A stretch of DNA of 64,000 bases from a virus. Of this stretch, positions 1 through 64,000 are shown one piece after another (the stretch's first letter is position 1; the number at the start of each line of letters is the position of its first letter). A model generated the notes under the pieces. That model saw only the letters and a list, made by a program, of their open reading frames with translations. It made no database searches and was not told the DNA's origin. The stretch lies in the IMG/VR virus record IMGVR_UViG_3300032053_000013, positions 1 to 64,000 of that record; one strand, written 5' to 3'. The translations under genes and the position numbers were made by a program.

Positions 1-192
1 GGGGCGAGGTTCAAGAGCAACGGGCGGATCTTCCGCATCACGGGGCTCAACCTCCGCGCCCAGCGGTTTCCGGTCCTCGCCGAGGACCTCTCGGGCAAGA
101 CGTTCAAGTTCCCGGCGGAGACCGTGAGGCGCCTCGTCGGGGCGGCTGCGGACCTGAACCGCCAGCCCGCCGAGGTCGGAGGGGTGGCGTGA
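1..192 (+). CDS. Hypothetical phage protein, 5'-truncated by window edge
   Basis: Frame 1 open from base 1 (GARFKSNGRIFRITGLNLRAQRFPVLAEDLSGKTFKF...) to TGA 190-192, overlapping next GTG. Confidence 0.65.
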   Translation, partial: GARFKSNGRIFRITGLNLRAQRFPVLAEDLSGKTFKFPAETVRRLVGAAADLNRQPAEVGGVA

Positions 193-347
193 GCGAGTGG
201 CACGAGGTCTACGCCAACGTGGTGGCGGTCGCCCGCTACCTCGTGGAGGTCGAGGATTGGACGGCGGCGGACCTCCTCGACTTCCTGGAGAAGCCCTGGA
301 AGTGGGGCGAGAAGTGGGCAGAGGTGCTGAAGAGGCGCGAATCATGA
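189..347 (+). CDS. Small hypothetical protein (52 aa)
   Basis: GTGA and ATGA overlaps at both ends; MSEWHEVYANVVAVARYLVEVEDWTAADLLDFLEKPWKW... Confidence 0.65.
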   Translation: MSEWHEVYANVVAVARYLVEVEDWTAADLLDFLEKPWKWGEKWAEVLKRRES

Positions 348-637
348 TCAAGGCCGAGCTGGACATCGTGTTCCACCGGGCCAGCCAGCCGGTGGAGAAC
401 GTCAGCGAGAAGGCGGGGGCGTGCTGGGAGATCTCCTTCTGGGAGAGGAAGAGGGAGATCACCACGGAGCAGGCGGCCGCCTTCCTGCGGTGGCAGGCCC
501 TCCAGATCAACGGGGAGTGGGACGCCGAGGCCCTGCGCGAGGCGCGGGACCTCCTGCGCCGCAAGGCGGACCTGATCAAGGGCGGGCCGGGCTGGGCCCT
601 GGTATGGGACCCATCGGCCCAGGAGGCGGCCCCGTGA
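344..637 (+). CDS. Hypothetical protein
   Basis: ATGA-coupled start at 344 (MIKAELDIVF...), GTGA-coupled to next gene. Confidence 0.65.
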   Translation: MIKAELDIVFHRASQPVENVSEKAGACWEISFWERKREITTEQAAAFLRWQALQINGEWDAEALREARDLLRRKADLIKGGPGWALVWDPSAQEAAP

Positions 638-1035
638 ACGAGGAGAGGCTCCTCGCGGCGCTGCGCGATCTGACCGAGGCCGTCTCCGCCCTCGTGAGGG
701 CGGTGGAGGCCGGAAGGGGGGAGACGGAGCGCCTCTGCGACCTGGTCCAGCCCATCGTGGAGAAGATCGCGGAGGACGGGGCGGAGGGGAGGGTCGCCAG
801 GGCGATCATGGGGCCCCGGAAGATCGGGACCATGTCCCGCAACGACTACGCGATCCTCAAGGACGCGATCGAGAGCCGTCCCGAATCGCCCACGGGGAAT
901 AAGACCATGGCGATCAAGGCCATCCGGTCCGCGACCGGGATGGGCCTTTTGGAGGCCAGGGACCTCGTGGACGAGTATTGGGTGACGAGCGAGGACAGGA
1001 AGAGGCTCCTCGACTTCTTCGACGTGGCGAGGTGA
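634..1035 (+). CDS. Protein with ribosomal bL12 (L7/L12) C-terminal-domain-like motif
   Basis: NKTMAIKAIRSATGMGLLEARDLVD matches the bL12 CTD signature KI.VIK.VR..TGLGLKEAK.LVE. Confidence 0.65.
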   Translation: MNEERLLAALRDLTEAVSALVRAVEAGRGETERLCDLVQPIVEKIAEDGAEGRVARAIMGPRKIGTMSRNDYAILKDAIESRPESPTGNKTMAIKAIRSATGMGLLEARDLVDEYWVTSEDRKRLLDFFDVAR

Positions 1036-1039
1036 TGGC

Positions 1040-1483
1040 GTGTTCGTCATGGCGGGGAAAGACCTGATGTATCTGGTGACCTGGCGCATCCCTGAGGTCG
1101 TCGAGAAGGTGATGCAGAAGGGCCACTCGAAGTGGTGCGACAGCGCGAGGATCGTCCCCTGGTCCGCTGGCGAGGAGGTGGGGGCGACCCTCCGGTTTTC
1201 CATCAAGCGCGGCTCGAAGGGGGACTTCGCCCTCTCCTGGGGGGCGGCGTACGACGAGCACTCGAAGGTGAGCCTCACCCTCTACGACGGGGACGTCGCG
1301 GGCCTTCTCTACGACGCGGTGTTCGGACCCGGGGGGCCCGATCGGGCGGACAACGCGAAGATCGACCTCGACGGGACCGTCAAGGGGAGGGTCGAGTGCG
1401 TGGCCGTGAAGGACCTCGTGAGCCGGATCGTCGAGAAGATCAGGAACGTGGCGGTCGCCCACAAGATGATGGAGGGGGCGTGA
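1040..1483 (+). CDS. Hypothetical protein
   Basis: ORF fits the gene tiling, coupled to next gene. Confidence 0.65.
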   Translation: MFVMAGKDLMYLVTWRIPEVVEKVMQKGHSKWCDSARIVPWSAGEEVGATLRFSIKRGSKGDFALSWGAAYDEHSKVSLTLYDGDVAGLLYDAVFGPGGPDRADNAKIDLDGTVKGRVECVAVKDLVSRIVEKIRNVAVAHKMMEGA

Positions 1484-1743
1484 AGGCCCGCATCTGCATC
1501 TTGACGCAGAGGCGGAAGAGCATGTGGTCGAAGGCCCACTGGTTCTTCGACGCCGGGGAGCCCCGTGGGGTCGTGGTCAGGGCGGCGTGCGGGTTCGAGG
1601 CCAACAGCGGGATGCTGGCGGAGCCAACGGCCTACTACTACCTGAACGGGGCCAAAAAGGGGTGGTGCAGGAGGTGCCGGAGGTGGATGGAGCGGCACCG
1701 GGACGAGATCCTGACCTGCGAGCGGATCATGGAGGTGTCATGA
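1480..1743 (+). CDS. Small Cys/His-rich putative Zn-binding protein
   Basis: GTGA overlap; AH...AACG...WCRRC motif. Confidence 0.6.
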   Translation: MKARICILTQRRKSMWSKAHWFFDAGEPRGVVVRAACGFEANSGMLAEPTAYYYLNGAKKGWCRRCRRWMERHRDEILTCERIMEVS

Positions 1744-2105
1744 AAGCCACGGTAGGGGAGCACGGCGCGGACGACCGGAAGGGCGTCGGCATCGACTTCT
1801 TCGCTGGGGTGTGCAAGGTCCTCGCCAGGTGCCACGGGAACCGTCTCCTGGACGTGGCGGCGGCGAACACGATCAAGGACCGCCTGGCCGACATCGAGGC
1901 CCTCTACAAGACGATGGAAATAGTCCCCAGGCTTTGGAAGCCGGGGTTCAAGGGCAGGGACTCCTACTACTGCACCTGCTGGGACAGGGGCGCGGGGCGC
2001 GACCCGATCGGGCCCTCCGACCCCCTGGTCCCCAAGGGGAAGTCGGGGGGGCCGATCCACCAGAAGGGGGACGATCAGTGCTGGGTGGGGAGGGGGAAGA
2101 CGTGA
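1740..2105 (+). CDS. Hypothetical protein
   Basis: GGAGG then ATGA overlap at 1740. Confidence 0.55.
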   Translation: MKATVGEHGADDRKGVGIDFFAGVCKVLARCHGNRLLDVAAANTIKDRLADIEALYKTMEIVPRLWKPGFKGRDSYYCTCWDRGAGRDPIGPSDPLVPKGKSGGPIHQKGDDQCWVGRGKT

Positions 2106-2112
2106 GGCGGGC

Positions 2113-2433
2113 ATGGCCTGGAGATTCCCGGTGAAGCCGGAGCGCGGCAAGTTCTACGTCGGGTCTTCGCTGCTCCAGAGGGAGCCGAAGTTCCATGTGT
2201 GGGAGGTCGTCGAGGGAAACCTCGGGGAGGGCGTCCTGCGCTCGATGTGCGGGCTGGAGATGGAGCGCAGGAGGATGACGCTGTACCGGGGGATGTGGGG
2301 CCGGTTGAGGAGGTACGGCCCGCGCCTCTGCAAGCGGTGCCGGTGGGAGGAGGCCCAGGCGGCGGCGCTCCTCGGGGGGATGGACGAGGAGGAGACCGCC
2401 GAGGAGCACGCCTTCACGGCGGAGGTGTTGTAG
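2113..2433 (+). CDS. Putative Zn-binding hypothetical protein
   Basis: FH...MCG...LCKRC motif, same pattern as 1480-1743. Confidence 0.6.
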   Translation: MAWRFPVKPERGKFYVGSSLLQREPKFHVWEVVEGNLGEGVLRSMCGLEMERRRMTLYRGMWGRLRRYGPRLCKRCRWEEAQAAALLGGMDEEETAEEHAFTAEVL

Positions 2434-2500
2434 GATTTTTGCGGATTCCCTATTGACTAATGTTAGAAAACATATATAATATATGTGTCAAGTGAGTGAG
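2434..2500 (+). promoter_or_regulatory. Early-type promoter P1: TTGACT-N16-TATAAT with a palindrome over the -10
   Basis: TTGACT 2453-2458, TATAAT 2475-2480, inverted repeat ACATATA-TAA-TATATGT 2470-2486; AT-rich patch in GC-rich DNA; near-copy at 4805. Confidence 0.85.
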
Positions 2501-2507
2501 GCGGGAG

Positions 2508-2681
2508 ATGAGCGTAGAGAGCATGCTGGCGAAAATGGCCCGGGACTGGAGGGTGGAGATCACGGCCGAGTCCGACGGCGCGGACACCTTCTGGAAGGTG
2601 TCCATCTCCCGCGGCGGGGACCTGTGCACGTACGTCCGGAGGACCCTGGCGTCGGCCGTGGCCGCCGCCTTCGGGGGGTAG
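2508..2681 (+). CDS. Small hypothetical protein
   Basis: First ORF after P1, GGGAG upstream. Confidence 0.6.
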   Translation: MSVESMLAKMARDWRVEITAESDGADTFWKVSISRGGDLCTYVRRTLASAVAAAFGG

Positions 2682-2690
2682 GAGGCTGAG

Positions 2691-2861
2691 ATGCGCGGAG
2701 CGGCTGTCCAGGGGATCGTGGTGTCCTGCCCCGACTGCGGGGAGGTGGACGAGGCGGACGTCGAGGTAGTCGACGTCTCCGAGAACGAGTTCGGCGAGGA
2801 CGTCCTCGCCTTCGTGTGCAAGTGCGGCGCACTGAGGAAGAGCCCGCGGAGAGGACGCTGA
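2691..2861 (+). CDS. Small Zn-ribbon protein (CPDC...CKC), 56 aa, not in ORF track
   Basis: GGAGG RBS; MRGAAVQGIVVSCPDCGEVDEADVEVVDVSENEFGEDVLAFVCKCGALRKSPRRGR. Confidence 0.65.
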   Translation: MRGAAVQGIVVSCPDCGEVDEADVEVVDVSENEFGEDVLAFVCKCGALRKSPRRGR

Positions 2862-2862
2862 C

Positions 2863-3222
2863 ATGGGGTCGTCGTGCGATTTCTGCCCCGCCAAGTGCGC
2901 GGACTGCGCCAGCGGGGACCTGGCCGGGGGCACCTCCTGCCATGAGGCCAAGGAGCGGTACGCCAAGGGGCAGGAAGAACTCCAGAAGAACCCCCTGGTG
3001 GGCCTCATGCGGAAGGCGGACCACCGGAAGCGCGAGATGGTCCGCCTCATCACGGGCGGGATGACGCGGGTGGCGGGGAGGCGCTACCGGATCAAGGAGG
3101 AGGACTTCCTGGCGATGAGCCTGGACGCCCTCCACGAGGTCTGGCGGTTCATCCGGGACGCGGAGCAGGAGGAGATGATGAAGGTCAACAAGGCGAGGCG
3201 CGAGCCGTGGAGGATGGGATGA
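2863..3222 (+). CDS. Hypothetical protein with Cys-rich N-terminus
   Basis: CDFCPAKCADC...C; ATGA-coupled to next gene. Confidence 0.65.
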   Translation: MGSSCDFCPAKCADCASGDLAGGTSCHEAKERYAKGQEELQKNPLVGLMRKADHRKREMVRLITGGMTRVAGRRYRIKEEDFLAMSLDALHEVWRFIRDAEQEEMMKVNKARREPWRMG

Positions 3223-3947
3223 CCTGGTTCAAGATCGAGTGGCCCAAGATGGTTGAGGTCGTCCCCGAGGGCGAGCGCGGGGAGGCCAAGGTCGCGCACT
3301 TCGAGGTCGACGAGAAGGCCAGCCGGTTCACGTCGATACGGGCGGCCGTCAACATGCGCTCGGGCGAGTACGTCCCGCCGGGGAGGTACGCCCGGCTCGT
3401 CGTCGGGGGGGACCTGATGATGAGCGACACCCAGATGGAGCAGGACACGAACTCCTGCGCCGTCCACGCGGCCAACGGGGACGTCCTGATCGCGGGCATG
3501 GGCCTGGGGGTCATGCTGATCCCGACGTGCCGGAAGCCCGAGGTCACGAAGGTGCTGGTGGTCGAGAAGTCCAAGGACGTGATCGACCTGGTCGGGCCCC
3601 ACGTCCGCAGGTTCCTGGGGAAGGACGCGGAGAAGCTGACCATCGTCCAGGGGGACATCTTCGACTTCAAGCCCCCGAAGGGCCAGATGTGGGACACGAT
3701 CTGGTGGGACGTCTGGCCGACGGTCTGCGAGGACAACCTCGACGGCCTCTCCACCCTCAAGCGGAGGTTCTGCAAGCGGCTGAACAAGGGGAACCCGAGG
3801 TGCTGGATGGGCGCCTGGGAGGAGGACAGCTTGCGGGACATGCGGCGCCGGAGTAGGCGCGAGGAGCGGGAGTGGGCGTTCTGGAGGAACCCGCTGATGG
3901 AACTCGCCGGGAGGATCCCGAAGGAAGTCGACGGGGTGAGCCTGTGA
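3219..3947 (+). CDS. Class I SAM-dependent methyltransferase, spermidine-synthase-like fold
   Basis: DVLIAGMGLG (motif I), VLVVEKSKDVI (II), IVQGDIF (III), WDTIWWDVW (IV). Confidence 0.8.
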   Translation: MTWFKIEWPKMVEVVPEGERGEAKVAHFEVDEKASRFTSIRAAVNMRSGEYVPPGRYARLVVGGDLMMSDTQMEQDTNSCAVHAANGDVLIAGMGLGVMLIPTCRKPEVTKVLVVEKSKDVIDLVGPHVRRFLGKDAEKLTIVQGDIFDFKPPKGQMWDTIWWDVWPTVCEDNLDGLSTLKRRFCKRLNKGNPRCWMGAWEEDSLRDMRRRSRREEREWAFWRNPLMELAGRIPKEVDGVSL

Positions 3948-4141
3948 GGGGGGGAGGGAAGAAGGGATTCTGCTGGAACAGCCGCCGGTGGGTCGTCCTA
4001 ATGGACCTGAGGATGTCCTACCCGGAGGCCTGCCCGTCGAGGGGGATGGGGTGCGCGGGGTGCTCGTACTTCGAGGAGCGGGAGCAGACGGCGTACGTCC
4101 GGAGGGTCTTGCGGATCCTGTCCAGGTGGCCCGATGGCTAA
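3944..4141 (+). CDS. Small Cys-rich hypothetical protein
   Basis: GTGA overlap; CPSRGMGCAGC. Confidence 0.5.
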   Translation: MRGGGKKGFCWNSRRWVVLMDLRMSYPEACPSRGMGCAGCSYFEEREQTAYVRRVLRILSRWPDG

Positions 4142-4367
4142 GCAGTGCTCGTGGTGCCAGGCGCTCGACGGCCAGTCCTACTGGAAGGTCGTCGACGGGG
4201 TCCTGGGCGGGAAGGACGGCAGGGCGCGGGGAGTCTGCCGCCTGCGGGATTTCCATGCGCTTCTTGAGGGCGGCGAGGAGAAGGATGTTTCCTTCTGCTC
4301 GAAGGCTGAGGCCGACCTCTGGGCGAAGGAGCAGGGTAGGAGGTTCGTCGGGTGGCGGGTCCGCTGA
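4134..4367 (+). CDS. Small hypothetical protein
   Basis: CSWC motif, fits tiling. Confidence 0.55.
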   Translation: MAKQCSWCQALDGQSYWKVVDGVLGGKDGRARGVCRLRDFHALLEGGEEKDVSFCSKAEADLWAKEQGRRFVGWRVR

Positions 4368-4831
4368 TCCTCCCAAGGGCGTTCTTCGACGTCCTCAGGG
4401 CGGGCAGGCTCGGGAAGAAGGACGTCGGGATCAGGGTCAAGCTCGGAGGGGGGCGCGTCGTCCTCTGGATCGAGGTCGGCGGGGCGAGCCACGGGTTCGA
4501 GATCTCGCGGAGGGGGCGTGGCGGGAGGGTGCGGGTCCTGTCCCTCGACGGGAACGCGGAGGAGGAGACGCGGGGGTGGGCGGCGGCGGCGGAGGTCGTC
4601 CGAGGAGATGCGGAGGCGGCCTGGGTCGGGGACGTCATGGCCGGGGAGGGCGGGGGGGGCCTGACGGGGGGTCGGGCCCTGCCGAAGGCCCGCCGGACGG
4701 CCGACATGGCCTCCTTTCCTGCTCGCCACGGGTTATACGCCAGCCGGGGGCCCGGAGTGACGCGGAAACCTTACGTTCCCGGAAAGATTTCCCCGGAATT
4801 GCCGTTGACTAAAGGGGGAAAACCTATATAA
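4352..4831 (+). CDS. Hypothetical protein; 3' part doubtful because it runs through promoter P2
   Basis: Only + strand ORF filling the gap. Confidence 0.35.
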   Translation: MAGPLILPRAFFDVLRAGRLGKKDVGIRVKLGGGRVVLWIEVGGASHGFEISRRGRGGRVRVLSLDGNAEEETRGWAAAAEVVRGDAEAAWVGDVMAGEGGGGLTGGRALPKARRTADMASFPARHGLYASRGPGVTRKPYVPGKISPELPLTKGGKPI

Positions 4832-4852
4832 TATAGGTGTGATGAGTGAGGA
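4785..4852 (+). promoter_or_regulatory. Early-type promoter P2: TTGACT-N16-TATAAT with a palindrome over the -10
   Basis: TTGACT 4805-4810, TATAAT 4827-4832, inverted repeat ACCTATA-TAA-TATAGGT 4822-4838; shares TTGACTAA-N5-GAAAAC-N-TATATAATATA-N-GTGT...GAGTGAG with P1. Confidence 0.85.
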
Positions 4853-4859
4853 GGGGACC

Positions 4860-5378
4860 ATGAGCTGGGACACCGAGGCCACCAAGAAGGCGAAGAAGGC
4901 GGCGGTCCAGGGAGCCCTGGAGCGGTCCGACGAGTTCGTGGTCCACGCCCTCAAGGCCGTCTACGCCCGGCAGACCGCCGACGAGCGCGGGGCAGGGGTC
5001 ACCGTCCACTCCAACGGGCGGGGCTTCACGGGCTTCGACGCCATCATCCTCTCCTCCTTCGCGAAGCAGGTCTCGAAGTGGGAGGCGGACTCCGAGAGGC
5101 GGTTCTCCTCCCCCCTGTCCCCCAAGCAGATGGCGGCCGCCCGCAAGATGATGCCCAAGTACTGGGCGCAGCTCATCGAGGTGGCGGACGAGAAGGCCAA
5201 GGCGGCCCCCGCCCTGGTCGAGGCCGCGAAGTCCGGGACCTCGCTCCCGCTGATGGATCAGTGGGGGCACCCCATCAAGGACGAGATGGGCAACGTCGTC
5301 CGCATCGAGGGCGAGGACGAGCCGGTGTACTGCCTCGACGGGGACATGTGCTGCGAGACCCCGGCGTCCAGGGCGTAA
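4860..5378 (+). CDS. Conserved large-phage hypothetical protein
   Basis: AL.AVYARQTADE...T...NGRGFTGFDA.ILSSFAKQ...LSPKQ...KYWAQL pattern familiar from large phages; first gene after P2. Confidence 0.75.
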   Translation: MSWDTEATKKAKKAAVQGALERSDEFVVHALKAVYARQTADERGAGVTVHSNGRGFTGFDAIILSSFAKQVSKWEADSERRFSSPLSPKQMAAARKMMPKYWAQLIEVADEKAKAAPALVEAAKSGTSLPLMDQWGHPIKDEMGNVVRIEGEDEPVYCLDGDMCCETPASRA

Positions 5379-5389
5379 CGGAGGGGAAG

Positions 5390-5857
5390 ATGGACCCGAG
5401 GCACGACAAGAGGAAGATCCGCGAGGCCGCGAGGGAGTGGCGCGAGGACCGGAGGGCCGCGGCCGGGCGGGAGAGGAACGCCACATTCCTGGCCGAGGTC
5501 GAGGGGTCCCTCTGCGCGGCGTCGATAGCCGGGAACCCGGAGCCCGACCTGTGCCTGCTCTCGCTGGCCAGGGACTACCTCGCCAAGGGGCTCCAGGCCT
5601 CCCCGAGGATGCGGGAGATCGTCGGGCTCGTGCTCGACCTGAAGGGGGCGGAGCCGGGGGAGGAGCGCGAGGCCCTGCTGGAGATGCTTGAGGGGGCGGT
5701 CGGGCTCCTGCCGAGGACGGGGAGGTCGTTCGCCTACTCCCTCCTGGAGAGGCGGGACGGCTTCCTGTCGTTCTCGAACAGCGACAGGGAGTGGGGCGCG
5801 GTGGAGGACCTGCTCAACCAGGCCCTCGGAAGGGGAGCGTACGCTTTCCGGTGCTGA
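5390..5857 (+). CDS. Hypothetical protein
   Basis: GGAGGGG RBS, ATG 5390. Confidence 0.6.
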   Translation: MDPRHDKRKIREAAREWREDRRAAAGRERNATFLAEVEGSLCAASIAGNPEPDLCLLSLARDYLAKGLQASPRMREIVGLVLDLKGAEPGEEREALLEMLEGAVGLLPRTGRSFAYSLLERRDGFLSFSNSDREWGAVEDLLNQALGRGAYAFRC

Positions 5858-5873
5858 GCCGGAGGAGGACGGG

Positions 5874-5954
5874 ATGGCGACGATGACGGCGGCCGAGAAG
5901 ACGACCCTGTACTGCACCGCCTATTGCATCTTAATCTATGATGCAATATACTGA
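5874..5954 (+). pseudogene. Displaced original 5' end of the WGR-ligase gene (MATMTAAEKTTLYCT...)
   Basis: Strong GGAGGAGG RBS; KTTLYCT resembles KSVTLFCV at the start of the ligase beyond the HNH gene; frame stops inside the HNH promoter. Confidence 0.6.
5922..5952 (+). promoter_or_regulatory. Promoter of HNH cassette, TTGCAT-N17-TATACT, overlapped by a 9-bp inverted repeat
   Basis: TTGCAT 5924-5929, TATACT 5947-5952; TATTGCATC 5922-5930 / GATGCAATA 5940-5948. Confidence 0.8.
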
Positions 5955-5974
5955 CATCCAGAAGGAGGTGTCAG

Positions 5975-6502
5975 ATGCAAGGTGTCAAAGGGACCGGTCA
6001 GTCCGGAAGATCGAGGCGTGATCGCGAGCGTAGGGACAGACGTAGACAAGCGGGGTTGTGCCCAACATGTGGGAAGCGCCCGTTTGTTGTGGGCAAGACT
6101 TTGTGTGACCCTTGTAGGTTGGCCAGGAATGCGTCGGTCCACCGTTATCGTCTGACGACTCGCGGAAAGGAACGTACTGATTTCTGGGTCAAGAGGTGGA
6201 TCAAGAAGAATCCAGAGATGCGTCGGGAGCAGTCCCTACGCTGCTATCAAAAGTTGCGCGAAGAAGTGTTCGGGGTCTACGGGAAGGTGTGCGGGTGTTG
6301 TGGGGAAAGTGATATTAAATTTTTGACGATTGATCACATAGCCGGTGGTGGTCGTCGTCATACGGGAGCGATCAAGACGACGCTGTATGCTTGGCTGAGA
6401 CGGGAGGGTTTCCCGAAGGGGTTTCAGACGTTGTGCTGGAACTGCAATGCAGCGAAGCACATCTACGGGCGGTGTCCGCATCAGGAGGTCTGTGGTGGGT
6501 GA
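5975..6502 (+). CDS. Free-standing HNH homing endonuclease
   Basis: CPTC...CDPC Zn finger; YGKVCGCCGE...LTIDHI...QTLCWNCNAAK HNH core; visibly more A/T-rich than neighbours; AGGAGG RBS. Confidence 0.9.
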   Translation: MQGVKGTGQSGRSRRDRERRDRRRQAGLCPTCGKRPFVVGKTLCDPCRLARNASVHRYRLTTRGKERTDFWVKRWIKKNPEMRREQSLRCYQKLREEVFGVYGKVCGCCGESDIKFLTIDHIAGGGRRHTGAIKTTLYAWLRREGFPKGFQTLCWNCNAAKHIYGRCPHQEVCGG

Positions 6503-7613
6503 GCGAGTGAAGTCGGTCACACTTTTTTGCGTCGAGGGCGGAAGCAACAAGCAGTACACGGTCTGGATGGAGCGGTCCGGGAACGGATGGCTCGTGAACT
6601 TCCAGTTCGGGCCCGTCGGCGGGTGGGTCCAGGGAGGGGCCAAGACGAAGTCCCCCGTGTCCCGCGCCCAGGCGGAGAAGGTCTACGAGGGTCTCCTCAA
6701 GCAGAAGCGGGCGAAGGGCTACTCCGAGGGCGAGGACGCCCCGGCGTTCTCGCAGCCCGCCGCCAGGGCCGCGGCCCCCGCCCAAAAGGCCGCCGCGAAG
6801 GCGGAGGATGACCCCGGTCTGCGCCCCATGCTCCTGACGTGGGCGGAGGAGAGCGACCTGGGGTGGCTCGTCGGGGACGACGGGTGGGGGGCCCAGGAGA
6901 AGATCAACGGAAAGCGAATCATGATCAAGGTCACCCGCGGGGGAGTGGTGGGGCTGAACAAGCGGGGCCTGCCCTGCCCGATCCCGGAGGCAGTGGCCCG
7001 CGAGATGTCCGGGTTCGTCGGGGAGTTCGACGGGGAGATGGTCGGGGACGTCTACAACGTCTTCGACATGACGATGGACGGTGTCGCCAACGTGGGGACG
7101 AGCGGGTGCGAGTACCGCCACGGGCTGCTCGCCTCGCGGCTGGCGAAGCCGACGAAGCACGTCCGGGTCGTCCCGCTCGTGGTCGGCGCGGACGCGAAGG
7201 GGGTGCTGGTCGAGGGCCTGCGGGCGGGCCGGAAGGAGGGGGTGGTGTTCAAGCGGCTGGACGCGCCCTACGAGGCAGGGCGGCGCCCGAGCCTGGCGAA
7301 GGCCATCGCCGTGAAGGTGAAGTTCTACGCCGAGATCGCGGTCGAGGTCCTGAAGTGGAACGGGGACAAGTCCTCCGTGGAGGTCGCGGCCCTGGACTCC
7401 GGGCGGCTCGTGTCCGTGGGGAAGGTCACGATCCACGACAAGTATGTCGGCCAGGTGGCGCCGGGGGTGGTGGTCCGGGTGAAGTACCTGTACGCGACGG
7501 AGGCCGCGCAACTGTACCAGGCGAACCTGGACCCGACGGACGACGGCTCGGTGGTCGCCGACCAGGTGGCTGCGGACCCGATCGGGAGGCTGAAGTTCGA
7601 GAACAAGGATTGA
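6495..7613 (+). CDS. ATP-dependent DNA ligase-like protein with N-terminal WGR-like domain
   Basis: TLFC.EGGSNKQY...VNFQFGPVG (WGR-like); PMLL, QEKINGKR (motif I), FDGE (III), VFD (IIIa), EGVVFK (IV), VKVK (V); C-terminal OB fold. Start uncertain (6495 or 6507). Confidence 0.85.
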   Translation: MGERVKSVTLFCVEGGSNKQYTVWMERSGNGWLVNFQFGPVGGWVQGGAKTKSPVSRAQAEKVYEGLLKQKRAKGYSEGEDAPAFSQPAARAAAPAQKAAAKAEDDPGLRPMLLTWAEESDLGWLVGDDGWGAQEKINGKRIMIKVTRGGVVGLNKRGLPCPIPEAVAREMSGFVGEFDGEMVGDVYNVFDMTMDGVANVGTSGCEYRHGLLASRLAKPTKHVRVVPLVVGADAKGVLVEGLRAGRKEGVVFKRLDAPYEAGRRPSLAKAIAVKVKFYAEIAVEVLKWNGDKSSVEVAALDSGRLVSVGKVTIHDKYVGQVAPGVVVRVKYLYATEAAQLYQANLDPTDDGSVVADQVAADPIGRLKFENKD

Positions 7614-7648
7614 CGGGGGTTCCGGCGGAGGGCCGGGGGGAGGGTAGG

Positions 7649-7864
7649 ATGGGGGCGTGGAAGCGGTGCGGGGTGTGCGGGGGCAGGGTGCGGGTCCTCG
7701 CCGTCATGAGACTGGGCGAGGTGGACCTGGACCACGAGGCGTGGTCGTGCCTGAACCCGAGGTGCCAGCGGGTCGAGGTGGTCGGCCGCGGGGCGCGGGG
7801 CCGTGTTGGGGGGGATTTCCATGGCGGGACTGGGGAAGTTCAGGATCGAGGAGAGGTCGCTTGA
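7649..7864 (+). CDS. Small Zn-finger protein
   Basis: CGVC...CLNPRC; RBS GGAGGG. Confidence 0.5.
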   Translation: MGAWKRCGVCGGRVRVLAVMRLGEVDLDHEAWSCLNPRCQRVEVVGRGARGRVGGDFHGGTGEVQDRGEVA

Positions 7865-8381
7865 CTCCCTCTCCCCGGCGGACTGGAACCCGAGGGAGAT
7901 AGACGACGCGTCCCTCGACGGGCTGGAGAGGTGCATCCTCAGGTACGGGCTCGTCCAGCCGATCGTGTGGAACGAGAGGTCCGGGAGGGTCGTCGGGGGC
8001 CACCAGCGGCTGAAGGTGCTGAGGAGGAACGGGGAGGACAGGACACAGGTCGTGGTCGTGGACCTGTCCGACGACGAGGAGAAGGCCCTGTCCGTCTCGC
8101 TGAACAACGAGATGATCCAGGGCCGGTGGACGGACGGGCTCCAGTCGCTGATCGCGAGCATCCGGGACGGGTCCGCGGTGGAGGGGCTGATGACGGACGA
8201 GCTCGTCGAGTCCCTCGCGGGGTCGGGGGCCGGGGAGGTCGGGCCCCTCGACGCGTCGAGGCCGCCGAGGATGGTGTGGACCGTCGTCGGGGTGCCGGAG
8301 GGCAGGGAGGGGGAGGCGGCGCCGTACGTCGAGGCGATAGCGAGGATCGAGGGGGCCTTCGTGGAGACGGCGAGGCGATGA
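7821..8381 (+). CDS. ParB/Srx N-terminal (ParBc) domain protein
   Basis: LSPADWNPREI...GLVQPIVWN...VVGGHQRLKVL...EEKALSVSLNN. Confidence 0.85.
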   Translation: MAGLGKFRIEERSLDSLSPADWNPREIDDASLDGLERCILRYGLVQPIVWNERSGRVVGGHQRLKVLRRNGEDRTQVVVVDLSDDEEKALSVSLNNEMIQGRWTDGLQSLIASIRDGSAVEGLMTDELVESLAGSGAGEVGPLDASRPPRMVWTVVGVPEGREGEAAPYVEAIARIEGAFVETARR

Positions 8382-9007
8382 CCGCGTGGGACGCCCAGGT
8401 CGAGGTCCGGCGGAGCCTCTTCGGCCGCCACCACGGGTTCGGGCACGTCGTCGTCGTGGACCTGGCCGGGAACTGGCCCGTGTGGGAGAGGCTGTGCGGG
8501 CCGAGGATGAGGTACGTCGGGTACACGGGAGACGACCCGTCCGGGGCCGCGGGGGCGATCCTGGCGGCCGAGAGGGACGTGGACGTCGTGGACGTCGGGG
8601 GGCGCGACCCGTGGGGCCTGTACGCCGACGTCCTCTCCGGGTTCCGGGGGAGGGCGGTGACGGTCTTCATGTCCGTCCCGTCGTCGGCCCTGCGGCTCGA
8701 CGGGGGGATGCCGAGGTACGTCTGGGAGAGGGCGGGGGTCCCGTTCGACTGGGGGAGGTGGAACGGCCCGGCCTTCGACGCGCTCGTCCTGCGCGCCGGG
8801 CTGTCCTACGCCTGGGACCGGGGGTTCTCCGTGGAGGAGGCGGTGGCGGTTAGGTTCTTGGGCAAACCGTTCCCCTGGCGTTACAATCATGTGGGATTGC
8901 GGCTTCGTTCAGAGTGGGGTGAGAATGACGGACAAGGAGACGGCGGTCCTGGAGTTCAAGGCCAGGGAGCAGACGCGGGCGGAGAACCTCCACCCGCTCG
9001 TCCGTGA
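8378..9007 (+). CDS. Hypothetical protein, possibly a degenerate methyltransferase fold
   Basis: ATGA-coupled to ParB gene; VVVVDLAGNWPVW and VDVVDVGGRDPW loosely recall MTase motifs I and IV. Confidence 0.5.
   Translation: MTAWDAQVEVRRSLFGRHHGFGHVVVVDLAGNWPVWERLCGPRMRYVGYTGDDPSGAAGAILAAERDVDVVDVGGRDPWGLYADVLSGFRGRAVTVFMSVPSSALRLDGGMPRYVWERAGVPFDWGRWNGPAFDALVLRAGLSYAWDRGFSVEEAVAVRFLGKPFPWRYNHVGLRLRSEWGENDGQGDGGPGVQGQGADAGGEPPPARP
8858..8887 (+). promoter_or_regulatory. Putative promoter embedded in CDS upstream of the terminase operon
   Basis: TTGGGC-N18-TACAAT in an AT-rich patch. Confidence 0.45.
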
Positions 9008-9341
9008 CCCGGTGCTCCGAAATCTCGTGACGGCGTGGTCCATGTTCCCCGTGGCCTTCGGGGACCCGGCCGGGGCGATGCCGGGGGACGAGAAGGCCCG
9101 GTGGAAGTGGCTCTGGTCGAACGTCCGCTTCGACTCCGAGGACCTCGCCGACATCCTGCGGATCGACTCCCTCAAGGTCGGCAAGCTCGTCAACAGGGCG
9201 GCGGCCTTCCGGCTGATCTACCCCGACGGGACGTCCAGCGCCCTCGCCCTCCAGTTCGTCAGGAACGAGATCCAGAAGGCCGTCTCGAAGAGGGCCGGGC
9301 GGCCGAGGAACGAGGAGGCCGAGGACAGGAAGGAGAAGTGA
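8925..9341 (+). CDS. Hypothetical protein
   Basis: ORF directly before terS, typical codon usage. Confidence 0.7.
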   Translation: MTDKETAVLEFKAREQTRAENLHPLVRDPVLRNLVTAWSMFPVAFGDPAGAMPGDEKARWKWLWSNVRFDSEDLADILRIDSLKVGKLVNRAAAFRLIYPDGTSSALALQFVRNEIQKAVSKRAGRPRNEEAEDRKEK

Positions 9342-9342
9342 G

Positions 9343-9846
9343 ATGTACGCGACGAAGCCGTCGACGCAGGAGACCTACGAGCGGAGGATCAAGGTCTTCC
9401 GCATGAAGATGCGGGGCCTGAACCACACCGCGATCGCGAGGGAGCTGAACGTCACCCGCAACGCGATCGTCCGGGACTCGAAGTGGATCAAGGAGCACTT
9501 CACCCAGCTCGCGGCCCAGGCCGACCGCAACACCGAGATGGGGGAGGCGATGGCCCACCTGGAGGAGATCGAGAAGGAGGCCATGTTCAACTACTCCGAG
9601 ACGGAGAACCCGAAGGCGAAGAACGACTTCCTCCTCACCGCCATCACGGCCTGCGAGAAGAGGGTCAAGCTGATGATGGACGCTGGGATCATCTCGAAGG
9701 CGCCGGTGGACCTGAACCTGACGGTCGACCTGTCGAGGATGTCGACGGAGGAGCTCATCCAGCGCAGGCGGGATGTCGTGAACCGCCTCACGCAGGTCGG
9801 CGCGGCGTCCGCCATGGGGGTGACGGGTGAGCCGAACCAAAACTAA
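9343..9846 (+). CDS. terS: Terminase small subunit (HTH)
   Basis: N-terminal HTH RGLNHTAIARELNVTRNAIVRD, coiled body, directly upstream of terL. Confidence 0.75.
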   Translation: MYATKPSTQETYERRIKVFRMKMRGLNHTAIARELNVTRNAIVRDSKWIKEHFTQLAAQADRNTEMGEAMAHLEEIEKEAMFNYSETENPKAKNDFLLTAITACEKRVKLMMDAGIISKAPVDLNLTVDLSRMSTEELIQRRRDVVNRLTQVGAASAMGVTGEPNQN

Positions 9847-12800
9847 GGCGCCGCAGCTGGACATGGCGGCGATGCGGAACGACCTCACCTACCTCGCCCG
9901 CATCGACGCGGAGCTCGACGGGAGGGCCAAGTCCCAGGACCCGAGGTCGTACGGGCTCCCGGACCTCCTGCGCCCCGCGGCCGAGGGGGAGACGGAGGCC
10001 CAGCTCGCCGAGAGGCAGGACCGGGAGATCCGGGACCTGATCGAGAAGAAGCTATGGGTCCTGAAGGACGCGAGGCGGCTCGCGATCAAGCTCTCGCCCC
10101 CGATGGTGGAGTTCATCTCCACGATGTTCTACCGGAGGGCGAACCAGGCGATCCTGTGGAAGGGGCGCGGGTCGGGCGGGACGCTGTGCGCGGCCATCCT
10201 CGTTTGGCTCTGCCTCGTCTACCACCGGATGTCGTTCACCAGCATGGCCGGATCCACTGAACAAGCTAAGCTGATCTACCAGTACACGAAGTCCTTCTGG
10301 GAGTGCTTCCCGGTCCTGTCGGCGTCCCTCCTCGAGGTGGAGCCGCTCATGACCGAGACGCGGCTGAAGAACGGGGTGCTGCTGAAGATCATCTCCGCGT
10401 CGGAGAAGCAGACCCGAGGCAAGCACAACCCTGGGTTCATCGTCGACGAGTCCTGCCAGTCCAGCCAGAACGTCGACTACCTCATCCAGACCGCCATGCA
10501 GGGCGCGATGTCCGAGCCCAACTCGATGGTGGTCGTCCTCTCCACCTTCCACTACCCGATCGGCCTGTTCCAGGAGATCTGGGACTACGCGGAGGAGCGC
10601 GGGTTCAGGCGGTTCAACTGGAACTGCTACGACTCCATGGCGCCATGCTCCGAGGGGATCGTGACGGCGACGCCGGGGGACCCGGAGGCCCTGGAGTTCT
10701 GCCGGACGCAGTGCCCGCTCACCGAGAAGAGGCCGAGCCTCGACCCCGAGGGGAACCAGGTCGGGTGGAGGTACGCCGGGTGCGACGGGAAGGGGAGGCA
10801 CACGCGGGGGTTCCAGAAGAGGGAGAACCTGATCCTCGCGAAGAAGATGAATCGGGGGACGGACGTCTTCGAGAACGAGTACGAGAACAACCGGCCCAAG
10901 TGGATGCGCCCGATCTACGACCCGACCCTCGTCGACGGGATCCTCGTCCCGGAGTCGTGGCCGGTCGTCGCCCCGGTCGACGCGGAGGACCCGGAGGCCG
11001 TGGCGGAGAGCCTGTCCGGGGACAGGAGGTACGAGATCGCGGAGAAGTCCGTGGGGATCGACTGGGGGCTGGAGGGGCAGACGGCCCTCGTCCTGTCGGT
11101 CCTCGTGCGGTTCACGAGGCCGCCGTCGGACCCGAAGAAGGGGCTGCCGGACGGGCCGCCGGTCGACTGGTGCATCGGGGTCCTGGAGTCCGAGTTCCTG
11201 TCGGGCAAGCTCACGTCCGAGGCCATCAAGGTCCTCATGATGTGGCAGGAGATGTACGGGGACAAGGACTTCTTCGTCTACGGCGACGCGAGCCACCCGT
11301 TCAACAACCTGGAGGTGGACCAGGCCGGGTTCAACCTCATGAACGTGCAGTTCGCCAAGTGGAAGGACTACGGGGTGGGGAACTGCGTGAAGTACCTCGT
11401 GACCCCCGGCAAGCTGTTCATCCGGGAGAACCTCCACACGCTCCTGGACCAGATCAAGCGGTACCGCCGGGACAAGTACGGGAAGCCGATCAAGAAGGAC
11501 GACCACGGGCCTGACGCCTTCATGTCCTATCTCGATGCCAAGACGAGAGTTATGACACGCTCGGGGTGGGCACCGGTGGGAAGGCTGGGTGTCGGGGTTG
11601 AAGTTCTGACGCATGCCGGAAGATTTCGTCCGATCGTCAAGTACGAGCCCGCTCTCTACACGAAAGGGAGATGCGTGGAGGTGAACTTCGCCGGGCGAAC
11701 GCATCCTGTTGATGCGCATCGTGTCACCCTTGAGCATCCTTTCCAGATTGAGGATGGTTCATGGGTCGAGGCCGAGAACCTGAAGCCGGGGATGAGGGTC
11801 CAGTGCCTGGCCTCTCGATGCGTCAGGTGCGGGATGAAGATCCTCTGGTCGCGCAAGTTTTGTGACGGGTGCGTCGGGAAGGGGCGAAACGCGAGATGGA
11901 AAAACCCTGGGGAGCGCGAGCGGGTAGAGGCCGAGGGGAAGGCGGAGGTTCTCCGGTCAGAATACGTGACGGGGGTGCGAGACGCTACCACGAACGCAAG
12001 GGCGGCGACAGCGGCTCGTGCCGACATGATCAGGTCGAATCCTGGGGAGAGGGAGAAGGTAAGAGAGCATCTGAGGACAATTCTTCCGTTGGTGAACACG
12101 CCCGAGAAGAGGGGGCGGCAGTCACGTCTGATGAAGATGCTCCACGCACGGGAAGGATTCTTCGATCATCTTCGCACCCCGGAAGGGAGGGAGAGGGCTC
12201 GTCGGCAGGTTATCGCACGGATGATTGCCGATCGTCAGGTCCCCTTCAACTGCCGTTTGAGGCACTTCACCGACATCGAGCGGGAGATGTTCGACTCGTT
12301 CGTGGGGGCGGGATTCGAGCCGGTTCATAATCTTCGGGTTGGACGATGGTTCCTTGATATCGCTCTCCCGGAGTTGATGGTCGCGGTGGAGTGCGACGGG
12401 GGGAACTGGCACAACTCGAAGGAGGCGCGGGAGAGGGACGCCAAGAAGGACGCCTACTTGAGGGGACACGGATGGGAGGTGTTCCGGTTTTCAGGGAAAC
12501 GGATCAAGGACGGCGTAGATGGGTGCCGGGACGAGGTTCTGCGGGTTGTGGCCAACCACGAGGGTCTCTACGAGTTCACCTCGATCGAGGTCGTCTCGGT
12601 GAAGATCGTCGAGATGAAGCGGCCACGGACGGCGTACCACTTCGAGGTGGAGGAGGACAGGAGCTACGTCGCCAGGGGAATCGTGTCCCACAACTGCTCG
12701 ATGCTCCACTACCGGTTCGAGGAGCGGTTTCACGGGGAGGATGCGGGTATCGCGTCGCCGGAGGCTGGCAGGCCGAGGGCGGCCAGGCAGCCCGCCGCCC

Positions 12801-13000
12801 CGCCGGAGGCGCCGCCGCCGTCCGTGGCGTTCGGCGTGTCGCCCCCGGTGAGGTCGCCCGAGTTCGGGGGCGACGCCTTCATGCAGCCGGTCGTCGGGGG
12901 CGGCCTGGTGATGCCGCTGTCGGTCAACCAGGAGCGGTCGCCTATTGACAATGCGGGGAGGTCGAGGAAGACTGGTGGTAAGGGCGTCATCGTCTTCTGA
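9827..13000 (+). CDS. terL: Terminase large subunit with intein in the nuclease domain
   Basis: Walker A variant KGRGSGGT, Walker B FIVDE, coupling motif VLSTF, nuclease GIDWG and KKDDHGPDA. Confidence 0.9.
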   Translation: MSRTKTKAPQLDMAAMRNDLTYLARIDAELDGRAKSQDPRSYGLPDLLRPAAEGETEAQLAERQDREIRDLIEKKLWVLKDARRLAIKLSPPMVEFISTMFYRRANQAILWKGRGSGGTLCAAILVWLCLVYHRMSFTSMAGSTEQAKLIYQYTKSFWECFPVLSASLLEVEPLMTETRLKNGVLLKIISASEKQTRGKHNPGFIVDESCQSSQNVDYLIQTAMQGAMSEPNSMVVVLSTFHYPIGLFQEIWDYAEERGFRRFNWNCYDSMAPCSEGIVTATPGDPEALEFCRTQCPLTEKRPSLDPEGNQVGWRYAGCDGKGRHTRGFQKRENLILAKKMNRGTDVFENEYENNRPKWMRPIYDPTLVDGILVPESWPVVAPVDAEDPEAVAESLSGDRRYEIAEKSVGIDWGLEGQTALVLSVLVRFTRPPSDPKKGLPDGPPVDWCIGVLESEFLSGKLTSEAIKVLMMWQEMYGDKDFFVYGDASHPFNNLEVDQAGFNLMNVQFAKWKDYGVGNCVKYLVTPGKLFIRENLHTLLDQIKRYRRDKYGKPIKKDDHGPDAFMSYLDAKTRVMTRSGWAPVGRLGVGVEVLTHAGRFRPIVKYEPALYTKGRCVEVNFAGRTHPVDAHRVTLEHPFQIEDGSWVEAENLKPGMRVQCLASRCVRCGMKILWSRKFCDGCVGKGRNARWKNPGERERVEAEGKAEVLRSEYVTGVRDATTNARAATAARADMIRSNPGEREKVREHLRTILPLVNTPEKRGRQSRLMKMLHAREGFFDHLRTPEGRERARRQVIARMIADRQVPFNCRLRHFTDIEREMFDSFVGAGFEPVHNLRVGRWFLDIALPELMVAVECDGGNWHNSKEARERDAKKDAYLRGHGWEVFRFSGKRIKDGVDGCRDEVLRVVANHEGLYEFTSIEVVSVKIVEMKRPRTAYHFEVEEDRSYVARGIVSHNCSMLHYRFEERFHGEDAGIASPEAGRPRAARQPAAPPEAPPPSVAFGVSPPVRSPEFGGDAFMQPVVGGGLVMPLSVNQERSPIDNAGRSRKTGGKGVIVF
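11525..12694 (+). mobile_element. Intein of about 390 aa with DUF559/Vsr-like (PD-(D/E)XK) endonuclease
   Basis: Block A (S)YLDAKTRVMTRSG, block B VTLEHPF, block F/G YHFEVEEDRSYVARGIVSHN followed by Cys+1; internal RWFLDIA...VAVECDGGNWH...RDAKKDAYL...GWEVFRF. Confidence 0.9.
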
Positions 13001-13012
13001 AGGAGACCCGAG

Positions 13013-13312
13013 ATGAAGAACGTCTACGTGTCGTTCCCGCAGGTCGGCGTCCCCGGGTCCGAGGCCGAGTTCCTCCAGCCGATCGCCGAGGAGCTGAGCG
13101 CGGCCCTCCAGGGCCCGAAGCCCTTCTCCATGTTCTACCGCGACCAGGTCGGCGCGGTGCGCGCCCTCATCGAGGACGTGGACGACTCCAACGCCGCGGC
13201 CCTCGCGGTCGCCACCGGGGTCTCCTCCGTCACGAGGGGGACCGCCTTCAAGGCCGTCGAGATCGACTCGGCGGGGACGAGGACGGAGCTCGCAGACCCC
13301 GTCATCGTGTAG
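13013..13312 (+). CDS. Hypothetical virion-associated protein
   Basis: AAGGAG RBS, follows terL. Confidence 0.75.
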   Translation: MKNVYVSFPQVGVPGSEAEFLQPIAEELSAALQGPKPFSMFYRDQVGAVRALIEDVDDSNAAALAVATGVSSVTRGTAFKAVEIDSAGTRTELADPVIV

Positions 13313-13326
13313 GGACGGCGGTCGAG

Positions 13327-14055
13327 ATGGTCGTTTCCCGACAGGAGGTCCGCATGGCTCCATCGAGGGGCGGGGACGGGCTGTCCGTCCTGAAGTCTGC
13401 CACCGGCGGCCTGCTCAAGTTCAACCCCCACCACGACGCCCACGGCAGGTTCTCCGAGGCCGAGGAAGCCGTCATCAGCACCATGGCGAACGTCCCCGAG
13501 GACGACCTCCGGCAGAGGGACGAGGACTTCATCCACCAGGCCGAGAAGGTCGGGCTCGTCGGGAAGCGCGGCTACTTCCTCAACTACGTCCCCAAGGCCA
13601 ACTGGACGGGGGAGGAGCCGAAGGAGTGGTCGGAGATGAACCGCGAGATCGGGACCCTCGAGGGGAGGGCCAACGCCAACGTCAAGAAGTCCGAGAACAA
13701 GGACTTCTCCCGCGCGGACCAGGTGTTCTTCCTCTCCAGGGCGGCCGTCCACCGCGCCGCCGCCATCCAGATCGCGAAGAGGCGGGACAAGGTCTGGTCC
13801 AAGGCGCCCGCCGCGGAGCCCGCCGCCCCAGCCCCCGCGGCGCCCGAGAAGGACATGGGGGCCAAGGTCAAGATCCCCCGCGCCCTGGCCGAGGAGATGG
13901 CGAGCGCCACGGAGGCGTTCGGCTGGAGCGAGGAGGAGGAGTACAAGCTCGACCCGAAGAAGGTCAAGCAGTTCAAGGTCGGGGCCGTCCGCGACGCGGC
14001 GGCCGCGGGCCTCATCACGCAGGAAGAGGCGGGCGATATCATCGCCGGCCTGTGA
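13327..14055 (+). CDS. Putative head-cargo protein with VLKS and KFNPHHDAHGRF motifs
   Basis: Motifs seen in translation; location between terL and portal. Confidence 0.7.
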   Translation: MVVSRQEVRMAPSRGGDGLSVLKSATGGLLKFNPHHDAHGRFSEAEEAVISTMANVPEDDLRQRDEDFIHQAEKVGLVGKRGYFLNYVPKANWTGEEPKEWSEMNREIGTLEGRANANVKKSENKDFSRADQVFFLSRAAVHRAAAIQIAKRRDKVWSKAPAAEPAAPAPAAPEKDMGAKVKIPRALAEEMASATEAFGWSEEEEYKLDPKKVKQFKVGAVRDAAAAGLITQEEAGDIIAGL

Positions 14056-14066
14056 GGAGCCACTCC

Positions 14067-15299
14067 ATGGACAAGAACCCCTGGACCGGCCGACTCGCGG
14101 TCGAGGTGACCGGGAAGATGGGCGGGTGCTGCGTCGGGACGATCGTCAAGTGGCGCCCCCAGAACATCGGCGAGAAGAGGACCTGCTCCTACTGCGAGTC
14201 CTACCTCAAGACGATCCGGGCGGGAGAGGTCCTGTCCCCCGTCTTCACGGGAGGGATCCTGGAGCACCACCGCGAGGTGGCGGAGCCGGAGCTGACCATC
14301 GGGGGGCTCTACTTCGCCTCCGGCAGGTTCGCCTCCGAGGAGGCCGTGAGGAAGTGGATGGCCGACCGGGACATGGCAGGGGACGTCGCCAAGGTGGATG
14401 AGCACGCCTTCTACCTCCCCGTCGACGGCTCCCTCATGGCCGACTCCGTGCGGCTGGTCTGGGTCGCCCCCGGGGTCGTGGGCGAGATCGGGGTGTCGGA
14501 GAAGCAGGTCGCCGTTGGCGGCGGCCAGGCGTCCATGTCCTCCCCCGGGATCACGACCACGTCCATCGCGTCGGGAGGGGACCTCTTCCCGGCGCAGGGG
14601 CCCGCGGCCTCCGCGGCCGTGGTAGAGGGGGTGCCCTCCCTCATCCAGGGGATCACCGACGCGCAGGACGGGCACCAGCACGAGTACTTCCTGACGCCCG
14701 TGCCCGAGGTGGCCGGGTGGCGGGTCAAGTCCTTCACCTCCTTCAACAACGGGCACGCCCACATGATCGAGTGCGCCGTCGGGTCGGGCGGGGAGATCGA
14801 CACCAGGACTGCCCCGGACCAGACACCGGTCGGGGGGCACGCGCACTCGCACCGGGTGGCGTGGCCGATCGGGAAGTCCGACGGGGGGGAGCCCGAGGGG
14901 CAGGACGCCGACTTCGTCCACAAGACCATGGGGGCCGTCGACGGCTTCTGCAAGGACGTGCTCGGCGGCGGGGCCATGCAGGCGATGAGCGACTTCAGGG
15001 CCAAGATGGACGGGGCGATCGAGCGCGCGAGGGGCGCGTCCCCCGGAGTCGCGCCGAGCGGGGAGGTCATCGACGCGGTCTCCGACGCGGCCGGGATGGG
15101 GAACCCCGGGAACGTCGAGTCCCTGGTCGAGTGGGTGGGGGAGAAGGGGTTCGACGGGTGCGTCGCGGCCATCAAGGGGAGCAGGCGCGCGAGCGAGGAG
15201 GTCGACGACCCCGTGAAGGTCTGCGGCTGGCTCAAGGGCCAGGCCAAGAAGAAGGGGAAGCTGGCCCCCGAGCACGCGTACGGGAAGAAGAAGGAGTGA
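14067..15299 (+). CDS. Hypothetical head-associated protein with GHxH repeats
   Basis: GAGGAG RBS; DGHQHEY, NGHAHMI, GGHAHSH; C-terminal FDGCVAA...DDPVKVCGWL module. Confidence 0.75.
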   Translation: MDKNPWTGRLAVEVTGKMGGCCVGTIVKWRPQNIGEKRTCSYCESYLKTIRAGEVLSPVFTGGILEHHREVAEPELTIGGLYFASGRFASEEAVRKWMADRDMAGDVAKVDEHAFYLPVDGSLMADSVRLVWVAPGVVGEIGVSEKQVAVGGGQASMSSPGITTTSIASGGDLFPAQGPAASAAVVEGVPSLIQGITDAQDGHQHEYFLTPVPEVAGWRVKSFTSFNNGHAHMIECAVGSGGEIDTRTAPDQTPVGGHAHSHRVAWPIGKSDGGEPEGQDADFVHKTMGAVDGFCKDVLGGGAMQAMSDFRAKMDGAIERARGASPGVAPSGEVIDAVSDAAGMGNPGNVESLVEWVGEKGFDGCVAAIKGSRRASEEVDDPVKVCGWLKGQAKKKGKLAPEHAYGKKKE

Positions 15300-15303
15300 C
15301 CAG

Positions 15304-16656
15304 ATGAACGAGGGACGCGACGTCTGGAGCGGCGGGAACATGTCGGAGAAGGGCGTCCAGGTCAACAAGTCCCTCCGCAGGGGCCTGGACATCCACCGCG
15401 GCTTCGAGCTCTTCCCGAAGAAGGTGAGGGCGTCCGAGGTCGACGGGGACCTGGCGGCGATCGGGGAGGCGCAGGAGTACGTCGACAAGGAGCGCAGGCT
15501 CCGCGCCGTCGGCGGCCCCTTCGCGTCCGGCGAGGCCGTCGAGAAGTCCATCGACCTCGACAAGGAAGGCAAGTTCCGCGAGGAGCTGCACCCCAGGCGC
15601 TCGGGAAAGTTCGCTCCGAAGGGGTCCGCATCCGTTGGCGCGAAGAAGCCGGAGGCGAAGAAGGTCGGGCACATGGGCATCCAGGACCCGAACTCCTCCG
15701 GGCAGGGATTCCACCCCGACCACGACAAGCACCCGTACCACCAGGCGCTCACCGACGCGGGGTTCAAGTACTCGCATTCGGTGACCGTGGTGCATCCGGG
15801 CGGGGACAGGGTTCTCCACCACGCCTACGGGGGCCCAGGCGACCTCGACGTCGGCGTCCACCAGGCTCTCGACGGCGGGAACTGGATGTGGGAGGGGGAG
15901 AAGGGCGGATCTGGCCGGATGACGAACGGCGGGGACGCCGAGTCCCTCGGGGAGTACCTCAAGCGCGGCAAGAGGTCGGTCGGGAAGGGCGTCGACGGGG
16001 GGGAGCCCTTCGGCAAGGAATGGTTGGCCGGGGTCGTCGGGGACATCGAGAAGGCCGCCAGCCCTTTCGTCGTTAGCCCCTCCGAGGGACCGGGACGGGA
16101 GGGGCGCGTCTCCAAGGACGAGATCGAGAAGGTCCTGAAGGACGCGGGGTGGGACAAGCTCCCGATCCCCGACAAGGCGAAGGAGGCCCTGGAGGACCTG
16201 ATCTCCAACGGGGCGAGGCCCGCCTCGGAGTACACTGGGAAGATCATGGTCGAGCACGGCGTCGCCGAGGAGCCGCCCTCGTTCGTCAGGCCGAAGAAGA
16301 TCAGCGTCGGGGACACCGTGATCCCCCTCGACTGGCGCGGGGTGTGCCTCCAGGGCGCGAAGTTCGACATGCCCTACGTGCCGAAAGCCGCCAAGGTCAA
16401 GAAGGTCTACATGGGGCCCGTGAAGGTGTCGAAGAACCCCTACCCGTTCGGCAGGATGCCGTCCGACATATCCAAGGTCGAGACGGTCACCGAGGACCGG
16501 ATGTGGGGCCTGGACCTGGAGGGCGACGAGGTGGGGAAGGACGACGACACTTTTCCCTCCACGTTCCCGACGCGGGACACTACAATGGTACTTCGGATGG
16601 AGGCGCTGGCCTCCCCGGGTGGGGAAGTCAATCCGGGAGAGATGCAGCCCCGTTGA
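15304..16656 (+). CDS. Putative head-cargo protein with several K-S/K-A sites and an HPRRSGKF motif
   Basis: AAGGAG RBS; VNKS, VEKS, IEKA, HPRRSGKFAPKG. Confidence 0.7.
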   Translation: MNEGRDVWSGGNMSEKGVQVNKSLRRGLDIHRGFELFPKKVRASEVDGDLAAIGEAQEYVDKERRLRAVGGPFASGEAVEKSIDLDKEGKFREELHPRRSGKFAPKGSASVGAKKPEAKKVGHMGIQDPNSSGQGFHPDHDKHPYHQALTDAGFKYSHSVTVVHPGGDRVLHHAYGGPGDLDVGVHQALDGGNWMWEGEKGGSGRMTNGGDAESLGEYLKRGKRSVGKGVDGGEPFGKEWLAGVVGDIEKAASPFVVSPSEGPGREGRVSKDEIEKVLKDAGWDKLPIPDKAKEALEDLISNGARPASEYTGKIMVEHGVAEEPPSFVRPKKISVGDTVIPLDWRGVCLQGAKFDMPYVPKAAKVKKVYMGPVKVSKNPYPFGRMPSDISKVETVTEDRMWGLDLEGDEVGKDDDTFPSTFPTRDTTMVLRMEALASPGGEVNPGEMQPR

Positions 16657-16657
16657 C

Positions 16658-16674
16658 GCGCATACGGTATGCGC
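16658..16674. promoter_or_regulatory. 17-bp palindrome GCGCATACGGTATGCGC, copy 1
   Basis: Perfect 8-1-8 inverted repeat between a stop codon and the next RBS; identical copy at 46740. Confidence 0.75.
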
Positions 16675-16689
16675 ATTTCGGAGGGACCC

Positions 16690-17109
16690 ATGAGCCTGAG
16701 CAGCTACGCGAGATCGGGGGCCGGGAAGGTGTCCAAGTCCCAGAGGGCGCGGGAGGGGGACGTCAACAAGCAGTTCACCCCGACCGGGCAGCCCCGCGTC
16801 CCGTCCAACATCCCCGGGTCCGGGCCGCAGGGCGTGCCCCCGGCGGAGCGGGACCAGATGGCCGCCTTCGCCAGGACCGGGAACGCGGACATGATCCCGA
16901 AGGTGGTCGCCGCCCAGACGGGCGAGGCCACCCACGGGCCCGCGCTGGCCGCCTCGCTCGCCAGGATGGGCGGGCAGGTCCGGCTGGCCCCCGGGCAGTT
17001 CCGCGCCTGGGCGCACCCGCAGGACCCGGCGCCGACGGCCTCGGACCAGGTCACGAGCAACCCGAAGAAGCCGGGATCGCTGCCGCCTCCGGCCCCGCCG
17101 GTGTACTAA
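16690..17109 (+). CDS. Pro/Ala/Gly-rich hypothetical protein
   Basis: GGAGGG RBS before ATG 16690. Confidence 0.7.
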   Translation: MSLSSYARSGAGKVSKSQRAREGDVNKQFTPTGQPRVPSNIPGSGPQGVPPAERDQMAAFARTGNADMIPKVVAAQTGEATHGPALAASLARMGGQVRLAPGQFRAWAHPQDPAPTASDQVTSNPKKPGSLPPPAPPVY

Positions 17110-17137
17110 CCGGGGGGACGGTTCGGAGGGAAGCGCG

Positions 17138-17692
17138 ATGCAGCGATACCTGCACAAGATCCTGTTGGCGTCCAACGTCGACGCGGCCGCCCTGAACTCC
17201 CTGGGGAAGGAGGGGTGGTGCCTCACGACCTCGGCGGGGGACCGCCTCTTCCTCGTGAAGATCGTCAACGAGGAGCCGGTCGGGGCGGCCCACGTCTGCT
17301 CGAACTGCGGGTCCTTCGGGGCCCTGAAGGACGTGGAGGGGGTGGGTCGGTGCCCCTCGTGGAACCTTCTCATGGCGGCCGGGGGCACGTGCAGCAAGTG
17401 GAGCCTCCGGGGGGACACCGAGAAGTCGGTCCCCGACGAGGTGAGCGCGTGGCACTGGATGCCGAGGACGGAGGTCGGGGAGAAGCGGATCGAGGCGGTC
17501 ACGAGCCAGGTGGCCGGGATCGCCGCCCCGGAGCACAAGCACAGGGTCATGGTGATCCGCGCCAAGGACGGCTCCGTCGTGAGGGGCAAGACCGACGTGG
17601 TGAACGGGCACGACCACCCCGTCCTGGTCATGGGGATGGTCGAGGAGTCTGACGGGCACACCCACACATTCCTGCTTCCGCAGGAGTCGTGA
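17138..17692 (+). CDS. Hypothetical protein with Cys motif and C-terminal GHxH repeats
   Basis: CSNC...C...C; PEHKHRV, NGHDHPV, DGHTHTF. Confidence 0.75.
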   Translation: MQRYLHKILLASNVDAAALNSLGKEGWCLTTSAGDRLFLVKIVNEEPVGAAHVCSNCGSFGALKDVEGVGRCPSWNLLMAAGGTCSKWSLRGDTEKSVPDEVSAWHWMPRTEVGEKRIEAVTSQVAGIAAPEHKHRVMVIRAKDGSVVRGKTDVVNGHDHPVLVMGMVEESDGHTHTFLLPQES

Positions 17693-17705
17693 AGGAGGGA
17701 GTGAG

Positions 17706-18065
17706 ATGGGCAACTTCACCGGAAGCATGCAGGCCGGTCTCTCGACGAGCGACGGGATCAGCCTCTCGAAGACATCGAACGGGGTGGCCCTCGACGCCAA
17801 GGTCCTGCTCGACGACAACTTCGGGCCCGGGCCGGTGGTGGTGGACCTGGCCCCCCTGATCGCGTCCATCGCGGCCCCGAAGATGTTCCTCCTCCTCTGC
17901 GAGGGGGACGGGGCGCTGGTCGACATCGACAGCGTCGGGCCCTCGACCAAGGCGTTCAAGACGCTGCTCGGGGAGTTCTCCGCCACCCCCACGGGCGTGG
18001 GCGACATCGAGATCACGGCGAACGGGGCCTCGCAGAGGATCAGGTTCCTCTGCATGGGCGACTAA
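17706..18065 (+). CDS. Beta-rich hypothetical virion protein, paralog A
   Basis: AGGAGG RBS; GLSTSDGISLS...LLDDNFG...QRIRFLC.GD shared with next gene. Confidence 0.8.
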   Translation: MGNFTGSMQAGLSTSDGISLSKTSNGVALDAKVLLDDNFGPGPVVVDLAPLIASIAAPKMFLLLCEGDGALVDIDSVGPSTKAFKTLLGEFSATPTGVGDIEITANGASQRIRFLCMGD

Positions 18066-18114
18066 CGCCCGTTCCCTGAAGGCAGTCCGTTTCCCAAAGA
18101 TGGGAGGATCAGAG

Positions 18115-18486
18115 ATGGGAACCTTCACTTCGAGCGGAACGATGGGCCTGTCGACGAGCGACGGGATCTCCCTGTCAAGGGTCGTCAACGGCGACGCCAT
18201 GAACGCGAAGGCGCTGCTCGACGACAACTTCGGGGCCCCGGTGAGCGTCGACCTCGCCCCCCTCTGCGCCAGCATCGCGGACCCGAAGTGGGCGCTGCTG
18301 GTCTGCGACGGCGAGGGGGCGCAGATGAAGTTCGACGGAGCGGTCGCCTTCACGGTGAAGGCGGTCAAGGGGGCGATGTTCCAGTTCACGCCCAACAGCC
18401 CCGGCCCGTCGGGCGTCCTCGACCTGGAGCTCCAGACGAACGGGACCTCGACCCAGAGGATCCGGTTCCTCTGCACGGGCGACTAA
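18115..18486 (+). CDS. Beta-rich hypothetical virion protein, paralog B
   Basis: GGAGG RBS; same motifs as 17706-18065. Confidence 0.8.
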   Translation: MGTFTSSGTMGLSTSDGISLSRVVNGDAMNAKALLDDNFGAPVSVDLAPLCASIADPKWALLVCDGEGAQMKFDGAVAFTVKAVKGAMFQFTPNSPGPSGVLDLELQTNGTSTQRIRFLCTGD

Positions 18487-18505
18487 TGCCGGGCGGTGAT
18501 GGAGC

Positions 18506-19408
18506 ATGCGGACCCCCGAGTCTGCCAGGATGCGGCTCTTCACGGGGGGCCTGCGGTCCGATGAACGGGCCTCAGGCTCCCCGCTTGGTATTGGCCTCCT
18601 CGCCAACATGAGGTCCACCGCGGGGGGCCCCTCGTGGCCTACGGCCGAGCCCAAGGACGCCGACGCCGGGACGTGCGACATGATGTGCCGGTCGCTCCTC
18701 GGGGGCGAGGAGACACTGGTCGAGCCCATCGGGGTGGGGATCCACCGGCCGTACCGGGTGGAGTTCATGACGGGGATGGACTCCGGGCCGGTGACCACGA
18801 GGCGGGCGGCCCTCAAGACGATCCACTGCCAGTACGAGAACAAGAGGTACTGCGAGTCGGTCGACCTGGACGTGACGGGGCCGGAGAGGGAGCTGGTATC
18901 CTTCGAGCTGGACCGCCTGTTCGGGTTCGACCTCGTCCCGCCGACGGTGGGGAGGGAGATCTCCAAGGTCGGGTACGGGAGCGTCCAGGCCTGGGTGGAC
19001 CGCCCGACGGCGTGGAAGTGGATCGACAAGGGGTACGACTACCGGGAGGACAGGACGAACCCGTGGCTGCACCGCCTGGCGGCGTTCGACTTCATCCGGG
19101 GCGAGATCGACCGCCACGCGAACAACTGGATCATGGACGAGCAGCGCCGGGTCTACGCGATCGACAACGGCTACTCCATCGTGAAGGGCGACGACAGGAA
19201 GTGGCTCCGGTCGAGCGCCGGGAAGCACCTGGTGGGGACGCCGGTACACCCGGGGGTCGCGGTGGAGATCAAGGCGATCGACGAGGACGCGGCCTTCGAC
19301 ATCGTGGACAGGAGGCGGTTCAAGAGCGGGGAGGCCGACGGCGTCGTCAAGAGGATCAGGGAGCTGAAGGGCCTGACGGAATGGCGGAAGCTCGGCGAGA
19401 AGTGGTAG
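18506..19408 (+). CDS. HipA/PI3K-PI4K-like kinase
   Basis: ERELVSFELDRLFGFDLVPPT, GSVQAW, FDFIRGEIDRHANNW (catalytic DRH..N), AIDNG (Mg-binding). Start uncertain. Confidence 0.8.
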   Translation: MRTPESARMRLFTGGLRSDERASGSPLGIGLLANMRSTAGGPSWPTAEPKDADAGTCDMMCRSLLGGEETLVEPIGVGIHRPYRVEFMTGMDSGPVTTRRAALKTIHCQYENKRYCESVDLDVTGPERELVSFELDRLFGFDLVPPTVGREISKVGYGSVQAWVDRPTAWKWIDKGYDYREDRTNPWLHRLAAFDFIRGEIDRHANNWIMDEQRRVYAIDNGYSIVKGDDRKWLRSSAGKHLVGTPVHPGVAVEIKAIDEDAAFDIVDRRRFKSGEADGVVKRIRELKGLTEWRKLGEKW

Positions 19409-19992
19409 GGCGGAAGAGGCCCGTGGTGGCCGTCGACCTGGACGGAACGGTCCTGTCCGAGGACGACGAGTCGCCCCTCCCAGGCGCCACGGAGGCCCTG
19501 CGGTACCTGATGAAGGCCGGGTGGCGGGTCGTCGTCTGGACCCACAGGTCCGACCTCGGGGAGGTCAGGCGGCTGCTCGAGAAGAACAGGATCCCGTTCG
19601 ACCACATCAACGAGGACCCGGAGACGGACGCCGAGGGGTACTCCAGGAAGGTCTTCTTCGACGCGACGGTGGACGACAAGGCGGTCCCGTTCGCCGGGAA
19701 CTGGGCGGCCACCGTGGAGGAGCTCGAGGGGAGGAGGAGGGGGCTGGGGCTCGGGGGGGAGGCGAAGGTGCGGATCATGTCCGCGGGGTCGGAGGAGCCG
19801 GTCGCCGTGTTCTCCCTGCGGGGCGGGGTGGCGGTGGAGGAAACTGGCACGACGAGCAGGGTCGTCTTGGGTATGATGAAGGACGGCATCATGTCGGAGG
19901 ACGGTAAGGTGGTTCGCCCCGGCGACGGGGAGATGTTCCTGAAGGCGCTCTCGGCCGTTCGAGGCACGTACCTCTGGGCCGAGGCACATTGA
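19402..19992 (+). CDS. HAD-superfamily hydrolase (capless type) with C-terminal extension
   Basis: VAVDLDGTV (motif I), VVWTHR (II), K...ATVDDKA (III/IV); overlaps kinase stop. Confidence 0.8.
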   Translation: MVGRKRPVVAVDLDGTVLSEDDESPLPGATEALRYLMKAGWRVVVWTHRSDLGEVRRLLEKNRIPFDHINEDPETDAEGYSRKVFFDATVDDKAVPFAGNWAATVEELEGRRRGLGLGGEAKVRIMSAGSEEPVAVFSLRGGVAVEETGTTSRVVLGMMKDGIMSEDGKVVRPGDGEMFLKALSAVRGTYLWAEAH

Positions 19993-20008
19993 GCAAGAGG
20001 AGGTCACC

Positions 20009-20254
20009 ATGCCTGCTGGCGGCGGCGATCCGAAGGTCATCGGGGACGGGAACGTCGTGAAGATCCGTCCCGAGTTCACCCGGGGCAACTGCGACGTGTG
20101 GGACCTGCGCGACGTGGTCGTGGCGCTGCTCGAGGAGCGCGAGGATCTCCGGGCGGCGGTCGCGGCGAACATGAACTACGCCGACTTCCAGACGGCGGTC
20201 GCGGCCCTGCCCCGCTGGGTGCAGATCATCGACTCCCTCAACAACAACCCGTAG
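20009..20254 (+). CDS. Small hypothetical protein
   Basis: GGAGG RBS. Confidence 0.7.
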   Translation: MPAGGGDPKVIGDGNVVKIRPEFTRGNCDVWDLRDVVVALLEEREDLRAAVAANMNYADFQTAVAALPRWVQIIDSLNNNP

Positions 20255-20280
20255 CACGGGGGCGTCGGGGGGAGGCCGAG

Positions 20281-23218
<2,938 letters not shown>

Positions 23219-23219
<1 letters not shown>

Positions 23220-24259
23220 TGGCAAGAAGTATCATCTTCGTGAACGACAGCGGCTCTCCTTGGAACCTTATGAGGTTCGGGGGAATCGTCGTTCCCGCCA
23301 CGGGAATCTACAACGCGACCGAGGTGGTTACAGATGACGAGCTGATCAACGCGATCCAGAAGGGGCTGGGGGCGGAGTTCGACTCGACTCACTACCTCAG
23401 GATCAATGGGGTCGACAAAACCGCTGCGGAGTCTCAGGGTTATGGGTCGCCGGATCAGCCGGGAGGGTACCCAACCCTCAACTCCTCGACGAATATCACG
23501 GACGGCCAGCATGGAAGCAGGGGTGGGGGATCTCTCCATACGGTAGCCGTGGCCGGTGTCTCGCCCGGTTTCCTCGGGGCCGATGACAAGACCAAGCTGG
23601 ACGCGACAGGGGTTTTGACCAGTACGGCTCCGGTCAATGTTACGAAAGCCACCGCTGACAAGGGAGTGTCGATAGAGGCTTCGCGGCAGGATCACAAGCA
23701 CGACATCACCACGGCAGCGGCGGTGGAGCTCACGGATTCGACTAACGCTGAGGGTGGCGCGACATCACTGGCCCGCTCGAACCATACGCACGGCCACGGG
23801 AACAGGGGCGGGGGAAGCCTTCATGCCGCAGCCACGGGGTCTGTCAACGGCTTCATGTCGGCGGCGGACAAGGCGAAGATGGACACGGTCGTTGCCGGAG
23901 CTCGCCCACAGATCTCGGTGTCGATGGGCGACAGCAACGGTCCTGGGGTGAACACGTCCAGCCAAACCCCGACGATCATTCGCTACGCCATCTACCGTGG
24001 GACGGGGGCATGGACTCCAACCTCGTTCAAGATCATCGCACAAACGTCGAACACGCAGCTCGGGTACTGCGACCTCTACGACGTGACCAACGGCAACGTC
24101 CTCGCGACGCTCTCGTTCTCGGGGAACACCGTGCAGTTGATCTCGGGAACGACCTTCGCAAACCTCCCCGCTGGGGAGGTGATGCTCGCTATCCGGGCAT
24201 ATCGCGGCGGTAGCGCGACCACCGTTTCGATCTATTTCGCATTGATGACTTCCAACTGA
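23219..24259 (+). CDS. Fibre-like protein with His-containing repeats
   Basis: HGxRGGGSLH...GF(L/M)(G/S)A.DK.K(L/M)D twice; DHKH, NHTH motifs typical of phage fibre shafts. Confidence 0.7.
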
Positions 24260-24274
24260 TAGAGGGGCAGACCG

Positions 24275-25081
24275 ATGATTCTTCACAAGTACTATATGTA
24301 CTGCGACGACTGCGACTCGGCGAGGTACACGGAATTCAAGCCCGAGGAAGAGGGTCTGCCTACGGTCTGCCCCTACAACGCGGCCCACACGAACATCCGA
24401 GATGTCTCCATCGTGGCGACGGAGACCACAGACCCCATGCCGGTCAGGATCCAGGACGTGGAAGACCTCGATCCGACTCTCGCCAGGTCGAAGGTCAAGG
24501 GGATCAACTTCGACGCCCCGGCGGGGTGGACGAAGCATGGGGTGTCGTTCCCGTACCAGACCAACATCCTGTGCGGCAAGGGCTATGGGGGGTTCTGCGA
24601 GGACGGGGACATCGTCGAGTTCTCCATCGACCCCCAGCAAGTCGGGGCGATGACCGCCCCAGCAGTTCAGGGTGCCAAGGTCCTCAACGTCTACCTCCCC
24701 GACGAGGCGTGGGCGGTGCTTCTGAGGGGCATGTGGCTCCAGTTCGACCGGAACCCTGGAGCGGAGCCTGCGCCCGACTCCACGCATCCCGGCGATGACG
24801 AGTACGAGATCGCGGACTTCGACTCCGTGGCCGGGACGATCACCCTGCGGACGGGGCTGGCGACGGCCCTCTCCGGCGGGGACGCGGTGTTCATGGTCGT
24901 GAAGTACGCGGAGGACATCGAGATCCAGAACAAGGAGCTGGTGGATGTCGGTGCGGACACCGCTGGTTCCGCGTCCCTCCCCGCGAACGCGGTATTCAAC
25001 GTGTGGTTCTACAACGCTGGGCTCGCGCAGAAGCGGGTGAGGTTCCGCCTCTCCTTCAAGTACGGCCCGGTGGCGCAGTGA
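24275..25081 (+). CDS. Hypothetical virion protein
   Basis: ORF within the fibre island; beta-barrel module APAVQGAKVLNV...TITLRTGLATALSGGD. Confidence 0.7.
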   Translation: MILHKYYMYCDDCDSARYTEFKPEEEGLPTVCPYNAAHTNIRDVSIVATETTDPMPVRIQDVEDLDPTLARSKVKGINFDAPAGWTKHGVSFPYQTNILCGKGYGGFCEDGDIVEFSIDPQQVGAMTAPAVQGAKVLNVYLPDEAWAVLLRGMWLQFDRNPGAEPAPDSTHPGDDEYEIADFDSVAGTITLRTGLATALSGGDAVFMVVKYAEDIEIQNKELVDVGADTAGSASLPANAVFNVWFYNAGLAQKRVRFRLSFKYGPVAQ

Positions 25082-25125
25082 CGGGGCGTAGGTTACGCCC
25101 TACAACGTCCGAGTGAGAGGACGGC

Positions 25126-26952
25126 ATGAGCAACGTCATGTTGCACGTTCACCCCTGTTGCCTCGATCGAGGCTCGGTACCCTTCTTCGTTGTGGAAATG
25201 TCCGCCGCCTTCCCGCAGTTCTTCCATACTTTCCTTTGCCTCGAAGACCGGGAGGATCGGGGCGCGGTTCAGATGCTCAACGACGCGGGGATTCGGGTCT
25301 TCCACGGCCCCCTGACCAGGGAGGTTGTCGAGTCCATCGACCCCTCCATCGTCGTTCTGCATGATGTCGGAGGCGACGCGGCGGAGGGCAAGCCCCCGTG
25401 GGGCTGGCTGCGGAGGTGGCCGACGATCAGTTGGCACCACAGCGCGGTCAGGCCGACGATCCCATGCGACCTCCATGTCTTCGCATCCGAGGCCGTGAGG
25501 GGCCGCTACGAGAACCTCGTCAAGAGCGGCTTCGTCTCACGGTGGGCTACCATCCCGGTCGACGTCCACGACACGGCGGGGCCGTGGTTCCACAGGAAGA
25601 CGGACGCCGGGAACATCTCGGCGGTGAGGGACGGGCTTTCGCCGTGGGTCATCGGCACCATCCTGAACTCGGCCTCCTTCCCCGCTATTCCCTCCAGGGA
25701 ATCTGTTCTGTCGTCCGTATGGGATGGACGCAGACCGTCCCTGCCGATGGGGGTGGTCGTCGGGTGCGGAAGTGAACAGGAATGGATGCTTCCATGGTGG
25801 TGGGAGCACTACTCCAGGCACAACCCCCTGCCTGTTCTGTTCATCGACATGGGCTTTGGCGAGAAGGCCATGACCGACCGGGCGCGGGAGTGGTGCGCGA
25901 GCAAGGGAATCTTGGGGGAGCTGCATGTCCCCATGGATGGGTGGTTCCAGAAGCCATTCGCCCTCGCTCAGACCATATTCGAGGAGAGCGTCTGGACAGA
26001 TGTGGATGTAGAGATCCGGGGGTCACTGGACCCCATCTTCCACCAATGCAAGCACGGCCTCGCGGCGGCAGAAGACCCCTACTATCGCTTCAGCAAGGGT
26101 CCGGTATCCCTCAACTCTGGCGTCCTGGCCTTCAAGTTCGGGAACAAGATGATCTCCGAATGGTGCTCGACGATTTCACGGGAAGGGAAGAACTACCGGG
26201 ACGACCAAGTCATCCTCAATGTCCTGGCGCACCGGAACCCCGGCAGCGTGGGCTTCATGCCCAGGGAGTTCAACTGGCTCCGCCTCGACGGGGACGCCAA
26301 CCCCGATGCTGTATGCGTCCATTGGACGGGCGGCAGGGGCAAGGAGATCATCAGGGCCAAGATGGACGGGAAGTACCTCCGGGAGCACTTCATCGCGGAT
26401 CTTGCCAACACCCTTGGGTGGAAGTCTGGTCTGGAGATCGGAACTTGGAGAGGGCGGACCTTCCTCTACCTTTTGAAGACATGCCCCAAGTTGACCATGA
26501 CCACCATCGACCTCTGGGAGCCCCAGCCCGATAACCATGGGCCGGAGAAGTACACGCTGGAAGAGGGTGAGCGGTGGGATCACGTGAAGAACGAGGAGTT
26601 CGTCCGATCCGAGGCCGCGAAGTATGGGGCGCGGGCGGTGATCCTCAAGGGCAACAGCCGAGAGATTGTCCCGATTCTGGACGGAGGATTCGACTTCGCT
26701 TTTGTGGATGGGGACCACGGATCCGAGGCGGTAGAGGCCGATATCCGAAACGCTCTGTGGAAGTTGAATCTCAATGGGATTTTGTTTGGGCACGACATCA
26801 ACTGGCCGTCGGTCAAGACGGTGGTGACGAAGATGTTCCCGAGATTCCTGTTGGGACCGGACAACGTCTGGTACGTTCGGGTCAGGGATGTCTTCGGACC
26901 CCAGGGATGCCCGGTTGGAGCCGCCGGTGTTGACGGCCCCGCTGTGGCGTGA
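25126..26952 (+). CDS. Fusion of truncated GT4-like N-domain, GT-A (DxD) glycosyltransferase and Methyltransf_24-like methyltransferase
   Basis: PSIVVLHD...SWHHS...VFASEAVR; QKPFAL...WTDVD...LNSGV...DDQVILN...EFNWL...VHWTG; LEIGTWRG...IDLW...KGNS...FDFAFVDGDH...GILFGHD. Confidence 0.8.
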   Translation: MSNVMLHVHPCCLDRGSVPFFVVEMSAAFPQFFHTFLCLEDREDRGAVQMLNDAGIRVFHGPLTREVVESIDPSIVVLHDVGGDAAEGKPPWGWLRRWPTISWHHSAVRPTIPCDLHVFASEAVRGRYENLVKSGFVSRWATIPVDVHDTAGPWFHRKTDAGNISAVRDGLSPWVIGTILNSASFPAIPSRESVLSSVWDGRRPSLPMGVVVGCGSEQEWMLPWWWEHYSRHNPLPVLFIDMGFGEKAMTDRAREWCASKGILGELHVPMDGWFQKPFALAQTIFEESVWTDVDVEIRGSLDPIFHQCKHGLAAAEDPYYRFSKGPVSLNSGVLAFKFGNKMISEWCSTISREGKNYRDDQVILNVLAHRNPGSVGFMPREFNWLRLDGDANPDAVCVHWTGGRGKEIIRAKMDGKYLREHFIADLANTLGWKSGLEIGTWRGRTFLYLLKTCPKLTMTTIDLWEPQPDNHGPEKYTLEEGERWDHVKNEEFVRSEAAKYGARAVILKGNSREIVPILDGGFDFAFVDGDHGSEAVEADIRNALWKLNLNGILFGHDINWPSVKTVVTKMFPRFLLGPDNVWYVRVRDVFGPQGCPVGAAGVDGPAVA

Positions 26953-26961
26953 GGGAGAGAC

Positions 26962-27732
26962 ATGTTTTACCGATTCGGGAAGAACGACGTTCGGCTGGCG
27001 ATAGACATCGACGATCTGTTCCTGGGAGAGGAGTGCGTCATCGCAGGGGGAGCCCCTTCGCTCGCGGACTTCGCGGCGAAGGCGATCGGCCTGCGGGTGC
27101 GCGTTCCTGTGCTCGCGATCAACAACGCGGCCACGGTCATCCGGTCGACCATGTGGGTAGGCGGGGACAAGCCCGTATGCTATGATCCGAGCATCTTGAT
27201 TGACCCGACGATCATGAAGTTCGGTATCATCAGCAGGCGGAAGTTCGAGGTTCTCGAACGCCCCTGGCAGGAGTGGCCTAACACGTTCTTCTTCGGGACC
27301 AAGGAAGGATTCAATTCATCCAACCTACTGAACCGAGACCGAGACCTGGTGTGGTGGAAGAACACCTTCTTCATCGCCCTCCAGCTCGCGTACAGGCTGG
27401 GGTTCCGAACGGTGTACCTGGCCGGGTGCGGGTTCAAGATGTCCAAGGAGCAGCAATACGCGTGGGAGACGAACTTGGACGACGGCGAGGTGAGCCAGAA
27501 CCGGAGGCTGTACGGGGATTCGGTGCGGCAGTTGAAGGGTCTCCTCCCCCATTTCCAAGAGAGGGGTCTCCGGGTGGTCAGCGCAACGCCCGAGTCCCTT
27601 GCGAACGAGTTCCTGCCATACGAGAGCGCGGACACGGTCTTGAAGCGATTCGAGGATCGGTATCCGAAGGTCGATACCAAGGTTCTACCCCACAGTTCCA
27701 AGGTGACAGACGTGAAGGCCAGTTTAGGTTAG
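26962..27732 (+). CDS. Maf/DUF115/CstII-like glycosyltransferase
   Basis: CVIAGGAPSL...VLAINNA...NTFFIALQLAYRLGFRTVYLAGCGF pattern. Confidence 0.75.
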   Translation: MFYRFGKNDVRLAIDIDDLFLGEECVIAGGAPSLADFAAKAIGLRVRVPVLAINNAATVIRSTMWVGGDKPVCYDPSILIDPTIMKFGIISRRKFEVLERPWQEWPNTFFFGTKEGFNSSNLLNRDRDLVWWKNTFFIALQLAYRLGFRTVYLAGCGFKMSKEQQYAWETNLDDGEVSQNRRLYGDSVRQLKGLLPHFQERGLRVVSATPESLANEFLPYESADTVLKRFEDRYPKVDTKVLPHSSKVTDVKASLG

Positions 27733-27767
27733 ATAACTTGTTATCCATCTACCCGCTGCGGTAGAAT
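27732..27767 (+). promoter_or_regulatory. Putative promoter TTGTTA-N18-TAGAAT with GATAAC-TT-GTTATC palindrome over the -35
   Basis: AT-rich intergenic patch. Confidence 0.5.
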
Positions 27768-27789
27768 TGGAGAAGATTCGGAGGGCGAG

Positions 27790-28110
27790 ATGGCAGCGAA
27801 AGAGATGCGGTTGACGAGGGAGGAAATTCTGGGAGAGCTCCAACGCATCCACCGCCTCTTCGACGCATGGGTGGAGATGGAAAGCAATGGGTCAGGAAGA
27901 CATTCTGAAGCAGATTTTGGAGGCGTTGAGGCGTCTGGAGCGGGGTCTTCCCCAGGACGATCCTCAATCCCGATCTGCTTCTTCACGACCGGTAGACCCC
28001 CGGGTAACGGAACAGTTTCCGAAGATCGAGCTGGCGATCAAGGCGGAGATCGAGAGGCATTCCGAAAAGTGCGCTACGGCCACGAAGGAAAGAACGGCGG
28101 ACAGGATTAA
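27790..28110 (+). CDS. Possible small protein overlapping the next gene by 224 nt
   Basis: GGAGGG RBS; only the first ~33 aa look protein-like. Confidence 0.3.
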   Translation: MAAKEMRLTREEILGELQRIHRLFDAWVEMESNGSGRHSEADFGGVEASGAGSSPGRSSIPICFFTTGRPPGNGTVSEDRAGDQGGDREAFRKVRYGHEGKNGGQD

Positions 28111-28453
28111 CCCCCTGATCGAGAGCATCAAGACGATTGAGGGAAGGCTTGTTGAACTGAAGAAGGACTTGGGCATCAAGATCAACGGGGTGAGGGACGA
28201 CGCGACCAAGACTGCCACCGGTTCCGTTTCTTCTATCACGGAGAAGGTCGATACCCTCATGGAAGCCATGATCGGTACGGACAAGGAGCCGGGCTTATCG
28301 GAGAAGGTCAGAGATCTGGGGCAGTGGGTGGAGGCGGAGGAGAAGCGGAGGGAGAACGAGAAGGAGAAGTCAAGGTTCAACATCGGAACCTGGCTCACGG
28401 TCATCGGGATCTTGGTGGCGATTGGATTGGGTCTCTGGGCCGGTCTTAAGTAG
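27887..28453 (+). CDS. Coiled-coil protein with C-terminal transmembrane helix (holin/XhlA-like candidate)
   Basis: Heptad-rich body; FNIGTWLTVIGILVAIGLGLWAGLK C-terminus. Confidence 0.7.
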   Translation: MGQEDILKQILEALRRLERGLPQDDPQSRSASSRPVDPRVTEQFPKIELAIKAEIERHSEKCATATKERTADRINPLIESIKTIEGRLVELKKDLGIKINGVRDDATKTATGSVSSITEKVDTLMEAMIGTDKEPGLSEKVRDLGQWVEAEEKRRENEKEKSRFNIGTWLTVIGILVAIGLGLWAGLK

Positions 28454-28460
28454 GTGAAGC

Positions 28461-29096
28461 ATGGCTGGAGTAGACCCCGCTTTCGTCGGAAGTGTCTTCA
28501 ACGCCCTCCCCCTCGACCGGATGATCACCATCCCCTTGATGGCGATGGTGCAGGCCCAGGTCCAGGCGAGCAAAGCCTACGTGGACTTCCTCCTGGCCGT
28601 CTGCATCAAGGACGGGAAGGCCGTCGCGGTCCAGTTCGACTACGACGAGACCCTGACCGACGCGCAGGGGAACATCACGGGGGTCGCGAAGCGGACGATC
28701 CGGGTGCCCCTCATGGCGGCCGTGGTCCACCCCTGCATCTGCATCGAGGAGGGGACCATCGACTTCGAGCTGACGGTCTCCCAGGCGGAGGAGGAGAAGT
28801 CCGCGACGGCCGGGGAGGCGACCCTCGAAGCCACGGTGGGGTGGGGGCCGTTCAAGGTGAGCGTCCACGGGTCCCTCTCCCACAAGAGCGAGCAGACCCG
28901 GAAGACCGACACGCGGGCCAAGTACACCATCCACATCACGGCCAAGCGCCAGCCCGCGCCAGAGGGCCTCCAGAGGGTGATCGACCACCTGGTGGACGCG
29001 GCGACGAGGCCGGGGACCCTGCCCGCGAACGCGGAGCCCAAGAAGCCGGAGAGCCTCGTGAACGAGGTCCCCCCGCCGGAGGCTCCGAAGCCGTAG
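28461..29096 (+). CDS. DUF2589-like protein A
   Basis: LPLDRMITIPLMAMVQAQ...VPL.A.V.HP.I.IEE.TIDFEL.V...GWGPF.VSVHGSLS....TRKTDTRAKY.IHI.A....PEGL.RVID.L. Confidence 0.75.
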   Translation: MAGVDPAFVGSVFNALPLDRMITIPLMAMVQAQVQASKAYVDFLLAVCIKDGKAVAVQFDYDETLTDAQGNITGVAKRTIRVPLMAAVVHPCICIEEGTIDFELTVSQAEEEKSATAGEATLEATVGWGPFKVSVHGSLSHKSEQTRKTDTRAKYTIHITAKRQPAPEGLQRVIDHLVDAATRPGTLPANAEPKKPESLVNEVPPPEAPKP

Positions 29097-29106
29097 AAGG
29101 TGATCC

Positions 29107-29628
29107 TTGGGGATCTTCGACTGGTTCAAGGGGGAGCCCGCCCGCAGGCACAACCTGACGGACATCACCCGTGGGATGCAGCACGCCGCGAGCACCACGA
29201 CGGCGATGCTGGGCGAGCAGTTCCTGCACCTCATCAACCAGTACTTCGACAAGGAGAGGGACGGCACCCTCCGGGCCAAGGTCGCGAAGATCGAGGTGTC
29301 GCCGGGCCAGGAGATCCAGGTCCCCCTCATATCCCTCGTCCAGCCAAGCGCGATCGTCCTCAAGAAGCTCCGCCTCCGCATGTCGGTGAGGATCGAGGAC
29401 GCCGAGGTCAAGATGGCGGCGAGGGACCTGATGGGAAACTCCGAGGCGACCCGCCTCTCCTTCAAGGTGAGCATGGCCCCGCAGACGGGGTTCCTGGGAA
29501 GGCGCTCCGACATCACGGACATCGAGATGACGTTCGAGGGTGTCGACGCCCCCGAGGGCATCATGCGCCTGATCGAGGAGCACACGAACTCCATCGTCCC
29601 GAGGAGGAAGTCGGAGGCCAAGCCGTGA
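29107..29628 (+). CDS. DUF2589-like protein B
   Basis: LTDITRGMQHAA...INQYFD...VPLISLVQP..I.L....PEGIMRLIE. Confidence 0.7.
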   Translation: MGIFDWFKGEPARRHNLTDITRGMQHAASTTTAMLGEQFLHLINQYFDKERDGTLRAKVAKIEVSPGQEIQVPLISLVQPSAIVLKKLRLRMSVRIEDAEVKMAARDLMGNSEATRLSFKVSMAPQTGFLGRRSDITDIEMTFEGVDAPEGIMRLIEEHTNSIVPRRKSEAKP

Positions 29629-30245
29629 GAGTGCGACTCGTGTTCGCCAGGAAGGACGACTCGATCATCTCCAGGGCGATCTGCTGGTTCAGCCAGCGGA
29701 GGCGGGCGCCCGAGCGGAGGTGCTCCCATGTCATGGTGAAGTTCCAGCCGGGCGGGGTCTACGAGGGGGACTGGGCCTGCTTCGAGGCGATGGAACGAGG
29801 GGTGTGGGCGAGCCCCTACGACGTGGCCCTTGGGAAGCAGACCGTGGTGGCGGAGTTCGAGGCCGTGGTCTCGGACGACGCTGCCTACAAGGCCATGCGG
29901 GTCGCGCTCAACCGCTACCTCTCCTGGTACTACGACTTCTACGGGATCGGCCTCTGGGCCGTCTGGATCCTGGCGAGGCGGTGGTTCTGGACGCCCCTCC
30001 ACTGGCTCGGGGTAACCTTCCGGCCGGGGACGGCGAGCAAGGCGCTGTTCTGCTCCGGGCTCGCCCTCCAGGTCGTCAAACTCATGGAGCAGATGGACCC
30101 GTCGGCCGACCTCGGGATGAGGGGCCTGACCGCCAGGACGTCCACACCGCAGAACGAGATCGACGTCTGCTTCGACAGCCCGAAGGGGTGGAGGGAGGTC
30201 AAGACGGAGGAGAGGCTCCAGGAGGCCCTCTCCGCCAAACCTTGA
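29625..30245 (+). CDS. Permuted papain-like (YiiX/YaeF-type NlpC/P60) amidase/peptidase
   Basis: N-terminal CSHV (His), FEA, YDF.G, C-terminal LFCSGL (Cys). Confidence 0.7.
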   Translation: MRVRLVFARKDDSIISRAICWFSQRRRAPERRCSHVMVKFQPGGVYEGDWACFEAMERGVWASPYDVALGKQTVVAEFEAVVSDDAAYKAMRVALNRYLSWYYDFYGIGLWAVWILARRWFWTPLHWLGVTFRPGTASKALFCSGLALQVVKLMEQMDPSADLGMRGLTARTSTPQNEIDVCFDSPKGWREVKTEERLQEALSAKP

Positions 30246-30270
30246 CGCAAACGACGCGGGGGGATACGTT
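30242..30270 (+). promoter_or_regulatory. Putative promoter TTGACG-N17-TACGTT upstream of the portal operon
   Basis: Canonical spacing, intergenic. Confidence 0.55.
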
Positions 30271-30295
30271 AGGATTGTCTTTTGGGGAGTCGACG

Positions 30296-30649
30296 ATGGG
30301 AGCCTCCGAAGGGACCTACCAGCCGGAACGCGGCTTCATGAGCGGGGCCGGGGACTTCGAGATCGTGGCGGGGGCGCGGTACCACCCCTACCGCCTCGCC
30401 ACGATCCTCTGGGAGCGCAAGAATGTCACCCCGGTCGACATCTTCATCGAGGTGCTCGACGGGGACAAGGTCTACGGGGTCGACCAGGTGCTCGGCTGCG
30501 CCTGCAAGCTCTACGCGTGGCCGAACTCCGCGAGTCCCTTTCATGTCTGTCTCGTGCCTGACATGCGGGTGCGGTTCCGAGTGACCGGGGCCGTTGCCGG
30601 TGAGGTGCAGTCCGCCGTCATCGTGTGGGCGGAGCTGGGGGCCATCTGA
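30296..30649 (+). CDS. Hypothetical protein
   Basis: GGGAG RBS, directly before portal. Confidence 0.7.
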   Translation: MGASEGTYQPERGFMSGAGDFEIVAGARYHPYRLATILWERKNVTPVDIFIEVLDGDKVYGVDQVLGCACKLYAWPNSASPFHVCLVPDMRVRFRVTGAVAGEVQSAVIVWAELGAI

Positions 30650-30669
30650 CCCAAGGTTTGGGGGATACC

Positions 30670-32733
30670 ATGGAAGAAGGGATCAAGGAGACGCTCGGGG
30701 AGGCCCTGGTGGCCAAGGACGTCGGGCCCGAGAGCCTGGAGAGCATGGTGAAGGTTCTCCTCATCGGGGGCAACGACGTCGAGAAGGCGCGGAAGGAGGG
30801 CGGAGGCGACGAGGCCACGCCGGTCTCGAAGCAGCTCGGGGACTTCCAGCAGATAGTCGGGGAGTTCGTCCCGCCGCCGTTCAACCCCGGAATCTGGGCG
30901 CAGACACTCAAGATCAACACACGCCTCGCCAGGTGCATCCGGTCGTTCGCGAGGAACACCGTCGGGCTCGGGTGGGCCATCGAGCCGGTCCACACGATCA
31001 CGGAGGAGACGCCGGAGGAGGACAAGAAGGCGGTCGCGGAGCAGACCGAGGCCCTCCGGAAGTTCTTCGGCTACCCGAACCCGCTGATGCCGCTCACCGA
31101 GATCTTCTACCTGGAGAAGGTGGACGAGGAGGCGACGGGCAACGGGTACGTCGAGGTGGTGAGGAACAACGCGGGAAGGATCGTCCGGATGTTCCACGTG
31201 CCGTCGGTGACCATCCGCAAGCGGATCATCAAGGAGGGGAACCAGAGCGTGGTCTCCGGCTTCGTCCAGATCCGCGGGAGCCAGAAGAGGTACTTCAAGG
31301 ACTTCGGGGACAAAAAGGTCGTGGACGCGTTCTCGGGTAAGGCCTACGAGGGCCAGGGCGCGCTCCCGGCAGAAAAGCGGGCCACCGAGATCCTGCACTT
31401 CCTCATCTACGACCCGGGCAGCTCCTACTACGGGGCCCCGAGGTACACGCCCGCGGCGACGGCCATCGCCGGGAACCGGCAGGCGGCCATCAGGAACGTC
31501 AACTTCTTCGAGAACGACGCCGTCCCCCGCATGGCCCTCCTCGTGTCCGGTGGAAAGATCAACGCGGAGTCTATGCAGCAGATCGAGGACTTCGTGCGGG
31601 CCAAGGGGCGCGGGGTGGAGAACGCGCACCGGGTCATGATCGTCCAGGTCGAGCCCCTCAAGGTCGGGTTCCAGCAGCAGAACAAGGTCCAGGTCGAGCT
31701 GAAGCCCCTGACCGTCGGGGTCACCGAGGACGCCTCCTTCTCGCAGTACCGAGAGGCGAACGACGAGGAGGTCCGCGAGATCTTCGGGCTCGGGCAGATC
31801 TTCTTCAAGGCCGAGGGCGCGAACAGGGCGAACGCCCAGGTGTCGAGGGAGATCACCAACGAGCAGGAGCTGGAGCCGGACCGCCTGTCGAAGGAGTACG
31901 TGATCAACCAGACCATCGTCGAGGACATCCTCTTCCAGCTCATGGGGGCGACGGGCGACGAGACGGACGAGGAGGTCGAGGAGTTCAGGAAGAAGGTCCA
32001 CGTCCGGTTCCGCTTCGCCAGGCTCACGCTGACCGACCCGCTCGACGAGGCGAGGATGAACCAGATCTACGCATCCCTCGGCGCCATCACGCCGAACGAG
32101 ATGCGGGAGAGCATGGGCAAGGCACCGTACCCGAAGGACTACTTCTTCGCGGACAAGCCCCTCGCCATCGCCATGGCCGAGCTCACCGCGGGGCTCGCCC
32201 TGGCGATCTCGCAGAAGGAGGAGGAGGCGCCGCCGCAGCAGGGGATGCCCGGCATGGCCCCCGGCATGGAGGAGCAGCCCGGGGGGGAGCCCGCGCCCGA
32301 CTGGTACGACGAGGGAGGGGAGGAGGGCGGGGAGCCCGCCGAGGAGGGCGGGGAGCCGCTGCCGGACTGGTGGGAGGGGCAGAGGAGGGAGCGGCTCGGG
32401 TCGGTCCCGCCCGCCGCGGGGCAGCCGCCGGTTCCTGGGACGCTGCCGCTGCCGCCGCCGACCGGGCTGCCCGGGGCGCAGAACGCCCCCGGCATGGAGA
32501 CGCTCCCCCAGCCGGGCTCCTTCCAGAAGCCGCCGAGGAAGCCGAGGGTGCCGAAACCAACGAAGGGTATTGCGTCCCTCCACGGGGCGCGGGTATCATC
32601 GAGGAAGTACAAGTCTCTTACGCCGGATCCCCGAGCGATGGGGATCCTGATGGAGCTCATGAGCGACGTGCGGAGGTTCGCCCTCTCCTGGGCGGGCCTC
32701 TCGGGGGGAGAAGGAAATGGACAAGACCGCTGA
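30670..32733 (+). CDS. Portal protein (PBSX/HK97-like) with long Pro/Glu-rich C-terminal tail
   Basis: DEEATGNGYVEVVRN..GRI..MFHVP, EILHF..YDP.SSYYG.P, NFFENDAVP, AITPNEMR. Confidence 0.9.
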   Translation: MEEGIKETLGEALVAKDVGPESLESMVKVLLIGGNDVEKARKEGGGDEATPVSKQLGDFQQIVGEFVPPPFNPGIWAQTLKINTRLARCIRSFARNTVGLGWAIEPVHTITEETPEEDKKAVAEQTEALRKFFGYPNPLMPLTEIFYLEKVDEEATGNGYVEVVRNNAGRIVRMFHVPSVTIRKRIIKEGNQSVVSGFVQIRGSQKRYFKDFGDKKVVDAFSGKAYEGQGALPAEKRATEILHFLIYDPGSSYYGAPRYTPAATAIAGNRQAAIRNVNFFENDAVPRMALLVSGGKINAESMQQIEDFVRAKGRGVENAHRVMIVQVEPLKVGFQQQNKVQVELKPLTVGVTEDASFSQYREANDEEVREIFGLGQIFFKAEGANRANAQVSREITNEQELEPDRLSKEYVINQTIVEDILFQLMGATGDETDEEVEEFRKKVHVRFRFARLTLTDPLDEARMNQIYASLGAITPNEMRESMGKAPYPKDYFFADKPLAIAMAELTAGLALAISQKEEEAPPQQGMPGMAPGMEEQPGGEPAPDWYDEGGEEGGEPAEEGGEPLPDWWEGQRRERLGSVPPAAGQPPVPGTLPLPPPTGLPGAQNAPGMETLPQPGSFQKPPRKPRVPKPTKGIASLHGARVSSRKYKSLTPDPRAMGILMELMSDVRRFALSWAGLSGGEGNGQDR
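32570..32599 (+). promoter_or_regulatory. Putative promoter TTGCGT-N18-TATCAT inside the portal 3' end
   Basis: AT-rich patch just upstream of the protease gene. Confidence 0.45.
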
Positions 32734-34462
32734 GGCGACGGACGTCCGCAACGACGTGCAGTTCTCCTTCGACGCGGTGTGCGAGAAGGCGTGGCAGGAC
32801 GACAAGGGAAAGATGTTCGTCAGGGCCGTGGCCTCCGACGACCGTCTCGACCTCCAGCGCGACCGCATGAGCAACACCGCCCTGAGGAAGATGGCCGACG
32901 CGGCCAAGGCCGGCGTCCCCTTCCTGGAGACGCACCGCTCCGTGTTCGAGTTCGGGCGCACGGTGGGCGGGGACGTGGTGGACTTCGAGGAGGGCGGGAA
33001 GAAGGTCCAGAAGTTCGTGGTGGACGTGGAGCTGGACGGGGACTTCCCCCAGGCCAGGAAGCTCTTCAAGGAGGTGGCCGGGAAGACCTGCAAGCGCCAG
33101 CTCTCCATCGGCGGGAAGCTGAACCTCAAGAACAAGGAGTCCGTCCACGTCGAGATGACGCCGACCGGGCTCGCCCGCACGATCAACGACCTCGACCTCG
33201 ACCACATCGCCTCGACGCGGGAGAGCCAGGCGGCCAACCCGAGGACCTCCTTCACCGAGGCGATCTCGAAGGCGATCGACGAACATGAAAAAGGTCTTGC
33301 AAAAGAAATTGGGGGCGATCACAATGTACCGCAGATCCAGTTTTCACCTGAGGTGCTGGCTGCTTTCAAGCAGGTGGTCGAGATGGCCAAAGTTGGAGGC
33401 ATGAACATGGATAAGGTTCCGGAGACCCCGGCCACTCCGGCGACGCCCATGACGCCCGCCGAAACTCCCACGACTCCCGCGACCCCCGCGACCCCGAGCG
33501 AGACGGCCCCGGCCACCGAGGTCGCCTCCGAGAAGTGCGCGAAGGCCGCGACTCCCCGTAACACCGAGACCCCGAAGTCCCCGAAGACCCAGCCGGAGCA
33601 GGAGGCAGCCATGCCCGAGTCCAAGAAGTACGGACAGATGAAGGGCAGGGACGCCGCGACCGCCTGCGACCTCGCCAACGACATCGCGATCCTTCTCGCG
33701 AAGAAGAAGCCCTTCCCCGGCGCGGCCACCCCGTTCGGGTCCGAGGGGGAGAGCTCCGAGGACTCCGAGGAGATGACCGAGGAGGAGAAGGCGGTCGTCG
33801 ACTCCCTGTGGGCGACGCGCTTCGTCCTCGCGAAGGCCGTCTCCGGGGCGAGGCTCGGCGACGGGGAGAAGGCGTCCGTCTCCGACATCGTCGGTGCGGG
33901 CCCGTACGCCCCGCGCTCCGGCGCGAAGGGAACCAAGGGCCCGTTCATCCCCGACAAGGCCCCGAAGTCCGACACCACGGACATGGGCACGAGCGGGGTG
34001 ACCGACCACCGCAGGAACATCCAGGTCGGGGGCGAGATCAAGCCGACCGCCCCCACGGCGAAGTCGGCGCTGGACTTCACCCTCGACCAGCTCGAGGCGG
34101 CGAAGAAGATCCCGGCCGACCTCTCCACCTTCGGGAAGGCCCTGGGCGAGGAGATCGTCTCCAGGAACACCGAGATCACGAAGTCCATCATCGAGATGGT
34201 CGTCGAGAAGATGGCCACCGAGAGCGCGAGGTCCTCCACCGAGATCCAGAAGTCGGTCGAGGGGCTCGGGGACGTGGTCAACGACACCGCCAGGAAGATG
34301 GCCGCGATGGAGTCCCGGATCTCCAGGGTGGAGAAGGCCGGGGGCGTGAGCCAGAGCGGGCCGAAGGGCAAGGAAGACGTCGCCCCCGAGCGCGGGCGCA
34401 GGGGCGGAGTGTGGGGCGGCCTCTTCAACAGGGCCGCCGGGGACGCGCTGGCGAGGTACTAA
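32717..34462 (+). CDS. Prohead protease fused to scaffolding protein
   Basis: RAVASDDRLDLQRD, FLETH (His), LSIGG (Ser), LDHIA...ANPRT; C-terminal PEST-like and coiled-coil scaffold. Confidence 0.85.
   Translation: MDKTAEATDVRNDVQFSFDAVCEKAWQDDKGKMFVRAVASDDRLDLQRDRMSNTALRKMADAAKAGVPFLETHRSVFEFGRTVGGDVVDFEEGGKKVQKFVVDVELDGDFPQARKLFKEVAGKTCKRQLSIGGKLNLKNKESVHVEMTPTGLARTINDLDLDHIASTRESQAANPRTSFTEAISKAIDEHEKGLAKEIGGDHNVPQIQFSPEVLAAFKQVVEMAKVGGMNMDKVPETPATPATPMTPAETPTTPATPATPSETAPATEVASEKCAKAATPRNTETPKSPKTQPEQEAAMPESKKYGQMKGRDAATACDLANDIAILLAKKKPFPGAATPFGSEGESSEDSEEMTEEEKAVVDSLWATRFVLAKAVSGARLGDGEKASVSDIVGAGPYAPRSGAKGTKGPFIPDKAPKSDTTDMGTSGVTDHRRNIQVGGEIKPTAPTAKSALDFTLDQLEAAKKIPADLSTFGKALGEEIVSRNTEITKSIIEMVVEKMATESARSSTEIQKSVEGLGDVVNDTARKMAAMESRISRVEKAGGVSQSGPKGKEDVAPERGRRGGVWGGLFNRAAGDALARY
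33297..33325 (+). promoter_or_regulatory. Internal promoter TTGCAA-N17-CACAAT for nested scaffold ORF
   Basis: Conspicuous AT-rich stretch 33280-33370 within the CDS. Confidence 0.55.
33401..34462 (+). CDS. Nested in-frame scaffolding protein (internal start)
   Basis: GGAGG 33395-33399 before ATG 33401 and a second ATG at 33407, in frame with the protease. Confidence 0.55.
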   Translation: MNMDKVPETPATPATPMTPAETPTTPATPATPSETAPATEVASEKCAKAATPRNTETPKSPKTQPEQEAAMPESKKYGQMKGRDAATACDLANDIAILLAKKKPFPGAATPFGSEGESSEDSEEMTEEEKAVVDSLWATRFVLAKAVSGARLGDGEKASVSDIVGAGPYAPRSGAKGTKGPFIPDKAPKSDTTDMGTSGVTDHRRNIQVGGEIKPTAPTAKSALDFTLDQLEAAKKIPADLSTFGKALGEEIVSRNTEITKSIIEMVVEKMATESARSSTEIQKSVEGLGDVVNDTARKMAAMESRISRVEKAGGVSQSGPKGKEDVAPERGRRGGVWGGLFNRAAGDALARY

Positions 34463-34524
34463 GAGTCCGGCACGAGGAAGGTCGCCCCCGTTCGGGGCAT
34501 CAGATTTAGAAAAGAGGAGGATTC

Positions 34525-35925
34525 ATGGAGACGGCCGCTCAGGGAAGAGGGGTCGGCGGGCTGAACGAGGAGATGATCGAGAAGACGATCACCACGGGCG
34601 ACCTGCTGACAGGCGGTTTGCTGAACCCGATCCAGCAGACCCAGTTCATCACCCTCGTCAAGAAGTTCTCGGTGCTCCTGCCCATCAGCCGCTTCATCCG
34701 GATGCCGCGGCCGCTGATGGACGTGGACAAGCTCTGGATCGGGGAACCGGTCACGGAGTCCGTGGACGAGGCGACGGACACTGGCAACCTGGCCCGCGCC
34801 AAGTTCCAGCGCATCGTCCTCCGCGCCCAGAAGGTGCGGAGCGCCTGGAACATCACCACCGAGGTGCTCCAGGGGAACATCGAGCAGAACGAGTTCGAGC
34901 AGACCGTGATGAACACCATGGTCGAGAGGATCTCGACCGACCTCGAAGACCTCGCCATCAACGGCGACACCACCACGGTCGGGACCACGCCCCGCGACCG
35001 CCTGCTCCGCCGCCTCAACGGCTGGAACGTGGCGTCCGAGGGGGCGCACATCCTGGACGCCAAGGGGTCGAGCATCCAGAAGGGGCTCTTCTCCGAGATG
35101 AAGCGCCGGATGCCGAAGCAGTACAAGAACGACCCCGGCCTGCGCTGGCTGGTGGGCGACGCCATCGCCACCGACTGGGCGGACGTGGTCTCCGACCGCG
35201 GCACGATCCTCGGCGACGCCGCCCTCCAGGGCGCCGAGATGGCCCCGCTGGGCACCCCGATGATCCGCGTCCCGCTGATCCCGGACGACGCCCCGATCAC
35301 CATCCTCCAGGCGACCCGCGGCGAGTTCCTGGGCGCGGAGTTCGGCCCGTTCGTCATCTCCTCGACGAACGACACGATCAAGATGCAGGTGGACGGCGCC
35401 CCGGGCCCCGGAGTCACGATCGTGCTGACCCACGGGACGCTGAACACGGTCGAGGTCGCCAGGCAGATCAACGCCGCCCTGAAGGCCGCGATCGCCACCC
35501 TCGTCCAGGACGTGGCCCGCGACGACCGCGAAGGCCGCCTCCTGATGGAGAGCCCGGTGGTGGGTGCCGCGAGCTCGATCACCCTCATGTCGGTGGCGAC
35601 GGGCGTGCAGGCCTACACCACGCTCGGCCTCCTCGGCGCTCCCCCGTTCCCCGGACCGCCGCCGTTCTGGCCGGTGGCGAACGTCACCCACAGCGGCGCG
35701 GCGGCCGGCACGGCCAACACGGTGTACGAGGGGTCGTACATCTGGCTGGTGAACCCGAAGAACTTCGTGTGGGGCATCCTCGACGGGACCCGCATCTTCA
35801 CGGAGTTCAACAAGAACACCGACCAGATCGAGACGATCGTGTACAACCAGGTGGACGCCCAGGTCGAGAACGTCGACGCCTGCGTCAAGGCGAAGAACAT
35901 CCGGCGCCGCACGCTGGTCATCTGA
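34525..35925 (+). CDS. Major capsid protein (HK97 fold) with a ~150 aa insertion
   Basis: GAGGAGG RBS; IEKTITTGDLLTGGLLNPIQQTQFI, DLEDLAINGD, LVNPKNFVWGI; followed by a terminator. Confidence 0.9.
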   Translation: METAAQGRGVGGLNEEMIEKTITTGDLLTGGLLNPIQQTQFITLVKKFSVLLPISRFIRMPRPLMDVDKLWIGEPVTESVDEATDTGNLARAKFQRIVLRAQKVRSAWNITTEVLQGNIEQNEFEQTVMNTMVERISTDLEDLAINGDTTTVGTTPRDRLLRRLNGWNVASEGAHILDAKGSSIQKGLFSEMKRRMPKQYKNDPGLRWLVGDAIATDWADVVSDRGTILGDAALQGAEMAPLGTPMIRVPLIPDDAPITILQATRGEFLGAEFGPFVISSTNDTIKMQVDGAPGPGVTIVLTHGTLNTVEVARQINAALKAAIATLVQDVARDDREGRLLMESPVVGAASSITLMSVATGVQAYTTLGLLGAPPFPGPPPFWPVANVTHSGAAAGTANTVYEGSYIWLVNPKNFVWGILDGTRIFTEFNKNTDQIETIVYNQVDAQVENVDACVKAKNIRRRTLVI

Positions 35926-35951
35926 TCGGCCACGGACACCATGAATCCGAG

Positions 35952-35995
35952 ACGGCAGGTCGGCCCCGGAAGGGGTTGGCCTGCCGTTTTTGTTT
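35952..35995 (+). terminator. Intrinsic terminator after major capsid gene
   Basis: ACGGCAGGTCGGCCCC-GGAA-GGGGTTGGCCTGCCGT followed by TTTTGTTT. Confidence 0.9.
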
Positions 35996-36000
35996 CGGTC

Positions 36001-36029
36001 TGGACGGTCCCCGGCGCGGCGTGTAGGAT
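36001..36029 (+). promoter_or_regulatory. Putative promoter TGGACG-N17-TAGGAT restarting the neck genes
   Basis: Canonical spacing directly after the terminator. Confidence 0.45.
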
Positions 36030-36048
36030 GGGGTGAGGAGGTCCTTAC

Positions 36049-36432
36049 ATGCCGAGGTACTTCGTGTACCGGTACGGAGGGGTCCGCCAGGTCATAGGGC
36101 CGGGCAGCGGACTCGCGTACACCTTCTCGATGGACACCGTCACCACGGTGGGCGACGAGAGGGACGCGGAGATATTCCTGCACATGGGGTCCCCGGACAG
36201 CGGGTTCTACCTGTTCCGGGAGACGGACCAGTACGGGAACCCGGTCGGGCCGTTCCCCCCGGTGGACCCGGCGAGGCGCCAGAGCATGATCGACCCGAAG
36301 AGGTTCCCGTCGGACAGGATGTCGGGGAGCGTGAGGGCGTGGAGGGTGGCGACCGAGGACATGGCGGACCCAACCCTCTATTTCCACTTCGTCCGCAGGA
36401 AGATGAACTTCGGGCGGGGGGAGCAGTCGTAG
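36049..36432 (+). CDS. Hypothetical virion protein
   Basis: GAGGAGG RBS. Confidence 0.75.
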   Translation: MPRYFVYRYGGVRQVIGPGSGLAYTFSMDTVTTVGDERDAEIFLHMGSPDSGFYLFRETDQYGNPVGPFPPVDPARRQSMIDPKRFPSDRMSGSVRAWRVATEDMADPTLYFHFVRRKMNFGRGEQS

Positions 36433-36442
36433 GAGGGGCCTC

Positions 36443-37402
36443 ATGCCCGCAGGATTCGCCTCTGGGCTCCACACGGCCTTCGCCTACGTCACCATCGAGC
36501 AGGTGAGGGCGAACGGCATCCCGGACACCCTCATCGGGGACAACAAGCTCCGGTCCCTCATCCGGCTGGTGAGCCACTGGATCAACAAGATCACCGACCA
36601 ATGGTTCCTCCCCGTCAGGCTGCGCGAGAGGACGGACGGGTCCGACAGCGCCGTCGCCAGGATCCCCAACCTCATCCCCATCCTGGAGCTCTTCAACCTG
36701 ATCCTGGAGAAGCCGGGGCTCTTCTCGATGGTCATGCCCGACGTGGCGTACATGGTGAAGCAGCGGTACGTCATGATGCTCGACCGGCACATCAGGCTGC
36801 CCATGCAGCCGCACTTCGTCGTGCTGGACGGGGTGTTCGGGTGGCTGGTCGACGACTACGTGAAGGCGAAGACGAGGACGGTCCAGCCCCTGGTCGTGTC
36901 CAACGCTGACATCACGGGAATCCCCGACCCGAAGGAGATCTTCGTGGACAGCGTGGACGGGTTCGCCGTGGGGGACGCCATCCTTATCGGTAACGACCCG
37001 GAGCCGAAGTCCTACCCAGGCATCGTGACCGGCGTCATCGACACGCCCCCGCTCAAGGTGGTCTTCGAGCCCATCGTCCCCTTCAGCCTCCCCGCCGGGG
37101 TGGCGGTGTCGAGGTACGGGAGGGTGCCGGACCTGATCCAGTACGCGGCCATGCTCCTCATCAGGGACAAGATCCAGGGAGGGTGGGGGAACGTCGGGAG
37201 CTACGACACATCCGAGTCCCCCGGGGGGATCGGGACCAGGCTGAACAGCGAGTCGGTCGAGGGGTACTCCTACTCCCTGTCGCCCCTGAAGGCGATCAAC
37301 GGGCCGGGAGGGGGGGCCATGACGACGGGCAACGCAGAGGTGGACGACATCCTCTACCAGTTCACCTCCAGCTCCGGCGGACTCTACGTGGGGTACGCGT
37401 AA
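36443..37402 (+). CDS. Head-tail adaptor/connector with inserted domain
   Basis: YVTIEQVR start, VP..IQYAA, SESVEGYSYS C-terminal motif. Confidence 0.75.
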   Translation: MPAGFASGLHTAFAYVTIEQVRANGIPDTLIGDNKLRSLIRLVSHWINKITDQWFLPVRLRERTDGSDSAVARIPNLIPILELFNLILEKPGLFSMVMPDVAYMVKQRYVMMLDRHIRLPMQPHFVVLDGVFGWLVDDYVKAKTRTVQPLVVSNADITGIPDPKEIFVDSVDGFAVGDAILIGNDPEPKSYPGIVTGVIDTPPLKVVFEPIVPFSLPAGVAVSRYGRVPDLIQYAAMLLIRDKIQGGWGNVGSYDTSESPGGIGTRLNSESVEGYSYSLSPLKAINGPGGGAMTTGNAEVDDILYQFTSSSGGLYVGYA

Positions 37403-37403
37403 G

Positions 37404-37847
37404 ATGCTTCCCTTCACCTCGGGGAACCCGGTGAGGATCAACCGGATCAAGGTGGGGATCCGGGTGCTCTCCGTGTCTAACACGGTGAAGGACGCGGACT
37501 ACCGCGAGGCCAAGGAGAACCGCGTCTACTCCGACCCCGTAGAGGTCATCGGGCAGTGGGTGGGGGGCGAGTCCTCGTTCAAGCTGGAGCGCACCATGAC
37601 GGGCGACTCCCTCCCGACCACGGGGCACATCGTCTTCCGGTTCAAGGAGCTCGACGCCGTCCAGCCCGGCTTCCTCCCGAAGAAGGGGGACCGGGTCGTG
37701 TCGGTCAACGGGATCCCGTCGGAGTGGACCATCATCAAGGCCTCGAAGGGCAGCCCCCTCTACGGGAACCGCACCAAGTCCTTCGCGAGGCCGATCCTGC
37801 TCCACGTCGACCTGGAGCAGACGAGGAAGAAGTTCGGGTCCATCTGA
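37404..37847 (+). CDS. Head closure/stopper protein
   Basis: Position and size; GHIVFR...PKKGDRV pattern. Confidence 0.6.
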   Translation: MLPFTSGNPVRINRIKVGIRVLSVSNTVKDADYREAKENRVYSDPVEVIGQWVGGESSFKLERTMTGDSLPTTGHIVFRFKELDAVQPGFLPKKGDRVVSVNGIPSEWTIIKASKGSPLYGNRTKSFARPILLHVDLEQTRKKFGSI

Positions 37848-37850
37848 GGC

Positions 37851-37867
37851 GCGCATGCCGTATGCGC
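37851..37867. promoter_or_regulatory. 17-bp palindrome variant GCGCATGCCGTATGCGC, copy 3
   Basis: Its reverse complement differs by one base from the 16658/46740 palindrome; again just after a stop codon. Confidence 0.6.
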
Positions 37868-38424
37868 GTAAGGCCGTGGCGTTCTCCATCAGGATCGCCC
37901 CGAGGGGCAAGTACGAGAAGCTCATCCGGGACCTCGGGAAGGTCGAGAAGATCCTGGAGGGGGAGAGGACGGACGCGGCCCTCCGGGAGCTGGCGACGGC
38001 CGGGAAGGACTTCATCGTCGACGGCATCAAGAACGGGCGGGAGGGCTGGCACCAACTGAACGAGATCACGAAGAGGCTGAAGGGCGGGGGGGACGTCCTG
38101 ATCGACTCCGGCTCGTTCATGGGCGCGATGTCGGTCTGGAAGGAGGGGAAGAGGTGGTTCGGGGGGCTCCCCAGCGGGGTCAAGGGGGACAAGGGGCAGG
38201 ACCTGAACCTCGTGGGCCTGGTGCACGAGTGGGGCGCGACGGTGCCGGTAACGGACGCGATGAGGGGCTTCTTCCTGGCCAACGGGGTCCCGCTCCGGCC
38301 GGAGACGACCCACCTCACCATCCCGCCGAGGCCGTGGTTCGCCCCCGCGGTCGTCGAGCTCCACGCGTTCGCGGGGGAGGTGCTGCGGCCCCTGATCGAC
38401 TCCCTTCTTGAGGAGATAGGGTAG
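37855..38424 (+). CDS. Neck protein (HK97 gp10/Mu gpG-like); start may be 37876
   Basis: LIDSG..M, VHEWGAT, IPPRPWF motifs. Confidence 0.75.
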   Translation: MPYARKAVAFSIRIAPRGKYEKLIRDLGKVEKILEGERTDAALRELATAGKDFIVDGIKNGREGWHQLNEITKRLKGGGDVLIDSGSFMGAMSVWKEGKRWFGGLPSGVKGDKGQDLNLVGLVHEWGATVPVTDAMRGFFLANGVPLRPETTHLTIPPRPWFAPAVVELHAFAGEVLRPLIDSLLEEIG

Positions 38425-39767
38425 TGCCGGTCCACGTCTACTGCATGAGGGGCGGGGTGGGGACCCCGGCGCCGGTACTCCCGGCGACGGTGTCGAGGGC
38501 CTTCGTCGACCCCGAGGTGGGGACCATGCTGCGCAAGCTGAACCCGGACGAGACGGCCTACGACGCCGGTGGGGCGTACTACGAGGCCGAGGTCTCGTCG
38601 CCCAACCTGGTGGGGGAGAAGATCACGGAGCTGTTCGCCTTCCAGGCGTTCTGGGGCGTGGAGCCCGCCATACCGGGCCTGCCGCCGTCCCAGGCGGCCG
38701 CCGTCGCGTTCCAGGTGTCGAACGACGGCGGGGCCACGTGGCTGGTGTGGCAGGACTCCGTCTCGTCGTGGGTCCCGGCCGCCGGGCCCCTGCTCGGGTT
38801 CTTCAACGACGCCCTCACGGTGGACCGGAGGATCCCCCTGCTCCCGTGGGGGGACCCGCACCAGGTGCGGTTCCGCGTCAGGATGACCCCCGGGGCGGGT
38901 GGGCTCCAGAGGCCGGTGGTGTACGGGCTCGCCCTGTTCAACCGGCACGACATGGACATCTCCGAGGACTGCGCGAGGTCCGTCAAGAGGCACCTCGACG
39001 ACGTCGTCAAGGTGCCCATGTACTACATGGCCGAGCTGGCCGTCCCCTCCGCGACGATAACCATCGAGAGCGGGATCGGGCTCGACGTCAGCGTGCGGGA
39101 GCCCATCAAGGTCTACAACCTCACGGCGGACCCGGCCAGGAACGTCAACCTATTCTCCTCCCTCGGGGGGCCGGACGGGAGGACCATCTCGATGGTGGCC
39201 GTGCAGGCCGGGCCGGTCGAGGTCCAGTTCACCGGGGTGCCGGACGTCTTCATCGGGGCCGAGGAGTTCTTCCAGGTCAGCAAGATGCCGTCGGTGGTGG
39301 TCTTCACGCCGAGCATGTCCCAGTACAACCCCACGAGGCACTGGTGGCCCGAGCCGGAGGTGTCGCAGTCGAGGGGGGTTGGGAGGCTGATGCGCCCCCG
39401 GCAGTTCTACAAGATCGACATGTCCATCCGGGTCCAGTCCTCCCTGAACAGGGAGGCGAGGCAGATGACGGACGCGGTGGTCCGCGTCCTCGACGTGGGG
39501 ATGTACTTCGACTCGGTGGCGAACGGGGAGAGGTACTGCGTATTCGCCCAGGAGAGCAGCGTCAGGGAGGACCGGGTGGCGCAGGGGATCTGGATCGGGG
39601 CCGTGAACATCGTCGTCTTCGGGAAGATGTGGATCGCCGAGGAGGCGGGCGAGGTGGAGACCGTCAGGCAGATCGTGGCCTCGGTGGGGGCCCAGCACAC
39701 TTGCAACTTGCTTTTGCCGGAGCACCTCCGTAGAGTATACCGGGAGAGGATCGAGGTCTCCGAATAG
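38424..39767 (+). CDS. Tail terminator-like protein with long N-terminal extension
   Basis: Position before sheath; C-terminal beta-rich region (KMPSVVV...YKIDMSIRV). Confidence 0.55.
   Translation: MPVHVYCMRGGVGTPAPVLPATVSRAFVDPEVGTMLRKLNPDETAYDAGGAYYEAEVSSPNLVGEKITELFAFQAFWGVEPAIPGLPPSQAAAVAFQVSNDGGATWLVWQDSVSSWVPAAGPLLGFFNDALTVDRRIPLLPWGDPHQVRFRVRMTPGAGGLQRPVVYGLALFNRHDMDISEDCARSVKRHLDDVVKVPMYYMAELAVPSATITIESGIGLDVSVREPIKVYNLTADPARNVNLFSSLGGPDGRTISMVAVQAGPVEVQFTGVPDVFIGAEEFFQVSKMPSVVVFTPSMSQYNPTRHWWPEPEVSQSRGVGRLMRPRQFYKIDMSIRVQSSLNREARQMTDAVVRVLDVGMYFDSVANGERYCVFAQESSVREDRVAQGIWIGAVNIVVFGKMWIAEEAGEVETVRQIVASVGAQHTCNLLLPEHLRRVYRERIEVSE
39708..39736 (+). promoter_or_regulatory. Putative promoter TTGCTT-N17-TAGAGT inside CDS end, upstream of sheath operon
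   Basis: AT-rich patch, canonical spacing. Confidence 0.5.
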
Positions 39768-39777
39768 GGGATTTCCA

Positions 39778-39993
39778 ATGCCGGAAGCCCAGAAGAAGCG
39801 GGTCCTCATGAGCATCAGCCGGAGCATGGTCTCGATGGACGCCCCCGGAGGGGGGATCCATTTCATGCCCTCCCAGCGCCTGGAGGTCTCCGAGGCGGAC
39901 TTCGCCAGCCCCCAGGTCCAGAAGCTGCTGCGGTCGAAGTTCCTGGTGGACGTGACCGCGGCCGGGGAGAGGCGGAGGGCCGGGGCGAGGTGA
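39778..39993 (+). CDS. Small pre-sheath protein
   Basis: 71 aa ORF in a slot commonly occupied before sheath genes. Confidence 0.7.
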   Translation: MPEAQKKRVLMSISRSMVSMDAPGGGIHFMPSQRLEVSEADFASPQVQKLLRSKFLVDVTAAGERRRAGAR

Positions 39994-40060
39994 CCGCCCC
40001 CTGTCCACGGAGTCAGGTCGCCCGAGTGACGGGGCAGAGATCCGATGAAAGGACGGCCAC

Positions 40061-42049
40061 ATGCCTCTTGCCGGAATTGAGACACTGCATCCCGACGTGT
40101 TCGTCATCGAGCAGGCCGGGATCCCGCGCATCGTCGGCGTCAGCGTCAACACGGGCGGGTTCGTCGGGATCACCGAGAAGGGGCCCACGGACAGGGCCGA
40201 CCTCGTCACCAGCACGACCCAGTTCGTCGAGAAGTACGGGGACTACTACCTGGGGTCCCTCCTACGCCCCTCCGTCCAGGCCTTCTTCGACCAGGGCGGC
40301 GCGCGGTGCTTCGTAGCCAGGGTGGTCGGGCAGGGCGCGACCATCGCGGACACGATGCTCGTGAACCACGAGGGCAACGCCGCGATCGACGCGAACGCCA
40401 TCTCCGAGGGCGCGTGGGGGAACAACGTCTCCCTCTCCACGGAGCGGTGGAGGGCGACGATCGCCGCGGCCACGGTCGGATTCGGCTCGACCCAGATCCC
40501 GGTGTCCTCGCTCCGCAACGCGAAGCTCGGCGACCTCGTCCGGGTCTACGACCCTGTGAGCCTGAACGTCGCCTACGCGTTCGTGGTCTCCATCGACGTG
40601 GCGAACCGGTTCCTGAACGTCAGGCCCGTCCAGGGACTCCCCGCCGGGTTCACCTTCCCGGTAGGGAGCCTGGTCCACTGCGCGACCGACCACCGCCTGG
40701 TGACGGCGACCGCCGAGGCCCTGGCGAACGGGGCCACCTCGGTGGTCCTGGCCAACACCGGGAACCTGGCCGTCGGGGCGCGGGTGTACTTCGACGACGG
40801 ATTCAACTACGCGTCGGTCATCGTGGACAGGATCGACGGGAAGCAGATCCGGTTCCAGCCCATTTCCATCACGGCGGGCGCGACTCTCCCCTCGGGGACC
40901 CTCGCGGCCTCGATGGAGTTCAACCTCAAGGTCTACGAGAAGGGGAAGTTCCGCGAGTCCTTCGAGGGGCTCTCGATGGAGAGCACCTGCACGAGGGACT
41001 ACTTCGGCATCCGGCTCGCCGGGCAGTCGAACGAGTCCAAGATGATCTCGGTCGTCGACCTGTTCCCGGCCCTCGCGGACCTGAACATGGCGGTCCCGAT
41101 GCCGGTGGTGAACCAGGGGTTCAACGGGGGGACCGAGGGCGCGGTGGTCACGGACAACGACTACATCGGGTCCGACACGAGCCCGAAGAGCGGGATGTTC
41201 CTGCTCAGCGAGTCGCCGGACCTCAACTTCTTCTCGATCCCCGGCGTGGCGACGGTGGCGGTCTCGAAGGCCGCGGCGGACTGGGCCGACCTCATGCAGA
41301 GGTTCGTGGCGGTCCTCGACGCCCCGCTGGCCTACGACGAGCCGATGGAGGTCATCAACTTCCGCAACATCGAGGCCAACTTCGACACCTCCTACGCCGC
41401 CCTGTACTACCCGTGGGTGATCGTGCGGGACCCGAACAACGCGAACGCCAGGATGGCCCTCCCGCCGTCCGGGTTCGTCCAGGGCGTGTACGCGAACATC
41501 GGGGCGACCAGGGGCGTCCACTACGCCCCCGCCAACGTCGCCCTGCGCGGGGTCCTCGACCTGACCTACAACGTGAGCGACGGGGAGCAGGACCTCCTGA
41601 ACCCCATCGGGATCAACGTCATCCGGTCCTTCCAGGGGGAGGGGATCCGGGTGTGGGGGGCGAGGACGCTGACATCGTACAAGGACGGGCGGCACTACGT
41701 GAACGTCCGGCGCCTCCTGAACTACATCAAGGAGTCGCTCCGCACCGGGCTCCGGTTCGCCATCTTCGAGCTGAACGAGCAGAGGACCTGGCAGACCGTG
41801 GAGCAGGCGGTGTCCGAGTTCCTCGGCTCCATGTTCCAGAGGGGGATGCTCTTCTCCCCGGACGGGACGCCGGACCGGGCGTTCTTCTGCAAGTGCGACT
41901 CCGAGATCAACCCCGACTCCGAGAGGCGCGAGGGGCGCATGAACATCGAGATCGGGGTCAACCCTCCGCTGCCCGCCGAGTTCATCGTCTGCCGGATCGG
42001 CCTCTGGGACGGCGGGAGCACGGTCGAGGAGGAGCTGGCCCGGAGGTAG
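40061..42049 (+). CDS. Contractile tail sheath protein
   Basis: HPDVFVIE, GFVGITEKGP, FFDQGGARCFVARV, ALYYPWV, PPSG, VHYAPAN, GIRVWGARTL, YVNVRRL, EFIV.RI. Confidence 0.95.
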   Translation: MPLAGIETLHPDVFVIEQAGIPRIVGVSVNTGGFVGITEKGPTDRADLVTSTTQFVEKYGDYYLGSLLRPSVQAFFDQGGARCFVARVVGQGATIADTMLVNHEGNAAIDANAISEGAWGNNVSLSTERWRATIAAATVGFGSTQIPVSSLRNAKLGDLVRVYDPVSLNVAYAFVVSIDVANRFLNVRPVQGLPAGFTFPVGSLVHCATDHRLVTATAEALANGATSVVLANTGNLAVGARVYFDDGFNYASVIVDRIDGKQIRFQPISITAGATLPSGTLAASMEFNLKVYEKGKFRESFEGLSMESTCTRDYFGIRLAGQSNESKMISVVDLFPALADLNMAVPMPVVNQGFNGGTEGAVVTDNDYIGSDTSPKSGMFLLSESPDLNFFSIPGVATVAVSKAAADWADLMQRFVAVLDAPLAYDEPMEVINFRNIEANFDTSYAALYYPWVIVRDPNNANARMALPPSGFVQGVYANIGATRGVHYAPANVALRGVLDLTYNVSDGEQDLLNPIGINVIRSFQGEGIRVWGARTLTSYKDGRHYVNVRRLLNYIKESLRTGLRFAIFELNEQRTWQTVEQAVSEFLGSMFQRGMLFSPDGTPDRAFFCKCDSEINPDSERREGRMNIEIGVNPPLPAEFIVCRIGLWDGGSTVEEELARR

Positions 42050-42052
42050 CAG

Positions 42053-42550
42053 GTGGCCGACAACATCGCCCCCCCTACGAGGCAGCTGAAGCCCCTTGGA
42101 GGGGAGACGGGGCAGGAAGACCCGAGGTTCGGCTTCAGGTACAGCTTCAACGTGCTCACGAGGCCGATCCGGGGGCAGTTCTCGAAGGTGAGTGGGCTCA
42201 GCGAGGAGATCGAGGTCGTGGAGATGCGGGACGGGACCGACCCGTTCCAGGTCAGGAAGATCGCTGGGACGAACCAGGGGGGCCAGATCACGCTGGAGAG
42301 GGGGATCGTTTCCCAGAGGGACCACCTCATCCGGTGGTTCGGGGACGTGAAGAAGAAGAGCGGACAGTACTGGGCGGACGTGACCGTGGGGGTTTGGGGG
42401 CGGCCGGAGGACAAGGATACGGTCATGGACGTGAAGATCAGGTCCGGGTGGCCCAGCAGGTACGAGATCGGCGACCTTGACGCGAAGTCCTCGGAGATAG
42501 CCGTGGAGGTTCTCACGGTCGTCCACGAGGGTCTCGAATACGTGAGGTGA
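42053..42550 (+). CDS. Tail tube protein 1 (T4 gp19-like)
   Basis: FSKVSGLSEEIEVVEMRDG...ITLERG...WPSRYEIGDLDAKSSEIAVE. Confidence 0.9.
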   Translation: MADNIAPPTRQLKPLGGETGQEDPRFGFRYSFNVLTRPIRGQFSKVSGLSEEIEVVEMRDGTDPFQVRKIAGTNQGGQITLERGIVSQRDHLIRWFGDVKKKSGQYWADVTVGVWGRPEDKDTVMDVKIRSGWPSRYEIGDLDAKSSEIAVEVLTVVHEGLEYVR

Positions 42551-42553
42551 GCA

Positions 42554-43018
42554 ATGGCAGAGACAAGGCTTTCCGACCCCGTCGCCAACTTCCGCTTCAT
42601 CGTGGTCTCGACGCGGTGCCGGGCGGGGTTCTCGAAGGTCACGGGGATGAAGGAGGAGAGCGAGGTCATCGAGTACCGCGAGGGGACGGACAGCGCGTTC
42701 CTCCAGAAGTACCCCGGGATGCGCAAGTACCCGGAGGCGACGTTCGAGCGCGGGCTGACGCAGGAGGCGATGGCCCTCGTCGAGTGGCGGAACGCCGTCA
42801 TCAGGGGGAAGAACTACAAGGACCGCATCCAGGTCGACATCCAGACGTGCCCGGGGACCATGGCCAGGTCCGTCGTCTTCCCGAAGTCGTGGCCGAGCGG
42901 TCTGGAGATCTCGGACATGGACGCGAAGGCGAGCGAGATCGCCATCGAGACCATGACGATCCAGCACGAGGGCAACGAGGACCTGGCGGTCATCCCGACG
43001 ATCTTCAAGAACGTGTAG
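42554..43018 (+). CDS. Tail tube protein 2 (T4 gp19-like)
   Basis: DPVANFRF...GFSKVTGM..E.EVIEYREG...TFERG...DMDAKASEIAIE. Confidence 0.9.
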   Translation: MAETRLSDPVANFRFIVVSTRCRAGFSKVTGMKEESEVIEYREGTDSAFLQKYPGMRKYPEATFERGLTQEAMALVEWRNAVIRGKNYKDRIQVDIQTCPGTMARSVVFPKSWPSGLEISDMDAKASEIAIETMTIQHEGNEDLAVIPTIFKNV

Positions 43019-43081
43019 CCTCCCGCCGAGTGGGTCGGCGGGTGAGAACGTGTTTACGGGGCGGTGCCCCAGGAGGAAACC

Positions 43082-43876
43082 ATGCCGGAGGACAACCCCA
43101 CCACGCCCGCGCCGGACGCCCCTCCCGTCAACGGCATCGTGGTCAGCCTGCCATGCGGGTACCTCAGGGACGGCCGGGTCCACCGCGAGGCGGAGATCGT
43201 CCCGATGACCGGGCTGACGAGGAAGGCCATCGCGAGGGAGGACGTCAGGAACAACCCCATCAAGGTCACGGACGTCATCCTCTCCCACTGCCTCAAGCGC
43301 GTCGGGGACGCCACCTCGATCACCTCCCGGCTCCTCGGAGACCTCGTCATCGGAGACCGCGACTTCCTGATCCTGGAGATCAGGCGCGTCTCGATGGGCG
43401 AGGCGATCGTCGCGAACGTCGAGTGCGACTCCTGCAAGGCGAAGGTCGAGGTGACGTTCCACATCAAGGAGATCGAGACCATACGGCTGGGGGACCCGAA
43501 GGACTACCCGGAGCGGGACGGCAGCCTCACGTTCGCCGTGAGGGGCGACGGGTTCGAGGCCGTGAGCCGGTTCCCGAAGGGGGCCGACCAGGCCCTCATC
43601 ATGCCGGGGGCGACCAAGAACCCCGTGGCGGCGAGCTACGGGCTGTACGCGGCGTGCCTCCTGGAGTGGAACGGGAAGAGGGGGCCCTTCGACACCGCCT
43701 TCTTCGAGTCGCTCCCGCTCTCCGTCCTCGACGTGTTCGAGGAGGAGTTCATGGCGCTCCAGCCGGGCCCGGTCATGAAGCAGGACGCCTCCTGCCCCTC
43801 GTGCGGGGCGTCCATCGACTTCACGTTCAGAGGGTCGGATTTTTTGTTCCGGGTCCCGAAGCGTGGGAGGCTGTGA
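43082..43876 (+). CDS. Tail assembly chaperone (G)
   Basis: AGGAGG RBS; SLPCGY, GDRDFLILEIRRVS, CDSC, CPSC; between tube and tape measure genes. Confidence 0.85.
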   Translation: MPEDNPTTPAPDAPPVNGIVVSLPCGYLRDGRVHREAEIVPMTGLTRKAIAREDVRNNPIKVTDVILSHCLKRVGDATSITSRLLGDLVIGDRDFLILEIRRVSMGEAIVANVECDSCKAKVEVTFHIKEIETIRLGDPKDYPERDGSLTFAVRGDGFEAVSRFPKGADQALIMPGATKNPVAASYGLYAACLLEWNGKRGPFDTAFFESLPLSVLDVFEEEFMALQPGPVMKQDASCPSCGASIDFTFRGSDFLFRVPKRGRL

Positions 43877-44037
43877 AAGACCAGGCGTGGCTCATTGTCA
43901 TGACCACGGAGGGCGGGATCACGCTCCGGGACGTGCTGGAGATGGAGGACTCCGAGAGGCTCTCCTGGTACGAGAGGTGCCTCTCCCACAACGAGAGGGT
44001 CCAGTCCGACGTCGAGTCCGCCAAGCGGCGGAGGTAG
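43840..44037 (+). CDS. -1 frameshift extension of the chaperone (GT) via slippery T TTT TTG
   Basis: Heptamer 43840-43846; -1 frame open FVPGPEAWEAVKDQAWLIVMTTEGGITLRDVLEMEDSERLSWYE... to TAG 44037. Confidence 0.75.
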   Translation, partial: FFVPGPEAWEAVKDQAWLIVMTTEGGITLRDVLEMEDSERLSWYERCLSHNERVQSDVESAKRRR

Positions 44038-44040
44038 ACC

Positions 44041-46740
44041 GTGGCTACCGGAGAGACGAGGTCGTTCCTCATCCAGTTCCTGGCCGAGACGGGCGACGCC
44101 GTAACGGCGATGAACTTCCTCGGCCGCTCCATGCAGAAGTTCCCCTCCCAGGCGATCAACGCCGCCGCCCAGACCGAGGTCGCGATGGCTGAGGTCGACA
44201 CGGCGCTCAGGCAGGCCGGGGTCTCGGCCTCCCACCTCTCCGACGCGTTCACCTCCATGGGACGCGACGCCACAGCCATGCTCAAGGCCGCCGGGGCCGC
44301 CGCCAAGATAGGGTTCGAGGGCGAGGACAACCTCAAGGCCTTCGCCGAGACGGCGCGCAGGTTCGGGTTCGTCACGAAGACGAGCACGGAGCAGGCCGGG
44401 CAGGCCCTCTCTGACCTCGGCGTCGCCATGGGGTACAAGACGCCGGAGCAGATCGAGAGGCTGGCGTCGGGGATGACCGAGCTGTCCAGGCGGACCAACG
44501 TCACCTACGACGACCTCACCGCGCTGATGAAGCGGACCGGCCCCCTGTCCAACGCGATCGGGGTGTCGGAGTCGGCGGTCATGGCCCTGGCCGCCTCCTT
44601 CTCCCAGCAGAACATGTCGGCCAAGGCGGCGGCCGGGCCGATCAGCAACCTGATGGAGATGATGCAGTATTCGGCGCTCAGCGGGCACCAGCTCGGGAAG
44701 GCCGTGGGGCTGTCGGGGGACAAGTTCGACGAGTTTGCGAAGGCGATACCGGACAAGCAGATCGAGATGTTCATGGGCCAGATCGGGAAGATGGGGAAGA
44801 TCCAGGCCGAGCAGACCCTCCACGGGCTCGGGATCGCCTCGGGGCTCTCGGCGACCCAGATATGGCTGGCGGCGAAGCAGACGCAGAACTTCACGAAGTA
44901 CATCGGGTGGGCCTCCGAGGGGATGAAGAAGAACACGGCCCTGAAGAGGGAGGCCTACAAGGTCGAGAGGACCCTGACGTTCCAGATGAAGGAGCTGGGG
45001 AAGCAGTCCCTGGCGTTCCTCCAGATGACGGGGAAGATGCTGGTCCCCGTCGTGAGGGTGTTCGTGCAGGCGCTCCGGGGCCTCCTCTTCGTGCTCATGG
45101 TGATCCCGAGGCCGGTGCTGGCGCTCGCGGCGGCCTTCGCGGCCCTCGGGGCGGCCATCCTGGCGGGGACGTGGGCGGCGAAGACGAAGCTGGTCGCCGG
45201 GTCGGTCACGCTCATCGCGACCATCTACAGGGAGATAGCGGCGGTCGGGGGGCTCGCGGGGGCCTACAAGGTCCTCACCTCGGCGCAGGCTGCCCAGGCG
45301 CTGGTACAGGCAGCCGCGGACAGGAGGAGAACTATAGCGGGCCTGAAAGAGGCGAAGCTGCCGCTGCCCACTAAGTCGGTGGGGATGGGGTTCGGGGTGG
45401 CGGGGGCCCCGACCGGGGCGATGGGGGCCATGGTCACCGTGTCCGCCGCCCTCGGGATCTCCGTGGCGGCCCTCATCGGGATCGTCCTCGCTCTGGTCGC
45501 GGTGTTCATCCTCATGGGGGTGATGATCTACAAGGGCGTGAAGATGATGCAGGAGGGGACGGCCAAGGCCAAGGTGTTCGGGGCCGCGCTCCTCCTGATG
45601 ACGGGGCCCATCGGCCTGTTCGTGCTCGGGATGATGGCGCTCGCGAAGCCGATCCGGGACTTCAAGGACCAGGTCGTGGCGGCGTTCGAGCCCATCATCC
45701 CCATCCTGGAGCAGATCGCGCCCCTCCTGTACGCCATCGGGGCGGCACTCGCGGTGGTGATGCTCATAATGAGCCCGATCACCTATGCCATCCTGTTCAT
45801 CCTCGGGTTCATCTACGCGATCATGCCGATCATCGTCGGGTTCATCGAGGGGTTCGCCGAGGTCCTCGCGTTCGCGATCGAGCCGTTCCTGCCGGGGCTG
45901 AAGGCCCTCGGGGACCTGTTCGAGTGGGTCGGGGAGAAGATCGGTATGACGGGGGTCTCCGCGGGCTGGCTGACGACCCTGCTGAAGATCGTGGGGAAGA
46001 CCATCGTGTACTCGATCATCGGCCCGTTCGCCCTGGCGGTCAGGTTCATCGCGGTCATATTCGACGGGATCAGGGCGTACGTGGACGACTTCTGGGGGTC
46101 TATCAGCCTGCTCGGCGAGGCGATCGAGATGGTCTGGGAGGGGGTGGTCGCCGCCTTCCAATGGGCCGTCGGCAAGATGGTGGCGGCGTTCGCGTGGGTC
46201 CTGTCCCCCATCGTCAAGATCAAGGTCTTCTTCACCTCCATGATCGGGGCGATGGTGGCCGGGATAGCGAGGATCGTGGGGCCGCTCAAGGCGGTCGCCG
46301 GGTTCTTCTACTCCATCTACCAGGCCGCGAGCAGCGTCAAGACGGCCCTGGTCGGGTCCTCGCCGTGGCACGTCGAGGAGAGCATGGGCGGGGAGGTGAT
46401 CCCGGCCCTCGAGAGGACGCGCGGGGCGTTCGACGACGTAGCCGAGGCCTCGTTCGGGGCGACGCCCCAGGTGGCCCGCGTGAGGGAAGGGGCGGAGGGG
46501 GCGAGGGCGGCGGCCTCGGTGGCCGCGGCGTCGGCGATGCGGGTCCCGGCCCAGGCGCCCCAGGCGCCCCAGGCGGCGGGCGGGGGGGCGAGGGAGGTCC
46601 GGGTCTCGATCCCCGTGGTCGTCCAGCTCGACGGGGTGACCCTCGGTAGGACGGTGATAGAGCAGATCATCGAGCTCAACGAGCGAAACATGAACCCGCC
46701 GGGCTTCCCCATGAGGGGGGTGGAGCCCGCCTTCGGTTAG
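44041..46740 (+). CDS. Tape measure protein
   Basis: 899 aa, Ala/Gly-rich helical, TP901-like N-core, long hydrophobic repeats, follows the chaperone. Confidence 0.9.
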   Translation: MATGETRSFLIQFLAETGDAVTAMNFLGRSMQKFPSQAINAAAQTEVAMAEVDTALRQAGVSASHLSDAFTSMGRDATAMLKAAGAAAKIGFEGEDNLKAFAETARRFGFVTKTSTEQAGQALSDLGVAMGYKTPEQIERLASGMTELSRRTNVTYDDLTALMKRTGPLSNAIGVSESAVMALAASFSQQNMSAKAAAGPISNLMEMMQYSALSGHQLGKAVGLSGDKFDEFAKAIPDKQIEMFMGQIGKMGKIQAEQTLHGLGIASGLSATQIWLAAKQTQNFTKYIGWASEGMKKNTALKREAYKVERTLTFQMKELGKQSLAFLQMTGKMLVPVVRVFVQALRGLLFVLMVIPRPVLALAAAFAALGAAILAGTWAAKTKLVAGSVTLIATIYREIAAVGGLAGAYKVLTSAQAAQALVQAAADRRRTIAGLKEAKLPLPTKSVGMGFGVAGAPTGAMGAMVTVSAALGISVAALIGIVLALVAVFILMGVMIYKGVKMMQEGTAKAKVFGAALLLMTGPIGLFVLGMMALAKPIRDFKDQVVAAFEPIIPILEQIAPLLYAIGAALAVVMLIMSPITYAILFILGFIYAIMPIIVGFIEGFAEVLAFAIEPFLPGLKALGDLFEWVGEKIGMTGVSAGWLTTLLKIVGKTIVYSIIGPFALAVRFIAVIFDGIRAYVDDFWGSISLLGEAIEMVWEGVVAAFQWAVGKMVAAFAWVLSPIVKIKVFFTSMIGAMVAGIARIVGPLKAVAGFFYSIYQAASSVKTALVGSSPWHVEESMGGEVIPALERTRGAFDDVAEASFGATPQVARVREGAEGARAAASVAAASAMRVPAQAPQAPQAAGGGAREVRVSIPVVVQLDGVTLGRTVIEQIIELNERNMNPPGFPMRGVEPAFG

Positions 46741-46756
46741 CGCATACGGTATGCGC
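46740..46756. promoter_or_regulatory. 17-bp palindrome GCGCATACGGTATGCGC, copy 2
   Basis: Identical to 16658-16674; between TMP stop and next RBS. Confidence 0.75.
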
Positions 46757-46767
46757 GGGAGAGGGGC

Positions 46768-47355
46768 ATGGGCGTCTGGAGCATAGGGAAGATCCGGGGG
46801 AGGTTCCAGCCGGAGGACTTCACCGAGACCCAGGACATGAAGGTCAAGGACCTGGTCTGCTTCGGGTCGGTGACGCGGCTCATGTTCGCCGGGTGGTCCC
46901 CGAGGGAGGTCTCCATCTCCTTCGTCGTGGACTCCGTGCAGAAGGGGGCTGGGGAGCAGGACGCCGACAGCTTCATGAAGACGACCACGTTCATGAACAT
47001 GAACGGCGAGATGGGGGAGGTGGAGACGGTGGGGGACTGCCCCGTCTACGACCCAGAGAGGGTCTGGGCGTACATCCAGGCGCTCCAGCGGCCCAAGGCG
47101 ATGCGGGCCCTCATGGAGCCCATCGTGGTAATGATCCCCGGGTGGGGGGACCGTGGGGACGACGTGAAGTACGCGTACATCACGCACGCCCAGGTCAAGA
47201 GGACGCACATCTCCTCCAAGGGGGCGGAGGACTACTCGTCCGAGCCGGGGGCGATCCGGGCGGTGAGGGCGACGTTCACGCTGACGCTGAAGGAGGCCGC
47301 GATCTTCTCGTCCGAGAAGGAGGCCGAGAAGGCGGGCCAGTCCGTGGTGAAGTGA
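46768..47355 (+). CDS. Tube-like baseplate initiator protein
   Basis: Position after TMP; REVSISFVVD, AIRAVRATFTLTLKE. Confidence 0.6.
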   Translation: MGVWSIGKIRGRFQPEDFTETQDMKVKDLVCFGSVTRLMFAGWSPREVSISFVVDSVQKGAGEQDADSFMKTTTFMNMNGEMGEVETVGDCPVYDPERVWAYIQALQRPKAMRALMEPIVVMIPGWGDRGDDVKYAYITHAQVKRTHISSKGAEDYSSEPGAIRAVRATFTLTLKEAAIFSSEKEAEKAGQSVVK

Positions 47356-47365
47356 GGGCGGAGGG

Positions 47366-47671
47366 ATGATCTTCAGGGGCTCCAGGTACGAGGGGTGCAT
47401 GTTCACCGGCGTCCTCGGCAGGGACGGCAAGGTGCGGAAGTTCCTCCACGCCAGGGAGCCGCTCCAGGCCAGGGACATGGCGGACCCCGTCGTCGTCCAC
47501 TCCCTCCAGAGGGGGGAGGTGATCGACGAGCTGGCGTGGCGGGCCGTAGGCAAGCCGCGCCTGTGGTGGGTCATCGCCGACGTGAGCGGCGTCATGTTCC
47601 CCCTGGAGATCGAGCCCGGGACGGAGCTCGTGGTGCCGATGGCGGAGCTCATGAAGAGGAGGGAGTCCTGA
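47366..47671 (+). CDS. LysM-like / P2 gpX-like baseplate protein
   Basis: MIFRGSRY...QRGEVIDELAW...LWWVIAD.....PLEIEPGTELVVP. Confidence 0.8.
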   Translation: MIFRGSRYEGCMFTGVLGRDGKVRKFLHAREPLQARDMADPVVVHSLQRGEVIDELAWRAVGKPRLWWVIADVSGVMFPLEIEPGTELVVPMAELMKRRES

Positions 47672-48936
47672 TGGGCCGTGGCGCCCCGTGCTTCCCCGTG
47701 GTCGGCCTGGGGGTGGGCCTTCCGGCCCCCGTGGTGGTCCCGGACGTCGGGATCGTCGGGGTCCCGTCGCTCCCCGGGGGCGTCGCCCTCGCGTCGAGGC
47801 CCGTCAGCCGCAACAGGAAGTTCAGGGCGGCGCCGAACTTCAGCGTACTCGGGTTCACGGCGGACAGCGGGGTGGTGAGGGGGCTGAGGCTCGACGAGGT
47901 GGCGGGGTTCGGGCTGTCCGTCGTCAGGGTCGTGCTCAACAACCTCAACAACCGGCTCGGGAAGACGATCCTCGCGAAGGAGCAGTCCAGCTTCGTAGTG
48001 TCCCTCGGGTACGACAACCCCGGCCAGTTCCCGCACGGGACTTTCGTCGTCCAGCGGCCGAAGTTCCGGTACGCCGCCGGGGGCGGGCCCATGACCGTCG
48101 AGATCGTCGCCTACGGGGAGGCGGTCAAGCTGGGGGCCACCGAGCGCCGCGAGGCCTACCGGAAGATGGCGGACTCCGACATCGTCTCGGCGATCGCCTC
48201 CAGGAACGGGATGGCGGCGGACGTCGAGGCGACGACCCCGATCTACGACCAGGTCATCCAGGCGAACGAGAGCGACTGGAAGTTCCTGGAGAGGCGGGCG
48301 AAGCTCTACGGGTACGTGCTCTACGTGGACGCCGGGACCCTCCACTTCCACAAGGTGAGGCCGAGGGAGAGCGGGATCTCCGTCATGGGCGGGTCGGAGC
48401 CGGGCGTGCTCCAGGACTTCATGGTGCAGTCCAGGACGTTCATGAGGGGCCTGTCCCTCACCATGACGCAGATCGACCCGGTCACGAAGGACGAGGTCCT
48501 CGCGGTGTCCACGGAGTCCCCCGACGCCGTCCAGTCGACGATGGACTTCCGGAACTGGTCCGAGCTGGTGAGCATCCCCGGCGTGGGGCAGCCGAAGCGG
48601 TTCGTCGTGGGGGAGGGCCACCGGCAGTCCAGCACGGAGCTCGCGAGCATGGTGGACCAGATGGCGAAGTCAACGCGGTACGTGATCGCCGGGAGCGGGC
48701 TCCTCCACGGGATCGAGCAGCTCCGGGCGAACGACGTCATCGAGATCAACGGGGTGGGCCGGTCGAGCGGGAGGTACTTCGTCACCAGGGCCCTGCACGA
48801 GATCGAGGCCGAGGAGGGGTCGACCGGGGGAGGGTACAGGGTCAGGTTCGACGTCGTGAGGTGCGGCGCCGGGCCGCTGTCGGCGGCCTCGGGGACGCCG
48901 GTGGAGCCGCAGAGCGCCGGGACCGTGGCGCTGTAG
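47671..48936 (+). CDS. Baseplate hub (P2 gpD / T4 gp27-like)
   Basis: DSDIVSAIA..NG, QANESDWKFLERRAKLYGY, LRANDVIEINGVG..SGRYFV. Confidence 0.85.
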   Translation: MGRGAPCFPVVGLGVGLPAPVVVPDVGIVGVPSLPGGVALASRPVSRNRKFRAAPNFSVLGFTADSGVVRGLRLDEVAGFGLSVVRVVLNNLNNRLGKTILAKEQSSFVVSLGYDNPGQFPHGTFVVQRPKFRYAAGGGPMTVEIVAYGEAVKLGATERREAYRKMADSDIVSAIASRNGMAADVEATTPIYDQVIQANESDWKFLERRAKLYGYVLYVDAGTLHFHKVRPRESGISVMGGSEPGVLQDFMVQSRTFMRGLSLTMTQIDPVTKDEVLAVSTESPDAVQSTMDFRNWSELVSIPGVGQPKRFVVGEGHRQSSTELASMVDQMAKSTRYVIAGSGLLHGIEQLRANDVIEINGVGRSSGRYFVTRALHEIEAEEGSTGGGYRVRFDVVRCGAGPLSAASGTPVEPQSAGTVAL

Positions 48937-48946
48937 GAGGTGTGGG

Positions 48947-49228
48947 GTGGGGTGCTGCGGAAGGAAGTCGAGGGTGGAGGCGAGCCCGGTGCCGAGGGGG
49001 CACGCCGTCAGGGAGATCGCCGTGCGGCCGGTCGCCATGCCGATGACGCCGCCCGCCCCGCCCAGGCCGCCCGCCGGGTCGCCGGGGTTCTCCGCGACCA
49101 TCCAGCCGACCAAGACAGTCGTCTGCAAGAGGTGCGGGGCGCGGCTCGCGCTGAAGCACGTGTGGAGCGGGCGCCTCCGGCGGTACTACGACGTCTCGTG
49201 GTGCCCCGGATGCGGGAAGGGGGGGTAG
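48947..49228 (+). CDS. Small Zn-ribbon protein
   Basis: MGCCG start, CKRC...CPGC. Confidence 0.65.
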   Translation: MGCCGRKSRVEASPVPRGHAVREIAVRPVAMPMTPPAPPRPPAGSPGFSATIQPTKTVVCKRCGARLALKHVWSGRLRRYYDVSWCPGCGKGG

Positions 49229-49384
49229 GTGGTCCTGAGGTTCGTCGTCGCCGTCGCCCTCGTCGAGGCCGTGGTGGAGATCACGTCCACGGCGGAAGTG
49301 TTCGAGGGCGTCCGGGCATGGCTGGCGGGCAGGGGAGAAAAGCCCCGGAAACTGGGGATTTTCGCCCGGTGTGGCTACTGCCAA
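49229..49384 (+). pseudogene. Displaced original 5' half of the DUF1360-like gene
   Basis: LVEAVVEITSTAEVFEGVRAWLAGRGEKPRKLGIFARCGYC vs LVEAVVEICAEGEIFEPLRAWLAGRGDKPRKIGVFVRCPYC at 50186; the frame runs on to 49861 as junk over the endonuclease gene. Confidence 0.8.
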
Positions 49385-49392
49385 AAAAGTCC

Positions 49393-49421
49393 TTGCGGTT
49401 ATTGCCAAACAGTAGTATTAT
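49393..49421 (+). promoter_or_regulatory. Promoter of LAGLIDADG cassette, TTGCGG-N17-TATTAT
   Basis: Canonical spacing; ends 6 nt before ATG 49428, so possibly leaderless. Confidence 0.7.
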
Positions 49422-49427
49422 GGGGAC

Positions 49428-50216
49428 ATGAAGAAGATCAGCGAAAGCACTGCGGCCAGGATCGCGGACCTCTACAGGGAGGGGCACTCCTCCTACAAGA
49501 TAGCCGAGATGCTGGGGGTGGGGCACAGTGCCGCGAGCAAGTACGCGAGGTGGCTCAGGATCTCCAGGACGAGAAGCGCGGCAAGCGTCCTCGCCCGGTT
49601 GAGGGACACGGAGATCAACGTCGAGTTCTTCAAGGAGTGGAGTCCCAACCTCGCATATCTTCTCGGAATCATCTGGACAGACGGATGCCTCGGGAAGACT
49701 ACTCGGGGGGAACAGGTGATCCTCTCGATGAAGGAGTCGGAACTCCTTGGGAAGATCGGGGAAGCCACGGGGGCCAAGGTCTCGCAGCACAGGAATCGAA
49801 AGGAGTGGATCTGGACGATTCGATTCAGCCTTTTGACGGTCGTTTCCTGGTTCAAGGATAGGGGACTCACGGGCAGGAAATCCTTCACGGTCGAATGGCC
49901 GAAGGGGTTGCCGGAGGGCCTGGAGATTTCTTTCGTTCGGGGGCTCATAGATGGGGACGGGTCGTTCGGGATCGACAAGAGGAACGGGTCTCTGATGTTC
50001 GGGTTCGTCTCGGCCTCGGAGGTCTTCGCAAGGCAGATGAGGGAGTGGCTCGGGGCGCGGGTTGCCGGAGGGAGCTTCTTCTGCGAAAAGGGTAGGTACT
50101 GGAGAATACGGTACGGCGGTCGGGGGGCAGAGAAGATCCAAGAGATGCTGTCTCCGAAGGATGGGGAGTGGGGGCTCGATAGGAAATGGAAGATGTCCTC
50201 TGGAAGTTGCCGATAG
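49428..50216 (+). CDS. Free-standing LAGLIDADG homing endonuclease with N-terminal HTH
   Basis: YKIAEMLGVGHSAASKY HTH; AYLLGIIWTDGC and FVRGLIDGDGS motifs; more A/T-rich than flanks. Confidence 0.9.
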   Translation: MKKISESTAARIADLYREGHSSYKIAEMLGVGHSAASKYARWLRISRTRSAASVLARLRDTEINVEFFKEWSPNLAYLLGIIWTDGCLGKTTRGEQVILSMKESELLGKIGEATGAKVSQHRNRKEWIWTIRFSLLTVVSWFKDRGLTGRKSFTVEWPKGLPEGLEISFVRGLIDGDGSFGIDKRNGSLMFGFVSASEVFARQMREWLGARVAGGSFFCEKGRYWRIRYGGRGAEKIQEMLSPKDGEWGLDRKWKMSSGSCR

Positions 50217-50596
50217 CGATTGTGCTCGTAGAGGCGGTCGTTGAGATCTGCGCCGAGGGGGAGATTTTCGAGCCCCTCAGAGCATGGCTCGCCGGGAGGG
50301 GAGATAAGCCCCGCAAGATCGGTGTGTTCGTGCGTTGCCCCTACTGCATGTCGGTTTGGATGGCAGTCGGAGCGGCCTACCTGCTCCAGGTCATGGGGGT
50401 CTTCGGGTGGATGGGGTGGTTCGAGCCGGTCCTGTGGGGATTTTTGATCCACCGGGCGTCGAATCTGTGGCACGAGGTCGTGTCGAGGCATCTGGGGCGG
50501 GTGCCTTTCACCCTCTTCATGCGGACCTGGAGGCACGAGGAGGTCGAGGCGAAGCCGGAGGAGAGGAAGGGGGATGGTGGAGCCGCTACAGGGTAA
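50186..50596 (+). CDS. DUF1360-like membrane protein (intact copy)
   Basis: FE.LR.W....G.FVRCPYCMSVW plus hydrophobic helices. Confidence 0.75.
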   Translation: MEDVLWKLPIAIVLVEAVVEICAEGEIFEPLRAWLAGRGDKPRKIGVFVRCPYCMSVWMAVGAAYLLQVMGVFGWMGWFEPVLWGFLIHRASNLWHEVVSRHLGRVPFTLFMRTWRHEEVEAKPEERKGDGGAATG

Positions 50597-51725
50597 CTCG
50601 ATGCCGTTCTCCGAGCGGCGATATTACGGATGCTACCGTGGCACGGTCGCGGACAACCTCGACCCCCTGCGCCTCGGGCGGGTGAAGTGCAGGTGCCACG
50701 AGGTCCTGGGGCTGGAGATGACGACGGACTGGGCGGCCTACAAGGGGGGGCCGTTCGGGGGCGACCTGGACTGCGGGGTCTTCGCCCCGCCGGACGTCGG
50801 CGCGGCGGTGTTCGTCGAGTTCGAGAGCGGGGACGTGAACCGGCCCCTCTTCACGGGTACCTGGTGGGGGCAGAGGAAGGGGATGCCGCCGGAGACCCCG
50901 GCCCTGGCGAGGGCCGACGGGCAGACGTGCTGGAAGACAGACCCGAGCACCTCGGCCCCGAAGGGAATCGACCAGTTCAGGAGCGCGACCAACGAGGACC
51001 AATGCCAGCCCATCTCGCCCCTGCGGGCGAAGGGGCCGCCGCAGTACCCGTGCAACAAGGTCCTCAAGACGAAGAACAACGGGATCACGGTCGAGATCGA
51101 CGACACGCCGGGGAGGGGCAGGATCCACATCTGGCACGGCCCGTCGAAGTCGTGGGTCGAGATCGACTCCGGGGGCGAGCTCTCGGTCAGGGTGGCCGGG
51201 AAGTCCTACGTCCTCGTGGAGGCGGACGACCGGCACCACGTGAAGGGGGGTCGCCACGCCCTGGTCGAGGGGGACGAGACGGTCCGCGTCGGGAAGGACC
51301 GGTGGCTGAGGGTCAAGGCGAACGAGACGCGGGAGGTCGGGGGCCTGCGTGACACGTTCGTCACGGGCAAGGAGCAGAGGGTGAACCAGGCGGGGCTCGA
51401 CGGGTTCGTCGTGGGGGAGGAGCAGAGGGTGGACCAGGGGGGGCTGAAGCACTGGACCATCGGGGACCGGGTGGACGTCGTGGTCGGGAACTGGACGCAG
51501 TGGGTCGTCGGGAACCTCCAGACCAACGTGTTCGGGAACTACGACCGCATCGCGGCGGGCAACATCAGCGACGTCGCCAGCGCGATCGCCCACTCGAAGG
51601 GGACCCCGACGGGGGCGCCTCCGGTCCCGCCGGTCCAGCCCCAGCCCCCGCAGCCGGTCCAGCCCCCGGGGTGCCCGGTCACCCCGCCCGACTTCACGTG
51701 CCCCCCGACGCCCCCGGCCCCGTAG
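50574..51725 (+). CDS. Central spike (T4 gp5 / VgrG-like): OB fold plus beta-helix
   Basis: YRGTVADNLDPLRLGRVK, PPDVGAAVFVEFESGDVNRPLFTG; 8-residue VxGxxxxx repeats; Pro-rich tail. Confidence 0.9.
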   Translation: MVEPLQGNSMPFSERRYYGCYRGTVADNLDPLRLGRVKCRCHEVLGLEMTTDWAAYKGGPFGGDLDCGVFAPPDVGAAVFVEFESGDVNRPLFTGTWWGQRKGMPPETPALARADGQTCWKTDPSTSAPKGIDQFRSATNEDQCQPISPLRAKGPPQYPCNKVLKTKNNGITVEIDDTPGRGRIHIWHGPSKSWVEIDSGGELSVRVAGKSYVLVEADDRHHVKGGRHALVEGDETVRVGKDRWLRVKANETREVGGLRDTFVTGKEQRVNQAGLDGFVVGEEQRVDQGGLKHWTIGDRVDVVVGNWTQWVVGNLQTNVFGNYDRIAAGNISDVASAIAHSKGTPTGAPPVPPVQPQPPQPVQPPGCPVTPPDFTCPPTPPAP

Positions 51726-51735
51726 GAGGATTACC

Positions 51736-52260
51736 ATGCCGGTGTCGCCGATCTCTAACGCCCAGGAGTGGAGGGCGGTCGTGGCCGACAGGGAGGCCCG
51801 CGCCTGCCTGCGGAGGATCGCGCTCACTGTCCTCTCCGACCTCGACCCGTCCAGGGTGAGGGCGTACAGGCTGACGGTCGAGGCGTCGAGGTCCCTCCAG
51901 AGGAGGCAGGGGGCCCGCATCGCGGCCATCGACTCGGAGGTCGGGTGCATCGTGTCCCTCATGGAGCGGCTCCCCGACTCTGGCGAGCCAAAGGAGTTCC
52001 GCCGTATGATGGAGGAGCGGCGCAACGCCCTCCTGGCGGAGCGCGGGGAGGTAGTCCAGGCCCTGGAGAAGCTCCCGACGATGATCTCGGGGTCGGAGCG
52101 CATCCTGAGGGAGGTCGAGGGGCAGGTCGCCAACGCGGCCTTCCTCAAGGGGGTCATAGAGGAGGCGGACAGTGCCGAAGGTGGCGTTCCTGGGGTCGCC
52201 GACCAGCCACGGGGCCCCGGTGATAACGGGCCCCCTCCCGACGCCGCACGTGGCGTGTGA
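51736..52260 (+). CDS. Coiled-coil hypothetical protein
   Basis: AGGAGG RBS. Confidence 0.65.
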   Translation: MPVSPISNAQEWRAVVADREARACLRRIALTVLSDLDPSRVRAYRLTVEASRSLQRRQGARIAAIDSEVGCIVSLMERLPDSGEPKEFRRMMEERRNALLAERGEVVQALEKLPTMISGSERILREVEGQVANAAFLKGVIEEADSAEGGVPGVADQPRGPGDNGPPPDAARGV

Positions 52261-52459
52261 CTGCGGGGTCATGGCGAAGGCGACGGACATGGTGGCCGGG
52301 CACTACCACGGCCTGGTCTGGGTGCCGCCGAACCCCTTCCCGGCGGGGTCGCTGGTGGCGGCGATAGAGGGGCTGGGAGTGCTGAGGGTGGGCGACACGG
52401 CGGGCTGAGGGGCGCAGATAATCCCGGGGCCGTGCGTCCCGAACACCGAGAGCGACTGA
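52172..52459 (+). CDS. PAAR spike-tip protein with in-frame TGA (52406-52408) at the conserved C-terminal Cys; ends at 52408 if not recoded
   Basis: AFLGSPTSHGAPVITG, GHYHG, LRVGDTAG*GAQIIPGPCVPNTESD*; readthrough restores the third PAAR repeat and fills the intergenic gap. Confidence 0.75.
52409..52440 (+). other. Stem-loop immediately 3' of the PAAR in-frame TGA (SECIS-like/readthrough element candidate)
   Basis: GGGGCGCA 52409-52416 pairs with TGCGTCCC 52433-52440 (one G-U). Confidence 0.45.
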
Positions 52460-52471
52460 TCGGAGGTTCCG

Positions 52472-52945
52472 ATGTCCGGCATCTACGACTTCTTCCAGGG
52501 CCTGACGTCCTCGCAGTGGGACTCGATGGTCAGGGTGGTCCAGGACCTCCAGGACAGCGCGTCCGCGGAGAGGATGGACAGCCTCCGCAACTTCCTGGCG
52601 TCCCTCACCAGGGAGATCGACGCCGTGAACCGGAGGAGGGACGCCCTCGGGCAGAAGGTCGAGAACATCGAGGTCATCCTGACGCACCTCGACGCCCACA
52701 TCAGGGCGAACCCCGGCAACATGGAGGCCACCCTCCTCCGGTCCATCCTGATCCTGTGGAAGAGCCAGCTCAAGATCGAGGTGGCGGACCTCCGCCCGTC
52801 GGAGAAGCTGGACAAGAAGTACGACACGGAGCGGAAGCGGGAGCTCCTGGCCCAGCTCCAGGTCCTCGTCTCCTCGCTTAGCGTCGAGATGGGCGAGGCC
52901 AAGGCCGAGCGGGCGTCGGCGCCGCAGGAGGCGAGGGGGGCGTGA
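52472..52945 (+). CDS. Coiled-coil hypothetical protein
   Basis: GGAGG RBS; GTGA-coupled to the gp25-like gene. Confidence 0.7.
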   Translation: MSGIYDFFQGLTSSQWDSMVRVVQDLQDSASAERMDSLRNFLASLTREIDAVNRRRDALGQKVENIEVILTHLDAHIRANPGNMEATLLRSILILWKSQLKIEVADLRPSEKLDKKYDTERKRELLAQLQVLVSSLSVEMGEAKAERASAPQEARGA

Positions 52946-53385
52946 GGAGGACGACGGACATCATCGGGCGCGGGTGGGGCTTCCCCTTCCGGTTCACCAC
53001 CGTCGGCAGGGTGAGCAGGCTCGTGGGGGTCTCGGACGCGTCCTCTACCGAGAAGATCGGGATGGCGATCCGGCAGATCCTCGGGACGAGGGTCGGAAGC
53101 CGGGTGGTCGACCGGGACTTCGGGTCCGACCTCCGGGGGATCCTCTTCATGCCCATCGACGAGGTTTCCATCGCCAGGGTGCGGTTCGCGGTCACCTCGG
53201 CGATCCAGACCTGGGAGAAGAGGGTGGACGTCCTGGGAGTGGACGTGAACGCCGACCGGGTGAAGGATGGGGTCATCGACGTGACGGTGTACTACAAGAT
53301 CATCTCCACCCAGAAGGAGGGGAACCTCGTCTATCCTCTGTATATTTCGGAAGAAATGCGCGTGACCGGGCAGATAAACGTGTAG
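52942..53385 (+). CDS. Baseplate wedge/sheath initiator (T4 gp25 / P2 W-like)
   Basis: IGRGWGFPFRF, IRQILGTRVGSRV..RDFGSDL, AIQTWEKRV, NLVYPLY. Confidence 0.9.
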   Translation: MRRTTDIIGRGWGFPFRFTTVGRVSRLVGVSDASSTEKIGMAIRQILGTRVGSRVVDRDFGSDLRGILFMPIDEVSIARVRFAVTSAIQTWEKRVDVLGVDVNADRVKDGVIDVTVYYKIISTQKEGNLVYPLYISEEMRVTGQINV

Positions 53386-53395
53386 GAGGCGTCCC

Positions 53396-55162
53396 TTGAC
53401 CACGATCAGCAAGGTCACGAACAGGATCCCCCCGATCGACTACACCTCCCGCGACTTCGAGGCGATCGCGCAGGACATGGTGCGGGCGATCCCGTTCATG
53501 GCCCCGGAGTGGACGGACAACAACCTCTCCGACTTCGGGATCGTCCTCCAGAGGCTCGTGGCCATGGTGTCCGACTGCCTCCACTTCTACCTGGACCGCA
53601 CGGCGAACGAGGCGTTCCTGCCCACGGCGATCACGAGGAGGAGCGTCATCAACCTCCTCCAGCTCATCAACTTCACCCTGAACAGCGCGGCCCCGGCCTC
53701 GGTGGACGTCCGGTTCCACATGGCGAACGCGCTCCCCGGCGACCTCCTGATCCCGAAGGGGACGGAGAGCCAGACCACGGCGGACGCGACGGACGGCCCG
53801 ATCTACTTCGAGACGTCGGCGGACGCGGTGATCCCCGCCGGGGACCTGGAGGTGACGGCGCCCGCGGTGGAGGGCCGGACCAGGACGGAGACCCTCGGGG
53901 TGAGCCTCGGGATCGCCCGCCAGAGGTTCGATGTCTCCGGGTCGCCCGTCATCGACGGGAGCCTCGCCATCGCGATCGACGAGGGGGTCGGGCCGGAGGC
54001 GTGGTCCGAGGTGGAGTCGTTCGCCTACGCCGGGCCGGACGACAAGGTGTTCACGACCATCCGGGACGAGAACGACAAGATCACGGTCCTGTTCGGGGAC
54101 AACGCCCAGGGGAAGATCCCGGACAACGGGGCGATCATCGAGTCCGAGTACCGGGTGGGAGGGGGGCTGCGGGGGAACGTGCCGGAGGGGACGATCGTCA
54201 CGGTGAACGACGTGCCCACCTACAACGCGGTGCCGGTCAGCCTGGCGGTCACGAACGACCTGGCCGCGAGCGGCGGCGAGGACGCCATGACCATCGAGGA
54301 GGCGAAGGTCCTCGGGCCCCAGAGCCTCCTGGCCCTCAACAGGGCGGTGACGGCCCTCGACTTCAAGACGCTGGCGGAGGCCTTTCCCGGCGTCGCCAGG
54401 GCGTCCGTCGTGGTCGGGGCCTACCCCGTGGACGTGTCGACGGGGTGCTGCTGCCTCGTCAGGCTCATCATCGCCCCCACCGGAGGGGGGACGCCGTCGT
54501 CCCAGCTCAAGTCCGACCTCGCGGACTACCTCGAGGCCCGGAAGATGATAGGGACGTGCCTGGAGATCGTGGACCCGACCTACCAGCCGGTGGACGGGGC
54601 CGGTACGATCTACATGGCCGGGAACTTCTCCACGGAGCAGGGGGCGCAGGACGTGGAGGACTCCCTCTCCGCCTTCTTCGACCTGGGGAGCGAGTACGTC
54701 GGGTTCGGGCAGTCCCTCTACCTGTCCGACTTCTACCACCTCCTGGAGTCCATCTCCGGGGTGGACCACGTCGACCTGACGGAGCTGACCCGGAGGCCGG
54801 TGCCCGTATGCTCGCCATGGACGTCGGACTGCGGGCTGACGAACTTCGTGGTCGGGCCCTCCGCCAAGAACGAGGGGTGGACGGTGACCGCGACCTCCCC
54901 GACGACCTTCTCCGTGGTGGGGTCGGTCAGCGGGCCCCAGAACCCCGGGACGGTAGGGGTGGGCTACACGACCAACGGCGGGGAGGTGTCGTTCAAGATG
55001 GAGTGCACGAGCGGGACCCTGGTGGTGGGCGAGAAGTGCCAGTTCACTACCAGCCCGAAGGTCGCCAACGTGCCGATGAAGCCGCTGGAGGTCATGACCA
55101 AGGGCGTCTTCACGTTCAGCTTCGTCGGAGGGGCCAGGCCCCAGAGGGTGTGCCCGGTATGA
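53396..55162 (+). CDS. Baseplate J / T4 gp6-like protein
   Basis: IDYTSRDFEAI, WTD..LSDFG, FGDNAQGKIP, YRVGGG..GNV, ASGGEDA, RAVTALDF. Confidence 0.9.
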   Translation: MTTISKVTNRIPPIDYTSRDFEAIAQDMVRAIPFMAPEWTDNNLSDFGIVLQRLVAMVSDCLHFYLDRTANEAFLPTAITRRSVINLLQLINFTLNSAAPASVDVRFHMANALPGDLLIPKGTESQTTADATDGPIYFETSADAVIPAGDLEVTAPAVEGRTRTETLGVSLGIARQRFDVSGSPVIDGSLAIAIDEGVGPEAWSEVESFAYAGPDDKVFTTIRDENDKITVLFGDNAQGKIPDNGAIIESEYRVGGGLRGNVPEGTIVTVNDVPTYNAVPVSLAVTNDLAASGGEDAMTIEEAKVLGPQSLLALNRAVTALDFKTLAEAFPGVARASVVVGAYPVDVSTGCCCLVRLIIAPTGGGTPSSQLKSDLADYLEARKMIGTCLEIVDPTYQPVDGAGTIYMAGNFSTEQGAQDVEDSLSAFFDLGSEYVGFGQSLYLSDFYHLLESISGVDHVDLTELTRRPVPVCSPWTSDCGLTNFVVGPSAKNEGWTVTATSPTTFSVVGSVSGPQNPGTVGVGYTTNGGEVSFKMECTSGTLVVGEKCQFTTSPKVANVPMKPLEVMTKGVFTFSFVGGARPQRVCPV

Positions 55163-55377
55163 GCGACACGCGGAGGATCTCCGAGATCGAGGCCAGGATG
55201 ATGGCGTCGGAGCGGCTCGGGTGGAGGGTCCACACCGTCGAGGAGAGCGCCAGGAGGATCTCGGCGGAGATCCCGAACTTCGTCGACGAGGCGGACCTGC
55301 AGAAGTTCACGAGGTACCTCGACGAGATCGTCAAGGCCGTCCAGGACGCCTTCATGAAGGAGACGGGGGCGAAGTGA
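55159..55377 (+). CDS. Small helical hypothetical protein
   Basis: ATGA and GTGA overlaps. Confidence 0.65.
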   Translation: MSDTRRISEIEARMMASERLGWRVHTVEESARRISAEIPNFVDEADLQKFTRYLDEIVKAVQDAFMKETGAK

Positions 55378-56573
55378 CCAGCCCTTCGGTGATAATCAGC
55401 GACCCCAGGCTCGTCCAGGGAGTCACGATCCGCAGGGGCCTGGAGGGCCCGCAGATCGTCGTGGAGTGGGAGGCCCCGGAGGCGCCCCCGCTCGGGGGGA
55501 TCGTCCGCGTCCTGAGGAAGACGTACGAGTTCGCCAGCGACGCCTACGACACGGCGGCGGTGAACGTCTACGAGGGGGACGTGGGGGCCGGGCACGTGTC
55601 CGACCTCGACCTGGACCCCTGCTCCTGCTACTACTACACGGTCTTCACCTTCGACCCCCTCACCTACGAGTGGGTCTACTCCGTCGGGACCCAGGCGAGC
55701 CTGCTCGCCATCGAGAGCGGGTACTTCACGGACCGCCTCTTCGGGCTCCTGCCGGAGGTGTACGTCCTCGGGGACAAGCTCATGGGCGAGGTGGACGCGT
55801 CGAGCGCGGTGGTCCCCCTGCACCCGGAGTTCGACGCGGGGTCGAACGAGTGGTTCAACATCCACGAGAACCCGACGGACCCGGCGACGGGGGATCTCCT
55901 GGCGGAGGAGAGGAAGAGGGGGCCGCTCAGCCGGTTCCTGAAGAACATCGCGATCGAGCTCGACATCGTCAAGGGCCTGATCGACTGCATGCCCACCCTG
56001 TGGGACGTGGACGAGGCGTGCTGCTCGGCCCTCCCGGCGCTGGGGGAGCTGGTCGGGCTCGACGTGAACCGGGAGTTCCCCTGCAACAAGCAGCGGGAGG
56101 AGATCCGCCAGCAGGCCGCGATCCTCAAGATCAAGGGCACGATCCAGGCGGTGGCGGCCCGGGCGCGGCTGGTCTCCGGCCTGCGGGTGGGCGTCCACGA
56201 GTGGTGCAAGAACATCCTGATCTCCAACCGGCTGGACCGGACGAGCGTCTACATCCCCAACCCGGGCCTGGCCCTGAAGTACAAGCGGTGCGGGGACGAC
56301 ACGGACTTCACCCCCGGCCAGGGGATCACGTTCCAGTCGTTCCTGGTGTGCTTCTACCTGGAGTGCGACGACTGCCTCTCGGAGCAGGTGGTCGAGAAGC
56401 TGGCCCGGGTGATGCCGCCGGAGTGGCCGGTCTGCCGGAGCGGCTATTTCCTCTTCGAGGACTGCCGCCACCAGGAGGTCTACCCGGGCCCGATCGACAA
56501 CTGGTGGGACGTGGTCGAGACGGGCGGGAGCAGGATCAACCAGGCGCGGATCAACCTCGGACGCGTAACGTAG
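55374..56573 (+). CDS. Baseplate wedge (P2 gpI / gp7-like) with FN3-like N-terminus
   Basis: LFGLLPEVY, LSRFL, LPALGELVG, ILKIKGTIQAV. Confidence 0.75.
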   Translation: MTSPSVIISDPRLVQGVTIRRGLEGPQIVVEWEAPEAPPLGGIVRVLRKTYEFASDAYDTAAVNVYEGDVGAGHVSDLDLDPCSCYYYTVFTFDPLTYEWVYSVGTQASLLAIESGYFTDRLFGLLPEVYVLGDKLMGEVDASSAVVPLHPEFDAGSNEWFNIHENPTDPATGDLLAEERKRGPLSRFLKNIAIELDIVKGLIDCMPTLWDVDEACCSALPALGELVGLDVNREFPCNKQREEIRQQAAILKIKGTIQAVAARARLVSGLRVGVHEWCKNILISNRLDRTSVYIPNPGLALKYKRCGDDTDFTPGQGITFQSFLVCFYLECDDCLSEQVVEKLARVMPPEWPVCRSGYFLFEDCRHQEVYPGPIDNWWDVVETGGSRINQARINLGRVT

Positions 56574-56585
56574 CCGGAGGAGAGC

Positions 56586-57638
56586 ATGTCGTACAACGCC
56601 TCGTGGGACGAATGGACCAACCTCGCCCTGCTCCTCGACGAGAGGGTCTCCGGGTTCCTCCGCCGGGAGAAGAACTTCGTCATGGACGGGTTCCAGCTGT
56701 CCACGGGGTTCGGGCTCTTCGCCCAGGTGGGGCAGGTGGGCCTCAACGTCGCCTACTGCAACGGGTACGAGCTGAAGCAGACCTACCCCATCGCGCCGCC
56801 GCTGGTCCCCGTCGCGCCAGCCACGCTGGGCCAGCCGGTCTACCTGGAGTTCACGAAGACCGTGGACCCGGGCGGCGGGTACCTGTCCATCGCGATCTTC
56901 CTCACGGTCGGGCCCCCGGCCACCCCGTCCGACTGGATCAAGCTCGGGGAGGTGGACACGGACGCGGTGGGGGTCATCGCGGTCAGGAACGAGGACAACC
57001 GGTACCACCTCCACTCGGCCCAGATGGACGACGTCCTGGAGGGCAACCTCCAGCACATCAGCCGCCTGACCCTCCAGCGCGGGGCGGCCTTCCCGGTGGC
57101 CCCGGCCCCCGTCCAGTCGGAGCTGTTCTGGAGGACGGACCTCCTCCAGCTCTACGTGTACGACGGGGGGATCTGGCAGCCTCTGACGCCGGGGGCTCCC
57201 CCGGGTGCGGTGATCTTCACGGCGAACCCCCTCGGCCCCCCGATCCTGCCGGGGGAGGTGGCGTACGTGGGTCCGAACCCCCCGGCGGCGCCGGGGACGG
57301 TGACCCAGGCCATCGCGCTCGCCATGGCGACGGCGGAGGTGGTCGGGGCGGCCATGGGGCCGGTCCTCCCCGGCCTCCCCGGCCCGTTCATGACGTGGCA
57401 CGGGACGACGGGGACGGCGTACTACGAGATCGCGGCCCCGCCGGTCGTCCCCCCGGTCCCCGGGAGGAAGGTGTGGCTCTCCAAGATCACGCCGGGGGCG
57501 GTGACCACGCTGGCCCCCGCGAACCCGTGCGCCAGGAAGGTCTTGGGGGTGATCACGGACAACTCCGTGTTCGCCTGGCCGGGCAACCCCTACCTCACGG
57601 TCGTGTGGGCGCCCGAGCCGACGATCTGGGTGCCGTAG
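56586..57638 (+). CDS. Baseplate/fibre attachment protein
   Basis: ELFWRTDL..LYVYDGG.W linker; C-terminal trimeric-beta-like domain. Confidence 0.6.
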   Translation: MSYNASWDEWTNLALLLDERVSGFLRREKNFVMDGFQLSTGFGLFAQVGQVGLNVAYCNGYELKQTYPIAPPLVPVAPATLGQPVYLEFTKTVDPGGGYLSIAIFLTVGPPATPSDWIKLGEVDTDAVGVIAVRNEDNRYHLHSAQMDDVLEGNLQHISRLTLQRGAAFPVAPAPVQSELFWRTDLLQLYVYDGGIWQPLTPGAPPGAVIFTANPLGPPILPGEVAYVGPNPPAAPGTVTQAIALAMATAEVVGAAMGPVLPGLPGPFMTWHGTTGTAYYEIAAPPVVPPVPGRKVWLSKITPGAVTTLAPANPCARKVLGVITDNSVFAWPGNPYLTVVWAPEPTIWVP

Positions 57639-57641
57639 GCA

Positions 57642-57670
57642 TTCCATGGCGTCCGGCCCCGTGGTATACT
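57642..57670 (+). promoter_or_regulatory. Putative promoter TTCCAT-N17-TATACT with extended -10 TG
   Basis: GTGGTATACT 57661-57670, intergenic. Confidence 0.55.
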
Positions 57671-57689
57671 CGGGGAGACGTGGGGAGGC

Positions 57690-58127
57690 GTGATGGGCTA
57701 CCCGGCAAGAGTCATCGCGGTCATGGAGGACGGGAGTCTTGAGGCCCTCTCCCCCGACCAGTTCGAGATGCAGTCGGACGTGGAGATGCTCCAGGGTCCG
57801 ACCCTTCCCGGGCTCCTCGACGCTGTGTACCTCTCCTCCTCTGGAACAGCGGATAAGGCCACGGGGTACGTTTCGACGAGCCCCTGCATTGGGTTCGTCT
57901 CTGCTCTCCTCCCACTGGGGAAGTGCCTGGTACGGAGGGAGGAGGAGATCGACGGTTTCGTGGGGCTTACCCCTGGTAAAATCTACTACGTGGATCCCAC
58001 GACACCGGGAGGGATCACGAAGACCCCGCCCACGGGGAACAGCGGGAAGGTTCTTCAGGACGTGGGGGCGGCCCTGACGACGAGCAAGCTCGGAATCTTC
58101 ATTGATATGGACTACATCGAGCTCTAA
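57690..58127 (+). CDS. Small virion structural protein (DUF2190/cement-like fold candidate)
   Basis: DAVYL...ADKA...IGFV...GLTPGKIYYV...GGIT..P pattern, paralogous to C-terminus of previous gene. Confidence 0.6.
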   Translation: MMGYPARVIAVMEDGSLEALSPDQFEMQSDVEMLQGPTLPGLLDAVYLSSSGTADKATGYVSTSPCIGFVSALLPLGKCLVRREEEIDGFVGLTPGKIYYVDPTTPGGITKTPPTGNSGKVLQDVGAALTTSKLGIFIDMDYIEL

Positions 58128-58139
58128 GGAGGACGGCAG

Positions 58140-61100
58140 ATGGCAAATGGACTTCTTTACCTTGACACGACGACCTACAACGCGAGGCAGTCCCCGTTCG
58201 AGGTCTCGACAGGCCCGGACACCCTCACCATCCTCGCCGGAGACAAGCTCACCATCGCCGGAAGCCTCGACTTCAGCGCGGCGACCATGGTGGGAGTGCT
58301 CGACGAGACGAACGGCGGCACGGGGCAGTCCGCCCTCGCCACGGGCGACACCCTCTACGCCTCGGCGGCGAACACCTTCTCCAAGCTCGGCATCGGGAAC
58401 GCGGGGGACGTCCTGACCGTCGCTGGAGGGGTCCCTACGTGGCAGGCCACGGGTGCGGTCACCCTCCAGGGGGCCTACCAGGGGGGGAACACCATCACCG
58501 TCACGGCTGCGGAGGGAGTTCCCACCATCTCGAACGCGGCGGACGCCACGAACACCCTCTCGGTAGCCCGCACCTTCGCCGGGGGTGGGACCGGGGTTGA
58601 TCTCAGCATGGGCGCGGCCACGACCGGGGTCGGGTTCAACGTCCTTGCCGCCGGTTCCGGCGACGCAGCTTTCATCAACAATACGGGCACGGGTTCGGCC
58701 TTCACCGTTCAGGACGGCGGTGTGGACGTCGCGGACATCACCGCAGCCGGGGCTGTGACAATCACCCCGACGAGCGGCCAGACCGCCACGATCACTACGG
58801 CAGGAGCCGGAACGCTGGACTTCAACTCCGCCGCAGGGATCACGATCGACGGCGTGGGAGTTTCCATCGACAACGCCAACTCTTCCGCGAACTTCTCCAA
58901 CGCTACGAACGGGGCAGCGCAGGATCTCACGATCGGCCTGACCGGGGCGACGAACTCCAGCATCCTCCTGAACTCGACCGGAACCGGGGTGGACGCCATC
59001 GGGCTGACCACTTCGGCGGGAGGACTGGTCGCGAGCGTGAACGGAACCCTCACGGCGGACGCGGCCTCGCTCGACCTCGACGCTACGACCACGTCCCACT
59101 TCACCGTCACGGGGGCGGCTGCGGACGCGACGGTCTCCAGCGTGGGAGGCTCGGTGAACATGACGGCCTCTGAGGCCGCCGCCGATGCCATCAACATCAC
59201 CGCTTCGGCAGGGGCGGGCGGAATCACCGCGTCCTCCGGGACAGGAGGCATCACCGAAACCACCACCGGAACGATGGACCTCAATTCGGGGCCGTTCACC
59301 CTGGACGGTACGACGGGCAGCATCGACTTCACGGACACAGCAAACGTGACCGTCACGGGAGCCAGCAAGGATCTGACCGTCGCCAGCACCGGTGGGTCGG
59401 TGAATGTGACGGCTACCGAAGCCGCTGCCGACGCGATCAACATCACGGCCTCGGCGGGGGCCGGGGGGATCACGGCGTCCTCCGGGACGGGGGGCATCAC
59501 CGAAACCACCACCGGAACGATGGACCTCAATTCGGGGCCGTTCACCTTGGACGGATCTACGGTCAGCATCGACGGAACGGATGCTGTCAACGTCACCGCC
59601 ACGGGAGCGAGCAAGGACGTGACGGTCAATAGCGCGGGCGGATCGGTCAACATCACCGCGACCGAGAACGCCGTCGATGCCATCAAGATCCAATCGACGG
59701 TCGGGGGAACGGAGATCAACTCCGCTGGTCTGTTGAGCATGGATGCCGGGGCCAGCGCGGACATCGACGTCACCGGAAGCACCACGATGACCTCCACCGT
59801 GGCGACCACGATCGAGGCGGTGGGGGGGAACCTTACCCTCGACAACCAGTTCGCTACCGGCAAGGTCATCCTCATGACGGGCACGAACACGGCGGCGACC
59901 GCCGTGGAGATCAAGAGCGACAACGGAACGGTTCAGGCCTCAGTCGATGGCACCGGGCAGGCCGACTTCAACGGCAACCTCGACGCCAACGCGGGTCTTG
60001 ACGTCTCGGGGGGCAACCTTACCCTCGACAGCAATGACATCATCGTCAATACGAACAAGTTCAAGGTTGATGGGGCCACGGGGGACACCTTGGTCGCCGG
60101 GAACCTGACGGTGCAGGGAACCATCACCGGCATCCAGACCGTGGACATGATCATCAAGGATAACTTCATCCAGGAGAACGTCGGATACACTACGGCAGTA
60201 GCCTTGACCGGCGGTCTTGTAACCAACTACCTCCCCACGGCGACGGCCACTACCACGAACGGGGCGTTCATCGCCGGGTACGGGGGTGGATCCCCCGCCG
60301 ATGCACAGGTCACGACGACCGGCTCGGGCACGTTCGCCTTGGGCGATATCATCCAGATCTCCGGTTCGACCGACGGCCTCAACGACGGCTTCTTCGAGGT
60401 GTACTCCCACGGTGGAACCAACCTCTTGATCCGCACTGTTCCGGGAGCCCATGCGACCGTCGAGCCCTTCACGCGCACTCAGTTCATCGCGATGCCGGCG
60501 CCTTCGCCCGCCGCCTCGATCACCAAGGTCACGGTCTCGGTCATCCGTGCCGGGACGGATGGGATCTGGGAGACCGGAAAGGGTGCGGTTACAGGGATCA
60601 CCTACTCCGATCTTGCTACCGGCACCACGGTGACCTTGCAACAGGCGTACGACAACGGGAACACCATTACTCTCACGAACGCCGATGGTAACCTGGCGAT
60701 CACGACGACCTCCGCCGGGGGCGGGGCCGACCTTACGGTGGCCTCTGCGGCGGGAAGCTTCCTCGCAACGAACACGGGAGCCGCCAAGATGGACCTGGGC
60801 GCGGCGGCGAACACGGTGAACCTCAACGGTCCTCTCACGGCCACGGGGAATCAGACCATCAACCTCGGCAGCGGCCAGTTGACTACCGCCGGGAACATGG
60901 ACGTGAGCAACGGGATCGACATGACCGGCGGGGTGGGCCTGACCCTCAGCGGGGCCGGGACGGACCTGTTCGCCGCCGACAGCACCGCGATCAAGCTCGG
61001 AAACACGGCTGTCGCACCGGATGCGACCATCGGATCCGACGGGACGGACATGGTCACCACGATGGCGGCTACGGCGAACTGCGTGGTGAAGACGGGCGAC

Positions 61101-61640
61101 GCCGCCGGGGCCAAGTCGTTCATCGTCGCGGACAGCGGGGCGGTTCCGCAGATGACCGTCACCTCGGACGGCGACCTGACGATCACGGGGACCGCGACGA
61201 TTCCCACGGGGGAATCGCTCAAGGTCGGGGACGTCTTCCTGAACGAGTACGGGTCGGGCATGCAGGGGAAGAACACCAGCCTCGTGCCCATCGTCGCCGG
61301 GGACACGGTGAAGTTCAACGGCTCGGGGAATTTCGAGATCTCGGGAACCCCCGGCCTTACGGGCATGAGCGACATCCCGGTCGGCGTGGCCGCCGTGAAC
61401 ATCGGGGTCGGGTTGTGGGGCAACGTCTACTTCAGCGGGCCTGCGGTGCCCGTCAAGGACAACAGCGCCGGAGGCTTGCTCGCCGGTGGGTTCGCAATCT
61501 TCGACACGGCGGGAGGCGTCAAGAACATCGCGGCTGGGGCCGCCGCAGGGAAGGAACTCGTCTACGGTGGGGCGTGCTCGAAGATCGCCGGGGGAATGGC
61601 GTACATCTCCCTCGTCATCCAGAAGATCGCCAAGGTGTAA
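58140..61640 (+). CDS. Long Thr/Ala/Gly-rich tail fibre-like protein (1166 aa)
   Basis: AAGGAGG RBS; TLYASAANT.SKL.IG..GDVLTV.GG.P.W, TLQ.AY..GNTI twice, internal repeats. Confidence 0.8.
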   Translation: MANGLLYLDTTTYNARQSPFEVSTGPDTLTILAGDKLTIAGSLDFSAATMVGVLDETNGGTGQSALATGDTLYASAANTFSKLGIGNAGDVLTVAGGVPTWQATGAVTLQGAYQGGNTITVTAAEGVPTISNAADATNTLSVARTFAGGGTGVDLSMGAATTGVGFNVLAAGSGDAAFINNTGTGSAFTVQDGGVDVADITAAGAVTITPTSGQTATITTAGAGTLDFNSAAGITIDGVGVSIDNANSSANFSNATNGAAQDLTIGLTGATNSSILLNSTGTGVDAIGLTTSAGGLVASVNGTLTADAASLDLDATTTSHFTVTGAAADATVSSVGGSVNMTASEAAADAINITASAGAGGITASSGTGGITETTTGTMDLNSGPFTLDGTTGSIDFTDTANVTVTGASKDLTVASTGGSVNVTATEAAADAINITASAGAGGITASSGTGGITETTTGTMDLNSGPFTLDGSTVSIDGTDAVNVTATGASKDVTVNSAGGSVNITATENAVDAIKIQSTVGGTEINSAGLLSMDAGASADIDVTGSTTMTSTVATTIEAVGGNLTLDNQFATGKVILMTGTNTAATAVEIKSDNGTVQASVDGTGQADFNGNLDANAGLDVSGGNLTLDSNDIIVNTNKFKVDGATGDTLVAGNLTVQGTITGIQTVDMIIKDNFIQENVGYTTAVALTGGLVTNYLPTATATTTNGAFIAGYGGGSPADAQVTTTGSGTFALGDIIQISGSTDGLNDGFFEVYSHGGTNLLIRTVPGAHATVEPFTRTQFIAMPAPSPAASITKVTVSVIRAGTDGIWETGKGAVTGITYSDLATGTTVTLQQAYDNGNTITLTNADGNLAITTTSAGGGADLTVASAAGSFLATNTGAAKMDLGAAANTVNLNGPLTATGNQTINLGSGQLTTAGNMDVSNGIDMTGGVGLTLSGAGTDLFAADSTAIKLGNTAVAPDATIGSDGTDMVTTMAATANCVVKTGDAAGAKSFIVADSGAVPQMTVTSDGDLTITGTATIPTGESLKVGDVFLNEYGSGMQGKNTSLVPIVAGDTVKFNGSGNFEISGTPGLTGMSDIPVGVAAVNIGVGLWGNVYFSGPAVPVKDNSAGGLLAGGFAIFDTAGGVKNIAAGAAAGKELVYGGACSKIAGGMAYISLVIQKIAKV
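59145..59690 (+). repeat. 246-nt (82-aa) tandem repeat, about 2.2 copies, inside the fibre gene
   Basis: GGSVN units begin at 59145, 59391 and 59637; identical CATCACCGAAACCACCACCGGAACGATGGACCTCAATTCGGGGCCGTTCACC in copies 1 and 2. Confidence 0.85.
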
Positions 61641-61660
61641 CAAGATACGGACCAGAGGCC

Positions 61661-61683
61661 GGGGGCTCGGTGAGCCCCCCTTT
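61661..61683 (+). terminator. Possible terminator hairpin after fibre gene
   Basis: GGGGGCTC-GGT-GAGCCCCC then CTTT (short U tract). Confidence 0.5.
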
Positions 61684-61697
61684 CGGAGGACGGGTGA

Positions 61698-62231
61698 ATG
61701 TCCAAGCACACGAAGATGGCAAGGGCGGCGGTGCCGCCGCCGCAGTCCAGGGGAGTGGGTCCGAGGCTGGTTCCGCCGGGGACGGCTCCGGTGGCGGTGC
61801 GCCAGGAGATCGGGGAGATGGACGCGCTCAAGTACCGGCTCGCGATCCAGAAGGACAACAATCTCAAGGAGAAGCTGAAGAACATCGAGGGGCAGAAGGC
61901 CCTTCTCGCCAAGGAAGAGGAGAACATCAAGCTGCGGATCGACCTTACCCGGATGGAGAACCGCAGGGACATCGGGCACCTGGACATCGGGCAGGGCGAT
62001 CAGCTGGCGGACGAGAACGGGAGGTTCTACATCCTCCGCGCCCCGAGGCAGGGGTCGCTCCCCACGATCAAGATCCCGCCCAAGGCGGGGCCGACAGCGC
62101 CGGAGCCTCCTGCCGCGCCCCCGGCGGAGGTGCCCCCGGCGAATCCCGAGGGGGAGGAGGAAGAGGAGGGGGAAGAGGAGGACGGGGCCACGGAGGGGAG
62201 AGGCACGGAAGCCCCCCCGGAGAAAGAGTGA
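61698..62231 (+). CDS. Hypothetical protein (coiled coil, acidic Pro-rich tail); possible fibre chaperone
   Basis: GGAGG RBS. Confidence 0.7.
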   Translation: MSKHTKMARAAVPPPQSRGVGPRLVPPGTAPVAVRQEIGEMDALKYRLAIQKDNNLKEKLKNIEGQKALLAKEEENIKLRIDLTRMENRRDIGHLDIGQGDQLADENGRFYILRAPRQGSLPTIKIPPKAGPTAPEPPAAPPAEVPPANPEGEEEEEGEEEDGATEGRGTEAPPEKE

Positions 62232-62242
62232 ACGCGGCAACC

Positions 62243-62288
62243 AGACCGGAGGGCGTTCTCCATTCAGGGGGACGCCCCCGGTCTTTTT
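62243..62288 (+). terminator. Intrinsic terminator
   Basis: AGACCGG-A-GGGCGT...ACGCCC-CCGGTCT followed by TTTT. Confidence 0.75.
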
Positions 62289-62305
62289 CATTCCAGGGGT
62301 GACGT

Positions 62306-64000
62306 ATGGGTGTCGCCCTCAGCGCAGGCTACAGCCTTGAACAAAAAGGGAACCTCGCCGGTAACAGGTTCTCAGGCACGGAGTATTTCACCAGCCTTGA
62401 CGCCTCCACCAGCGTGACGGTCGGGACACTCGTTCTTACTAACACCAGGGTCAACCCTGGGGTGCAGGGCACCCTCGACATCGGCACGACGAGCGTCATG
62501 CCCACGGGGATCGGCGGAAACAGCATCACCATCACTGGGCAATCCGGAGGCCCTTCCGCCAATCCAATCGGGGCGGGCAGGGGCGGAGGAACCACGCTGA
62601 AGGGGGGGACGGGGGGTCTGGGAGATGCGGTACAACTGGGGGGCGATGGAGGTGACGCCTACATAGAGGGTGGAATCGCCGGGGGGAGCGGAGGAGCGGG
62701 GGTGGGGACCAAGGGCAAGGTCTACCTCGGGCAGAACGACACCTTGTCGATCGTCGTGGGGACGGACGTCCTGCCTTCGGGATCCTCCCTGGACATCGGC
62801 AGCTCCGCCAGCCCGTTCGACTATGGCTACTTCAACGACGTGAGGATGACGGGGGCAAGCGGGTCGGATCTCCTTTGGGTCACGAACGGGGGAGGTGACA
62901 TCGGGGCGGCAGGCCCAGCCAACGCTCCGGCCAACATCTACGCCACGACCTTGATGAAGGTCGGAGCGTCCACCGCCCTGAAGTCCGACCGCCTCTCTAT
63001 CACCGGGGCGGCGGGAGACCCCGGGTCTCAAGTGGCAGGGGACTTCTGGTACAACACCACATCCAAGAAGCTCAAATACTACGACGGGACCACGGCGTAT
63101 GAGTTGGCGACGTCGTCGGCGGCGTCGAACTCGACCCTCGTGGACCTCGCGACCGCGACCGCCGCCAGCCTCACAACGGCCCTCTCGAACTACTCCATCG
63201 TCTATGTGAAGGGGACCAGCGGTTCGGACATGACGGCGGACGTGACGATCCCCGCCGGGAGATGGATCATAGGGGTCGAGACAGCCCTCCCCGAGATGAA
63301 GTTCGACGCGAGCCATAAGCTGATCGTGAACGGGTACCTCTACAACGTCCAGGTGACGGGTGCCTATAGCTCCAGGAGCCAGCATGTCATTACCACGGAC
63401 GGCGGAGGGATCCTGGAGGACGTCAGGGCCTACACCGCAGGGAACCTGGCGTCGGCGTCCTACTACGGGATCTACGGGGCCTTCCTGCGGATCAACAACT
63501 GCCAGGTTTACAACCTGAACGGCGTGTACCTGTCGAACTATGGGACCTACACCAGGGGAAACCAGAGCATCACGAACGTCTACTGCAACGGGACGGCTGG
63601 GGGATTCTCTACGCAGGGGATCTACCTCGGGGGGTCATACTGCTACGCGGCCAACCTTTACGCGACGAACTACACGACCGGAATCACTGCTGCGGGCTCT
63701 ACCAGCACGTACACCAATCTCAACTCGTACGCATGCAAGTCCGGCGGGGTCGGGGTGAACCTTGGCTGCTCCTACTCCCACGTCTTCGGGGTCTACAGTA
63801 ATTCGGACGTCGGGACGTATGGAGTGTACATGGGCGCGTACTCCATGACCGTCAAGGATGTCGTGGTGGTCGGCTGCACGGGGATCGGCGTCTACTCGGC
63901 GACCTTGTACGAGTGCGTCATCGACGGCATCTCGGTGAAGAACAACACCGGGGTCTCGATCTACTTCACCGGCTCGGGCGGGACCATCTACAGGAGCGTG
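62306..64000 (+). CDS. Fibre/tailspike with Gly-rich shaft and parallel beta-helix-like region, 3'-truncated (absent from ORF track)
   Basis: Open from ATG 62306 (MGVALSAGYSLEQKGN...) to window end; GG.GG repeats, GDFWYNTTSKKLKYYDG linker, then INNCQVYN/ITNVYCN-type repeats. Confidence 0.8.
   Translation, partial: MGVALSAGYSLEQKGNLAGNRFSGTEYFTSLDASTSVTVGTLVLTNTRVNPGVQGTLDIGTTSVMPTGIGGNSITITGQSGGPSANPIGAGRGGGTTLKGGTGGLGDAVQLGGDGGDAYIEGGIAGGSGGAGVGTKGKVYLGQNDTLSIVVGTDVLPSGSSLDIGSSASPFDYGYFNDVRMTGASGSDLLWVTNGGGDIGAAGPANAPANIYATTLMKVGASTALKSDRLSITGAAGDPGSQVAGDFWYNTTSKKLKYYDGTTAYELATSSAASNSTLVDLATATAASLTTALSNYSIVYVKGTSGSDMTADVTIPAGRWIIGVETALPEMKFDASHKLIVNGYLYNVQVTGAYSSRSQHVITTDGGGILEDVRAYTAGNLASASYYGIYGAFLRINNCQVYNLNGVYLSNYGTYTRGNQSITNVYCNGTAGGFSTQGIYLGGSYCYAANLYATNYTTGITAAGSTSTYTNLNSYACKSGGVGVNLGCSYSHVFGVYSNSDVGTYGVYMGAYSMTVKDVVVVGCTGIGVYSATLYECVIDGISVKNNTGVSIYFTGSGGTIYRSV

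Follow-up and report, generated by a model that had tools for sequence, protein, structure and literature searches.

How can an endonuclease gene reside in a DNA ligase gene and leave the ligase intact? The question is raised by a locus in a 64,000-nt stretch of phage DNA (the window, positions 1 to 64,000 of IMG/VR record IMGVR_UViG_3300032053_000013), where an HNH homing-endonuclease gene lies inside a phage DNA ligase gene, 15 codons from the ligase start. From 5' to 3', the locus includes an old ligase start, a low-GC island with an intact HNH gene, a second ligase start, and a complete ligase. The best explanation, which we consider likely, is that the cassette is a free-standing HNH homing endonuclease within the first 15 codons of a WGR/ATP-ligase gene. 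The cassette would be harmless to the ligase because a complete second start (RBS, GTG and 13 differently spelled codons) directly follows it. No DNA match to the window sequence was found in phage GenBank records. L010 and L011 represent the same phage as the window, with one base different in the aligned region 5840–6560, and are not independent evidence.

The genes and gene starts of the locus are all on the plus strand. The upstream gene (5390–5857, 155 aa) has no family match and forms the left flank of the insert; its TGA stop codon at 5855–5857 delimits the insert on the left in comparison with the HNH-free locus L007. It is followed by the stranded ligase start, designated type A (5861–5918), with the RBS GGAGGAGGA at 5861–5869, ATG at 5874, and the 15 codons MATMTAAEKTTLYCT. 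Past 5918, the frame of this stub continues into the cassette as AYCILIYDAIY to a stop codon at 5952–5954, giving a 26-codon ORF (5874–5954). The left end of the cassette carries a perfect 9-bp inverted repeat, TATTGCATC / GATGCAATA (5922–5948), and GAAGGAGG at 5962–5969 lies ahead of the HNH gene (5975–6502, 175 aa). The working ligase start, designated type B (6483–6533), includes AGGAGG at 6483–6488, GTG at 6495, and the 13 codons VGERVKSVTLFCV, and leads into the complete gene for the WGR and ATP-dependent DNA ligase (6495–7613, 372 aa). The HNH gene, which ends with TGA at 6500–6502, overlaps the ligase gene by 8 nt, and its last six codons span the ligase RBS and start. Over about 5900–6550, the GC content drops from 0.67–0.76 to 0.48–0.60. 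The RBS, the stub (5874–5918), the HNH gene and the ligase restart overlapping the HNH stop were all found where the original prediction, made from the sequence alone, had placed them.

The stub is a genuine ligase 5' end, and its match to intact ligase genes is beyond chance. Positions 5863–5919 share 86% DNA identity with positions 3990–4043 of L002 (pairwise E 1e-12), a match that covers the RBS, the ATG and the first 14 codons of an HNH-free ligase gene. Homology between the window and L002 is lost at 5919 and regained at 6533, and the 86%-identical homologue reads uninterrupted as MATMTAEKTTLYCT-EGGSNKQY. The 3' end of the stub (5918) directly precedes the point where the conserved GAGGGCGG would begin. 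The type A junction in L002 and L142 reads ...TTGTACTGCACCGAGGGCGG..., and the window's own ligase junction reads ...CTTTTTTGCGTCGAGGGCGG... All three coding substitutions between the stub and L002 are synonymous, which suggests that the stub was a working gene start until recently. The continuous N-terminus expected of HNH-free homologues, M..EKTTLYCT-EGGS.KQY, is present in P0004, P0010, P0009 and P0003. The similarity first noticed, between KTTLYCT of the stub and KSVTLFCV of the downstream copy, is weak at the protein level, but the assignment of the stub as a ligase start holds. The 26-codon ORF is absent from L007 and is no independent gene; its 26-aa product is probably a by-product peptide.

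The stub shares its reading frame with the ligase body, the 615 nt from 5919 to 6534 being divisible by three, and could be taken for a real first exon that an intron, intein or ribosomal bypass spanning 5919–6533 connects to the ligase body. HNH genes are often found within phage group I introns (PMC3984707), but the Rfam intron search of the locus was empty both at the gathering threshold and at E 10, the insert has only 86 nt beyond the HNH ORF, and there is no U before the would-be 5' splice site. Moreover, the downstream copy has its own RBS, start and a full N-terminus like those of P0002 and P0007. An intein is excluded by the stop codons that follow the stub in frame and by the location of the HNH gene in another frame. 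A first exon of this kind is hardly credible.

Ligase-frame GTG codons occur at 6492, 6495 and 6507, and the public gene call for the ligase (P0001, 372 aa) starts at 6495. The type B codons run to the GAGGGCGG boundary at 6534, and the 45 nt before EGG have a GC content of 0.53, as compared with 0.70 in the body of the gene. The product includes a WGR domain (Pfam WGR, 27 bits against a cut-off of 22) and a nucleotidyltransferase domain with the motif I lysine. It matches phrog_114 (E 6e-13), PF01068 at only E 0.0024, and, weakly, NCBIfam ligase models. Residues K136, N138 and G139 do not vary among 26 homologues, defining a K-x-N-G motif instead of K-x-D-G.

Homologues of the ligase numbered 140 at E ≤ 0.001, of which the best 120 were listed. 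Among the matches listed, the closest HNH-free relatives (L007, and P0002 at 83%) have a start of the downstream type, with the RBS directly after the stop codon of the upstream gene, and P0007 also has, by sequence, a ligase start of this type. L007 is syntenic with window positions 3220–10251 but lacks 5858–6482. Its homologue of the upstream gene is 46% identical and directly followed by the ligase RBS, and its ligase start aligns with the type B start, RBS included. A downstream-type start in HNH-free homologues is the first half of what had been named as refuting the original prediction, the second half being an independently conserved 26-aa ORF. In view of these relatives, the cassette may not have made the 'replacement' start, which could be an allele of natural origin. 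The window start could be native to the lineage, in which case the foreign block would be the stub plus the HNH gene.

The HNH gene may be that of an ordinary intergenic homing endonuclease ahead of a native downstream-type ligase, as at L008 and L104, with the 57-nt type A piece a recombination scar or a flank that hitch-hiked from an earlier host; the cassette would then bring no 'replacement' start and follow no strategy. The insert relative to L007, which has the same RBS and start without the HNH gene, is exactly the stub plus HNH. The window ligase is nearer to L007 than to the type A alleles along nearly its whole length, and no switch point in the ligase that would mark a co-conversion tract was found, L007 being closest throughout. 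In T4, free-standing endonucleases are well known to co-convert their flanks (PMC2790892, PMC2988022). However, one insertion into a type A gene, viable only with a spare start, would still be required, and the data on further loci given below make an ordinary intergenic endonuclease unlikely, though deserving of consideration. The branching of a ligase-body tree gave no answer as to whether the downstream-type start arose once. No closer homologue of the upstream gene with a type A ligase behind it was found; in L143, this gene is followed by a Zn-ribbon gene, with no ligase at all.

The HNH protein begins with a Zn-ribbon, continues with a helical region, and closes with the HNH core, whose last residues are ...CPH. 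It matches phrog_2255 'HNH endonuclease' (E 2.4e-10); the match to Pfam PF01844 (HNH) is below the cut-off (E 0.2, 12.3 bits against 21.4), and the NCBIfam search with this protein gave no match. In an alignment of 17 family members, D120, H121, N156, C106/C108/C109 and C154/C157 are invariant, and N158 and H169 nearly so. The AlphaFold2 model has a pLDDT of 90, and most of its top Foldseek matches, which are weak (E 0.05–3), are HNH nucleases (Gme HNH, Cas9 HNH, Cas5-HNH, Cap5 and T5 SciA). The phrog_2255-like family was found at no fewer than, i.e. at least, 168 loci in IMG/VR. The KTTLY sequence within the HNH protein was considered as a match to the stub and rejected as coincidental, because KTTLY is conserved across the HNH family.

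The inverted repeat at 5922–5948 overlaps a weak promoter-like sequence, TTGCAT-N17-TATACT (5925–5953), and a second hairpin (5951–5974) adjoins the HNH AUG. RNA folding gave z values of -4.1 for 5900–5985 and -2.6 for 5919–5985, and L104 has a 16-bp hairpin at the equivalent place (z -5.0). The 'AT-rich promoter' of the original prediction fared less well, as the plus-strand site agrees with the consensus at 8/12 positions and was left uncalled by a consensus promoter scan, which called a 10/12 site on the minus strand instead; it is at most a candidate promoter. The I-TevI operator copies the I-TevI homing site (PMC2988022). Similar operator mimicry of TACTGCACC by the inverted repeat TATTGCATC was rejected for the window, where the similarity was not above that of shuffles (1925/2000), and likewise for L104 (532/2000). 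It was marginal (49/2000) for the case of a LAGLIDADG endonuclease, which spans 49229–50596 in the window.

The pairing of the HNH gene with the ligase gene is conserved over deep divergence. In L008/L009, the HNH protein is 59% and the ligase 48% identical to those of the window, and in L104/L113 the values are 52% and 49%, respectively. At all these loci, the HNH core ends in CPH and is immediately followed by the ligase RBS and start. Retention of this adjacency, with its stop/start overlap, in three diverged lineages would also be expected if the HNH protein and the ligase were a working pair, e.g. for nicking and resealing in replication, repair or packaging, and not a selfish element, the stub being debris. 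Some phage HNH proteins are packaging cofactors, and of the chains matched by sequence in the Protein Data Bank, 5h0m 'HNH endonuclease' (E 0.2) alone bears an HNH name. However, only three distinct occupied loci were present among about 50 ligase homologues surveyed, and 80 other loci of the same HNH family adjoin other genes, with such a ligase nearby in none of the 80. Furthermore, close relatives differ only by the presence of the low-GC HNH block. A working pair is thus most improbable.

Presence and absence of the HNH gene at one site among syntenic relatives is seen for the window and L007, L104 and L142, and L066 and L145. L142 is an empty-site relative of L104 without the HNH block. 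Comparison of the two revealed that the native RBS and 12 codons were swapped for the cassette and 15 respelled codons. None of the S-L-Y-C-T codons is left as it was, and homology is regained at GA(A/G)GGCGG. This boundary is the same as that where the window stub ends, a coincidence that an ordinary intergenic endonuclease leaves unexplained. The sequence TACTGCACC-GAGGGCGG is common to the empty alleles L002, L095 and L142 and is altered in all three occupied alleles. The shift towards AT at the gene start is also largest in the HNH-bearing alleles (Mann-Whitney p 0.006, 3 versus 32 alleles). A stranded start is absent at L008 and L104, that is, at two of the three ligase-associated HNH loci, which favours the intergenic alternative and narrows the replacement-N-terminus architecture claimed originally.

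This architecture recurs outside the ligase genes. A survey of duplicated 5' gene fragments at endonuclease genes, proposed together with the original prediction, was positive for L033, L051, L066 and L073, where members of the same HNH family in other genes are preceded by a duplicated start of 13–17 codons with its own RBS. The arrangement of old start, endonuclease, and new start overlapping the endonuclease stop is thus present at four other loci of the HNH family, as well as in the LAGLIDADG case. Duplicated starts with E ≤ 1e-6 were found in 2/57 real pairs and in 0/171 mismatched-pair controls; as some control matches reached E 1e-4 to 1e-3, only the top cases with aligned start codons are regarded as solid. 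In L145, the closest HNH-free relative of L066, the gene begins with MRMGTKSLLWGCH-QFLL, like the L066 stub, and the working copy of L066 resembles more distant lineages. Hence, the stranded copy is the native start in L066. Neither this match nor the duplicated starts in the four family members are explained by an ordinary intergenic endonuclease with a chance scar. The layout in two nuclease families was first interpreted as convergence, but a simpler account is that the same repair route gives the same structure. The original interpretation is, overall, partly supported.

According to the mechanism favoured here, a mixed infection would expose a type A ligase allele without the HNH gene to the HNH endonuclease, which would cleave it at ...TACTGCACC|GAGGGCGG... 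(codons LYCT|EGG) or close by, and the break would be repaired from the HNH-bearing genome. Repair would copy in the HNH gene together with the donor's variant ligase start, and the recipient's RBS and 15 codons would be left upstream as a dead stub. The respelled LYCT codons would block recutting of the occupied allele and would also lower recombination between the two copies of the start. In later homing, the stub may act as a left homology arm, like the upstream exon for an intron-borne endonuclease. The ligase would be translated from GTG 6495 behind AGGAGG, and the stub would yield at most the 26-aa peptide.

A broader and more tentative reading, for which we would claim somewhat less than an even chance, is that the phrog_2255-like HNH family is specialised for splice-free homing into the first 13–17 codons of phage genes. 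The mobile unit would then comprise the hairpin/promoter, the HNH gene, and the respelled RBS, start and first codons, with the stranded start as the left homology arm and respelling as immunity. Odd N-termini of HNH-free proteins (the L007/P0002 ligase and P0038) would be footprints of past invasions, and elements of this kind would be an unrecognised source of diversity at the N-termini of phage proteins.

The ligase locus exists in nature as empty, occupied and stub-bearing alleles, and indicates that an endonuclease gene can live in a protein-coding gene without an intron or intein by carrying a spare start. Short ORFs with a strong RBS upstream of phage endonuclease genes may be stranded starts and could be annotated as such. 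The end of a stub would point to the likely cut site, allowing easy nomination of HNH enzymes with long recognition sites, and where close phage homologues have mosaic N-termini, these may be traces of earlier homing.

Among known systems, Seg and Mob of T4-type phages are free-standing homing endonucleases that co-convert flanking markers (PMC2790892, PMC2988022). Like the window HNH gene, their genes reside in phage genomes without an intron. Their spread is by break repair, in which neighbouring sequence is carried along, their own genome being shielded by differences in the target sequence, and hairpins or operators immediately upstream commonly control them. Unlike the window cassette, they are mostly intergenic or split a gene into two working halves, as does mobE with nrdA in phage Aeh1 (cited within PMC2988022). 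In the literature on phage homing endonucleases, no account was found of a gene start that is duplicated and respelled while the old one lies stranded upstream.

Closer parallels are known from fungi. According to Coughlan et al. 2020 (PMC7282813), the WHO elements found in the yeasts Torulaspora and Lachancea, which are relatives of HO, home into FBA1 and replace one end of the gene per integration, with allele-specific cleavage and no splicing required. Replacement of a gene end in a conserved gene without splicing is shared with the window cassette. As described there, the WHO elements differ in that the 3' end of a nuclear gene is replaced, their LAGLIDADG-zinc finger nuclease derives from an intein, and relic clusters result from repeated homing.

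Fungal mitochondrial mORFs create gene hybrids in Allomyces macrogynus atp6 and in Glomus atp6, atp9, cox2 and nad3 (PMC3630166). As in the window, the endonuclease ORF lies within a protein gene with no intron or intein, together with a diverged copy of the gene end and a remnant of the displaced one. In mORFs the arriving end is foreign and the remnant native, as would hold for the window under the favoured mechanism. The affinities of the two ends differ accordingly, the remnant being nearest to close relatives and the newcomer to distant ones, which is also the case at L066/L145. However, mORFs encode LAGLIDADG or GIY-YIG nucleases and replace the 3' end, with the remnant downstream and the ORF often fused in frame, whereas in the window an HNH gene is associated with the 5' end, in a phage host, and the remnant keeps its own translation signals. 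With the 5' end as the part replaced, the cassette would also have to supply an RBS and a start codon. The description of such cassettes as a little-described class was therefore overstated, the same principle being already published for 3' ends (PMC3630166, PMC7282813); the window cassette is the 5' mirror image of the mORF and WHO elements.

The window covers positions 1–64,000 of a 122-kb IMG/VR virus record whose GC content is about 67%, and the region gave no DNA-level match among GenBank phages. On the plus strand, a 155-aa gene ends at 5857 and is followed by a ribosome-binding site GGAGGAGGA (5861–5869), an ATG at 5874 and 15 codons MATMTAAEKTTLYCT to 5918, referred to here as the stub, whose frame continues through 11 unrelated codons to a stop at 5954. 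The GC content is 0.48–0.60 over about 5919–6550, as compared with 0.67–0.76 on both sides. This low-GC island includes a perfect 9-bp inverted repeat (5922–5930/5940–5948) and a plus-strand ORF for 175 aa (5975–6502) with its own ribosome-binding site. The ORF matches PHROG 2255 'HNH endonuclease' (E 2.4e-10) and Pfam HNH only at E 0.2; the DH, NCN and cysteine ligands are kept in an alignment of 17 relatives, and the nearest structural neighbours of the AlphaFold2 model (pLDDT 90) are mostly HNH nucleases, with weak E-values. The conserved HNH core terminates in CPH, and the six final codons traverse the ligase ribosome-binding site AGGAGG (6483–6488) and GTG start (6495). The ligase gene (plus strand, 6495 to 7613) encodes 372 aa, with a WGR domain that passes the Pfam threshold and a phrog_114 match (E 6e-13). 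The stub, HNH gene and ligase restart are therefore arranged as in the original prediction.

A search at E ≤ 0.001 found 140 ligase homologues. Among the 120 listed, P0004 (MATMTAEKTTLYCTEGGSNKQY), P0010, P0009 and P0003 have a stub-like N-terminus that runs uninterrupted into the conserved motif, in keeping with the expectation that HNH-free homologues read this start continuously. The contig of P0004 (L002) is without HNH, and window positions 5863–5919 share 86% DNA identity with its ribosome-binding site, ATG and first 14 codons. The alignment then breaks and picks up again at 6533; thus, relative to this allele (type A), the window carries 615 nt cleanly inserted between ...TACTGCACC and GAGGGCGG.... 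Sequence comparison identifies the stub as a real ligase start. All coding differences from L002 are synonymous and, few as they are (n=3), hint that the stub was a functional gene start until fairly recently. Splicing is not involved, as stop codons intervene between stub and ligase, and no intron model matched at the locus, even at E 10.

The working start has a different affinity. An HNH-free IMG/VR contig, L007, is syntenic to window 3220–10251 (67–85% DNA identity), and in it the upstream gene's stop is followed directly by CAGGAGGT and the ligase start VVKVDERVNPVSLFCTEG, both of which align to the window's downstream copy. The same type of N-terminus occurs in P0002 (83%) and P0007 (73%), and in nearly all 60-nt windows the closer match to the window ligase is L007, not the type A alleles. 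Thus, the downstream-type start is, judging from these alleles, natural to the window's lineage. Relative to L007, the surplus DNA of the window is the stub plus HNH (5858–6482); L007 may never have been invaded by the HNH element, or may once have held it and since lost it. In the ligase-body tree, type A appears as the older state and the window pairs with P0002, the remaining branching being without clear order. The predicted replacement of the 5' end, and with it the overall reading, is hence supported in part: the stub matches type A starts, but the closest HNH-free relatives start like the downstream copy.

The closest HNH homologue, P0122 (59%), directly precedes a ligase 48% identical in L008/L009, and a third copy (52%) precedes one 49% identical in L104/L113; no such ligase lies near the HNH gene at 80 other loci of the family from IMG/VR. 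At all three ligase-linked loci, the ribosome-binding site and start of the ligase come straight after CPH. Homology between L104 and its empty-site relative L142 extends to the upstream gene's stop and returns at GA(A/G)GGCGG. The intervening stretch of L142 consists of the native ribosome-binding site plus 12 codons (MSEVGRISLYCT); in L104 it is taken up by a 16-bp hairpin, HNH, then a new ribosome-binding site followed by MSSRNEIQRISLYNR, in which all S-L-Y-C-T codons are changed. Since this boundary is also where the window's stub ends, the cut site is placed there by inference. The sequence TACTGCACC-GAGGGCGG is common to empty alleles as far apart as L002, L095 and L142 and is altered in 3/3 occupied alleles, whose ligase starts are the most AT-shifted (p 0.006). 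The stub is absent at L008 and L104.

In L143 (115–859), a homologue of the 155-aa gene is followed directly by one of the Zn-ribbon gene that succeeds the ligase in the window; the ligase, missing between them, is therefore by gene content accessory in this phage group. Motif I of ATP-dependent ligases is usually K-x-D-G; in this family it is K-x-N-G (EKINGKR), with K136, N138 and G139 invariant in 26 homologues (alignment A3). Ligase homologues P0072, P0085, P0092 and P0101 (436–452 aa) carry an N-terminal Cys-rich, zinc-ribbon-like extension ahead of WGR. Further along, a 1057-aa terminase-like ORF (9827–13000) has an inserted block of DUF559/MTES_1575 (Vsr-like endonuclease) domains; relatives show Intein_splicing, LAGLIDADG and DUF559 matches in the same gene, and the block is probably an intein-borne endonuclease.

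At 57 loci of the HNH family, the 60 N-terminal residues encoded by the gene following HNH were compared with the 400 nt preceding HNH. Duplicated gene starts of 13–17 codons, with their own ribosome-binding site and an aligned start codon, were found at four: L033 (E 7e-9, respelled), L051 (E 2e-8, a direct repeat of about 30 bp), L066 (E 1e-5, GC-rich stub and AT-rich working copy) and L073 (E 7e-4, where a terminase-gene stub forms the beginning of the HNH ORF itself). Mismatched-pair controls gave 0/171 at E ≤ 1e-6 and 1/171 at E ≤ 1e-4; therefore the first three duplications are solid at sequence level and L073 is weaker. The closest HNH-free relative of L066 (L145, 82%) reads MRMGTKSLLWGCH-QFLL, the same as the L066 stub, and the L066 working copy (..LLFGAH..) is like more distant lineages. 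In L051 (2260–2850), nearly identical repeats from the start of the target gene (GAYCCCCGAGACTGGCCGCAGCACGTGGTGG) flank HNH. These repeats show no respelling; the insertion may be young, or may be precisely removable via repeat recombination.

The window has a LAGLIDADG case at 49229–50596. There, a DUF1360-like gene is represented by a stub of about 51 stranded codons and by a complete but diverged copy (50186–50596), and between them lies an HTH-LAGLIDADG gene (49428–50216, Pfam E 5.5e-8). The final 15 nt of this stub recur directly past it as an imperfect, AT-richer repeat (TGTGGCTACTGCCAA/TGCGGTTATTGCCAA), which could be an older nested remnant.

The simplest account would be ordinary homing: repair of a double-strand break would copy in a block that contains a spare gene start. 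The stub would be what is left of the recipient's own start before the break, and could serve as left homology arm in later homing rounds. The AT-rich promoter proposed before HNH was not confirmed, the plus-strand site being weak by consensus. The sole consensus-grade promoter-like site in 5300–7800 (CTGACA-N18-TATATT, 10/12; 5945–5974) is on the minus strand, directed away from HNH. In both the window (z -4.1) and L104 (z -5.0), but not L008, the HNH start is closely preceded by hairpins, which may gate HNH expression; hairpins gate expression of T4 endonucleases (PMC2988022).

The general principle is already known, since flanks are co-converted by the T4 Seg and Mob enzymes (PMC2790892, PMC2988022), fungal mitochondrial mORFs bring in a foreign C-terminus, leaving the native one stranded (PMC3630166), and yeast WHO elements are reported to replace the FBA1 3' end at every homing event without splicing (PMC7282813). 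No description of an element that acts on the 5' end and brings translation signals of its own, in phages and with this HNH family, came up in a literature search, though this does not prove that none exists. As far as these descriptions go, mORFs replace the C-terminus and WHO elements the 3' end, whereas the window element would replace the 5' end and bring its own translation signals.

Follow-up and report, generated by a model that had tools for sequence, protein, structure and literature searches.

The window analysed here, a stretch of 64,000 nucleotides of an uncultured virus (IMG/VR record IMGVR_UViG_3300032053_000013, positions 1 to 64,000), contains a DUF1360-like gene into which a free-standing HTH-LAGLIDADG cassette of about 966 bp (49388-50353) has in all probability homed, supplying a replacement 5' half of the gene and leaving a stub. 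The cassette begins with a brief A+T-rich leader, followed by the endonuclease gene and a new start whose 56 codons come from a divergent homolog of the target's 5' half. The foreign 5' half joins the resident 3' half in frame, so that a full-length chimeric protein is encoded without splicing, and the resident 5' half stays upstream as a redundant stub. The target, a small conserved gene for a membrane protein, lies between those for the baseplate hub and the spike in a phage with about 67% G+C.

Anatomy of the locus

The features of the locus are given below; L004, L006 and L009 are related phage contigs with an endonuclease-free allele of this gene.

48947-49228, plus strand: Zn-ribbon-like small gene, the conserved upstream neighbour (open reading frame list; weak Pfam Zn-ribbon matches)
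49229-49387, plus strand: stub, formed by the displaced 5' part of the DUF1360-like gene (52 codons to 49384, then junction bases)
49248-49385, plus strand: left identity tract, 138 nt (0 mismatches to L006 or L009, 20 to L004)
49371-49412, plus strand: imperfect direct repeat TGTGGCTACTGCCAAA / TGCGGTTATTGCCAAA, encoding CGYCQ twice (read from the sequence)
49388-49427, plus strand: A+T-rich spacer, 40 nt, 45% G+C (base composition)
49428-50216, plus strand: HTH-LAGLIDADG homing endonuclease gene, free-standing, 262 aa (Pfam and PDB profile matches)
50186-50353, plus strand: foreign ("type-B") replacement 5' half (new ATG, 56 codons ending in CPYCMS)
50354-50382, plus strand: right identity tract, 29 nt (0 mismatches to L006, 7 to L004)
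50354-50596, plus strand: native 3' half of the DUF1360-like gene, completing the chimeric open reading frame with 50186-50353
50574-51725, plus strand: baseplate spike gene (gpV/gp5-like), the downstream neighbour (Pfam Phage_base_V, 3.5e-15)
Putative target site in L006-type and L004-type alleles: ...TACTGCCAAAGTGTTTGG...

Open reading frames and Pfam matches agree with an earlier note on this DNA, which had placed a stub, an HTH-LAGLIDADG gene and a second gene copy at these positions. The TAG stop of the Zn-ribbon-like gene directly adjoins the GTG start of the stub (49229). The stub translates as MVLRF...RCGYCQ (52 codons, ending at 49384); it retains its start codon and an upstream Shine-Dalgarno sequence, lacks the 3' half, and its frame continues to 49861, out of frame with the endonuclease. 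The ATG of the downstream copy (50186) lies inside the 3' end of the endonuclease gene, and the overlap that the note had described amounts to 31 nt. The chimeric open reading frame (50186-50596) is complete, has no internal stop or gap and encodes 136 aa, compared with 132-134 aa in relatives; its product keeps 18/18 invariant residues of its family. The match of the target gene to DUF1360 (PF07098) reaches 20.5 bits for the window protein (cut-off 21) and 16.9 bits for the L004 protein, with only residues 43-69 aligned. Over 49325-50600 the G+C content falls from about 0.70 to 0.55-0.63.

The endonuclease matches LAGLIDADG_3 (PF14528) with 33.4 bits (cut-off 22.5) and N-terminal HTH families including HTH_23. 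It contains two LAGLIDADG motifs, LAYLLGIIWTDG and FVRGLIDGDG, with acidic residues kept in both, and the catalytic aspartates D85 and D177 are invariant across six endonuclease homologs. PDB profile matches were obtained to 2dch_X (1.9e-4) and to an I-DmoI/I-CreI chimera (0.0044). By sequence criteria (two motifs, an acidic residue in each, a family-level match) the protein is a double-motif LAGLIDADG endonuclease. Its gene occurs in one copy in the 122-kb record. The closest homologs, P0001 (80% identical) and P0002 (76%), share the C-terminal tail RKWKMS.GSCR, i.e. the stretch that overlaps the type-B start. A profile search of viral and genome contigs with the endonuclease recovered about 160 loci, all with 36% identity or less, and the best matches among GenBank phages have 29% identity or less.

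The cassette carries no sign of a splicing element, as had been claimed earlier. Comparison of 48900-50900 with Rfam gave no match at E<=1; there is no Hint/intein family of Pfam at the endonuclease locus and no significant RNA fold at the left junction (z 0.5), and neither gene copy shares the reading frame of the endonuclease. A reading as an intron or structured RNA was rejected because an Rfam match is lacking and the fold is not significant.

The left junction contains three additional bases, AAA, and a second CGYCQ segment that has diverged. The two repeat units are identical at 13/16 positions, and all three differences are third-position transitions. The repeat is possibly a nested scar; simple homing does not account for the duplicated motif. 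Within the spacer, a -10-like TATTAT (49416-49421) lies 6 nt upstream of the endonuclease ATG, and the spacer could hold a promoter for a leaderless endonuclease mRNA. The earlier note had proposed a promoter at 49393-49421 (TTGCGG-17 nt-TATTAT), from which the element would also drive the downstream baseplate genes. That promoter agrees with the consensus at 8/12 positions, and a consensus promoter scan called none at the window cassette or at the L004 cassette described below; as no upstream terminator was found at the cassette either, neither part of this proposal is upheld.

The element might have arisen by homing and have since ceased to cut, persisting as a frozen scar whose product perhaps acts only as an HTH DNA-binding protein. 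Many phage homing endonuclease genes are inactive, and the promoter scan provides no expression signal. The mobA gene of T4 has likewise been described as a pseudogene (bioRxiv 10.1101/2022.08.31.505936). Such decay is nevertheless improbable, since the open reading frame is intact and both LAGLIDADG motifs with their invariant acidic residues persist across homologs of 31-80% identity. The stub, moreover, shows no decay in 138 nt when compared with a functional allele, implying that the event was recent.

Endonuclease-free alleles and the origin of the two halves

Five related phage contigs (L004, L006 = L010, L009, L011 and L007) share the gene order, including the Zn-ribbon-like gene in the same position, and possess one uninterrupted DUF1360-like gene each, with no endonuclease at this site. 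The earlier note had regarded endonuclease-free relatives carrying both gene copies as fatal to its reading; all five carry a single copy. The records of L009, L010 and L011 contain no member of this endonuclease family. The cassette is thus polymorphic for presence and absence at one homologous site, with the empty site intact in relatives. It interrupts the gene at about codon 52-55 (between CQS and VW), where the gene is a continuous open reading frame in the relatives. In L006 the stub sequence passes seamlessly into the sequence right of the cassette, from TACTGCCAAAGT directly into GTTTGGATGG, as the note had predicted for the join of the old 5' fragment to the 3' half.

The stub and the N-terminus encoded by 50186-50596 are homologous, again as claimed, with 30/53 identical residues (57% aa, E 1e-20) and 101/153-159 identical nucleotides. 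Their affinities differ. The stub matches L006 and L009 at 152/156 nt (97%) and L004 at 132/156 nt (85%), whereas the new 5' half matches any endonuclease-free allele at 100-106/156 nt only (64-69%); the old fragment is therefore the one closer to the empty alleles, in line with the prediction. The 3' half, from 50354, is nearest to L004 (209/240 nt, 87%) compared with 166/237 nt to L006, and its protein agrees with P0007 at 77/82 aa, compared with 31/50 aa in the N-half. Of the description of the downstream gene as a complete, diverged second copy, completeness holds, and divergence is restricted to the first 56 or so codons (50186-50353), the sequence from 50354 being native. The term "recoded" for the new half is misleading, since 20/50 residues differ, so that the half represents a divergent allele rather than a synonymous rewriting.

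Tandem duplication in situ followed by drift was rejected because each copy resembles a different natural allele and the type-B half is found on four backgrounds. A diverged tract of about 47 nt right of the break, as read against L004, was also discarded: its source is the divergence of L004 itself, and the comparison with L006 shows native sequence directly after the break.

The two tracts identical to L006, of 138 nt and 29 nt, directly adjoin the cassette ends; outside them, identity to L006 is 68-78% and L004 is the nearer relative. They look like co-conversion tracts from the homing event, the left one probably serving also as a homology arm. Ordinary recombination before the insertion could have produced them as well.

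The tracts bear also on a one-off illegitimate capture, in which an endonuclease normally intergenic and upstream of a native type-B gene in an unsampled phage lineage was acquired with its right end repaired by homology and its left end joined non-homologously, the stub being debris. The free-standing homing endonuclease genes of T4 are located between genes, and the untidy left junction, with its extra AAA and second CGYCQ, would suit such an origin, as would P0011 (see below) if it is a type-B gene without endonuclease. However, 138 nt of the stub are identical to the distantly related L006 and end exactly at the junction; because the resident lineage is L004-like, this tract fits co-transfer with the cassette better than retention from the resident. 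The stub-plus-replacement layout, furthermore, is found again, with related enzymes, at two further genes, and a one-off capture is unlikely.

The type-B 5' half is joined to three other 3' halves (P0009, P0010 and P0011), whose N-halves agree with the window at 41-45/50 aa and whose C-halves are different. Type-B N-halves are 82-90% alike, their C-halves 57-72%. P0009 and P0015 share 32/50 aa in the N-half and 65/67 in the C-half; the corresponding values for P0011 and P0014 are 31/50 and 71/80. At least two of these three backgrounds are linked to endonucleases 76-80% identical to that of the window (P0001-P0009 and P0002-P0010), a linkage based on source contigs of equal size, 13,658 nt for the first pair and 69,659 nt for the second, and on the overlapping tail; P0011 lies on a contig of 7,322 nt without an endonuclease homolog among the matches listed. 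Judging from this linkage, replacement half and endonuclease apparently travel together. These grafts and the alleles of the relatives support the earlier proposal that the element invades the middle of a coding sequence and rescues it with a 5' half of its own.

An assembler that stitched two strain variants in tandem could in principle yield copies resembling two different natural alleles on a contig of an uncultured virus. This is very hard to reconcile with an intact 262-aa endonuclease open reading frame between the copies that overlaps the second start, with the same overlap encoded by the homologous endonuclease tails, with an identical chimeric protein (P0006) on 8 contigs from three sources, or with L004, which shows the design independently; an artefact is accordingly the least probable of the alternatives.

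According to the preferred reading, homing of the cassette, the enzyme would cut endonuclease-free alleles at or near the boundary between TGCCAAAGT and GTTTGG, the cut site being taken as the insertion point. Repair from a cassette-bearing genome would then rely on homology to the stub on the left and to the 3' half on the right, so that the stub, the cassette and a few dozen bases beside them would be copied as one unit. The interrupted stub and the cassette's version of the site (TGCATGTCGGTTTGG) would escape cutting, the predicted resistance of the new allele resting on Q54M and a Ser codon change (AGT to TCG) at the junction. The 34% divergence between the direct repeats would slow the recombination between them that would delete the endonuclease.

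The same layout at other genes

The spike gene of L004 possesses a stub of 10 codons (MPFAERRYFG), an endonuclease gene (L004:4438-5268) whose product is 31% identical to the window endonuclease, and a new spike gene (L004:5265-6356). The stub resembles the native form seen in the window, and the new start resembles those of L006 and L011. The window spike gene (50574-51725) is the endonuclease-free allele of the site that the cassette occupies in L004. A scan of viral contigs with the spike protein gave no match.

The metK locus of L116 has the same layout, with 11 codons duplicated at 100% aa identity; the differences, as read by eye, are all synonymous. It is the only clear 5' case in a screen of 159 endonuclease loci for duplications between upstream and downstream sequence, which also yielded 3' cases at L094 and L097; the screen misses short stubs, the 10-codon stub of L004 being at background. 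The candidates L127 and L163 were rejected as compositional noise. At L160, the screen returned a 10-residue match within possibly tRNA-like sequence.

Relation to known elements and significance

Homing endonucleases are usually said to require an intron, an intein or an intergenic site to spare the host gene. The cassette would represent a third solution in a phage, in which a spare, differently spelled front half is brought along and the old one abandoned. A phage report of this design was not found in the literature, the closest systems being fungal mORFs and T4 MobA.

Mitochondrial mORFs form gene hybrids in Allomyces macrogynus (atp6) and Glomus sp. (atp6, atp9, cox2 and nad3), where the displaced native segment is 91-98% identical in nucleotides to relatives and the inserted segment 64-81% (PMC3630166); C-terminal duplications are also known from Endoconidiophora mitochondria (PMC6279837). 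As in the window, a LAGLIDADG open reading frame (in mORFs also GIY-YIG) resides in a protein gene without intron or intein, a hybrid gene results, and a foreign duplicate of the displaced segment is carried (native 85-97%, inserted 64-68% here). In contrast to mORFs, which replace the 3' end and leave the native end downstream, the present element replaces the 5' half and leaves the stub upstream, a mirror image; because the 5' half is replaced instead of the 3' end, the element must supply a start codon. No in-frame fusion joins its endonuclease to the host gene, and the element resides in a phage instead of an organelle; the replaced segment makes up 40% of the gene.

The MobA element of T4-like phages combines mobA, an N-terminal extension of gene 60 and a bypass cassette in the topoisomerase large-subunit gene (bioRxiv 10.1101/2022.08.31.505936). 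Both elements are phage homing endonuclease genes within a coding sequence, neither intron nor intein, with close relatives lacking the insert; both encode a region homologous to the target (HomR of MobA, 67-81% DNA identity), and in both the new start of the downstream open reading frame overlaps the endonuclease out of frame (8-32 nt in MobA, 31 nt here). However, MobA is an HNH enzyme, splits its gene into two required subunits, deletes and replaces only about 15 codons and needs a translational bypass of 50 nt, whereas the window element leaves a redundant upstream piece, brings the entire 5' half and does not need recoding.

Free-standing endonucleases of T-even phages (SegB, SegF, SegG and MobE) perform "intronless homing" (PMC2330249, PMC2790892, PMC2988022). 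They resemble the present case as free-standing genes present or absent between related phages, with flanking sequence apparently co-transferred. They differ in being encoded between genes and in being GIY-YIG or HNH enzymes whose cut often falls some way off in a neighbouring gene, and they are not known to duplicate or replace a gene segment. Mitochondrial elements of Tremella fuciformis carry a duplicate of a host-gene segment, for which partial gene replacement has been proposed (PMC7315562). These too are mobile insertions with a foreign homolog of the adjacent host-gene segment, but they are organellar and are described as introns, and they involve neither a promoter nor a start of their own; the duplicate takes the place of the exon that follows, so that the logic is one of 3'-side replacement.

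The present locus is a well-documented case with unusually clean comparative evidence. The chances are about even that the stub is a third working part and that stub, endonuclease and foreign 5' half move as a unit between phages about 70% identical. If so, homing would drive the exchange of half-genes between lineages and would leave endonuclease-free, "vaccinated" hybrids such as P0015 (type-A start, type-B version of the cut site and 3' half of a cassette-bearing lineage). Together with the L004 spike and metK cases, this would amount to a general, splicing-free 5'-side invasion of phage and cell coding sequences by HTH-LAGLIDADG genes. The window and L004 form a natural reciprocal pair, in which a cassette occupies one of the two neighbouring genes and leaves the other empty, a different gene being occupied in each; this suits the study of target recognition and co-conversion. 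Phage annotation, pangenomes and phylogenies will be confused by stubs and chimeras of this kind, as the front and the back of the present gene have separate histories. Endonucleases appear able to shift sub-genic segments between phages only about 70% identical, an added source of mosaicism.

Anatomy of the cassette locus

The 122-kb uncultured-virus record whose opening 64 kb form the window has a completeness estimate of 82%. The cassette locus is surrounded by a tail/baseplate block and is arranged as follows:

47395-48936, gpD-like hub gene of the baseplate block
48947-49228, small Zn-ribbon-like gene of the baseplate block, between hub and stub
49229 (GTG start), stub of the DUF1360-like small gene, MVLRF...RCGYCQ, 52 codons
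49428-50216, endonuclease ORF (262 aa), between the stub and the complete copy
50186-50596, full-length ORF (136 aa) with a second copy of the stub residues
50574-51725, gpV/gp5-like spike gene, 3' neighbour of the cassette locus

The arrangement claimed in the earlier note, a stub, an HTH-LAGLIDADG ORF and an overlapping full second copy, is confirmed. All resemblance of the stub ORF to the small gene ends after codon 52; stub and 136-aa ORF share 30/53 residues (E 1e-20) and 101 identical nucleotides over 153-159. The 262-aa ORF carries a helix-turn-helix at its N-terminus, followed by two LAGLIDADG motifs, and scores 33.4 bits against Pfam PF14528 (cut-off 22.5); its last 31 nt are shared, in a different frame, with the new start. 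A profile built on six endonuclease homologs matches the LAGLIDADG structures 2dch_X and I-DmoI, and the catalytic aspartates do not vary across these six. G+C drops from about 0.70 to 0.55-0.63 over 49325-50600. An Rfam search at the locus returned zero family matches and no intein domain is present there, in agreement with an element lacking both intron and intein.

The promoter proposed ahead of the endonuclease matches only 8/12 consensus positions and is not called by a promoter scan, and there is no support for control of the downstream baseplate genes by the element. A TATTAT motif lies 6 nt before the endonuclease ATG in a 45% G+C spacer, a position that would suit a leaderless mRNA. 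The stub (49229-49861) still has its start codon, preceded by a Shine-Dalgarno sequence, and an open frame of 210 codons takes it past the endonuclease start; ribosomes that arrive from the Zn-ribbon gene may thus translate straight across the site where the endonuclease initiates. A CGYCQ-coding segment occurs twice at the left junction (49371-49412), 24 nt apart, as TGTGGCTACTGCCAAA and TGCGGTTATTGCCAAA. The two segments are identical at 13/16 positions, the 3 differences being synonymous third-position transitions, and each terminates with the insertion edge TGCCAAA.

Empty sites and ancestry of the pieces

Searches using the small protein and an alignment of its family retrieved five related loci (L004, L006=L010, L009, L011 and L007), all with the gene order hub, Zn-ribbon, single uninterrupted small gene, spike. 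An endonuclease between these genes is absent in all five, and none of this HTH-LAGLIDADG family occurs anywhere in the L009, L010 and L011 records. The comparison with endonuclease-free relatives set in advance by the earlier note thus yields a single gene throughout, the outcome that supports its idea; relatives with both copies, which would have refuted it, were not seen.

By flanking genes, L004 is the nearest relative (hub 84%, spike 81% nt) and L006 is distant (68-78% nt). The same holds for the 3' half of the window gene (209/240 nt identical to L004, 166/237 to L006). Identity of the new 5' half to any endonuclease-free allele is only 100-106/156 nt, versus 152/156 for the stub to L006 and L009 (132/156 to L004), and the old fragment is, as anticipated, the nearer one. 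Compared position by position, 138 nt of the stub region (49248-49385) equal L006 base for base, with 20 differences to L004, and so do the 29 nt that border the cassette on its right (50354-50382), where L004 differs at 7 positions. Both tracts abut the cassette exactly and adjoin each other in L006 (TACTGCCAAAGT|GTTTGGATGG), the seamless junction of old 5' fragment and 3' half that had been predicted. Since these tracts lie within L004-like flanks, the locus is a mosaic: L004-like, L006-like (138 nt), cassette, L006-like (29 nt), L004-like. Ordinary recombination before insertion could also have introduced the L006-identical sequence, but the tracts adjoin the cassette with exact edges. We infer that they are co-conversion tracts, left by homing from a cassette-bearing donor with an L006-type allele; the stub would then be the left homology arm.

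Mobility of the replacement half

The 13 relatives of the small protein in the protein database have N-halves of two types:

Type A, ...ITSTAEVFEG...ARC[PG]YCQSVW: all endonuclease-free loci and the stub
Type B, MEDVLWK...ICAEGEIFEP...VRCPYCMSVW: window copy, P0009, P0010 and P0011

Among type-B proteins the N-halves are 82-90% identical and the C-halves only 57-72%, and every type-B C-half has a near-identical counterpart joined to a type-A N-half: window/P0007 (C-half 77/82, N-half 31/50), P0009/P0015 (65/67, 32/50) and P0011/P0014 (71/80, 31/50). P0007 matches the stub at 45/50 residues and the window 3' half at 77/82, which in effect makes it the empty-site allele of the lineage to which the window belongs. 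Among endonuclease homologs the nearest are P0001 (80%) and P0002 (76%); both end in RKWKMS(S/C)GSCR, a tail whose DNA contains the type-B start in a different frame. P0001 and P0009 both come from 13,658-nt contigs, P0002 and P0010 both from 69,659-nt contigs. Matching contig sizes and the shared tail indicate that endonuclease and type-B half travel together, and on these sequence comparisons the replacement half is mobile. The type-B protein P0011 comes from a 7,322-nt contig, from which no endonuclease homolog is among the matches listed. In P0015 a type-A start is joined to the type-B site CPYCMSVW and to a 3' half 65/67 identical to that of the cassette-linked P0009; at the protein level it looks like a hybrid after endonuclease deletion, a "vaccinated" endonuclease-free allele.

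In the proposed mechanism, type-A alleles would be cut at or near the putative site CAAAGT|GTTTGG, which lies in the most conserved stretch of the small gene (C51 and C54 invariant), and donor-templated repair, anchored by the stub to the left and by the 3' half to the right, would copy the cassette. Cutting is not expected at the cassette's own version of the site, which carries Q54M and an altered Ser codon (TGCATGTCGGTTTGG), nor at the stub, where the right half-site is missing. With the direct repeats 34% diverged, loss of the endonuclease by deletion should be slowed. The core interpretation, a cassette with a replacement 5' half, is supported; calling that half "recoded" was an overstatement, as 20/50 residues differ.

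Recurrence and comparison with known systems

L004 is empty at the window's site, yet contains an endonuclease in the next gene, spike (4353-6356). About 160 distant endonuclease homologs were surveyed, among them L116 (MAG contig LSSJ01000022), with an endonuclease within a bacterial-type metK (4804-6880).

L004:4438-5268, HTH-LAGLIDADG gene (276 aa), about ten codons into spike, 31% identical to the window's
L004:5265-6356, complete spike ORF with the foreign-type start MSSSVTGEVFPHQEKRFWG, like the L006/L011 type
L116:4929-5720, HTH-LAGLIDADG gene, 14 codons into metK
L116:5723-6880, complete metK, 3' of the endonuclease

The L004 spike stub, MPFAERRYFG, resembles the window's native spike start; window and L004, each empty where the other is occupied, therefore provide reciprocal empty-site controls in adjacent genes. 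Downstream of the L004 stub come TGgTATAAT, a hairpin and then the ribosome-binding site GGAGGA. In L116 the old metK start, MSKYFFTSESVTEG, remains upstream of the endonuclease; its 11 duplicated codons are 100% identical in protein to the full metK, with all nucleotide differences synonymous in a by-eye reading. In two Bacillus genomes, L094 (4855-6086) and L097 (4801-6083), the duplicated piece is the 3' end: the final ~27 residues of the endonuclease ORF resemble the C-terminus of the adjacent upstream gene (about 40% identity), which looks like a 3'-end version of gene-segment replacement. In L037 (4025-6402) the endonuclease (4836-5627) is flanked by two full-length glycosyltransferase paralogs (35% over 152 aa), which may represent whole-gene replacement or merely tandem paralogs. 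The duplication screen is blind to short stubs, and recurrence counts are therefore minimums.

In classic intronless homing (Seg, Mob), the endonuclease genes are intergenic. The nearest described counterparts are fungal mitochondrial mobile endonuclease ORFs: they bring in a foreign C-terminal gene end, leave the native end stranded downstream, and show a very similar contrast in identity (native segment 91-98%, inserted 64-81%; PMC3630166; PMC6279837). Like the window locus, the T4 MobA element lies in a coding sequence, encodes within the insert a homolog of its target site and has a downstream start that overlaps; unlike it, MobA splits the gene into two needed subunits and requires a bypass (bioRxiv 10.1101/2022.08.31.505936). 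The literature searched contained no account of a homing endonuclease replacing the 5' half of a gene in a phage. The window locus is the mirror image of the fungal mitochondrial design, in a phage, and its chief strength lies in how clean the comparison with relatives is: sites are empty, the gene is chimeric in ancestry, identity tracts flank the cassette, and a sister phage shows the reciprocal case.

Follow-up and report, generated by a model that had tools for sequence, protein, structure and literature searches.

A PAAR spike-tip gene of an uncultured sediment phage contains an in-frame UGA at the codon of an invariant metal-ligand cysteine, and insertion of selenocysteine (Sec) is the best and, on comparative evidence, a probable reading of this codon. 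The gene lies in the window (the whole stretch of 64,000 nucleotides that was analysed), which belongs to a record of 122 kb that is 82% complete. Comparison of related loci establishes a conserved UGA, Cys/UGA pairs, a translated extension beyond the UGA, a PAAR fold and a lineage-specific hairpin of conserved position; an earlier note on this DNA had suggested Sec insertion or programmed readthrough, and the conserved UGA, the Cys pairs, the extension and the 3′ hairpin support that suggestion. With slightly less assurance, it is also held likely that a widespread clade of sediment myoviruses (roughly 90–120 kb) puts Sec into the metal-binding apex of the spike by means of host SelB/tRNA(Sec) and a SECIS within the ORF, that infectious particles need host Sec competence and selenium, and that Sec/Cys switches occur as hosts change.

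The PAAR gene and its read-through product

The complete ORF, read through the internal UGA, spans positions 52172–52459 (plus strand, as are all features described here) and comprises 95 residues and a terminator. Inspection of the sequence shows a GTG start at 52172 preceded by GGAGG. The frame runs to ...LRVGDTAG, reaches the TGA at 52406–52408 (residue 79, the candidate Sec codon) and remains open for 16 further codons (GAQIIPGPCVPNTESD, 52409–52456), which form the end of the third PAAR repeat. The true terminator (52457–52459) is TGA here and TAG or TAA in relatives. Directly behind the extended ORF are a GGAGG ribosome-binding site (52462–52466) and the ATG (52472) of the next gene (52462–52474 together), which encodes 157 aa with no family assigned. 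These features bear out the earlier description of an ORF that stops at LRVGDTAG-TGA, continues in frame to 52457–52459 and fills the gap up to the ribosome-binding site at 52462.

The gene is the single PF05488 match of the 122 kb record (G000), with "1 TGA" inside. Against the Pfam PAAR_motif profile the read-through product scores 29.5 bits (cut-off 27; positions 2–69 of 70), and the 78-aa product ending at the TGA scores 19.0 bits, under the cut-off (positions 2–61). The AF2 model of the read-through protein (pLDDT 83, pTM 0.77) superposes on full-length PAAR structures with TM 0.60–0.75, and the top Foldseek matches are all PAAR tips (9vyi, 6p1z_D, 4jiw_D, 9f4b, 4jiv_D, and 4ku0_D; for 4jiw_D, TM 0.73/0.75 over 94 columns). 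The residues after the TGA complete the PAAR fold.

The protein contains His13, His44 and His46, as had been noted previously; His13 and His44 are invariant across the PAAR alignment and His46 is present in group A (see below). The Cys column is one of only seven invariant columns, alongside His13 and His44, and the TGA falls in it, aligned with the Cys of the RVGDxxxCG motif in 4jiv_D; this alignment and the Cys found in relatives confirm the proposal that the TGA occupies the Cys codon position. In PAAR proteins the C-terminal Cys coordinates Zn, and a C74A change lowered Zn content and abolished T6SS function (PMC10715212). Since this ligand is required (PMC10715212), a ligand-competent residue must be inserted at the UGA, and Sec would be a ligand of the tip metal.

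The expected seat of the PAAR tip is a gp5/VgrG-like central spike encoded at 50574–51725 (PF04717 3.5e-15, PF22178 2.4e-07), which combines an OB fold with a gp5 C-terminal trimerization domain. Baseplate wedge genes are found at 52942–55162 (gp25-like, 52942–53385; baseplate J, 53396–55162), and the gene order spike/PAAR/gp25-like/J is identical in relatives. When compared with known PF05488 tips (Vibrio cholerae VCA0105, 4JIV; Escherichia coli c1882, 4JIW; T4 gp5.4, 4KU0; phage P1, 9VYI; phiKZ gp163.1, 6P1Z), the protein shares the 95-aa size, the fold, the three-repeat layout, the putative His ligands and the RVGDxxxCG motif, and its gene likewise adjoins gp5/VgrG-like spike and gp25/J baseplate genes. 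It differs from them in that the ligand Cys codon is UGA and in that group-A proteins end in a PGPC[VD]PNT..D tail, the codons of which double as the hairpin.

Conservation of the TGA codon and of the extension

The gp25-like and baseplate J genes were used as markers for finding relatives and building trees. The search of related contigs for TGA/Cys pairs, which the earlier note had recommended, returned TGA at the same codon in 21 of 21 related loci (14 distinct nucleotide sequences from independent assemblies, two clades, 53–70% GC) and Cys in the other relatives. So uniform a TGA greatly exceeds what chance would give. Every non-TGA homolog has Cys at the aligned column (L007/8, L009, L095, L096, L099/100, L101, and also P0005–P0009 and P0013). 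The real terminators of the 21 TGA loci are TAG (11), TGA (6), and TAA (4). The gp25-like tree was too short to resolve and the baseplate J gene was therefore used for the tree, which contains two separate TGA clades, group A (support 100) and group D (support 100, including also the Cys-bearing L101), and requires at least three TGA/Cys state changes. As a sequence pattern, families of selenoproteins characteristically show such exchange between Sec and Cys.

The extension has 15–19 codons across relatives, with lengths that differ among lineages by whole codons. Its dN/dS is 0.27 in frame vs. 0.25 for codons 2–78, and pN/pS exceeds 1 in both other frames; by these measures the codons after the TGA are translated. 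The conservation of the TGA across independent assemblies rules out an assembly error or nonsense mutation, and the simple nonsense mutation that had been kept as a fallback is contradicted by the TGA in 14 distinct sequences, the purifying selection on the extension and the existence of Cys homologs. Judged from these comparisons, the UGA-PAAR observation is real and represents neither an error nor a dead gene. The criteria for a new selenoprotein family are a TGA conserved in at least two sequences, at least two Cys homologs and a 3′ stem-loop (PMC1976440). In UGA-PAAR, the conserved TGA, the Cys homologs and the 3′ stem-loop of that scheme (PMC1976440) are all present, as is coding potential past the TGA, a further selenoprotein criterion.

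Other genes of the phage use TGA as a normal stop, as the earlier note had stated in arguing against a code change: TGA is the commonest ordinary stop and terminates 63 of the 114 ORFs that a crude GC3-based gene call gave for the complete record. A scan of TGAs flanked by high-GC3 open frame gave 52406 as the only clear internal case, the remaining matches being antisense frames or neighboring genes that share a frame; one further candidate site lies at 21659. Genome-wide recoding with TGA as sense (tables 4/25) was rejected since TGA is the commonest terminator and no other internal TGA is convincing. Phages with genome-wide stop reassignment read TAG or TGA as sense in late genes. The present case resembles them in that a late structural gene is interrupted by a stop codon but differs in that a single site is affected, TGA is the most used terminator, and TGA also ends this same PAAR ORF 48 nt later.

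The hairpin downstream of the UGA

A conserved SECIS-like hairpin is found at 52425–52441, with the stem CGGGGC (52425–52430)/GUCCCG (52436–52441) and the loop CGUGC (52431–52435), whose G (52432) is 24 nt after the A of the UGA. It occurs in eight of nine group-A sequences and appears in the consensus computed by RNAalifold, where one pair changes in a compensatory manner (G.U<->U-A in 4/4 sequences). Synonymous sites within it are invariant or pair-compatible. Among fourfold-degenerate sites, three of five columns after the UGA are invariant vs. one of 21 upstream, the frozen sites being those of Gly80 (GGG), Pro87 (CCG, which contributes the loop G) and Pro90 (CCG).

The group-A stem is built from conserved Pro/Gly codons; protein and RNA constraint are confounded in it, and only one of its pairs covaries.

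The earlier note had proposed a different SECIS, an 8-bp stem starting right after the TGA (52409–52416/52433–52440, with one G.U pair), which competes with the conserved hairpin. This stem does exist in the sequence and appears in the window's MFE fold, but it is not kept in relatives and the folding energy of its region does not surpass that of shuffled sequences (z = +1.13), and it was rejected as the SECIS.

Hairpins occur in all five TGA lineages and are built from mutually unrelated sequences. Counting the U of the UGA as nt 1, the stem lies at nt 20–25/31–36 in group A (loop CGUGC), 17–23/28–34 in L098 (CGGG), 17–23/27–33 in L120 (GGC), and 16–24/29–37 in L121 (GGUC), and is interrupted in L122 (GUU). 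Stem lengths are 6, 7, 7, and 9 bp in four of the five lineages, and the loop G is 22–24 nt after the UGA in all five. Under a strict definition fixed post hoc (at least 6 bp, a loop of 3–5 nt starting at nt 24–27, and G in the first two loop positions), a hairpin is present in four of five TGA lineages vs. none of five Cys lineages, the background being 2.5–4.4% per position. The folding energy of nt 13–42 gives a combined p of 0.003 for the TGA lineages vs. 0.39 for the Cys lineages, and the stem has been lost from L101, which is the Cys-bearing sister of L098. Taken alone, the energy of the hairpin in its 67%-GC surroundings does not stand out (p about 0.2 against the locus), and a hairpin fitting loose bSECIS rules is available at about 13–18% of in-frame positions. 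A search of positions 30000–64000 against Rfam gave no SECIS or other family at the PAAR site. Bacterial SECIS elements have been generalized as a 6–8-bp stem whose loop holds a conserved G some 20 nt past the UGA (PMC4605307), and the predicted geometry of the hairpins matches this description.

Decoding of the UGA, host and alternative explanations

When late genes are expressed in a bacterial host that is Sec-competent, the ribosome would arrive at the UGA (52406–52408) and the hairpin at 52425–52441, 17 nt past it, would act as a bacterial-type SECIS. It would recruit host SelB.GTP.Sec-tRNA(Sec), Sec would be inserted and 16 more codons would be read to the stop at 52457, the expected product being a full-length 95-residue PAAR tip with Sec in place of Cys as its C-terminal metal ligand. 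If RF2 won at the UGA, the result would be a 78-residue fragment that lacks the final PAAR repeat as well as the fourth metal ligand and is presumably useless. The low efficiency that is usual for Sec insertion would be tolerable, since a virion requires a single PAAR. The putative decoders are SelB and tRNA(Sec), and the host would be expected to have both.

G000 was searched for tRNA-Sec, selB, and selD, and none was found. ARAGORN detected on the phage only tRNA-Arg(CCU) and a dubious tRNA-Ala. Two odd units beside tRNA-Arg were rejected as UGA decoders: they fold stably but lack an anticodon loop with UCA, and they are not classed as tRNA by Rfam. A relative (G002:C1) encodes 10 tRNAs, none reading UGA. 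The phage looks bacterial from its gene content, which includes a bacterial-type RecA, DnaB, and PolA exonuclease, and from a close relative that carries a type-II (long-arm, bacterial-type) tRNA-Tyr. Searches against cultured phages (blastn and tblastn) gave only matches of about 28% identity, to Streptomyces and Bacillus phages. No TGA-PAAR was found in 401 genomes of one bacterial phylum, and five further genomes had no match at all.

Leaky programmed read-through, in which a near-cognate tRNA (Trp/Cys), perhaps aided by the hairpin, would produce a small fixed full-length fraction independently of Sec, is considered unlikely. It would suit the clearly translated extension, the presence of a hairpin and the lack of Sec genes found on the phage, and one PAAR per virion suffices and UGA is, as a matter of general knowledge, the leakiest stop; yet a regulatory stop could sit anywhere, and two clades place the UGA on the Cys ligand codon, where it alternates only with Cys. 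Trp is the usual bacterial misreading of UGA, and no stem-loop in bacteria is known to promote read-through of the ordinary kind. With Trp the protein would lose a ligand without which PAAR does not function (PMC10715212), and the size, loop G and distance of the hairpin match SECIS (PMC4605307). Recoding of the SECIS/SelB type that delivers Cys via a Cys-charged tRNA resembling tRNA(Sec) shares with Sec the comparative evidence (UGA/Cys pairs and a SECIS-like hairpin), and the site tolerates Cys in relatives; it is nevertheless quite improbable, as no such tRNA was found on the phage or its relative and the host would have to possess a trait less common than ordinary Sec decoding. Cys-charged tRNAs of this kind have been proposed in some anaerobic bacteria.

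That no recoding takes place, the 78-residue product being real, the gene a pseudogene or the TGA an assembly error, is scarcely credible: gene callers do end the gene at the TGA and the short product still weakly matches PAAR (19 bits), but 21 independently assembled loci share the TGA, purifying selection acts on the extension solely in this frame, the fold needs the extension for its completion and the putative ligand comes with it, and the record has no other PAAR gene. An archaeal host, in which the UGA would be read by a Sec system of archaeal type or not be read at all, is equally remote. It is suggested by the close relatives L019 and L020, virus-sized contigs (109–116 kb) in archaeal-labelled MAG bins (Methanomicrobiales and Bathyarchaeia) and the only two that the genome-contig scan gave. 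Against it stand that very size, the lack of tRNA-Sec, selB, or selD above cut-off in both bins, the bacterial-type replication and tRNA genes described above, and the location of archaeal SECIS elements in UTRs rather than directly after the UGA (PMC1976440); the binning of both contigs is probably erroneous.

Sec insertion at the PAAR UGA would resemble bacterial recoding read by SelB, of which E. coli fdhF is the prototype, in the Cys-equivalent metal-ligand position of the UGA, the in-ORF hairpin just 3′ of it (6–9-bp stem, loop G at about 22–24 nt), the existence of Cys homologs and the use of TGA as an ordinary stop elsewhere. It would differ in concerning a virus gene and a structural virion protein instead of a redox enzyme, with no Sec genes nearby, machinery borrowed from the host and putative SelB binding. 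Known selenoproteins come from cells and from a small number of eukaryotic viruses with captured cellular enzymes, such as the poxvirus glutathione peroxidase homologs, which have a SECIS in the 3′-UTR. As with these homologs, a virus gene would rely on host Sec insertion; unlike these captured redox enzymes, PAAR is a structural protein native to the phage, and its hairpin is of the bacterial in-ORF type. The searchable literature yielded neither a selenoprotein of a phage nor one that is part of the virion structure, and the main text of a 2026 database paper on 111 bacterial selenoprotein families/subfamilies mentions neither phages nor PAAR.

If Sec is indeed inserted, phages can hijack the host Sec recoding machinery and Sec can act as a ligand in a membrane-piercing tip. 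The UGA would also provide a built-in marker of host range, given that only Sec-competent hosts would serve, and the many natural Sec/Cys sister pairs would offer a clean system to study the benefit of selenium at a structural metal site. UGA-PAAR genes would then be systematically shortened by gene callers; these end the gene at the TGA (P0002–P0004 and P0010–P0016), and protein databases store such genes as fragments of 69–97 aa.

The PAAR gene and its read-through product

The virus record (122,285 bp, linear, about 82% complete, 66–67% GC), of which the window is the first 64 kb, contains a single match to the spike-tip protein PAAR, returned by the search with "1 TGA" inside. The ORF (52172–52459, + strand) has a GTG start and a typical PAAR sequence up to ...LRVGDTAG, directly after which stands an in-frame TGA (52406–52408). 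The sequence agrees with the earlier note that the frame then remains open, for 16 codons (GAQIIPGPCVPNTESD), until a second TGA (52457–52459), directly behind which lie GGAGG (52462–66) and the ATG of the next gene (52472). Compared with the Pfam PAAR_motif profile, whose cut-off is 27 bits, the 78-residue product stays at 19.0 bits and its alignment breaks off at position 61; the read-through product reaches 29.5 bits, with positions 2–69 of 70 aligned. The six best Foldseek matches to an AlphaFold2 model of the latter (pLDDT 83, pTM 0.77) are all full-length PAAR tips, five of them at E ≤ 0.001: phage P1 (9vyi), phiKZ gp163.1 (6p1z_D), a Klebsiella phage baseplate (9f4b), Vibrio cholerae VCA0105 (4jiv_D), T4 gp5.4 (4ku0_D) and Escherichia coli c1882 (4jiw_D; TM 0.73/0.75 over 94 columns). 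Neighboring genes encode a gp5/VgrG-like spike (50574–51725, + strand), a gp25-like wedge protein and baseplate J. Its sequence, its fold and its gene context all place the protein in the PAAR family.

Two features of this region are recorded separately. The 174-aa gene upstream of PAAR (51736–52260) overlaps the first 29 PAAR codons (from 52172) in a different frame, and relatives such as L001 (9541–10062, PAAR at 9974) have the overlap called too. The spike carries a Pro-rich tail (…PPVPPVQPQPPQPVQPPGCPVTPPDFTCPPTPPAP) after the beta-helix at its end, which is unusual for the surface where PAAR would sit.

Sequence comparison indicates that the 16-codon extension is translated. In seven sequences of group A, the TGA-bearing clade that includes the window, dN/dS is 0.27 for the codons after the TGA vs. 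0.25 for codons 2–78, and in the two other frames of the extension pN exceeds pS. Extension lengths among lineages (15, 16, 16, and 19 codons) differ by whole codons only, and no in-frame start codon occurs after the TGA. The Zn ligands of PAAR tips are three His and one Cys, and in the EAEC protein replacement of the equivalent Cys (C74A) costs the tip Zn as well as T6SS function (PMC10715212). The phmmer alignment puts the TGA (residue 79) on the Cys of RVGDAVDCGG in 4jiv_D; given the effect of C74A, a metal ligand is expected at the UGA-encoded position.

Conservation of the TGA and its cysteine counterparts

The protein database contains the gene only in fragmentary form, cut off at this same point (P0002–P0004). 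DNA fetched around these fragments and around homologs of the neighboring gp25-like gene provided 21 loci with 14 distinct nucleotide sequences (IMG/VR, JGI, ENA, and two MAG bins). All of them have TGA as the aligned codon, by which a sequence error was rejected, and the real PAAR terminators are TAG (11), TGA (6), and TAA (4). Cys occupies this column in more remote viruses of the group (L007/8, L009, L096, L095, L099/100, and L101), whose gp25-like and baseplate-J proteins are 50–70% identical to those of the window, so that the TGA/Cys pairs sought by the earlier note do occur; around the Cys, L007/8, L009, and L096 share the motif VGDVC[QE]CGAVVLP. In a 15-sequence alignment only seven columns are invariant, this site and those of Thr11, His13, His44, Asp75, Gly80, and Ala81.

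When 1.84 billion representative proteins were searched with a profile, further 50%-identity clusters emerged that stop exactly one residue short of the site (P0010, P0011, P0016, and P0131). In their DNA (L120, L121, and L122) a TGA is again followed by a conserved extension, GATI[LIV]...[FL][AM]E, which a TAA terminates. In the baseplate-J tree the TGA carriers fall into two distinct clades, each with full support, group A and group D (L098, L121, and L122 plus the Cys-bearing L101), and at least three TGA/Cys changes are required.

A genome-wide code change was rejected, since TGA is the commonest terminator (63/114 ORFs in a crude GC3-based gene call, as expected from the earlier remark that other genes end normally in TGA) and 52406 is the sole clear internal case in a scan of every TGA with a high-GC3 open frame on both sides. 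The remaining matches were adjacent same-frame genes, antisense frames and one site at 21659, in a repetitive His/Arg/Thr-rich region, where the repeat probably produces a spurious open frame.

The hairpin downstream of the UGA

The 8-bp stem first proposed (52409–52416/52433–52440) exists in the window, but amino-acid replacements in relatives break its pairing, and it was discarded as a conserved element; the 71-nt region folds worse than its shuffles (z = +1.13). RNAalifold on eight group-A sequences gave instead a 6-bp hairpin (52425–52430 with 52436–52441, loop CGUG[C/U]) in which one pair is G.U in four sequences and U-A in the other four. Counted from the U of the UGA as nt 1, its stem is 20–25/31–36 and its loop 26–30 (CGUGC; GC 62–67% in the two genomes measured). 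Hairpins also follow the UGA in L098 (GC 67%; 17–23/28–34, 7 bp, loop CGGG), L120 (70%; 17–23/27–33, 7 bp, loop GGC), L121 (54.5%; 16–24/29–37, 9 bp, loop GGUC) and L122 (53%; 18–23/33–38 plus 25–26/30–31, loop GUU), those of the group-D lineages lying at the same place and being built from quite different codons. Within the extension both ends are conserved, and it is the central part, holding the hairpin, that differs in protein sequence and length. The Cys sister L101 has lost two of seven stem pairs.

A strict hairpin, defined post hoc with the data already seen (at least six uninterrupted pairs, a 3–5-nt loop starting at nt 24–27 and G in the first two loop positions), occurs in 4/5 TGA lineages and 0/5 Cys lineages, against a background of 2.5–4.4% of positions in the same loci. 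Folding energies of nt 13–42 compared with all positions of each locus gave combined p values of 0.003 (TGA lineages) and 0.39 (Cys lineages), a signal that comes mainly from two lower-GC genomes (p = 0.001 and 0.045; high-GC window p = 0.21). In the genome of the window, roughly 13–18% of in-frame positions offer a loose bSECIS-like hairpin that equals or exceeds the window's own in stability. Gly80 GGG, Pro87 CCG (its G being the loop G) and Pro90 CCG are unvarying in nine group-A sequences, and frozen fourfold-degenerate columns at invariant residues number 3/5 after the UGA vs. 1/21 before it (one-sided Fisher's exact test by hand, about 0.014, indicative only as the sequences are related). 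Bacterial SECIS elements, the hairpins read by SelB, are summarized as a 6–8-bp stem whose loop has a conserved G, some 20 nt beyond the UGA (PMC4605307); the predicted geometry here, with the loop G 22–24 nt after the A of UGA, agrees with this description. In one sister group with Cys-type PAAR (L007 2388–2404, L009, and L096) a 7-bp hairpin GGGCAGU/ACUGCCC with loop GGU starts right after the Cys codon, too close for SECIS spacing.

Probable recoding of the UGA, its decoder and the host

Published criteria for new selenoprotein families from metagenomes are a conserved in-frame TGA in at least two different sequences, at least two Cys homologs and a stem-loop just downstream (PMC1976440). 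The PAAR data contain all of these, and for this reason insertion of selenocysteine (Sec) by the host SelB/tRNA(Sec) is considered the best explanation and a reasonably probable one, in line with the first suggestion of Sec or readthrough, Sec itself being predicted. It would explain why only TGA is used, why it falls on the Cys ligand in both clades, why TGA and Cys have switched repeatedly and why the hairpin is conserved in position and divergent in sequence. Ordinary leaky read-through of the UGA would give a translated extension but leaves both a stop on the ligand Cys and the SECIS-like geometry unexplained, and is held to be unlikely. Insertion of Cys through a SelB-type route, which sequence cannot tell apart from Sec, is more doubtful still, and a dead gene or truncated product is very improbable, being contradicted by the selection on the extension; the simple nonsense mutation kept as a fallback in the earlier note falls with it. 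Under Sec insertion, one PAAR per spike would mean that even inefficient recoding supplies enough protein. The recoding is predicted to work like bacterial Sec/SECIS systems, with a decoder belonging to the host. No paper describing a phage selenoprotein was found in the literature searched, where such a protein appears undescribed.

No tRNA-Sec, selB or selD was found in the phage record, and none of the ten tRNAs of the syntenic relative G002:C1 (116 kb, 61.6% GC) reads UGA; decoding, as judged from gene content, would therefore have to rely on the host. The ten genes (Asp, Tyr, Pro, Phe, Leu x4, His, and Ser) form a tight array (34353–35415, L115) that is not among the ARAGORN calls in the window's own record (G000). 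Those calls are a tRNA-Arg(CCU) and a doubtful 93-nt tRNA-Ala(CGC) with a long extra arm (window 33640–33732, − strand), antisense inside ORF 32717–34462 and probably a false positive. Just upstream of tRNA-Arg(CCU), outside the window, lie two tRNA-shaped RNAs (G000 102841–103117 = L104:18841–19117) with a CCA end and a 7-bp acceptor stem, the first of 127 nt with a 9-bp "anticodon" stem around two hairpins (−65 kcal/mol, z = −4.6) and the second of 70 nt without a recognizable anticodon arm; folding showed no 7-nt loop with a UCA anticodon in either, and Rfam called neither a tRNA.

Cultured phages are only about 28% identical in baseplate J and in the protein at 30625–32733, which matches annotated portal proteins. 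The two closest genome matches are virus-sized contigs (109 and 116 kb) in MAG bins labeled Methanomicrobiales and Bathyarchaeia (L019 = CAZKEV010000002.1 and L020 = CAYNQC010000001.1), bins in which no Sec genes were found above cut-off. This archaeal binning is probably wrong, because the phage encodes bacterial-type RecA, a DnaB-like helicase, a PolA-type exonuclease and a class II RNR, uses GGAGG ribosome sites and has a relative, G002:C1, with an 83-nt long-arm (type-II) tRNA-Tyr, a bacterial trait. The hairpin position argues likewise, as bacterial SECIS hairpins directly follow the UGA and do not lie in the UTR (PMC1976440). No TGA-PAAR was found in 401 genomes sampled from one bacterial phylum. 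Elsewhere in the record, a C-5 cytosine DNA methylase (L104:4279–6891; G000 88279–90891) is interrupted by an intein (Hint/Intein_splicing) with a LAGLIDADG domain, and a free-standing LAGLIDADG-like ORF lies at window 49428–50216.
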